25,234 bases of DNA, from positions 1 to 25,234 of the forward strand of contig CAYJSB010000002.1 in the NCBI GenBank assembly GCA_964372805.1. The letters run 5' to 3'. The notes beneath the pieces were generated by a model that saw nothing but the letters and a program-made list of their open reading frames with translations, had not been told where the DNA came from and searched no databases. The stretch is from an uncultured Candidatus Saccharibacteria bacterium (lineage in GTDB: Bacteria > Patescibacteriota > Minisyncoccia > Phycocordibacterales > DSPV01). The position numbers and the translations under genes were made by a program. Within the stretch, counting starts at the first letter, position 1; every line of letters begins with the position of its first letter. Shown piece after piece: positions 1 through 25,234 of the stretch.

Positions 1-8
1 ATAAAATT

Positions 9-36
9 AAAAAGGCCCTCAACGAAGTGAGGGCTT
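9..36 (-). terminator. Intrinsic terminator for the 54..596 gene
   Basis: Stem GCCCTC (15-20) / GAGGGC (29-34) with an 8-nt loop; A-run at 9-13 reads as a U-tract on the minus strand, about 20 nt after the stop. Confidence 0.7.
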
Positions 37-53
37 GATAAAAAGATTGGTGC

Positions 54-596
54 TTAAGGCACGTGTGATAGTAAGGATTCGGGGATTGCGAATTCTCCTT
101 CGGTGGACAAAGTGATAAGCGGATGGTTCCGACCGATATGGTTGAGAACTGTCAGCGTATCATTATACCACTTCGAATCAAAAGTTTCGGTAGAGCGTTG
201 CGTAAAGCAGTCCTCGGCACTACTGTATTTCAAGAAGAAACCGATTGGCGGAAACGCACGCATGGCACGTCCCTTTTTGCTCAGCTCCTCAATCCGTTTT
301 GGTGGGACATCAAGCGGGGCACGTTGATGTTTCTTCATCCGGTATTTGAAAACTCCTTGTGCCGTTATCGCGACATAAAAGCCTCCAAGGAGAATCCCGC
401 CCACGGGGACGACAAGATCACGACCTGCCGGCCTAATCGAAACCTTCATTACTTCAGGGCTGCTGATGAGATCACCCACAGTAACCCGAAACATTGAGTA
501 TTCCGTCACAAAGAAAAACTGACCAATGAATGTATTCATGATATTTAGTGATTTTGAGTTTGAGTTATAACGTTCTTTAGAAGTCCATTGAGACAC
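54..596 (-). CDS. Hypothetical protein (start uncertain: GTG 596 or ATG 539)
   Basis: 180-aa ORF with no recognised motif, but flanked by a near-consensus promoter (640-668) and a terminator (9-36). Confidence 0.65.
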   Translation of the reverse strand: MSQWTSKERYNSNSKSLNIMNTFIGQFFFVTEYSMFRVTVGDLISSPEVMKVSIRPAGRDLVVPVGGILLGGFYVAITAQGVFKYRMKKHQRAPLDVPPKRIEELSKKGRAMRAFPPIGFFLKYSSAEDCFTQRSTETFDSKWYNDTLTVLNHIGRNHPLITLSTEGEFAIPESLLSHVP

Positions 597-639
597 CCAA
601 AGAACGCTACAACTATTTCAAAGAACTTCCTACTCCTAG

Positions 640-668
640 ATTGTACACCCAATAAGTATTTTTGTCAA
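640..668 (-). promoter_or_regulatory. Sigma70-type promoter TTGACA-17-TACAAT
   Basis: Minus strand: TTGACA at 668-663, 17-nt spacer, TACAAT at 645-640. Confidence 0.75.
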
Positions 669-669
669 C

Positions 670-783
670 TTATTGATGAAGTACTTGATCTAGAAAAGTA
701 GTCAATTCTTCGCCTTTTATTTCTCGCAATGCGCCAGATTTTAGGTTGCCCAATTTTATATTCATAATTCTTTCACGTTTTAA
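670..783 (-). pseudogene. Remnant of the C-terminus of an RsuA/RluB/RluF-family pseudouridine synthase
   Basis: LKRERIMNIKLGNLKSGALREIKGEELTTFL resembles the family C-terminal pattern L-x-R-x-R-I-M-N-I-x-L-G-x-L-x-x-G-x-x-R-E-(L/I); no catalytic domain fits between here and the hppA stop at 913. Confidence 0.55.
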
Positions 784-912
784 GCCGGCACATATCCGTA
801 CTGCCCCTGAACCTTCTTTATAACATTGAGTTTTTCGCGTATCATAGGCATATAAACTTTGTCTTGGAGAACGGTTATAATATCCGTTCCCCCCAGACAC
901 ATACAAAGATAC

Positions 913-2910
913 TTATTTAGCCAGTAATCCGACCAACAGTAACGCAACTATATTCAATATCTTAATCATGGGGTTAATCGCGGGCCCCGCCGTATCTTTG
1001 TATGGGTCGCCAACCGTGTCACCTGTGACAGCCGCTTTATGCGCGTCAGAACCCTTGCCCCCATAATTTCCGGCTTCTATGTATTTCTTCGCATTGTCCC
1101 ATGCCCCGCCTCCCGATGTCATGGAAATTGCCACGAAAAGTCCAGTGATAATTGAGCCGACAAGAAGTCCTCCGAGCGCGACAGGCCCTAGCAGAAATCC
1201 GACAAGAATCGGCGCAAGAACAGGGATAAGTGCCGGAACAACCATTTGCTTGATTGCGGCGCCGGTGACGATATCAACCGCGCGCGCGTAATCAGGTTTT
1301 GCAGTGCCTTCCATGATGCCTTTTATCTCGCGGAATTGGCGGCGCACTTCATTGACGACTTCGCCTGCGGTTTTTCCGACAGCTTCCATTGCAAGCGCCG
1401 CAAAGTAGTAGGGGAGAAGTCCTCCGATGAAGAGCCCGACAAGCACTTTAGGATCGCCAAGCGCAAAAACCAAATCTTTTCCGAGGTTTGCGAATTCTTG
1501 CGTGTAGGAAGCGAACAATACAAGCGCGGCAAGCGCTGCCGAGCTGATAGCGTACCCTTTTGTTACGGCCTTTGTTGTGTTGCCGACGGCGTCAAGCGGG
1601 TCTGTTACATCGCGAACTTCTTTCGGAAGTTCCGCCATTTCGGCTATTCCTCCAGCGTTGTCAGTGATGGGGCCATAGGAGTCGATTGCAACAATAATTC
1701 CGGCCATTGAAAGCATGGACATTGCCGCAACGGCGATTCCGTAAAGTCCTGCAAAATGATAGGTAACAAGAATTCCAGCGACGATAGTCAAAAGTGGAAG
1801 AGCGGTTGATTTCATGGACACCGCAAGCCCCTGAATTATATTTGTTCCGTGTCCCGACAAAGAAGCTTTCGCGATTGACTGAACGGGCTTGTATTTTGTA
1901 GAGGTATAGTATTCGGTGATGATAACAATCAGCGCCGTGACGACGAGGCCTATGATAGACGCTCCAAAGATAGAGCCGACAGAATATTGTCCGTTACTTT
2001 CCATGAGAATTTTTGTAATCGGATAGAAGGCTGCCGCAGACAAGACGCCAGCGACCGCAAGCCCTTTGTAGAGTGCGCCCATGATGTTTTGTGATTTACC
2101 CATTCGCACGAACCAAGTGCCGATTATGGAAGCGATGATTGCGACTCCTCCGATTGCAATAGGGAAGGTTACTGCTCCTTCAAAGCCCTTAAACAGGGCG
2201 CTTCCGAGAATCATTGTCGCGATAGTGGTAACCGCATACGTTTCAAATAAATCAGCCGCCATTCCTGCGCAGTCGCCGACATTGTCGCCGACATTGTCGG
2301 CGATGACGGCGGGGTTGCGCGGGTCGTCTTCTGGAATATTTTTTTCAACTTTGCCGACAAGGTCAGCGCCGACGTCGGCCGCTTTAGTAAAGATGCCGCC
2401 TCCGAGTCGTGCGAAAACGCTGATGAGCGATGCACCGAATCCAAGTCCGATAAGAGCCGTTACGCTTTCAGTCAGCGCGTAATAGCCTGCAACGCCAAGA
2501 AGCGCGAGGCCGACGACAAGAAGCCCAGTAACGCTTCCTCCTTTGAATGCAAGCGAAAGTGCAGGAGCAAGTCCTTTGCGCGCCGCCTCCGCGGTGCGTA
2601 CGTTGGCGCGGACGGAAACGTTCATTCCGATATAGCCGGCAAGCGCGGAGAAAATCGCCCCGACGAGGAATCCTCCGGCGATTTTAATACCAAACGCCGC
2701 CCACAGAATTACGAACAAAATCGTTGCTACCGCGGCAATTGTCCGATACTGGCGGTTGAGATATGCCTTAGCCCCCGAAGCGATGGCGGCGGCGATTTCC
2801 TGCATGCGGGCATTTCCGGCTTCTTTTTTTGAAATGTGTTTTGCCAGCGCGAGACCGTAAATAATTCCGACTACCGAGCTTATAAGCGCAAAAATAACGA
2901 ATGGACTCAT
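913..2910 (-). CDS. hppA: Membrane-bound H+-translocating pyrophosphatase, K+-independent type
   Basis: 665 aa polytopic protein with [20 protein letters not shown] and [10 protein letters not shown] motifs; GNTTKA (Lys) is the established marker of K+-independent enzymes. Confidence 0.97.
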
Positions 2911-2939
2911 GGTAGATAAAGTTAAAAATTAAAAAATCA

Positions 2940-3011
2940 AAATGCAAAATGACAGTTAAAAATGCAAAGTTTCCCGCCTTGTTTTTAATTTTACATTGTC
3001 ATTTTGCATTT
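2940..3011. repeat. 15-bp perfect inverted repeat inside AT-rich 7-bp-period arrays between nusA and hppA
   Basis: AAATGCAAAATGACA (2940-2954) and its reverse complement TGTCATTTTGCATTT (2997-3011). Confidence 0.7.
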
Positions 3012-4185
3012 ATAAGGTTGTCTCGGAGACATTAGGAGTTTTTTCCTCAGATGTCTGCTTTGACACCTCGCCCTCACTTGGTCCTGACGATTGGATGTCA
3101 ATGCGCCAGCCGGTTAATTTTGCCGCAAGACGCACATTTTGCCCGCCTCTGCCTATCGCAAGCGACTGTTGGTCCGCGGCCACCTCCACTTTAGATTGTT
3201 TTTCGTTTTCGTCAACGATTTCTACGGAAAGCACTCGCGCGGGCGATAGCGCGTCTTCAATGAACTGCTTGGTATTCGGCGACCACTCTATAATGTCTAT
3301 TTTTTCTCCGCCGAGCTCCGACATAACGGTAGAAACGCGCACGCCGCGCTGTCCAACAAGAGAGCCGACAGGGTCAATGTGCGAATCTTTTGAAACTACG
3401 GCGACTTTTGAACGAGAGCCGGCTTCGCGCGCTACAGATTTTATTTCAACAACTCCGCTTGAGATTTCCGGCGTTTCCATTGCGAACAGCTTTTCAAGGA
3501 ATTTAGGATGAGAACGAGACAGCTTCAAAAACACGCCCTTCGGGGTTTCTTCAACCTTATAGAGATACGCGCGTACGCGCTCGCCTTGTTTGTAGCGCTC
3601 TCCGGGTATCTGCTCTTCGTATGGTAGTATCGCGTTTGTGCGCCCCATGTCAACGAAAATATTTCCGCGTTCCACGCGCTGAACGGTGCCGGTAACGATA
3701 TCTCCTTCTCGTTTGCCGTACTCTTCCATAACTGATACTTTTTCCGCCTCGCGTATTTTTTGGATGATAACCTGTTTTGCTGTTTGCGCGGCGATGCGTC
3801 CGTAATCGGATTTTTCTTCAAGCGGGAAGACGAGTTCATCGTCCACTTTGGCGTCAGCTTTTATCTTTTGGGCATCTGGCAATAATATGTGATGTTCCGG
3901 ATTGAAACGGATTTTCTCTTCCTCGTCTGGCGAGGTCTCGGGAATCTCTTCATCTTCCATAATAACTCTATCCGGGTCCACAACGGTTTTAACTTGGAAA
4001 AAATCGGTTTTGCCCGAATCTACGTCAAAAGTTGCGCGCACAATTTGCCCTTTCTTTCCGTACTCTTTTTTGTATGCGGTTGCGAGTGCGAGCGCGACGG
4101 CTTCAAGCACGCGTTCTTTTGGAATACCCCGCTCTTCTTCCAATTGTTCCAACACCGATTTTATGACTTTTAGATCAAATAGCAT
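3010..4185 (-). CDS. nusA: Transcription termination/antitermination factor NusA
   Basis: FGRIAAQTAKQV-like YGRIAAQTAKQVIIQKIREAE, S1 domain, KH domains (AREAGSRSKVAV, GSLVGQRGVRV, AIGRGGQNVRLAAKLTGWRIDI). Confidence 0.98.
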   Translation of the reverse strand: MLFDLKVIKSVLEQLEEERGIPKERVLEAVALALATAYKKEYGKKGQIVRATFDVDSGKTDFFQVKTVVDPDRVIMEDEEIPETSPDEEEKIRFNPEHHILLPDAQKIKADAKVDDELVFPLEEKSDYGRIAAQTAKQVIIQKIREAEKVSVMEEYGKREGDIVTGTVQRVERGNIFVDMGRTNAILPYEEQIPGERYKQGERVRAYLYKVEETPKGVFLKLSRSHPKFLEKLFAMETPEISSGVVEIKSVAREAGSRSKVAVVSKDSHIDPVGSLVGQRGVRVSTVMSELGGEKIDIIEWSPNTKQFIEDALSPARVLSVEIVDENEKQSKVEVAADQQSLAIGRGGQNVRLAAKLTGWRIDIQSSGPSEGEVSKQTSEEKTPNVSETTL

Positions 4186-4189
4186 GAAT

Positions 4190-4365
4190 GATTTTTAAGG
4201 AGCGGAGCGACTATAAAAATCTTCACTCCGCCCTAATTTTGCCGCACACAGTCCGTGTGCCGTTCGAATGCCGTAAGATTCAGTTGTTCGCACAGTTGTC
4301 ATGGCTAGTTTTGTGAAATTAGGGCGGGTTTTGAAAAATATACTTCGCTTCACCCGTTATTTTTC
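4190..4365. repeat. Inverted doublet element 1: bulged hairpins A (4190-4221, minus) and D (4333-4365, plus) around a stem-closed core (4228-4328)
   Basis: A = GATTTTTA-T-AG-TCGCTCCGCTC-CT-TAAAAATC; D = GAAAAATA-T-AC-TTCGCTTCACCC-GT-TATTTTTC; core closed by the 12-bp stem CCGCCCTAATTT/AAATTAGGGCGG. Confidence 0.8.
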
Positions 4366-4366
4366 T

Positions 4367-4395
4367 AAAAAATATGTCCGCCGGCAGGCGAACAT
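4367..4395 (-). terminator. Terminator-like hairpin near the start of the nusA leader (possible attenuator)
   Basis: Minus strand ATGTTCGCC-TGCC-GGCGGACAT followed by ATTTTTT, a few nt downstream of the predicted transcription start. Confidence 0.45.
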
Positions 4396-4406
4396 TCAAT
4401 ACAGGC

Positions 4407-4434
4407 AGTATACTCGTTTAAGTTTTGTTGTCAA
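4407..4434 (-). promoter_or_regulatory. nusA promoter TTGACA-16-TATACT
   Basis: Minus strand TTGACA at 4434-4429 and TATACT at 4412-4407; implies a leader of about 215 nt. Confidence 0.75.
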
Positions 4435-4477
4435 GTGAGGATGTGTACAAAAGAGTACTCTGTTTTTGCTATACCTA

Positions 4478-4525
4478 AGCACTAACTTTCCACCTTTCCA
4501 CAAAAAGTTAGTGCTGGGGTATACT
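4478..4525 (+). promoter_or_regulatory. Putative pilB promoter (-10 TATACT at 4520-4525) overlapped by a 12-bp perfect inverted repeat
   Basis: AGCACTAACTTT (4478-4489) and AAAGTTAGTGCT (4504-4515) with a 14-nt spacer, just upstream of TATACT; -35 box weak. Confidence 0.5.
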
Positions 4526-4531
4526 ATTAAT

Positions 4532-4698
4532 GAAACATAAGGAGCGTAACGACTATATGTTTCTTAACCACGTGGAATAACCACGCCAACTCCATGTTGA
4601 TGGATTAAGCAGTAACATTCTATAAACTTTAACGATTTATTTTTTATATCTATTCCACGGGGCGATGATTTTTATGTTCGCTCCGCTCACTAAAAATC
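4532..4698. repeat. Inverted doublet element 2: bulged hairpins C (4532-4563, minus) and B (4667-4698, plus) around a stem-closed core (4568-4662)
   Basis: C = GAAACATA-T-AG-TCGTTACGCTC-CT-TATGTTTC; B = GATTTTTA-T-GT-TCGCTCCGCTC-AC-TAAAAATC; core stem CGTGGAATA (4571-4579) / TATTCCACG (4651-4659). Confidence 0.8.
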
Positions 4699-4702
4699 AA
4701 TC

Positions 4703-6448
4703 ATGTTTATCGAGAAAAAACAGCTAAGAGATTTTGTGCTTGATTCGGGGCTTGTGTCCTCGGTTGATTTTTCCAAAGCGGAAAATGAGGCGGAAAAAGC
4801 CGGCGTGTCGCTTGGCGAAGAACTTGTGCGCGAAGGCAAGATTTCCGAAGACGATTTGCGCCGCATGCAGGCCTATGTGCTTGGCATCCCGTTTGTTGAC
4901 TTGAGAAGCCAAAAACTTGATTTTGAAACGCTCTCGCTGATTCCGGAGCCAATTGCGCGAAAGAACAACATCGTGTCGTTTCGGAAATCTGATAAAGGAC
5001 TTGAGGTGGCCATGCTTGATACCTCGGACCTTGGCGCGATTGATTTCATAAAAAAGAAAGTAGGAACGAAAATTCTGCCGCGTTTGACCAATACCGAATC
5101 TATTAAAAATGCGCTTTTGCAATACCAGAAATCCCTCAAAGCAGAGTTCGGCGATATTATTAAAAAGGAATCTTCCTCAATCAAAGCAATAAAGGAACTT
5201 GCAGACGACGCATCCGAAAAAGATCTAAAAAAGATGGCGGAAGACCTGCCAGTCGTGCGCATTGTCGATACGCTGCTGAAGCACGCAATTATCCAGAACG
5301 CTTCTGACATACATATTGAACAAGAAGAAACGGAAGTTGTCGTGCGCTATCGGATAGATGGCATTTTGCACGACACGATGGTTCTCCCCAAACACGTGGG
5401 TCCATCGCTTGTTGCGCGCATCAAAGTGCTTTCTAACCTGCGCCTCGACGAGAAGCGCCTTCCGCAAGACGGGCGCTTCAAAATTGAAACGGAAGGCGAC
5501 AAGGTTTCGTTTCGCGTTTCTATTCTTCCTACGTCATTTGGCGAAAAAATCGTAATGCGCCTTCTTAAGGAAAATTCTAAGGGCTATACTCTCGAGGGAT
5601 TGGGTTTCCACGGCAAGGCGCTTGAAGATATACATTCGTCTTTGAAGAGGACAACGGGAATGATTTTATCGACCGGCCCCACGGGGTCAGGAAAAACGAC
5701 GACTCTCTACACGACGCTCGATATTCTTAATACGCCAAGCGTCAATATCTCGACAATTGAAGACCCTGTGGAATATCAGATGAATCGCATCAATCAATCG
5801 CAAGTGAAACCAGAGATAGGTTTTACGTTTGCTTCCGGATTGCGCTCCTTGGTTCGCCAAGACCCCGACATCATAATGGTCGGCGAAATCCGCGACAACG
5901 AAACAGCGTCGCTTGCTATCAATGCGTCTTTGACCGGCCACCTTGTGCTCTCAACGCTTCACACGAATTCGGCGGCAGGCGCGATTCCGCGTTTATTGGA
6001 TATGAAAGTTGAGCCGTTTTTACTTGTCTCTACTCTTGATGTGGTTATCGGCCAGCGTCTTGTTAGGAAGCTTTCAGAAAAACGCGAGAAATATTTTATG
6101 ACCAAAGATAAGCTAAACACGCTTCGCAAGTCGGTTGATTTGGACAGAGTGCTGGCATTTCTAAAAGAGGAAAAAATAGTGGACAAAGATGCCGTATGGG
6201 AAAAAATTCCTTTCTATCGGCCTATCCAATCCGAAACAGGCGACGGATATCACGGCCGAGTGGTTATTCATGAAGTGCTAAAAGTTACGCCAACGATCAA
6301 AAATTTGATTATCAAAGGAGCGTCTTCAGATGAGATAGAGGCGCAGGCGAAAAAGGAGGGAATGATGACGATGATAGAAGATGGGATTTTTAAGGTTGTG
6401 CAGGGAATTACGACGCTAGAAGAAGTGTTGCGGGTAGTAACAGAGTAG
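4703..6448 (+). CDS. pilB: Type IV pilus / type II secretion assembly ATPase, PilB/GspE family
   Basis: N-terminal MshEN/GspE-N-like region, ASDIHIE, RLPQDGR, Walker A GPTGSGKTT, TIEDPVE, DPDIIMVGEIRD, TGHLVLSTLHTN. Confidence 0.96.
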   Translation: MFIEKKQLRDFVLDSGLVSSVDFSKAENEAEKAGVSLGEELVREGKISEDDLRRMQAYVLGIPFVDLRSQKLDFETLSLIPEPIARKNNIVSFRKSDKGLEVAMLDTSDLGAIDFIKKKVGTKILPRLTNTESIKNALLQYQKSLKAEFGDIIKKESSSIKAIKELADDASEKDLKKMAEDLPVVRIVDTLLKHAIIQNASDIHIEQEETEVVVRYRIDGILHDTMVLPKHVGPSLVARIKVLSNLRLDEKRLPQDGRFKIETEGDKVSFRVSILPTSFGEKIVMRLLKENSKGYTLEGLGFHGKALEDIHSSLKRTTGMILSTGPTGSGKTTTLYTTLDILNTPSVNISTIEDPVEYQMNRINQSQVKPEIGFTFASGLRSLVRQDPDIIMVGEIRDNETASLAINASLTGHLVLSTLHTNSAAGAIPRLLDMKVEPFLLVSTLDVVIGQRLVRKLSEKREKYFMTKDKLNTLRKSVDLDRVLAFLKEEKIVDKDAVWEKIPFYRPIQSETGDGYHGRVVIHEVLKVTPTIKNLIIKGASSDEIEAQAKKEGMMTMIEDGIFKVVQGITTLEEVLRVVTE

Positions 6449-6493
6449 CTGATAGCGTATAGCAAAACAGCTTATAGCTTTAAGACAAAAATT

Positions 6494-6781
6494 ATGAACT
6501 GGAAAAAATGGCCATATTGGTTAATAGGAGGAATAGATGCTGTCGGGATATGTTTATTAGTCATTGCCTCTATGAGTAAAAGTGATTTCCTCTATGATGT
6601 TTCTAGTCTTTTATATGATTTTGTGTGCAAACTCTTTATTAATTGTATACCCCAACCCGATCTAAATAGTTATGATGCCATAGTTTTTAACTCAATGGTT
6701 GTAGGGAGCTTTATTGCTGGTGCGCTTCTCGGTTGGCTCTACGGCAAAATCAAGGGTCGCAGAAAGGTGGAGAATGTCTAA
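6494..6781 (+). CDS. Small two-helix membrane protein, paralog 1 (WxKWPYW...YGKIK)
   Basis: 95 aa, two hydrophobic segments, termini shared with the 7302..7628 ORF. Confidence 0.8.
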   Translation: MNWKKWPYWLIGGIDAVGICLLVIASMSKSDFLYDVSSLLYDFVCKLFINCIPQPDLNSYDAIVFNSMVVGSFIAGALLGWLYGKIKGRRKVENV

Positions 6782-6808
6782 TCTTAAATTGTTGGCAGGA
6801 AGACGAGT

Positions 6809-7210
6809 ATGCACATAGTAAAAAGATTTCTAGAGTGGATACGGCTTAAAGAAAAACTTCACCAAGGGGTTAGTAAGCCGCCGTTGTTCAAAGAGGGGGA
6901 GATCTGGTGGTGTAGTATTGGGGAAAATGTTGGTAGAGAAATAAATGGCAAAAGTGTCCTCTTTTCTCGTCCGGTGTTAATATTTAAGAAACTTTCCAGA
7001 GAAACATTTTTAGGTTTGCCGACCACTTCTCAAAGCAGGAACGGGACGTGGTACGTGGAAATCACCTACGGCGGCAGGCTGGTAACGGTCATACTCTCGC
7101 AAGCACGAATTTTGGATGCAAAACGAATGTCAACAAAGATTGGCAAAATTGATTCTGCGAACATCAAGAAAGTGAAGATAGGTTTCCGCAATCTGTTTCT
7201 GCCCAAATAA
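6809..7210 (+). CDS. PemK/MazF-family toxin-like endoribonuclease without an adjacent MazE
   Basis: GEIWWCSIGENVGRE...RPVLI...LPTTS...ILSQARILDAKR follows the PemK/MazF pattern, including the RP and PxT motifs that carry the catalytic Arg and Thr. Confidence 0.85.
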   Translation: MHIVKRFLEWIRLKEKLHQGVSKPPLFKEGEIWWCSIGENVGREINGKSVLFSRPVLIFKKLSRETFLGLPTTSQSRNGTWYVEITYGGRLVTVILSQARILDAKRMSTKIGKIDSANIKKVKIGFRNLFLPK

Positions 7211-7213
7211 ATT

Positions 7214-7229
7214 CCCCTCTTGCGAGGGG
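7214..7229 (+). other. GC-rich hairpin directly after the PemK-like stop
   Basis: CCCCTC-TTGC-GAGGGG, with no U-tract after it. Confidence 0.5.
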
Positions 7230-7301
7230 CCGTGGCGAATGCCAAAAGTAACTACAGTATACATGAGATGATTTATAAGTCAATTAATTTAAGGTAAGAA
7301 C

Positions 7302-7628
7302 ATGAAATGGAACAAATGGCCATATTGGGTGAGGGGAGGAGCGATTGGTTTCTTAGCCTATGCATGTTTGGCATTTACTCTTTCTGCCTTCATCGCAGCT
7401 GACGGATGTGGAGTGCAGGATATTCCTTCTGAAGGTTCATCCATTGATAATACGAATTGCCCGACCTACTTATCCATGTTTGTTTTTAATATCAAGGCTT
7501 TTTTTATTGAGACCTTTAGAACGCCGCTCCTATTATTCGTTACTCTCTTTGTTTGTATCCTTGCTGGCTTTATCTACGGAAAAATTAAGAATAGAAAGAG
7601 TAATCAAGGTCAGACCTTCCCAAACTAA
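7302..7628 (+). CDS. Small two-helix membrane protein, paralog 2 (WxKWPYW...YGKIK)
   Basis: 108 aa; MKWNKWPYWVRGG start and GFIYGKIKNR end match paralog 1. Confidence 0.8.
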   Translation: MKWNKWPYWVRGGAIGFLAYACLAFTLSAFIAADGCGVQDIPSEGSSIDNTNCPTYLSMFVFNIKAFFIETFRTPLLLFVTLFVCILAGFIYGKIKNRKSNQGQTFPN

Positions 7629-7639
7629 GGACTGACCTT
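7606..7639. repeat. Pair of 13-bp AAGG-N5-CCTT mini-palindromes
   Basis: AAGGTCAGACCTT (7606-7618) and AAGGACTGACCTT (7627-7639). Confidence 0.6.
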
Positions 7640-7662
7640 TCTAAAACACTACTAACTAAAAA

Positions 7663-8874
7663 ATGTTATTCAAATTCAAAGCAGAAAAACCCTCTAGAGA
7701 GCTTTATGAAGGCAAACGTGAAGCGATTGATAAGTTCGCGCTCTATCAAGATATAAAGCGTGAGGGCGATACAGTAGTGTCGGTGCAAGAAATACGCACG
7801 CGTCCAAAGTTCAACTTTTCACTTGATAATATTTTATCGCGAGTTTCTATGCGCGATCGCATTTTGTTTGCTCGCAATCTAGGTAGCATGCTTAAAGCAG
7901 GACTTTCGCTTTCTCGCGCTCTTTCTGTTATGGAGCGGCAAACAGGGAAAAAAGGATTAAAGGCCGTGATAAACAAAGTCGAAGATGAAATCAATCGCGG
8001 ACAGGCCTTCAACGATTCACTTAAACTATTTCCCAATATATTTTCTACGCTTTTTGTTTCGATGGTCCGTGCTGGTGAAGAAAGCGGGAATCTCCCAAAA
8101 GCACTAATCACAACCTCAGAACAAATGATGAATACGTATCAGTTGCAGAAAAAAATCCGCGGAGCCATGATTTATCCTGCCATTATCGTCTGTGTCATAA
8201 TCGTGATCGGTATTCTAATGCTTGTATACGTGGTGCCTACACTGACGTCCGTGTTTACCGAGATGAACGTTGAATTGCCGTGGAATACCAAGATTATTAT
8301 TTATACCAGCACGTTTTTAAAGGATCACACCGTAATTTCGTTTAGCATCCTCGCGCTTTTAGCCGGAGTTATCTCGTGGGCGCGCAAGACGAAAGTTGGG
8401 AAAAGAATGCTTGATTGGTCTTTATTGCATATTCCGGTTATCAAGACGATTGCGCGAGAGTCAAACTCTGCTCGCACCGCTCGCACTCTATCATCGCTTC
8501 TTGAAAGCGGGGTTGAGGTAGTTCAATCAATTGATATAACCGCCGACGTTGTGCAGAATTCGTATTTCAAAAATGTCCTCGTGAAAGCGAAGGAGCGCAT
8601 AAAAAAAGGGGACACGCTGTCGTCTGTTTTTAATGAGCACGCGGACTTGTATCCGATATTTGTCGGCGAGATGATAGCAATCGGCGAGGAAACGGGAAAG
8701 CTTGGCGAAACGCTTTCAAATGTCGCGGATTATTACGAAGACGAAGTTTCGCAAAAAACAAAAGACCTATCAGTTATCATTGAACCAGTGCTTATGATAG
8801 TTGTCGGCGCCGCGGTCGGATTTTTCGCGCTTTCAATGCTTGCGCCGATGTATTCGCTCGTCAATGTTATTTAG
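7663..8874 (+). CDS. pilC: Type IV pilus inner-membrane platform protein PilC/GspF
   Basis: Two T2SSF repeats: LGSMLKAGLSL, SMVRAGEESGNL, IRGAMIYP, LSSLLESGV, MIAIGEETGKL, IIEPVLM. Confidence 0.95.
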   Translation: MLFKFKAEKPSRELYEGKREAIDKFALYQDIKREGDTVVSVQEIRTRPKFNFSLDNILSRVSMRDRILFARNLGSMLKAGLSLSRALSVMERQTGKKGLKAVINKVEDEINRGQAFNDSLKLFPNIFSTLFVSMVRAGEESGNLPKALITTSEQMMNTYQLQKKIRGAMIYPAIIVCVIIVIGILMLVYVVPTLTSVFTEMNVELPWNTKIIIYTSTFLKDHTVISFSILALLAGVISWARKTKVGKRMLDWSLLHIPVIKTIARESNSARTARTLSSLLESGVEVVQSIDITADVVQNSYFKNVLVKAKERIKKGDTLSSVFNEHADLYPIFVGEMIAIGEETGKLGETLSNVADYYEDEVSQKTKDLSVIIEPVLMIVVGAAVGFFALSMLAPMYSLVNVI

Positions 8875-8884
8875 ATGTTTTCAT

Positions 8885-9298
8885 ATGTCAGGTAAACGGA
8901 CACGCGTACGACTTTTCCGAAGGTCGCATGGCGGGTTTTCTTTGATAGAAGTTCTAATTTCCGTCTTTATTGTCGGCGTCACTATAATTTTATTTCAGAC
9001 TGCTCTGCAGGGAGTTTTTTTGGTAAGAATTGCTAACCATAAAGAAATAGCGTTGCGTATCGCAAATAATAAAATGGAATACGTGCGTGCTTTGCCGTAC
9101 GCATCACTGCCGACAAGCGGCACTTTTTCTGATTCGCAAATGAGTTCTATCCCATCGGGTTCTGGCACGCTCACCGTTGCCAATTTTAATTCCAAAGTAA
9201 AACAAGTAACAGCAGCTGTTACGTGGGTGGAGCCGCACGATAGTATGCAACGTTCAGTATCGATCTCTACTTTAATAACTGAAATCGGCGGTATTTGA
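8885..9298 (+). CDS. Prepilin-type (PilV-like) minor pilin
   Basis: Class III signal GG|FSLIEVLISVFIVG with Glu at +5; start moved to ATG 8885 because the ORF-track start overlaps pilC. Confidence 0.9.
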   Translation: MSGKRTRVRLFRRSHGGFSLIEVLISVFIVGVTIILFQTALQGVFLVRIANHKEIALRIANNKMEYVRALPYASLPTSGTFSDSQMSSIPSGSGTLTVANFNSKVKQVTAAVTWVEPHDSMQRSVSISTLITEIGGI

Positions 9299-9877
9299 AT
9301 GTGCAATAATACGCACAATTCCTCGGTTAAAAAACTTGGATTTACCGTCGTTGAAATATTGGTCGTGGTTGCGATATTTGTTCTGATTATTACGGTTTTC
9401 TTTGATTTGTTTTATAACTATGGACAAGTGTTTCGCACTGAATCGGCGCGAGTGGATATCGCCGGTTCTGCGCGAGACGCGATGCAGTCGCTTAACACGT
9501 ATGCATTGCAAGCAGACAAAATTCTTTCTTCAAGAATGATTGCGACAACAACTTATAGTTCGGGTCCCACGGCAGTAGTGTTTGAGCTCCCCGCCGTGGA
9601 TTCTTCCGGAGAAATCGTATCAGGCGTCTTTGATTACGTTGTCTTTTACCTAAGCGGAAAGAATTTTTACCAGAGAACCGAGGCCAATTCCGCTAGCAAT
9701 CGGGCATCCGGTTTGCGATGGTTAGGAGGCAATATAGCAGCCATAACTCTTACCTATGACAGCGTTGATTTAACCCAAGCAATAAGCATTGATGTTGATG
9801 TGCAAACCGAAGCTCTCATAAAGGATATAATGATGCAATACCGACTTCGCCAGCAGGTATATCTGCGAAACATATAA
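9299..9877 (+). CDS. Prepilin-type (PilW-like) minor pilin
   Basis: KKLG|FTVVEILVVVAIF cleavage/methylation motif; ATG directly follows the upstream TGA. Confidence 0.9.
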   Translation: MCNNTHNSSVKKLGFTVVEILVVVAIFVLIITVFFDLFYNYGQVFRTESARVDIAGSARDAMQSLNTYALQADKILSSRMIATTTYSSGPTAVVFELPAVDSSGEIVSGVFDYVVFYLSGKNFYQRTEANSASNRASGLRWLGGNIAAITLTYDSVDLTQAISIDVDVQTEALIKDIMMQYRLRQQVYLRNI

Positions 9878-9878
9878 T

Positions 9879-11642
9879 ATGATTGCGCGCCGCCCTAAAG
9901 ACAGAAAAAGAGGCCAAGTCATTATTGTCGCTTTAGTATTGAGCGCGATTTTGTTGATAATGACGACAACCTTGATCGGGTATATTATTTCACATGCTCG
10001 TGTCGGGCGTTATACTCTCGCGAGCGTGCAAGCGTTTCACCTAGCTGAAGCAGGAATTGATAAAGCAATTAACGAGCTTAATCAAAATATTGCTTATACC
10101 GGCGAGACCGCGACGCCGCTTGGGAATGGCGTTCTTTCTATCGCTATTGCCAGTCTTGCCAACAACCTGAAGCGAATCAGCGCGACTGCGTACGTTCCTA
10201 ACGCGGTGAATCCGATTGCCACGAAAACCGTTAAAGTTACCGCGGGCATCAATTCTTCAATAGTGTCATTTCGTTTCGGCGTGCAGATTGGGAATGGGGG
10301 CGTTACTATGGGCAACGGTTCTGTGATCCGAGGCAATCTTTTTTCAAACGGCAACGTATCTGGCGGAGGCCAAGTTACGGGCGATGCTACAGTCGCGAGT
10401 GGAACGCAATCATCGGCAGACCAGCAGTGGAGCATACAAAACAGCGGTTTCAATTTCGGCAACACGTCAAGCCGCGCTAATGCGGCGCAAAGTTTTACCA
10501 CGTCAGTTTCGGCGACTCTCAACAAAGTCAGTCTTAATTTGAAAAAAATCGGTGCACCTTCTGATTTAACGATAAAAATCGTTAGCGATAACGGAGACAA
10601 ACCGTCCAAAACATTATTGGCGACCGGCAACATTCCCGCTTTTTCAGTCACAACGTCGTACAGTTTTGTTGACAGTTCTTTCGCCACGAGCCCCGCCTTG
10701 AATGCCGGTCAAAAGTACTGGATTATCGCGATCGCTTCAGTCAATCCCAGCAATTATTTTATCTGGGGGATGGACAACGCTGACGGCTACGGCGAAGGCA
10801 CTGGTAAATATAGCGCGGATTGGAATGCAGGCAATCCCGTTTGGAACTTAGTTAACGGAGACCTTGGTTTTAAAACCTACATGGGCGGAGCTGACACATC
10901 ATTAAGCGGCATTACGGTTCAAGGTAATGCATTGGCGCGCACTCTTGCAAACTGTACTATTGGCGGAAACGCGTTTTACCAAATCATGTCGGGGTGCAGT
11001 GTGGCCGGGACTCTTAATCCAAACAGCCAAGAGGCGTCACCCGTGGCTATGCCTATTTCCAATGCGCAGATCGCAGATTGGGAAACGCTCGCGGAAAACG
11101 GAGGCGTTATCGCTGGCCCATATACTTTGACCGGGACCCAACTGCTAGGACCTAAAAAGATTAACGGGGATCTTACGGTAAACGGCACATTATATCTTAC
11201 CGGTCCAGTATGGGTAAATGGAGATATAACATTTGCCAACAACTCCTCTTTGATTGTGCACGCTTCAACCGGTTCAAGCGGTGCCATACTCGTCGCTGAC
11301 GCGACTGGCAATACGGCGACCATGGGCATTGTAGATCTATCGAACAATATGACAATATCCGGAAACGGCAACGCTGGCAGTTATCCTATGATATTGAGCA
11401 CTAATACAAGCGCGAATGCGATTACGATTGGCAATAATGCGACAAGCGTCATTCTTTATGCTCCAAACGGCACCGTCCGCGTCGATAATAACGCTACAGC
11501 CAATCAAATTACTGCGCACGCGCTCAACTTAAGCAATAACACCACGGTTGACTATGTAAACGGCTTGCAAAGCAGCAGCTTTTCAAATGGACCCGGAGGA
11601 TCGTGGACTACTGTGCCGGGCACATACGTTATTGCGCGCTAG
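9879..11642 (+). CDS. PilX-like minor pilin / tip protein with a large Gly/Asn/Thr-rich extracellular region
   Basis: RG|QVIIVALV signal lacking Glu5 (PilX/GspK trait), AFHLAEAGID helix, then about 450 aa of beta-rich repeats. Confidence 0.85.
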   Translation: MIARRPKDRKRGQVIIVALVLSAILLIMTTTLIGYIISHARVGRYTLASVQAFHLAEAGIDKAINELNQNIAYTGETATPLGNGVLSIAIASLANNLKRISATAYVPNAVNPIATKTVKVTAGINSSIVSFRFGVQIGNGGVTMGNGSVIRGNLFSNGNVSGGGQVTGDATVASGTQSSADQQWSIQNSGFNFGNTSSRANAAQSFTTSVSATLNKVSLNLKKIGAPSDLTIKIVSDNGDKPSKTLLATGNIPAFSVTTSYSFVDSSFATSPALNAGQKYWIIAIASVNPSNYFIWGMDNADGYGEGTGKYSADWNAGNPVWNLVNGDLGFKTYMGGADTSLSGITVQGNALARTLANCTIGGNAFYQIMSGCSVAGTLNPNSQEASPVAMPISNAQIADWETLAENGGVIAGPYTLTGTQLLGPKKINGDLTVNGTLYLTGPVWVNGDITFANNSSLIVHASTGSSGAILVADATGNTATMGIVDLSNNMTISGNGNAGSYPMILSTNTSANAITIGNNATSVILYAPNGTVRVDNNATANQITAHALNLSNNTTVDYVNGLQSSSFSNGPGGSWTTVPGTYVIAR

Positions 11643-11665
11643 CAAGAACGCGCAACCTTAGATTT

Positions 11666-11693
11666 TTGAGCGGGGTTTTTGCCGGTGTATAAT
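11666..11693 (+). promoter_or_regulatory. tpiA promoter TTGAGC-16-TATAAT
   Basis: TATAAT at 11688-11693 lies 6 nt before ATG 11700. Confidence 0.65.
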
Positions 11694-11699
11694 GTAGCT

Positions 11700-12488
11700 A
11701 TGCCACACGGTAAAAAACTCATTGTCGGAAACTGGAAGATGAATCCTCCAACGACAGAGGAGGCGAAGGCGATTTTTAGAAAAATCAAGCGAATAGCAGG
11801 ACGAATTCGGAAATCTGAAGTTGTGATTTGCCCCTCTGAAATCCATCTATCGGCGCTTGCGCGGCTTGCTTCTGGTGGGAAAGTGTCGCTTGGAGTTCAA
11901 GACGTGTTTTGGGAAGACGAAGGTTTTTTTACGGGCCAAGTGTCCCCGATGCAAGCTCGCGATGCCGGCGCTACCTATGCGATTGTCGGGCATTCGGAGA
12001 AAAGAAAGCTTGGCGAGACGAATGAGCAGGTCGCGAAAAAACTGAAGGCGGTAGTGCGCGACGGGCTTGTCGGAATTCTCTGCATCGGAGAAGCCGAGCG
12101 CGACCGCGACGGCCGTTTTTACGACGTACTTGCATCGGAGCTCCTTGGGTCGTTGTCGGAGGTGAAAGCTGAAGCGTTAAAAAAATCCGTTGTGATTGCG
12201 TATGAGCCGATTTGGGAAATAGGGAGGGCAGATATGCGTGCGATGAAACCGTTAAGCGTTCACGAAACTTCTATTTTTATACGAAAAGTAATTAATGACG
12301 CGTTTGGCGCGCAAGCTTCGCATGTAGTCCCAATTTTGTACGGGGGTTCGGTAAGCGCCGAGAACGCGCGCGCGATTGTTTTTGACGGCGAGATGGACGG
12401 ATTGCTTATCGGACGGCAGAGTTTGGATGCGAATGCGTTTTCGGAGATTCTTAAGCAGATAGATTCTTCAAAAAATGGCAAAAAATGA
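11700..12488 (+). CDS. tpiA: Triosephosphate isomerase
   Basis: GNWKMN, VGHSEKR, AYEPIW, ILYGGSV motifs; start taken at ATG 11700. Confidence 0.97.
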   Translation: MPHGKKLIVGNWKMNPPTTEEAKAIFRKIKRIAGRIRKSEVVICPSEIHLSALARLASGGKVSLGVQDVFWEDEGFFTGQVSPMQARDAGATYAIVGHSEKRKLGETNEQVAKKLKAVVRDGLVGILCIGEAERDRDGRFYDVLASELLGSLSEVKAEALKKSVVIAYEPIWEIGRADMRAMKPLSVHETSIFIRKVINDAFGAQASHVVPILYGGSVSAENARAIVFDGEMDGLLIGRQSLDANAFSEILKQIDSSKNGKK

Positions 12489-13611
12489 ACTGAAGCCGAT
12501 TAAAGACGCGAAGCTGTCGCGAGGCATGCAAGTTGTTTTACGGCTTGATCTGAATGTGCCGTGCATGAACAATGTGGTGCAAAATGATTTTCGCATAAAG
12601 CGCATACTGCCGACGTTGGAAATGCTTAAAGAGGCGGGTTGCAAGACGGTCATCATAAGCCACATTGATGCGGATTCCGGAAACACTCTCGCGCCGATAG
12701 CCAAATATCTGTCGTCGAATTTTTTTGTCGTTTTTGCGGAAAGTTTGGATGCTGGCGAGAAATTGGCTGCGCAGATATCTGAAGGGGGTTTTGTCCTTGT
12801 CGAAAATATCAGACGCGAACTTGGAGAAATGGAGAATGGCGAGAATTTTTCAAGACGACTGGCGGCGCTTGGCGACATTTATGTGAACGATGCTTTTGCC
12901 GTTTCGCATCGGGAGCATGCCTCAATAGTCGGCGTTCCCAAGATTCTGCCATCATACATAGGCACTCTGTTTGAGGAAGAAATAAAGCAGCTTTCTTTGG
13001 CGTTTTTGCCCGAGCGCCCCGCCCTTTTTGTGCTCGGCGGAGCGAAATTTGAGACGAAATTGCCTCTTCTGTTGAAATTATTGAACCGATACGACCGCGT
13101 GTTCGTGGGCGGGGCGCTCGCGAACGATATATTCCGCACGATGGGTTTGGAAGTGGGCGAGTCCTTGGTGAGTCCTATCGCGGCAGACTTAAAAACTATC
13201 GTGAACAATCCGAATCTGCGCATTCCGCTTGATGTGGTTGTAAAAAGAGATGGAGCAACCGAAACTGTGTCGCCTGAAGCGGTGAGAACATCCGACTACA
13301 TAGTTGATTTGGGAATAAAAACAGTCGAGCTCTTGGAACAGTTTGCGAGCGAGTCTAAATTCATACTTTGGAATGGACCATTGGGTTTGTATCAGGACGA
13401 ATTTATGACGGGAACGGAGCAGTTTGCAAAATCAGTTGCAAGAAGCGGAGCACGCTCAATTATAGGCGGGGGAGATACAATTGCCGCGGTTGAAAAACTC
13501 GGACTTTCAGAGAAATTCAGTTTCATCTCAACCGGCGGCGGAGCGATGTTGGAGTTTCTGGCGAATGAAACTCTGCCGGGAATTGAAGCTCTGAAGCATG
13601 TCGTTTTGTAG
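12475..13611 (+). CDS. pgk: Phosphoglycerate kinase
   Basis: RLDLNVP, ENIR, VNDAFAVSHREHAS, LGGAK, WNGPLG, GGGDT, STGGGAMLEFL; overlaps tpiA by 14 nt. Confidence 0.97.
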   Translation: MAKNELKPIKDAKLSRGMQVVLRLDLNVPCMNNVVQNDFRIKRILPTLEMLKEAGCKTVIISHIDADSGNTLAPIAKYLSSNFFVVFAESLDAGEKLAAQISEGGFVLVENIRRELGEMENGENFSRRLAALGDIYVNDAFAVSHREHASIVGVPKILPSYIGTLFEEEIKQLSLAFLPERPALFVLGGAKFETKLPLLLKLLNRYDRVFVGGALANDIFRTMGLEVGESLVSPIAADLKTIVNNPNLRIPLDVVVKRDGATETVSPEAVRTSDYIVDLGIKTVELLEQFASESKFILWNGPLGLYQDEFMTGTEQFAKSVARSGARSIIGGGDTIAAVEKLGLSEKFSFISTGGGAMLEFLANETLPGIEALKHVVL

Positions 13612-13642
13612 CAGTAACGCCCGTTGCATCAAATTTATGTGT

Positions 13643-13664
13643 TTGTTACGATATATCGTAACAA
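13643..13664. repeat. 22-bp perfect palindrome
   Basis: TTGTTACGATA|TATCGTAACAA. Confidence 0.9.
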
Positions 13665-13736
13665 CTTAACTACTCCTACCACAGAAGATACTAGAAAAAA
13701 CGAACTCTCTTGAACGCGTTTAGCAAATGTGTGAAG

Positions 13737-13941
13737 CTACTCGTCTCCAAAGCAGACTTCGTTCACCACTTCTTCCGACACGAATAGAAGTCTTCCTTTT
13801 GGAGTCCATACCAAATTCTGTCGTGTCTTGGCGTTCTTGGCGAATCGGTGTCCGCTGGCGTTGAGAGATGCCGCGTCGCCAAATACTTCAATAACCCTCT
13901 TTCCCGTCGGACACAAGATAAACGTACTTTGATTTAGGCAT
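13737..13941 (-). CDS. Small hypothetical gene, possibly frameshifted
   Basis: Promoter TTGACT-16-TAGTAT and AAAGG precede ATG 13941 (MPKSKYVYLVSDGKEGY, stop at 13888); a protein-like frame continues to 13737. The ORF-track ATG at 13964 overlaps the -10 box. Confidence 0.35.
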
Positions 13942-13996
13942 AAAAAGACCTTTCCTGAAAGCATACTACTTTTAGTTTGAGAAAAGTCAAACGTTT

Positions 13997-14359
13997 CTAG
14001 CCTAGCGCTTTCTTGATTTTTCCCGCGTTACCGGCAAGGTCGTTTTTGTCGCCTTTTACCTTGTCATTGGGGAATATCCAAATGTGCGCGTGATTGATTT
14101 CATCGCCGATTATTCTAGAGAGAATCCAGTCGGTGTTGAACGCTTTTTGTTGTGCGACGGCGATTTTTCGCACTACTTCAAAATACTCCCCGACGTTTGG
14201 CACATCCCACACCCAGCGGTAGTGTTTTTTCGGAATCACCTGTGTGTGCCCGGGCGTGTGCGGGTGAATGTCTAGAAACGCGAAGAAGTCTCTGTCTTCA
14301 TAGACTTTGTGAGACGGAATGTCACCTTTGACGATTTTGCAAAATACGCAGTTGCCCAT
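13997..14359 (-). CDS. HIT (histidine triad) family protein
   Basis: CVFCKIVKGDIPSHKVYED, AFLDIHP, GHTQVIPKKH, triad region HAHIW. Confidence 0.93.
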   Translation of the reverse strand: MGNCVFCKIVKGDIPSHKVYEDRDFFAFLDIHPHTPGHTQVIPKKHYRWVWDVPNVGEYFEVVRKIAVAQQKAFNTDWILSRIIGDEINHAHIWIFPNDKVKGDKNDLAGNAGKIKKALG

Positions 14360-14378
14360 AGTGGTATTTTATCATAAG

Positions 14379-14407
14379 AAAAACCCCACCCTTGCAGGCG
14401 TGGGGTA
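14379..14407 (-). terminator. Intrinsic terminator for the 14430..15038 gene
   Basis: CCCCAC / GTGGGG stem with an A-run on its left that reads as a U-tract on the minus strand. Confidence 0.6.
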
Positions 14408-14429
14408 CACAATCAAATCATGTGTGTTG

Positions 14430-15038
14430 TTATGCGCAGGCTAGAGCGAGAGCTCGCACCGCTTCCTCGGGTTTCGTCAAACGAGCTAACTGTCTCGCAA
14501 GTGCCGCTGAAGGGTCTCTCACTTCGCGCCAGACCCTGCTGAATCCGGGCTCATAGCCGACTTGTATTGGTATGACCGATATCCTTTCTGCAAGTTTGGC
14601 GCGCGTCGCGCGTGCGCGCTTGCTTCGCGGTATCATTCTTGCAAACATCAAGTCAAACGGAGACGAACCCCGTTTATCCCGTTCCACCGAGAGTGCGATC
14701 CCATGATCTGAGTTGCCGCTGATGAGCAAGCCTGACTCAGGAGCAAAACGACCGCTACCTAACCTGAAGACAGTCGCATGTCCAGTTCCCAGCGCTTGTG
14801 TGAGTGTAGCTTGGATTTTCCTGCTGTTTCTGACGACACGCCTCATGGCGGCGGTTGCTTGGTCAATCAGACGCTCAAGATCTGCATCCGCGACCTCTTC
14901 AGTTCGCTCGCGTTTCTTTTGGAGTGTGGCGAAACGTCGCGCACACGCGATACGGCGGGTGCGGACGACCTTGCGCGTTTCGTCAAATAGCGTATCAAGG
15001 TTCTGAACTTTTTTACTCCGGGTACTAGCGGTTTTCAT
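14430..15038 (-). CDS. Hypothetical Arg/Ala-rich basic protein
   Basis: 202-aa ORF with an upstream TTGACT-16-GATAAT promoter-like site, AAAGGA and a downstream terminator. Confidence 0.7.
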   Translation of the reverse strand: MKTASTRSKKVQNLDTLFDETRKVVRTRRIACARRFATLQKKRERTEEVADADLERLIDQATAAMRRVVRNSRKIQATLTQALGTGHATVFRLGSGRFAPESGLLISGNSDHGIALSVERDKRGSSPFDLMFARMIPRSKRARATRAKLAERISVIPIQVGYEPGFSRVWREVRDPSAALARQLARLTKPEEAVRALALACA

Positions 15039-15133
15039 AGATAGATAGATAGAACTTTTTCCTTTCTGTTGAGGTTTGAATCTCTAGAGGCATTATCCTT
15101 TTTTGCGGCAGAAAGTCAAGCAAGCAAGGTATG

Positions 15134-15142
15134 TGATACAAT
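15134..15142 (+). promoter_or_regulatory. Extended -10 box of recJ (TG-A-TACAAT)
   Basis: TG at 15134-15135 and TACAAT at 15137-15142, 7 nt before ATG 15150. Confidence 0.55.
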
Positions 15143-15154
15143 TTTACCCATGAA

Positions 15155-15277
15155 TCCCGTTAGAGACCGCTTCGCTACGGGAAACTAAATCTATCAGTGC
15201 TTATCTTGTTTACAAATAGTAATATGACAAAACGAAGTTTGTATAACTGCAAGAAGCGTTCCCTGTCTCTGACGGGA
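15155..15277. mobile_element. 123-bp MITE-like insertion with 12-bp terminal inverted repeats and a TGAA direct repeat on both sides
   Basis: TCCCGTTAGAGA (15155-15166) and TCTCTGACGGGA (15266-15277), 11/12 complementary; TGAA at 15151-15154 and 15278-15281. Confidence 0.7.
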
Positions 15278-16989
15278 TGAAATACGCACTACGAAAGCGT
15301 TCCGATGACACTCTCCGCGTTGGGCTTGCCGAGTACCCGGAATTATTACAGCACCTGCTATTCTCGCGCGGCATCATGGATGCGTCTTCCGCGCAGGCTT
15401 TTATAAACCCACAGTACGAGGCTCATAGCCACGACCCGTTTTTAATGAAGGGAATGGAGGAAGCGGTCTCAAGAATCTATTCTCTTATTCGTGAGAATAA
15501 GAGAATAGTTATTTTTAGCGATTACGACGCGGACGGGGTGCCGGGCGGTGTCGTGCTCCATGACTTTTTCAAGAAAATTGGATTTACCAACTTTAGCAAT
15601 TACATTCCGCATCGCCACGACGAGGGGTTTGGTCTAAACTCGGAAGCGATTGAAGAATTCGCGCAAGACGGCGTGCAGCTTATCATCACCGTTGACTGCG
15701 GTATCGCCGACGAAAAAGAAATCAAGCAGGCAAAGAAACTTGGCGTTGAAACAATTGTTACCGACCACCACCTGCCTCCACCAAACGGCGTGCCGAGCGC
15801 GTTTGCTATACTTGACCCGAAACAGAAGGGTTGTAAGTATCCGTTCAAAGAACTCTGCGGTGCCGGCGTCGCCTTCAAACTTGTCCAGGCTTTGCTTTTG
15901 CGTGCCTCTACACTAACCCCTTCACCCTTCACCCTGCCACCCGTCGGCTGGGAAAAGTGGCTACTTGATTTGGTTGGCATCGCGACGCTTTCCGACATGG
16001 TTCCGCTTGTCGGTGAGAACCGCGTATTCGCGCGTTACGGGCTACTCGTCCTGCGCAAGTCCCCGCGCCCAGGGCTTCAGAAACTCTTGCGTAAGTCGGG
16101 TATTGACCAGCGACGGCTCACCGAAGACGATATCGCGTTTTCCGTCACACCGAAACTGAATGCCGCTTCGCGGTTGGGCTCTCCGGATGTTGCGTTCCGC
16201 CTGCTTGCGACAACTGATGAGACTGAAGCCGACACGATGGTGGACCAGCTTGCGCACCTGAACAATGAGCGCAAGGGCATTGTGGGAAACTTAGTGCGGG
16301 AAATCAAGAAAATCGTTGCGGAGCGGTATGAAAATCCACACGTTATCGTCGTCGGAAACCCCTTGTGGCGGCCCTCACTCCTCGGGCTTGCCGCGAATAC
16401 GCTCGCGCGCGAACACGCATGCCCCGTGTTTCTCTGGGGACGCGACGGCGAGAATTGTATCAAGGGTTCATGCCGAAGTGACGGGCAGGTGAGCGTGTTC
16501 GCGCTTATGCAGGCGGCACGCGGCGCGTTCTTGGAATTTGGCGGGCACGCGTTTTCGGGCGGGTTCTCTGTCGCGCAGGATAAAATTCACACGCTTGAGG
16601 CGACGCTTTCTGCCGCGCGCGAAAAAGTAGAGAAATCCGGAGAGCTTGCCGAGACTGTTGTCGACTGGAAACTTCGGCCAGATGAAGCGAGCACCGATAC
16701 TCACCGTTTGCTCTCGCAGCTCGCGCCGTTTGGTGAAGGAAATCCGAAGCCCGTTTTTCTTTTAGATAACGTGCTCGTGCAGCAGGTAAAGAGTTTCGGA
16801 AAAGAAAAAAATCATTTGGAACTTTTACTTACAAAAAGTAACGGCGGAAGCGTAAAAGCGATAAGTTTCTTTTTTGAAAATGCGCGCCCGCCTCAAGCGG
16901 GCGCGCATATCTCTCTCCTCGCCTCGCTTGAAGAATCAAGCTTTGGCGGCCGCACTGAACTCCGCTTGCGGATTGTGGAAATCCTGTAG
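15277..16989 (+). CDS. recJ: Single-stranded DNA exonuclease RecJ
   Basis: DHH motifs SDYDADG, TVDCG, TDHH, ATLSDMVPL, NAASRL; DHHA1 GGHAFSGG; C-terminal OB region PFGEGNPKPVF. Confidence 0.97.
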   Translation: MKYALRKRSDDTLRVGLAEYPELLQHLLFSRGIMDASSAQAFINPQYEAHSHDPFLMKGMEEAVSRIYSLIRENKRIVIFSDYDADGVPGGVVLHDFFKKIGFTNFSNYIPHRHDEGFGLNSEAIEEFAQDGVQLIITVDCGIADEKEIKQAKKLGVETIVTDHHLPPPNGVPSAFAILDPKQKGCKYPFKELCGAGVAFKLVQALLLRASTLTPSPFTLPPVGWEKWLLDLVGIATLSDMVPLVGENRVFARYGLLVLRKSPRPGLQKLLRKSGIDQRRLTEDDIAFSVTPKLNAASRLGSPDVAFRLLATTDETEADTMVDQLAHLNNERKGIVGNLVREIKKIVAERYENPHVIVVGNPLWRPSLLGLAANTLAREHACPVFLWGRDGENCIKGSCRSDGQVSVFALMQAARGAFLEFGGHAFSGGFSVAQDKIHTLEATLSAAREKVEKSGELAETVVDWKLRPDEASTDTHRLLSQLAPFGEGNPKPVFLLDNVLVQQVKSFGKEKNHLELLLTKSNGGSVKAISFFFENARPPQAGAHISLLASLEESSFGGRTELRLRIVEIL

Positions 16990-17097
16990 CCCCTCATTTA
17001 TTTTGAGTGTTTGTTCTATTCCTTTCCTTGTCTCATTCTTGTCAATACGCCACACTATTGCTATCAACATGGTGACGTATGGGGTGATTTAAGATGA

Positions 17098-17391
17098 ATG
17101 GTGTTTGATAGGTCGTGGGGAGGAGATTCCGGATTGTTGATATTTTCACAGAAAACTGATAGTTTTCATGAAGATATGAACAAAAGGAAGAAAAACAATA
17201 AATTTCGGTGCACAAAAGTTATAAAGCACAAGACATTGTATCCCACTCTTAAGGAGTGTAAATGGGTTGGGGACATGCTCTGTAGGCGGAATCCGCGGCT
17301 TTTTGAAATCGCGACAACATCATCGATACGTGCCGAGGTTATCCAGGGTATTATCACTATATGGATTGGTACACGCGGCGCCAAATTGTAA
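17098..17391 (+). CDS. Possible small hypothetical protein (start uncertain)
   Basis: Only sizeable plus-strand ORF in a 500-nt gap, followed by a clear terminator; no motif recognised. Confidence 0.3.
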   Translation: MVFDRSWGGDSGLLIFSQKTDSFHEDMNKRKKNNKFRCTKVIKHKTLYPTLKECKWVGDMLCRRNPRLFEIATTSSIRAEVIQGIITIWIGTRGAKL

Positions 17392-17436
17392 CAGTTTGAA
17401 CCACGTAGCGCCTAAGTTCTTGATTTTCTCCGTTCC

Positions 17437-17466
17437 ATACCGAGGTTTCCCCTCGGTATTTTCTTT
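17437..17466 (+). terminator. Intrinsic terminator
   Basis: ATACCGAGG-TTTCC-CCTCGGTAT followed by TTTCTTT. Confidence 0.7.
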
Positions 17467-17496
17467 ATCTGCGCTATAATTCTTAAATCATAATTC

Positions 17497-18204
17497 ATGA
17501 TTCCTAATTCCATTCTCATGTTCACCGACGGCGCGTCAAAAGGGAATCCTGGCCCGGGCGGGTTTGGCATGGTCATTGTTAATGGCGATTCAGTGTTTGA
17601 GCTTGGAGGAAGGGAAGAACACACCACAAACAATCGTATGGAGCTGACGGCGGCCATCGAAGCCTTGCGCTTTCTCAAGGAACACAATCCAGTCGCTAAA
17701 CGCTGTACGCTATACGCTGATTCCAGTTACTTAGTAACTGGAATCACAAAATGGGTGCATGGGTGGCAGAAAAATGGATGGCGAACCGTCACAAAAAAAG
17801 ATGTAGAGAACAGAGATTTGTGGGAAAAACTCGCAGAGCTTACTGCGGGACTTTCAATTAAGTGGAAGCGGGTAGCCGGGCATGCCGACACGCCGGGTAA
17901 TGCTCGCGCAGACGAGATAGCGAGCGCGTTTGGAGAGGGAGAGACACCGAAACTTTTTTCCGGCCCCCGCTCTGATTATAAAATTAATGTAAGTGTAATC
18001 GGCACAGGCACAAACTCTCAAAAGTCAGCGGTGCGCAAGCATGGTAGCGCATATTCCTATGTGTCTATGGTAGATAGAAAAATTCTGACCCATAAAACTT
18101 GGAAAGAATGTGAAGCCCGTGTGAAAGGCAAAAGAGGTGCGCGATATAAAAAATCTTTTTCGCTAGATGATGAGCGGCACATTATAGAAGATTTCTCTAA
18201 ATAA
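17497..18204 (+). CDS. rnhA: Ribonuclease HI with a C-terminal hybrid-binding (caulimovirus viroplasmin-like) domain
   Basis: FTDGASKGNPGPGG, TTNNRMELTAA, DSSYL, VENRDLW, VAGH, GNARADEIA; tail HKTWKECEARVKGKRGARYKK. Confidence 0.93.
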   Translation: MIPNSILMFTDGASKGNPGPGGFGMVIVNGDSVFELGGREEHTTNNRMELTAAIEALRFLKEHNPVAKRCTLYADSSYLVTGITKWVHGWQKNGWRTVTKKDVENRDLWEKLAELTAGLSIKWKRVAGHADTPGNARADEIASAFGEGETPKLFSGPRSDYKINVSVIGTGTNSQKSAVRKHGSAYSYVSMVDRKILTHKTWKECEARVKGKRGARYKKSFSLDDERHIIEDFSK

Positions 18205-18209
18205 AAATA

Positions 18210-18234
18210 AAACGGGGGACATGGTCCCCCGTTT
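18210..18234. terminator. Bidirectional terminator between rnhA and the convergent small gene
   Basis: AAACGGGGGAC-ATG-GTCCCCCGTTT, 11-bp stem. Confidence 0.8.
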
Positions 18235-18235
18235 G

Positions 18236-18484
18236 CTACATTATGAGTCGGTCGTACTCTTTTGCAAGTTGGTCTCTTTGTTGTACGAGCCACCGATACC
18301 GAGCAGTAGTTGTGCTTCTGGTGCGATCGAAGCACCTCCATAGAAGCTCATTTACTCGGCCCGACTTTATAGTGAGTGCAAGAATTCGTTGTGCTCGTCG
18401 GAGATCCCGTTTAGCTTTCCAAAGCACAGAAAACAAAAGAGCAAACACAATCAGAAATCCCGCAATCGAAACGATTTTTTCCAT
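18236..18484 (-). CDS. Small single-pass membrane protein
   Basis: 82 aa with an N-terminal hydrophobic helix; strong Shine-Dalgarno GGAGGTGA 6 nt before the ATG. Confidence 0.75.
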   Translation of the reverse strand: MEKIVSIAGFLIVFALLFSVLWKAKRDLRRAQRILALTIKSGRVNELLWRCFDRTRSTTTARYRWLVQQRDQLAKEYDRLIM

Positions 18485-18522
18485 AGTTCATCACCTCCAA
18501 AAAGATGTTAGCATACACGGGT

Positions 18523-20025
18523 ATGAGAAACAAATGGGTTGAAATTGTAGTCGGAGGCTTCGCAGTCGGGGTTTTTGCAAGTTCCTTTTTCCCGATAGGT
18601 TTTAGCCTCGCTTTGTTTTTCCTATTGGCCGCAGGAGCACTGCTGGCATTTGGCGTTCTGATTCCATCCCAGAATAGAATATGGTTTCTCTACCTACCAG
18701 TTGTACTTGCAGCTCTCATTGGCGGCATCGCACGATACGAACTCTCACAACCGGCCGCACTCGTTCTTGATGAGTATGTTGGAAATCGCGTTGTCGCGGA
18801 TGGAACTATCTCCAGTAGCGTTGATGAACGTGATACGGTCTCATATCTGACGGTGCGGCTTAAGAAGATTTCGGTATTTGGGAAAGAGCGTGCAATTTCA
18901 GAGCGAATTCGGGTGGCCGTGGATCGCCACAGTGATTTAAAATACGGAGACCGCATTAGTTTTTCGGGAATTGTGCGCGAGCCGGAAAATTTCACGACTA
19001 ATAGCGGCCGCATTTTTGATTATCGTTCGTATCTCGCCAAAGACGGGATTTACCATGAAATGTTCCGTCCCAATATAGAACTTCTCTCGCGTGGCGAGGG
19101 TAGCGCCATTGTCGCCCGACTTTTTCGTTTCAAATCCGCGCTCCTTTCATCAATAACACAAGCGATTCCCGAACCGCAGAGCGCCCTTTTGGGCGGGCTG
19201 ATACTTGGCGAGAAGCATTCGCTTGGGGATGCGCTTACCGATTTGTTTCGCCGCTCGGGACTCGTGCATATCATTGTGCTTTCCGGTTTCAATATGACGA
19301 TTATCGCGGCGGCGATTATGTGGCTCACAAAACGTTTCCCCCGCGCGCTCTCGGCAAGCGCTGGCGCACTTGGGATTATCGCGTTTGTGATTATGGCGGG
19401 CATGTCAGCAACTGCCATGCGCGCGGGGCTGATGGCGTTGCTTGCGGTTCTCGCGAAATTTGTCGGGCGCGACTATCGGATAGAACGCGCGCTTGCCGTC
19501 GCGGCGTTTTTAATGGTCGCTCAAAATCCGAAAGTGCTTGCGTTTGACCCGTCGTTTCAACTTTCATTTCTCGCGACTCTGGGACTCATTTATCTCTCGC
19601 CGTTTTTTGAAAAATGGTTTAAATGGATCACGCCGCGATGGGGATTACGTGAAATTGTTTCGGCGACATTCGCGACGCAGCTGTTTGTTCTACCGCTTCT
19701 TGTGAATATGTCCGGAACCGTCTCACTCATCGGCGTGCTCGCGAACATCATTGTGCTTCCCTTGGTGCCGGTTACGATGCTTTTCGGCGCCCTCACCGCG
19801 TTTGCCGGTTTATTGTCCACGGTTATTGCGGTTCCGTTTGCGTATCTTGCGTACGCTCTGCTTGTGTATATAACATCTGTAGCGAGCGCCCTCGGAGGAT
19901 TACCATTTTCATCCGTTTCGGTTCCGGCATTCCCAATGTGGTTTATCGCGTTTGCCTACGCGGCGCTGCTCTTCTGGGTGTATTGGTTACACCAGAGAAG
20001 TAAATTGGGAAAAATCTCAAATTGA
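18523..20025 (+). CDS. comEC: ComEC/Rec2 competence protein, membrane and OB part
   Basis: FDYRSYL OB region, GLILG, SGLVHIIVLSGFN, MRAGLM, SFQLSFLAT, LANII; no nuclease domain. Start at ATG 18523 or 18505. Confidence 0.93.
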   Translation: MRNKWVEIVVGGFAVGVFASSFFPIGFSLALFFLLAAGALLAFGVLIPSQNRIWFLYLPVVLAALIGGIARYELSQPAALVLDEYVGNRVVADGTISSSVDERDTVSYLTVRLKKISVFGKERAISERIRVAVDRHSDLKYGDRISFSGIVREPENFTTNSGRIFDYRSYLAKDGIYHEMFRPNIELLSRGEGSAIVARLFRFKSALLSSITQAIPEPQSALLGGLILGEKHSLGDALTDLFRRSGLVHIIVLSGFNMTIIAAAIMWLTKRFPRALSASAGALGIIAFVIMAGMSATAMRAGLMALLAVLAKFVGRDYRIERALAVAAFLMVAQNPKVLAFDPSFQLSFLATLGLIYLSPFFEKWFKWITPRWGLREIVSATFATQLFVLPLLVNMSGTVSLIGVLANIIVLPLVPVTMLFGALTAFAGLLSTVIAVPFAYLAYALLVYITSVASALGGLPFSSVSVPAFPMWFIAFAYAALLFWVYWLHQRSKLGKISN

Positions 20026-20033
20026 CGAGACCC

Positions 20034-20063
20034 ACAAGCAGTTCCATATATGGAACTGCTTGT
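20034..20063. repeat. 30-bp perfect palindrome
   Basis: ACAAGCAGTTCCATA|TATGGAACTGCTTGT. Confidence 0.9.
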
Positions 20064-20180
20064 AATCAGCAATCCGACTATAAGAACGCTACAGCGTTTA
20101 GTTAGTGTATATGTTTCTTGGCGCGGAGATTCCTCGTGCTAATATCGCTTTAGATGTAAACCTCAACGAAAGGAATTATT

Positions 20181-20624
20181 GTGAGAATACCGAAAAAGTG
20201 GGACTTTATAAAAGTCGTTCGACATATCGCTGGCCTTTTGGAAAAAGGATGGCAAGTGAAGCGGAGAAAGGATCGCGGCATAATTTTCAAACCCCCAGAA
20301 AGTAAACGATTCTGTTTCTGTACGCTTGAAGCTCTTGCGCATCTACATTTCATTGGACCAACGATTGAGCCAGAAAGTGGGTTTCATCAGGCAGCGATTC
20401 AGCTTGGTATAAACAACCAGCTCGAGGATGCTGTTGTAACTGCGAATGACTCACCGGTTATAGTCTCTATGCCTGGCCTGAATTTCATTAAGCGTTCACA
20501 AAATCGTACTCTCCTTCTCTTGAGTCTCGGTCTTCCTCTGGATCGTGGCTGGCAGGAGTGCGTGTCATACAAGTTCAAACGACACGTGGACAGAGTTCTC
20601 TCACGCCGACAGACGCAAACGTAA
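20181..20624 (+). CDS. Hypothetical protein
   Basis: 147-aa ORF, AAAGGA 6 nt before the GTG, terminator after the stop. Confidence 0.7.
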   Translation: MRIPKKWDFIKVVRHIAGLLEKGWQVKRRKDRGIIFKPPESKRFCFCTLEALAHLHFIGPTIEPESGFHQAAIQLGINNQLEDAVVTANDSPVIVSMPGLNFIKRSQNRTLLLLSLGLPLDRGWQECVSYKFKRHVDRVLSRRQTQT

Positions 20625-20639
20625 GTTCGGTTTTTGCAA

Positions 20640-20663
20640 AAGCATCCGCTATGGCGGATGCTT
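20640..20663. terminator. Bidirectional terminator between the hypothetical gene and sod
   Basis: AAGCATCCGC-TATG-GCGGATGCTT. Confidence 0.8.
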
Positions 20664-20673
20664 CTTCTCTTGT

Positions 20674-21267
20674 CTATTGCGCGTCAGAAAAATTCTTTTC
20701 TATAACCTCCCAGTTTAGGTTTGCAAAAAAATCTTCTATATAGTTTTTCTTCCCGCTTGGCTGGTAGTCGGCGACGTATGAGTGTTCCCACATATCTAGT
20801 GCGAGAATTGTTTTACAGCCGTTCAATTGCCCCAAATGCTGTTCGTCAATCCACGCGTTGAGCAGTTGTTTTGTCAGAGGGTCGTAATACAACATCGCCC
20901 AGCCGATGCCGCGCGTGAGCGCAATTGCTTTAAAACGATTCAACCATGCGTCAAACGAACCCCACTCTTTAGCGACCGCTTTCGCAAGAGCTCCGCTCTG
21001 CGAAAGCGATTTAGCCCCGTTCTCAAATCCCCTAAAATAAAATTCGTGATTTCGCATGCCGTTGAATTCAAAAGAGAAACGGCGTTGTAGCTCACCGAGT
21101 TCGTAGGCATATTTTTCTGCGTTTTGTGTGAGTTCGTCGACATGCTCCAGAATCAAATTCGAATGTTTTACGTACCCAGCATACAGTTTCAAATGTTCCT
21201 CGATTGTTTTTGCCGAGATTCCCTTTAGTGTGGGAATATTAAATTTTTCTTCAATGAATTTTTGCAT
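20674..21267 (-). CDS. sod: Fe/Mn superoxide dismutase
   Basis: Metal ligands in HLKLY, NHEFYF and LDMWEHSY; GIGWAML. Metal preference not assigned. Confidence 0.95.
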   Translation of the reverse strand: MQKFIEEKFNIPTLKGISAKTIEEHLKLYAGYVKHSNLILEHVDELTQNAEKYAYELGELQRRFSFEFNGMRNHEFYFRGFENGAKSLSQSGALAKAVAKEWGSFDAWLNRFKAIALTRGIGWAMLYYDPLTKQLLNAWIDEQHLGQLNGCKTILALDMWEHSYVADYQPSGKKNYIEDFFANLNWEVIEKNFSDAQ

Positions 21268-21401
21268 AATATGAAATTTTATTTGTTAATACCGTCCCTC
21301 CAACCTTCCAATCATATCATGAATGCAAATTGACAGCGGATTTTAAAAAAGGTATCGTTCCGGCTGGTTCCCGAAAATTCAGACAAGAAAGGAAAAACAT
21401 A

Positions 21402-21830
21402 GTGAAAAGAACGTTCTTTAAATGGTGGTTATGTTGGTCGGTTGTTCTAAGCGCAATAGTTCTCGTTTTCTGGTGGTGGGTGGCGTCCGCGGGAGGTAAA
21501 GTACCATCGGTTCATGGCGTGAGCCGTTGGTGGGACATCGCGTTTCCCCCTATCATGTTCGGGAGCCTGTTCTTCGGATTTTGGTTTGCCGAAAAAATCG
21601 ACCGAATGTTTGATGTGCCAGCACTCGGATTTTTTTTATGGGCTGTTGTGCTGTCGTGTTTTATCGCTTCGGTAGTTTTGTGTCGTGATGGCGTATCTTA
21701 CACTATCCCGATTCTCGCCGCTGGCTATGTCGTTTGGTTTATTGGCGCGTGGCTGGGATGCGTAGTTCAGCGCATTATTCGCGAGGTCTGCGGGCGCGAC
21801 ATTCCGCCGAAGGTAATTCGGGAAGGGTAG
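21402..21830 (+). CDS. Hypothetical multi-pass membrane protein
   Basis: About four hydrophobic segments; the ORF-track TTG at 21330 is the -35 box of TTGACA-17-TATCGT, so GTG 21402 after AAAGGA is preferred. Confidence 0.7.
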   Translation: MKRTFFKWWLCWSVVLSAIVLVFWWWVASAGGKVPSVHGVSRWWDIAFPPIMFGSLFFGFWFAEKIDRMFDVPALGFFLWAVVLSCFIASVVLCRDGVSYTIPILAAGYVVWFIGAWLGCVVQRIIREVCGRDIPPKVIREG

Positions 21831-21846
21831 TACTCCTAGATTTTTG

Positions 21847-21880
21847 CACCCTCTGTTCGCGGACGGAGGGTGTTTTCTTT
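21847..21880 (+). terminator. Intrinsic terminator
   Basis: CACCCTCTGT / ACGGAGGGTG stem followed by TTTTCTTT. Confidence 0.75.
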
Positions 21881-21913
21881 TGGCGATTTCTTCGGGCGCG
21901 GTATGATTAGCAG

Positions 21914-22786
21914 ATGGCTTCCACAAAGAAACTGAAGAAGCGCGTATTATTATTTCTCGTTCTACTTCTTGTCGTTTTTGACGGCGTTCTTTTGTATGCG
22001 GCCGCGCGCGAAGCGCGCGGCAACATTCTTTCTGTTTCGTTTCTCGATGTGGGACAAGGCGACGCGATTTTTATTGAAGCGCCAAACGGTGCGCAACTTT
22101 TGCTTGACGGCGGACCGAACTGGAACGTTTTGCGTGAGTTGGGAAGATTGATGCCGTTTTATGACAGATCGATCGATATCGTTCTTGCGAGTCATGCAGA
22201 CCAAGATCATATTGGCGGCTTGCCAGATGTACTTTCGCGGTTTTCTGTCGGCTCGGTCGTTGAAGGTGGGACGCTTGCGGCGACAGCCGCTTATGGCGCA
22301 TTGGGACGCGATATTTCTCTTGAAAAAGCTACACATCCGATTTTGCACGCGGGAGACAGAATTGTGCTTGATAAAAAACGCGGAGTAGTGATGGATATTT
22401 TATTCCCCGACCGCGATGCGTCCGAATTTGATACGAATGTCGGATCTATCGTCGCGCGTCTTTCCTACGGCGATACCTGTTTTATTCTTACTGGCGATTC
22501 ACCAGTAGCAATAGAAAAATATCTTGTGCAAAAATATGGAAAGGCCATTGATTGCGACGTGCTGAAGGTTGGGCACCATGGTTCCGACACTTCATCATCA
22601 CCCGAATTTATTTTGGCTGTTTCCCCGAAGTACGCTGTCATCTCGGTCGGCAAAGATAACAAGTATGGTCATCCCAAAGCATCGGTGCTTAAAACACTTT
22701 CGACATCCGGCGCCGAGATTTTGCGCACCGACGAGCGCGGCACGATAACATTTCAAACCGACGGGAAAGACCTTTTACTAAAATAA
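21914..22786 (+). CDS. comEC: ComEC-type metallo-beta-lactamase-fold nuclease (stand-alone C-terminal part)
   Basis: N-terminal anchor, LDVGQGDA, SHADQDHIGG, LTGD, KVGHHGS, ISVGKDNKYGHP, RTDERGTI. Confidence 0.92.
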   Translation: MASTKKLKKRVLLFLVLLLVVFDGVLLYAAAREARGNILSVSFLDVGQGDAIFIEAPNGAQLLLDGGPNWNVLRELGRLMPFYDRSIDIVLASHADQDHIGGLPDVLSRFSVGSVVEGGTLAATAAYGALGRDISLEKATHPILHAGDRIVLDKKRGVVMDILFPDRDASEFDTNVGSIVARLSYGDTCFILTGDSPVAIEKYLVQKYGKAIDCDVLKVGHHGSDTSSSPEFILAVSPKYAVISVGKDNKYGHPKASVLKTLSTSGAEILRTDERGTITFQTDGKDLLLK

Positions 22787-22791
22787 ATTCT

Positions 22792-22817
22792 ATTTCATAC
22801 GATATATCGTATGAAAT
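22792..22817. repeat. 26-bp perfect palindrome
   Basis: ATTTCATACGATA|TATCGTATGAAAT. Confidence 0.9.
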
Positions 22818-22827
22818 CAAAAACCTA

Positions 22828-22869
22828 TATCCTATTATAACAGGCCTATAGGCCTGTTATAATAGGATA
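22828..22869. repeat. 42-bp perfect palindrome
   Basis: TATCCTATTATAACAGGCCTA|TAGGCCTGTTATAATAGGATA. Confidence 0.9.
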
Positions 22870-22879
22870 CGTAAATAAC

Positions 22880-22901
22880 AAAAAACCGGCTTTCGCCGTT
22901 T
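22880..22901 (-). terminator. Terminator of rpmB
   Basis: Minus strand CGGC-GAAA-GCCG followed by GTTTTTT. Confidence 0.6.
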
Positions 22902-22931
22902 GCTACATGATACATGCTTATTGATGATTGA

Positions 22932-23174
22932 TTAGATAATCCCAGCCTTCTTGAGCGTCGCGTAGGCGCCGTTCTTCTGTATAGTTTTGAGTGCGTTGGT
23001 AGAGATTTTGAGGTTAACAAATTTCTTGAGCTCGGGTACGTAAATGCGCTTTTTCTGCAAATTAACATACTTCCGAACCATGCCGGTCGGATTAAACTGC
23101 GTCGCGCGAGTGCGGTTCGAATAGCCGCCGCCGACACGAGAACCTTTCTTTGAAATTGGGCAGATGTAAGCCAT
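22932..23174 (-). CDS. rpmB: 50S ribosomal protein L28
   Basis: MAYICPISKK...RKYVNLQKKRIYVPELKKFVNLKISTNALKTIQKNG follows the bL28 pattern, with an insertion near GGYSNRTRATQFNPTG. Confidence 0.93.
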   Translation of the reverse strand: MAYICPISKKGSRVGGGYSNRTRATQFNPTGMVRKYVNLQKKRIYVPELKKFVNLKISTNALKTIQKNGAYATLKKAGII

Positions 23175-23305
23175 CTTGTATCGCAAACCGTGTAACGTGT
23201 AACGAACGAACCATAAAGATTTGTACTGCCTCTTTTACCTCGCAAGCTATAAGTTACAAGTTGCGTGGGGCGTATGCTATCATAAAGTCTAAATTACACA
23301 AGGTC

Positions 23306-23926
23306 ATGGAACTAACCGCCACAATATTTCAGATTGCGATTCTTATAATGTCGGTTGTTGTACACGAAGTTGCTCACGGCTATGCTGCAAGCATGCTTGG
23401 AGACCAAACCGCGCGTTATGCTGGCCGATTGACGCTCAACCCCATCAAGCATCTCGATTTGATAGGTTCGATTGTCGTGCCAATAATTCTTGTTATCCTA
23501 AAAGCCGGTTTTATAATCGGCTGGGCCAAGCCAGTGCCGGTCAATCCGTACAATTTGCGCAACGGGCGGCGGGGCGAACTTATCGTTGCCGCTGCAGGGC
23601 CTATATCGAATATTACAATAGCGGTTATTTTTGGAATATTTATCCGAATTGCAGTCGCGAATGGCTTGTCAGAATCGCTTATTTCCATCTCATCTATTGT
23701 CGTTCTAATAAACCTTGTGCTCGCTTTCTTTAATCTAATGCCTATTCCGCCGCTCGATGGCTCAAAGGTGCTTTTTTCGCTTTTGCCGCTCCACATGCAT
23801 TACGTCCGCGAATTCCTCGAACGATATTCTCTTGCGCTAGTGTTTGTCTTCATCTTTTTTGTCTGGCGCTTGTTGTTTCCAGTTATCGGGTGGCTTTTTG
23901 GCATTTTAACAGGCCTTGTATTTTAA
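23306..23926 (+). CDS. Site-2 protease (peptidase M50)
   Basis: HEVAHG (HExxH), NPIKHLD, WAKPVPVNP, AAGP, FNLMPIPPLDG; start at ATG 23306. Confidence 0.95.
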   Translation: MELTATIFQIAILIMSVVVHEVAHGYAASMLGDQTARYAGRLTLNPIKHLDLIGSIVVPIILVILKAGFIIGWAKPVPVNPYNLRNGRRGELIVAAAGPISNITIAVIFGIFIRIAVANGLSESLISISSIVVLINLVLAFFNLMPIPPLDGSKVLFSLLPLHMHYVREFLERYSLALVFVFIFFVWRLLFPVIGWLFGILTGLVF

Positions 23927-23929
23927 CCC

Positions 23930-23958
23930 TTGCGTTTTTGCCCGAAAGATATTAAAGT
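23930..23958 (+). promoter_or_regulatory. rpsL promoter TTGCGT-17-TAAAGT
   Basis: Boxes at 23930-23935 and 23953-23958. Confidence 0.6.
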
Positions 23959-24034
23959 ATCCAGCACTTCTTGCAGGAAGCTTTTTTGTTTCGGAAAGCT
24001 AGAAGCTACACGCTAGAAGCTCAAAGCTATATTT

Positions 24035-24472
24035 ATGCCCACAATCAACCAACTCATAAAGCACAAAAGAACCAGCTTGGCCAGAAAGCCGAAGTCGGTG
24101 GCGCTTCGACGCACCTTTAACGTTCTCAAGAACCGACCGAAGTTTTTCCCGTCTCCTTTCAAGCGCGGTGTATGCACCAAAGTAACAACGAAGACTCCGA
24201 AGAAACCGAACTCGGCTATCAGAAAAATCGCGCGCGTTCGTCTGACGAATGGTATGGAAGTCACGGCGTACATTCCGGGCATCGGACACAATTTGCAGGA
24301 GCACGCCGTGGTTATTTTGCGCGGAGGCCGCGTAAAAGACGTCGGGCTTCGATATCAGGTTATCAGAGGAAAGCTCGATGCGTCAGGAGTAGAAGGCCGC
24401 AAGAAAGGACGAAGTCAGTATGGCACCAAGAAGGGGAAGAGCGTTGGCGCAAATGCGGCGGCGGCGAGCTAG
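24035..24472 (+). CDS. rpsL: 30S ribosomal protein S12
   Basis: [50 protein letters not shown]. Confidence 0.99.
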
Positions 24473-24520
24473 GCAGGAATATGAATAATGAATTAGGAAT
24501 TAAGAAAAAAAGCTAACTGG

Positions 24521-24994
24521 ATGAGGAGAAAATTAAAAGAAAGAGAGAGGCACGAGTCGGAGCCGGATCTTGTCTATAAGTCGGACAAAGTGGCGAAACT
24601 CGTTAACTATGTTATGGAACGCGGAAAGAAAAACACCGCGCGCAACGTTGTCTATGCCGCCCTCAAAGAAATAAAAGAAAAAACAAAAGCTGAACCTCTC
24701 GAAATTTTGGATGCAGCGCTTCGCAACACCGCGCCGAACATGGAGGTTCGTTCGCGCCGTGTAGGCGGTGCCAATTATCAGGTGCCAGTGGAAGTCCGTC
24801 CGTCTCGCCGTTCCGCTCTCTCAATGAAATGGATTATCAACGCGGCACGCGTGAAGAAAGGTAAACCGATGCATATAAAACTTGCGGATGAAATCGTCGC
24901 CGCTTCAAAAAACGAAGGCGACGCGGTAAAAAAACGCGAAAACGTGCACAAAATGGCAGAAGCCAACAAGGCGTTTGCCCATTTTGCGTGGTAA
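24521..24994 (+). CDS. rpsG: 30S ribosomal protein S7
   Basis: LVNYVMERGKK, EVRSRRVGGANYQVP, AVKKRENVHKMAEANKAFAHF. Confidence 0.99.
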   Translation: MRRKLKERERHESEPDLVYKSDKVAKLVNYVMERGKKNTARNVVYAALKEIKEKTKAEPLEILDAALRNTAPNMEVRSRRVGGANYQVPVEVRPSRRSALSMKWIINAARVKKGKPMHIKLADEIVAASKNEGDAVKKRENVHKMAEANKAFAHFAW

Positions 24995-25002
24995 GGTCGC
25001 TC

Positions 25003-25168
25003 GCATTCCTCTTTTGCAGAGCAGAATGCTTCGGCAATCGAAATGCATAGTCGTCTCATGACGGAAATCGTATAACTCGTCCACAAAAAGTCCTCAAACA
25101 GATACGATTTCCTATTCGCCTCCTTGCATTTCAGATTGCCTTTCGCAATGCTCGACAAAAGAGAATAC
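25003..25168. ncRNA. Long nested imperfect hairpin (structured RNA or MITE-like element; identity unknown)
   Basis: Three nested stems: 25003-25023/25149-25168, 25033-25047/25125-25140 and 25063-25073/25102-25112. Confidence 0.45.
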
Positions 25169-25185
25169 TCGCTCTTGAGTTTACG

Positions 25186-25223
25186 ATCAAGGACGGTCCT
25201 TGATGTCAAGGACCGTCCTTGAT
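25186..25223. repeat. Doublet of 17-bp palindromes that together form a larger palindrome
   Basis: A-TCAAGGACGGTCCTTGA-TG-TCAAGGACCGTCCTTGA-T; the second unit is the reverse complement of the first. Confidence 0.85.
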
Positions 25224-25234
25224 ATAAGGTCACG

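Follow-up and report, generated by a model that had tools for sequence, protein, structure and literature searches.

What occupies the spacer between nusA and pilB, and why does it come to lie at the same distance from the start codon of both genes? The two genes diverge (nusA, 3010–4185, minus strand; pilB, 4703–6448, plus strand) within the window, the whole 25,234-nucleotide stretch of DNA that was analyzed. Direct reading of the 517-bp spacer between them reveals four hairpins of a single design that pair off as two inverted doublets of ∼175 bp each, one ahead of nusA and one ahead of pilB. A preliminary description of this DNA had offered two alternatives: a non-autonomous mobile element that prefers sites beside start codons, or a shared leader RNA that controls translation. 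The analysis makes it probable that the doublets are gene-less, MITE-like copies of a family of small mobile DNA elements of the Parcubacteria (Paceibacterota), and the two copies in the window read as elements that would act at the level of DNA.

Two hairpin doublets precede the nusA and pilB start codons

In all four hairpins, a stem of 8 bp, rich in A/T, leads past a bulged T to a second stem of 2 bp and a TCGCTNCGCTC-like loop. Hairpins A (4190–4221, minus strand; 54.9 bits with the covariance model) and B (4667–4698, plus strand; 48.9 bits) are of a proximal type (GATTTTTA / TAAAAATC, loop TCGCTCCGCTC). Hairpins D (4333–4365, plus strand; 45.3 bits; GAAAAATA / TATTTTTC) and C (4532–4563, minus strand; 55.6 bits; GAAACATA / TATGTTTC, loop TCGTTACGCTC) are of a distal type and are given on the strand that displays the bulged-T form, which is antisense to nusA for D and antisense to pilB for C. 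Each was identified by direct reading, and DNA folding reproduced the proposed structure in every case, on each of the two strands (z-scores −1.4 to −2.95), confirming the fourfold design of the preliminary description in every detail. Its observation that 31 of the 36 nucleotides ahead of the ATGs are the same in A and B was likewise borne out by direct reading, as was the compensatory nature of four of the five differences (AG/CT versus GT/AC); the fifth, ATTC versus AATC, proved to be matched by the inner flank (TGAA versus CGAT). The proposed arrangement as inverted doublets, A with D and C with B, around stem-closed cores also holds, and in both doublets it is the proximal-type hairpin that lies next to the gene, A ending 4 nt ahead of the nusA ATG and B ending 4 nt ahead of the pilB ATG (4703).

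In the nusA element (minus strand throughout), direct reading shows hairpin A to be followed by an unpaired A (4189) and the tetranucleotide TTCA (4188–4185), the last A of which is the A of the nusA ATG (4185–4183). On its inner side lies TGAA (4222–4225, also read directly), a guide-like tetranucleotide complementary to the TTCA before the ATG; the helix that these two form (TTCA with TGAA at 4225–4222), referred to here as P0 (outer strand plus unpaired A, 4185–4189), is visible as an extension in the DNA fold. Core 1 (4226–4332) is closed by a perfect 12-bp stem (4228–4239 / 4316–4327, 12/12), and the inner flank of hairpin D, TTTT (4329–4332), pairs with AAAA (4367–4370). The nusA promoter (TTGACA-16-TATACT, 4434–4407) and a terminator-like leader hairpin with its T-run (4395–4374) are host sequence outside the element (4374–4434), and since this promoter is upstream of D and A, the element sits within the transcribed leader, where it occupies the whole stretch from the T-run of the leader hairpin to the nusA ATG.

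The pilB element (plus strand) begins 6 nt past the −10 box TATACT of a promoter-like host site (TCCACA-17-TATACT, 4497–4525). Its core 2, as read (4564–4666), contains the linker TTAA and a closing stem with 11 of 12 positions paired (4568–4579 / 4651–4662), and ends in the inner tetranucleotide CGAT (4663–4666, direct reading). Beyond hairpin B, direct reading again finds an unpaired A, followed here by ATCA (4699–4703), with its last A being the A of the pilB ATG (4703–4705). The flank pairs in the window are thus TGAA/TTCA at nusA and CGAT/ATCA at pilB.

Covariation of the stems, the apex and the flanking helix

The fold was evaluated by aligning 59 hairpins from this and related genomes with a covariance model and comparing them with 500 shuffles. 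Stem cells were paired in 97.3% of cases versus 65.4% in the shuffles, with 160 double-sided changes versus 49, values that none of the 500 shuffles reached, although kinship among the copies and the fitting of the alignment to the model bias these figures toward structure. Among 121 proximal hairpins, the apparent loop was found to hold a further 2-bp helix closing a triloop: apex positions 3–9 and 4–8 are both Watson–Crick paired in 101 of the 121, where 39.9 would be expected if the two sides were independent, and the pair types are GC/GC, GT/AC, AC/GT and AT/AT. On the antisense strand the apex reads GC-GNA-GC, a very stable type of DNA mini-hairpin.

The P0 helix is a general feature of the proximal hairpin. 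The 4 nt immediately 5′ of the hairpin pair with the 4 nt that start one base past it, taking in the 3 nt before the start codon and the A of the ATG. In 72 proximal hairpins, 94.1% of P0 cells are paired, versus 78.8 ± 1.2% in shuffles (maximum 83.3%), and pairing falls to 14–51% when the register is slid. The variants include TGAT/ATCA (33), TGGC/GCCA (9), TGGT/ACCA (7), TAAA/TTTA (4), TGAA/TTCA (2) and others such as TGAC/GTCA. Flank pairing of the distal hairpin is weak and heterogeneous (56–61% versus 46–53% in shuffles). No covariation was found between the two hairpin loops within one element, and a kissing-loop interaction between them was rejected on this ground.

Three readings of the hairpins as conventional signals were also set aside. 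A promoter reading (TAAAAA at −12 to −7 with a leaderless ATG) suffers from a poor −35/−10 match and from the presence of real promoters upstream, and a promoter would have no need of the stem covariation. The boxA/Nus-like motif CGCTCCTTAAAAATCA is lost in distal copies and where the inner pairs vary, and half of it is base-paired; for a Shine–Dalgarno sequence (AAGGAG) displayed in the distal hairpin loop, the inner 2-bp stem varies too freely.

An asymmetric doublet with a fixed orientation to the gene

Across genomes, neighboring hairpin pairs are divergent in 28 of 30 cases, and each of 43 doublets is made up of a GATTTTTA/TAAAAATC hairpin and a GAAAAATA/TATTTTTC-type hairpin, of which the GATTTTTA/TAAAAATC one always lies next to the gene. 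On the sense strand the outer hairpin arms are A-rich and the inner arms T-rich; as the stems of the proximal and distal types are flipped relative to each other, the two ends are not strict inverted copies. Of 121 distinct proximal hairpins, 72 are followed by their first ATG at a distance of exactly 4 nt, 8 at +1 and 5 at +3. The smallest core is a 17-nt GC hairpin, and the largest measures about 145 nt. At the other end, the upstream ORF mostly terminates a few bases from the distal hairpin or within it, with a second group having its stop 16–19 nt inside; where there is no upstream ORF, a terminator T-run stands ahead of the distal hairpin.

Copies in the genome and distribution among relatives

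A covariance model built from ten copies was used to search the 757-kb (0.76-Mb), 97-contig genome from which the window derives (G000), and returned 17 hairpin matches on 11 contigs, comprising at least six doublets. Besides those in the window, doublets lie ahead of nusB, rplQ and rpsR; single proximal hairpins stand ahead of rplX, rpsS, rplP and a parB-like gene, and one copy follows rpsM. Core 1 is 92% identical to the core of an element before rpsR on contig C18 whose hairpins differ from those at nusA, and core 2 has a homologous counterpart in the element that stands ahead of rplQ on contig C95 (whole elements 66% identical). An identical 53 nt of an element terminates two contigs of the genome, so the repeats break the assembly; contigs end inside them, and gene order around the elements needs to be read with care. 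In contigs of community DNA covering the region, too, the hairpin positions appear as multi-copy.

Among 41 relatives the distribution is patchy. One genome of the same genus (G005) has 15 hairpin matches, three others (G001, G002 and G004) have one weak match each and G003 has none, while several other families of the order have 2–8 matches each. The proximal-hairpin pattern occurs in at least 119 stretches across the Parcubacteria, with record titles that include, among the matches listed, Nomura-, Taga-, Campbell-, Adler-, Kaiser-, Lloyd-, Yonath- and Taylorbacteria as well as ‘Paceibacterota’. Genes downstream of the elements include those for ribosomal proteins, nusA, nusB, recA, ssb and secE.

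Empty sites and recent copying

The preliminary description had proposed that orthologous nusA and pilB upstream regions be compared for empty sites, and such sites are present. The nusA promoter (TTGACA-16-TATACT) and the terminator-like leader hairpin with its T-run are conserved in all five congeners, in which the leader hairpin is followed by 20–90 nt and then the ATG, with the family hairpin absent from this position in the five. At pilB, all four congeners examined have a TATACT box 28–43 nt upstream of the ATG and no element, and the divergent nusA/pilB synteny is retained in G001 with a spacer of only 210 bp. Genomes of the same genus thus keep both promoters without the element, identifying these positions as empty sites; congeners have empty nusB and rplQ sites too. 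The converse is seen in G007, of another genus, and in G040, of another family, where an element stands ahead of nusA. Copies at different genes can be nearly identical: the elements before rplQ and rpsM in G005 match at 182 of 183 positions, showing recent copying. At the ssb–rpsR junction, the elements of G000 and G005 have different cores. Taken together, the distribution, the empty sites and the copy identities form what is, to all appearances, the behavior of mobile, recombining DNA.

No direct repeat that could represent a target-site duplication was found flanking the doublets; some copies share an ATG or TAG at the left edge. An excision model, in which a 5′-TG…CA-3′ unit is inserted between A and TG, gives tidy junctions at nusB and at the C95 copy, but the empty sites of the congeners fail to confirm it and the model was not retained. 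These empty sites carry unrelated spacers of 6–90 nt, and the insertion event can therefore not be reconstructed base by base.

Enlarged cores carry a GIY-YIG gene

In other genomes, enlarged cores contain one ORF of 85–95 amino acids, always in the sense orientation. At five loci the distal hairpin lies 5′ and the proximal hairpin 3′ of this ORF: L121 (ORF at 260–538), L037 (484–741, between nusG and rplK in G040), L088 (at the nusG–rplK junction of another genome), L069 (between pheS and pheT) and L175 (ORF inside the core). The encoded proteins correspond to the GIY-YIG catalytic domain (Pfam PF01541, E-values 1e-17 to 1e-19), which covers nearly the whole protein. Their homologues are mostly 84–92 amino acids long, and comparison with NCBIfam and the PDB gave weak, generic GIY-YIG matches. 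The 3′ arm of the closing stem codes for the C-terminal residues, …KSYLTG or …KSYFTG, and the inner tetranucleotide supplies the stop codon, as TGA or TAA. Gene-less elements commonly have these same closing stems (CCCTGTTAAAT...ATTTAACAGGG), and since the C-terminus is encoded in the closing stem, the stems of these gene-less elements look like retained gene ends.

In G000 itself, three small GIY-YIG genes are present, one in a 16S insertion and two adjoining smpB/tmRNA; none lies inside a doublet and none belongs to the ‘…KSYLTG’ subgroup. Small GIY-YIG genes are found in 38 of the 41 relatives regardless of hairpin count, with no co-occurrence between the two across the 41. The link between enzyme and hairpin is thus so far an architectural one, and given both this independence and the lack of a doublet-borne GIY-YIG gene in G000, the nuclease gene could have lodged in the cores and not be what mobilizes the element.

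Of the two alternatives in the preliminary description, that of a non-autonomous mobile element beside start codons gains support from these results: the hairpins form a multi-copy family, congeners have empty sites, near-identical copies stand at different genes, and full-length relatives encode an enzyme.

Function at the level of RNA or of DNA

The strongest rival is that the doublet is primarily a functional mRNA module and its mobility secondary, with the distal hairpin capping or stabilizing the upstream message or the 5′ end, and the proximal hairpin with its 4-bp helix holding the start codon and controlling the translation of genes that lack a Shine–Dalgarno sequence. Both window copies are indeed downstream of promoters and within 5′ leaders, making an effect on the RNA possible, and the covarying flank helix takes in the A of the ATG. 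In addition, a near-identical hairpin sequence conserved across many Parcubacteria lineages, the bias toward housekeeping genes (elements precede ribosomal-protein genes, nusA, nusB, recA, ssb and secE, with nusA bearing one in three different genera or families) and an orientation to the gene that is the same in all 43 doublets would be consistent with a host function as well. However, four of five congeners do without the element at the same genes while keeping the promoters, and because the motif is opposite in orientation at the two ends, an RNA would display two different motifs.

The base pairs themselves likewise speak against a primary role in the RNA. G–U pairs are rare (9 of 590 cells), and minimum-free-energy folds of whole elements contain equal numbers of them on the two strands (88 versus 87). 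At the apex, 17 of 19 single mismatches are A·C on the sense strand, equivalent to G·T on the antisense strand, and 2 are the other way round, numbers that are small and come from non-independent copies. The loops of the two hairpins lack mutual covariation, and there is no match to a curated Rfam family: the whole window gave none at gathering score, and 3900–5000 gave chance-level matches only (E at least 1) when searched at E up to 10. A scan for tRNA and tmRNA found none. With its patchy distribution, its inverted use of the motif and an apex helix that pairs better on the antisense strand, the leader-RNA interpretation is disfavored as the primary explanation, and we consider it unlikely; what survives of it is a possible side effect of elements that lie in transcribed 5′ leaders.

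As the moving agent of a non-autonomous element, the preliminary description had looked to RAYT or other Y1 HUH transposases, so that the doublets would be REP-like REPINs or IS200/IS605-type ends. The resemblance is real: the bulged hairpins are arranged as inverted doublets, four bases on the 5′ side of the hairpin foot pair, as in IS608, with four bases immediately past it, and three Y1 genes (PF01797) are present in G000. These three RAYT-like genes, however, are bracketed by other, G+C-richer palindromes. Across the 41 relatives the presence of Y1 is uncoupled from that of the hairpin, which occurs without Y1 in G015, G019 and G037, while Y1 occurs without the hairpin in G009, G017, G023 and G033. 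An IS200/IS605 element has its two ends on the same strand, but those of the present element lie on opposite strands, and no element contains a Y1 gene, the enzyme inside full-length copies being a single-domain GIY-YIG nuclease instead. Y1-driven mobility is therefore improbable, and less likely than the RNA module. Finally, a local duplication or chance palindrome of no wider meaning has next to no probability, being refuted by 17 copies on 11 contigs, by hundreds of copies in other genomes and by strong covariation in the stems, the flank helix and the apex.

A model for docking on start codons

The interpretation as a mobile DNA element can be developed into a model in which the full element comprises four parts: a distal bulged hairpin, adjoining the stop codon or terminator on its upstream side; a core with a C-rich/G-rich closing stem; in full-length copies, a core-borne gene for a single-domain GIY-YIG protein of 85–95 amino acids; and a proximal bulged hairpin that ends 4 nt ahead of the downstream ATG. 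The Ssn nucleases, with their hairpin repeats, suggest by analogy that the hairpins may be cis sites that the nuclease of the element recognizes as single-stranded DNA. In IS608, guide pairing reads the cleavage sites; in an analogous manner, the inner tetranucleotide may read a flanking NNCA before TG by base pairing, which would explain the exact docking on start codons. The 5′ leaders of nusA and pilB would each have received one of the window copies by insertion, and copy and gene would be co-transcribed; the self-folding of the copies and the A-rich stretch that remains ahead of the ATG are probably what makes them tolerable.

More tentatively, the family may constitute a minimal transposon of a new mechanistic type that uses only a ∼90-amino-acid GIY-YIG single-stranded-DNA nuclease aimed at start codons by a 4-nt guide. 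In such a transposon the guide at the hairpin end would pair with NNCA before TG and the last base of the element would rebuild the ATG, paralleling the guide-directed targeting of IS608 with another class of enzyme; were this true, the guide could be re-aimed by changing four bases.

If the mobile-element interpretation is right, a single modular mobile element makes up much of what little non-coding DNA these tiny genomes have, including the leaders of nusA, nusB, pilB and many ribosomal-protein genes, and it lands on start codons with single-base precision without killing essential genes. The findings bear on how CPR genomes tolerate mobile DNA within core operons, on the role of the very common ∼90-amino-acid GIY-YIG proteins in these bacteria, and on whether a minimal nuclease can be steered to a site of choice by a hairpin together with a guide of 4 nt.

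Relation to known mobile elements

The family has the hallmarks of a MITE, namely many copies, inverted terminal structures, filled and empty sites and an enzyme-coding full-length relative. Known MITEs derive from DDE insertion sequences, produce target-site duplications, insert in either orientation and keep a loose distance to genes; in the present family the parent encodes a GIY-YIG protein, no such duplication turned up, and the element has a fixed place and direction with respect to the start codon. Bacterial MITEs such as Correia/NEMIS, ERIC/IRU, RUP and BOX, on which see also PMC3184786 and PMC2229807, are similarly short, gene-less, palindromic, multi-copy and intergenic, are transcribed with flanking genes and are present or absent between close relatives. 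With REPIN/RAYT and IS200/IS605 the family shares bulged hairpins, inverted doublets and a guide-like 4-nt pairing of the inner flank, but the RAYT-like genes here own different palindromes and there is no co-occurrence of repeat and RAYT.

The closest published analogue is Ssn with its NTS/SRM hairpin repeats (Chenal et al., Nat Commun 2025, PMC11893778). Ssn enzymes are 94-amino-acid single-domain GIY-YIG nucleases that cut single-stranded DNA beside hairpin repeats flanking their genes (PMC11893778). Both systems have a single-domain GIY-YIG protein of ∼90 amino acids whose gene is bracketed by hairpin-forming repeats, and repeats that are also scattered as many gene-less copies around genes; moreover, the apex GC-GNA-GC seen here on one strand resembles the apex GCG-MAV-GC of the Neisseria NTS consensus (PMC11893778). 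The hairpin described here differs in sequence and shape, with an A/T stem, a bulged T and a TC/TC internal loop, and forms part of an asymmetric doublet with a stem-closed core that docks 4 nt from a start codon via a covarying helix. The text of PMC11893778 on Ssn mentions neither Patescibacteria nor start codons and does not describe an asymmetric doublet or docking. Both the NTS consensus and the NTS core are absent from G000, and a true NTS-like motif is found in some relatives. A search of the literature on CPR palindromic repeats and start-codon MITEs found nothing specific. MITEs and Ssn-type repeats being already known, the family reads as novel in being a start-codon-docking, GIY-YIG-associated hairpin element.

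A further parallel is with the Seg proteins of T4-like phages, free-standing GIY-YIG homing endonucleases whose genes are also wedged between conserved housekeeping genes (see PMC2330249). The protein here consists of the catalytic domain alone, unlike Seg, which has added DNA-binding domains, no hairpin ends and no gene-less derivatives.

Additional repeat families and leader elements

Each of the three RAYT-like Y1 (PF01797) genes of this genome (G000; contigs C11, C44 and C25) has its own flanking palindromes, which are of the AGGACCGACCTTGATGTCAAGGTCGGTCCTTGAT type, and a palindrome of the same type is also present at the end of the window (25186–25230). The palindromes associated with the RAYT-like genes are a second repeat family, distinct from the start-codon hairpins.

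The element at the recJ start codon (window 15150–15281) shares the CCGCTTCGCTACG loop motif with the nusA/pilB hairpin family, and its C-rich and G-rich ends resemble the closing stems of the nusA/pilB doublet cores; it is probably a hairpin-less relative. A third family, of A/T-rich leader fillers, is represented in G000 by the ssb leader and by that of an ftsX-like gene, and in the same-genus relative G005 by the nusA leader (L019). These fillers start with GCAAAATG(C/T)AAATATCAAAAT and end in TTTTAA-type runs immediately 5′ of the ATG.

Promoter regions of nusA and pilB

The nusA promoter is followed in the leader by a terminator-like hairpin and T-run (window 4374–4434, minus strand), an arrangement that is kept in all five congeners and may serve as an attenuator to which NusA responds. 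The pilB promoter-like site has a 20-nt inverted repeat (18/20 complementary, window 4470–4523) overlapping its −35 to −10 region.

The rpsG-adjacent element and 16S rRNA gene insertions

A rod-like element located 3′ of rpsG (window 24997–25174) is identical at 127 of 181 positions (~70%) to an insertion that interrupts this genome's own 16S rRNA gene (G000:C15, ~11906–12080). Both can be read as a hairpin of the nusA/pilB family's design, comprising an 8-bp stem, a bulged T and AG/CT, with a second hairpin nested within the loop. Several insertions interrupt this 16S rRNA gene (1501–3255 of L043, the stretch G000:C15 9881–13580), within which contig C15 terminates, and one of them contains a 94-aa GIY-YIG ORF (L043 3149–3433), the flanks being CCCCCACTTTT and AAAAGTGGGGG.

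Hairpin variants in relatives and a possible mis-join

In some Parcubacteria relatives (L059 383–411, L060 and L182), hairpins of the nusA/pilB family are adjoined by a motif that is close to the consensus (TGTCATTCCCGCGAAGGCGGGAATCTAGG) of NTS, the hairpin repeat of Neisseria Ssn nucleases (PMC11893778); this NTS-like motif is absent from G000. Some proximal-type hairpins (L086, L097, L100, L107, L109, L115, L116, L122, L124, L134 and L139) form a tRNA-adjacent class with the order CCCCACTTG, hairpin, TCGG and the 3′ end of a tRNA in reverse complement, a layout that places the hairpin directly 3′ of a tRNA gene.

Finally, on the 2.8-kb contig C95 of G000 (L007, positions 1–400), an S14-like C-terminus is linked to rplQ via a hairpin element, and this junction may reflect an assembly mis-join at the repeat.

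Follow-up and report, generated by a model that had tools for sequence, protein, structure and literature searches.

A probable non-autonomous member of a family of tiny, start-codon-inserting elements on recJ of an ultra-small bacterium

The DNA between positions 15155 and 15277 of the window, that is, of the whole 25,234-nucleotide stretch analysed here (contig C2 of the source genome G000, which comprises 757 kb in 97 contigs and is 93% complete), very probably belongs, as a non-autonomous and internally deleted (MITE-like) copy, to a family of tiny elements that insert at start codons in Paceibacteria-type Patescibacteria; this judgement includes the steps involving the leader RNA and the nuclease, which are inferred. 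Full-length members of the family are approximately 275 bp long and consist of a single gene for a GIY-YIG nuclease of approximately 90 amino acids (aa), the first and last codons of which are the 13-bp terminal repeats. For the family as a whole, insertion at N/TGNN (the slash marks the point of insertion) with a 4-bp duplication, reconstruction of the ATG by the last A of the element, a strong bias toward start codons and the nuclease gene as the only cargo are established. The host is an ultra-small (Patescibacteria) bacterium, and its DNA-repair gene recJ stays whole despite an insertion on the start codon.

All features of the recJ locus lie on the + strand. The promoter is represented by an extended -10 box, TGATACAAT (15134-15142), which can be read directly in the sequence as host DNA and recurs as the same 9-mer in relatives. 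It lies 7 nt upstream of the original recJ ATG at 15150, which overlaps the left TGAA of a 4-bp target duplication (15151-15154). The entire element (15155-15277, 123 bp) is bounded by 13-bp terminal inverted repeats at 15155-15167 and 15265-15277, which are complementary at 12 of the 13 positions. In the RNA fold, the left repeat is prolonged by an inner stem extension, CGCTTC (15168-15173), whose partner GAAGCG (15253-15258) is reached across a 6-nt bulge, and the same bulged extension is seen in many of the elements of relatives. The final A of the right repeat is the A of the new recJ ATG at 15277, which is completed by the second TGAA (15278-15281). The sequence-only reading, which had described a 123-bp unit with 12-bp repeats matching at 11 of 12 positions, TGAA on both sides and a new ATG built from the last A and TGAA, is thus confirmed, the outer T/A pair extending the repeats to 13 bp. 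Its claim that the protein was left intact also holds, as the open reading frame (ORF) from the rebuilt ATG (15277-16989) encodes 570 aa with DHH, DHHA1 and RecJ_OB domains; the protein is 73% identical over its full length to the RecJ of the closest species. In four metagenome runs, a stretch of approximately 31 nt inside recJ (window 15477-15513) has 10-20 times the surrounding depth and is a point at which many contigs diverge; the word is probably shared with abundant relatives.

No complete gene is present in the element, the only ORFs in its 123 bp being of 12 and 18 codons. Mini-ORF 1 (15150-15188), which is opened by the original ATG as the sequence-only reading had stated, encodes MNPVRDRFATGN in 12 codons before its stop, and its codons 2-6 are what is left of the N-terminus of a nuclease gene. 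Mini-ORF 2 (15224-15280) encodes MTKRSLYNCKKRSLSLTG in 18 codons, of which the last 8 are the leftover C-terminus of the nuclease gene, and its TGA stop overlaps the recJ ATG. Neither the origin of mini-ORF 1 as a remnant nor this second mini-ORF, which ends on the recJ ATG, formed part of that reading; a further addition is that insertion at a start codon is a habit of the whole family and not a lucky accident at recJ. The number of repeat cores within the window is weak evidence when taken alone (2 matches against 0.40 expected, a count reached by 6 of 100 shuffles). The case therefore rests on comparative evidence, namely family copies with their own duplications and empty sites.

An empty recJ site had been proposed as a check, and it exists. 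In the same-genus genome G005, the identical TGATACAAT is followed by 7 nt and then by the ATG without any insert, and the RecJ N-terminus reads MRYALKERSDDTLR as compared with MKYALRKRSDDTLR in G000. The recJ starts of G002, G029 and other relatives resemble that of G005 and are likewise free of an insert; the 9-mer is identical in G005 and G029, where it stands 6-7 nt before the recJ ATG. The 123-bp element is absent from recJ of every relative compared with G000, and element-type ends were found in none of 80 further recJ orthologues when the 400 nt before the gene were searched. By contrast with these empty sites, G031, which belongs to another family of the order, carries on its own recJ ATG a unit (L027) with the same outer ends and an unrelated interior, and the duplication matches the second codon of G031 itself, as though a site of the same type had been hit independently. 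In four metagenome runs, the assembled contigs include recJ with the element in place and none joins the sequences on either side of it directly, but rare variants are dropped from contigs, so that this observation is uninformative as to an empty allele in the population.

Further copies, which the sequence-only reading had suggested should be sought genome-wide, occur in G000 itself and in hundreds of places in related genomes, with 4-bp duplications of their own. Ends of the type CCCGTTAG...CTAACGGG bound units of 100-310 bp in 54 of the 201 genomes of the order, with at most 20 per genome. The strict pattern was defined as left core, 80-320 nt, right core and RTG, and a reversed-pattern control gave 0 matches. 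Unit sizes cluster at approximately 100-128, 150, 185-200 and 273-280 bp. The distribution is patchy even within a genus: G001 has 47 end pairs, G005 has 29 and G004 has none, while G002 and G003 stand at the level of the control. As a whole, the 123-bp sequence of the recJ copy matches only itself in G000, and the family becomes visible only through its ends. At least 10 further end pairs or right ends are present in that genome, most of them adjoining a start codon with TGAA, TGGA or TGAG duplicated. Two of the occupied genes begin with MKLLIVESPA and VEHVSIKAETLFNIGPLP and are presumably those for topoisomerase I and ATP synthase subunit a, respectively, which is our own reading of the resemblance. 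In G000, a gene-less unit of 114 bp occupies the start codon of the topA-like gene (C90, right end at 229), and a full-length, nuclease-coding unit is found at the same position in G007, a member of another genus of the same family (L069, G007:C9:5282-5563). Elsewhere in G005 there are copies of the same subfamily as the recJ element, having the same 25-30 nt at each end; between the ends they cannot be aligned with the recJ copy, which thus does not come from a recent burst. The first 31-34 nt of the recJ element also appear in other contexts in metagenome contigs.

The duplications follow the host sequence from copy to copy. TGAA, TGGA, TGAG, TGTA, TGCG, CAAG, TCAA, CGAG and TTTA were all observed. 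A perfect 4-bp duplication flanks the element in 31 of 53 rows from G001 and G005 and is nearly always TGNN preceded by A, and when one locus per genome was taken from 30 genomes, ATGNN was repeated at all five positions in 20, NN being AA, GA, AG, TA or CG. The repeats vary in a similarly paired manner: at repeat positions 9-12, where 13 different 4-mers occur, left and right ends match in 75 of 85 elements, as against 18.5% when ends of different elements are compared. Five end pairs in G000 lie away from start codons, and four of the five have C...G outer bases and perfect duplications, namely CAAG at C23:3894-4012, TCAA at both C13:12214-12312 and C60:4282-4356, and CGAG at C48:4599-4660. 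CAAG is duplicated at two further places in G001, and sites of this type may represent a secondary target preference. The ambiguity of 1 nt in the repeat boundary that the sequence-only reading had admitted is real. A 5-bp duplication of ATGNN with one extra T would fit most of the start-codon copies, but a 13-bp repeat with the 4-bp duplication originally proposed is favoured by the copies that have a C...G outer pair and a duplication not derived from an ATG (CAAG, TCAA or CGAG), which it accommodates better. As a separate observation, 22 nt identical to one end of the C23 element (3990-4011) occur at G000:C74:2966-2987 within the 5' part of an rmlA-like ORF with no second end in the vicinity, and may reflect a solo end, a fusion or mere coincidence.

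Approximately 90% of the units adjoin a start codon. In five rich genomes, 91 end pairs were collected without requiring RTG, and RTG came next in 83 of them; similarly, a start-like codon adjoins approximately 47 of 52 elements fetched from G001 and G005 irrespective of their flanks. This bias is too strong to result from the survival of harmless insertions alone, because intergenic sites that are not starts are rarely used. What the elements recognize may be either the ATG or the start of transcription. Of 49 occupied starts, only 21 have a strict -10 hexamer at a distance of 4-10 nt upstream, as compared with approximately 28% (offsets summed) of all long ORFs in G000; this excess is suggestive but not decisive, and targeting of transcription starts is not established. 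Among the long ORFs of G000, TAnnnT hexamers are concentrated 6-9 nt upstream of the first ATG (117 of 552, against approximately 10 per offset elsewhere), and Shine-Dalgarno-like words show no peak before the first ATG, from which it follows that leaderless starts are common and that a ribosome-binding site is not the rule. The idea that recJ had been leaderless before the insertion gains support from these figures.

The sequence-only reading had also proposed a search for a transposase with matching ends. A coding parent with matching ends does exist in relatives, but its gene encodes a 94-aa GIY-YIG nuclease and not a classical transposase. Units of 273-280 bp with a GIY-YIG ORF were found in G053, G115, G087 and G007. 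In one of them (L047, with the nuclease at 1503-1784 on the - strand), the reading frame begins at the duplicated host ATG and passes through the left repeat, which supplies the codons NPVRE; the right repeat provides the end of the frame, ...KRFLSLTG, and the TGA stop lies inside the ATGA of the host. The product matches the Pfam GIY-YIG family (PF01541, E 1.7e-15), an assignment that gives only the general domain; the nearest solved structure is UPF0213 protein BH0048 (1zg2, E 1.4e-6), and the only NCBIfam match, to a group I intron endonuclease family, scores 20.5 bits and remains far below the cut-off of 56. L061, L062 and L069 have the same layout with a stop after MNPVRD and the nuclease ATG shortly downstream. 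Full-length relatives thus start with MNPVRE or MNPVRD in the frame of mini-ORF 1 of recJ, and end in ...KRFLSLTG and a stop with the ATGA overlap. The recJ copy retains the MNPVRD start (12 N-terminal codons) and a KRSLSLTG end with its stop (about 8 C-terminal codons), and this preservation of both termini together with the same ATGA overlap identifies it as a gutted derivative of the nuclease gene. No gene other than that of the GIY-YIG nuclease was ever seen between the family ends, and gene-less copies are far commoner than coding ones.

Within G000, which is 93% complete, no intact nuclease gene with family ends was found, and none of the end pairs up to 6 kb apart flanks a complete gene. 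Three GIY-YIG genes in this genome (two on C65 and one on C15) were considered as the parent and rejected, as none has the family ends and their surroundings are different. The one on C15 (13026-13280, + strand) lies in an intervening sequence of the 16S rRNA gene; its flanks read as conserved 16S sequence, and the CCCGTTAG ends are lacking. Nothing shows that the recJ copy is still mobile.

A mechanism that would account for these observations can be proposed. The elements insert overwhelmingly at N/TGNN of start codons, most of which appear to lie a few nucleotides after a -10 box, at leaderless starts; the staggered cut in the target is presumably made by the nuclease of the family. The old start codon then opens the reading frame of the element, and the last A of the element together with the duplicated TG rebuilds the start codon of the host. 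No sigma-70-like promoter was predicted inside the recJ element, and transcription of recJ is inferred still to begin at the old ATG. The gene most likely now possesses a structured leader of approximately 127 nt with two mini-ORFs, an inference from this presumed transcription start that is made without transcript or ribosome data. In the predicted RNA fold (-40.7 kcal/mol, z -2.75), the ends form a stem of 14 bp in which the first two bases of the new AUG are paired, and the end stem of the leader may thus partly cover the start of recJ. Ribosomes entering mini-ORF 1 from the 5'-terminal AUG may melt the left arm and expose the recJ AUG, and those translating mini-ORF 2 may melt the right arm and stop at the UGA within AUGA, which would lead to initiation on recJ; both steps are inferred. 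The only reason to regard the GIY-YIG protein as the enzyme that mobilises the family is that the full-length units contain no other gene, and we know of no GIY-YIG transposase. That the protein of approximately 90 aa is itself the transposase of a new minimal class of DNA transposon, in which gene and repeats are the same DNA, which targets the initial bases of leaderless genes (the transcription start or the start codon), and which borrows a promoter and an ATG from the host and repays it with a rebuilt ATG and stop-start coupling, is a serious possibility that nevertheless falls somewhat short of being probable.

It is conceivable, on the other hand, that the units are mobile and the GIY-YIG gene is merely a passenger or a homing-type gene, insertion and duplication being due to an enzyme acting in trans (for example, a hairpin-recognising Y1 protein of the RAYT/IS200-like type) or to host repair. 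Such an arrangement would explain why gene-less copies far outnumber coding ones and how G000 can have more than 10 copies without a matching nuclease gene; moreover, known GIY-YIG nucleases cut DNA and, to our knowledge, are not known to join it. Candidate enzymes are at hand, as G000 has three Y1_Tnp (RAYT/IS200-like) genes above the Pfam cut-off, encoding 194-236 aa (C25:9473-9754 on the - strand, C44:784-1014 on the - strand and C11:3776-4018 on the + strand). However, perfect hairpin repeats stand on both sides of each of the three; these repeats differ from gene to gene, are unrelated to the element and do not carry the CCCGTTAG ends, so that these genes were rejected as the source of the ends. 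In addition, IS200/IS605-type movement makes no target duplication (PMC11893778), whereas the units of the family have one, and the nuclease remains the only gene between the ends. An enzyme in trans is accordingly considered unlikely, but it cannot be set aside.

Two further explanations would deny mobility of the 123 bp at recJ or its presence in the message. If the sequence were a long-standing regulatory leader RNA that recJ had acquired by vertical descent and that resembled an attenuator or a riboswitch, the TGAA match would be coincidental; the stable stem that its ends form at the start codon and the short ORFs, which recall leader-peptide systems, are compatible with such a role. This proposal is very improbable in view of the absence of the sequence from recJ of same-genus genomes and of the 80 orthologues, the occurrence of the same ends before unrelated genes with unrelated interiors, and the variation of the duplicated bases with the host gene; furthermore, an Rfam search with E up to 1 on five loci with copies gave no relevant match. 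Removal of the element from the RNA in the manner of an intron would restore a leaderless recJ mRNA, and, with TGAA present twice, the product would not depend on which of the two boundaries was used for excision. Intervening sequences do occur in rRNA genes of the host group (PMC11270868), and one in the 16S gene of G000 contains the GIY-YIG gene on C15. Nevertheless, 123 nt is too small for a group I or group II intron, no intron family was matched in Rfam, and the arrangement of the full-length copies suits translation that begins at the old ATG and not splicing, which leaves removal from the RNA barely credible. We therefore retain the reading of the recJ sequence as an inserted, internally deleted family member.

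If the family works as inferred, it would represent the smallest type of autonomous mobile element known in bacteria, at approximately 275 bp, and the first case of a GIY-YIG nuclease used for transposition-like spread. It would also exemplify a selfish way of life suited to extremely compact genomes, in which a free promoter and a start codon are gained and both are restored to the host. For genome annotation, the copies shift the annotated starts of genes and create upstream mini-ORFs. The stem placed on the start codons of core genes, such as recJ and those resembling topA and the gene for ATP synthase subunit a, may modulate their expression. A small nuclease with so precise a target could also be of interest as a tool.

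A full-text literature search found no publication that describes GIY-YIG elements bounded by inverted repeats and located at start codons; the family is apparently undescribed, and the recJ copy is an ordinary member of it. Several known systems share parts of its behavior. The Ty3 retrotransposon integrates at the transcription starts of RNA polymerase III, and the resemblance lies in insertion within a nucleotide or two of the transcription start, which is the start codon in leaderless genes. Ty3 differs in being a eukaryotic retroelement guided by transcription factors, and in the present family targeting of transcription starts is unproven. The free-standing GIY-YIG homing genes of phages are likewise selfish genes that lie between host genes or at their edge and do minimal harm. 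In homing, as known from Seg/Mob of T4 and I-TevI, the gene is copied into the equivalent position of a homologous allele, and neither inverted repeats nor duplications arise, whereas the units described here occupy many unrelated sites and have both. IS200/IS605 elements and REP/RAYT systems share with the family a very small size, ends recognised as hairpins, a sequence-specific insertion site and many gene-less derivatives. They differ from it in that the family has a target duplication and no internal Y1 transposase, and the Y1 genes of G000 carry other hairpins.

The closest published system that we found is Ssn (Chenal et al. 2025, PMC11893778), in which the gene for a GIY-YIG single-strand nuclease is flanked by NTS/SRM hairpin repeats. 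Both have a small single-domain GIY-YIG gene with a repeat on either side, and the repeat is also scattered in many copies; the layout of Ssn was likened to an insertion sequence by its authors. SRM repeats are local hairpins of approximately 30 bp, for which no target duplication, start-codon position or mobility was described (PMC11893778), and their consensus differs from the repeats of the element. The SRM search motif had 0 matches in the element and 1 in G000, as against 3-9 in three shuffles. A related small GIY-YIG gene in G005 (L070, C7:16876-17136) has a different repeat, consisting of a local hairpin upstream and a half copy downstream, and this layout is closer to that described for Ssn.

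The recJ element meets the criteria for a MITE, namely terminal repeats, a duplication that varies between copies, an empty site, a small size without a gene and a coding parent with the same ends, although the parent was not found in G000. The criterion for a classical insertion sequence is not met: no DDE, HUH or recombinase transposase lies between the ends, and the only ORF is that of the GIY-YIG protein. Among bacteria, MITEs are exemplified by the Correia elements of Neisseria, and 4-bp duplications are made by elements of the IS5 and IS701 types. Inverted repeats, a short duplication, many gene-less copies beside rarer coding ones, a patchy spread and, by inference in the present case, effects on the expression of neighbouring genes are common to MITEs with their parent insertion sequences and to the present family. 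By contrast, the parent in this family is only approximately 275 bp long and encodes a GIY-YIG nuclease, its repeats lie inside the coding sequence, and insertion is almost always on a start codon, which is rebuilt.
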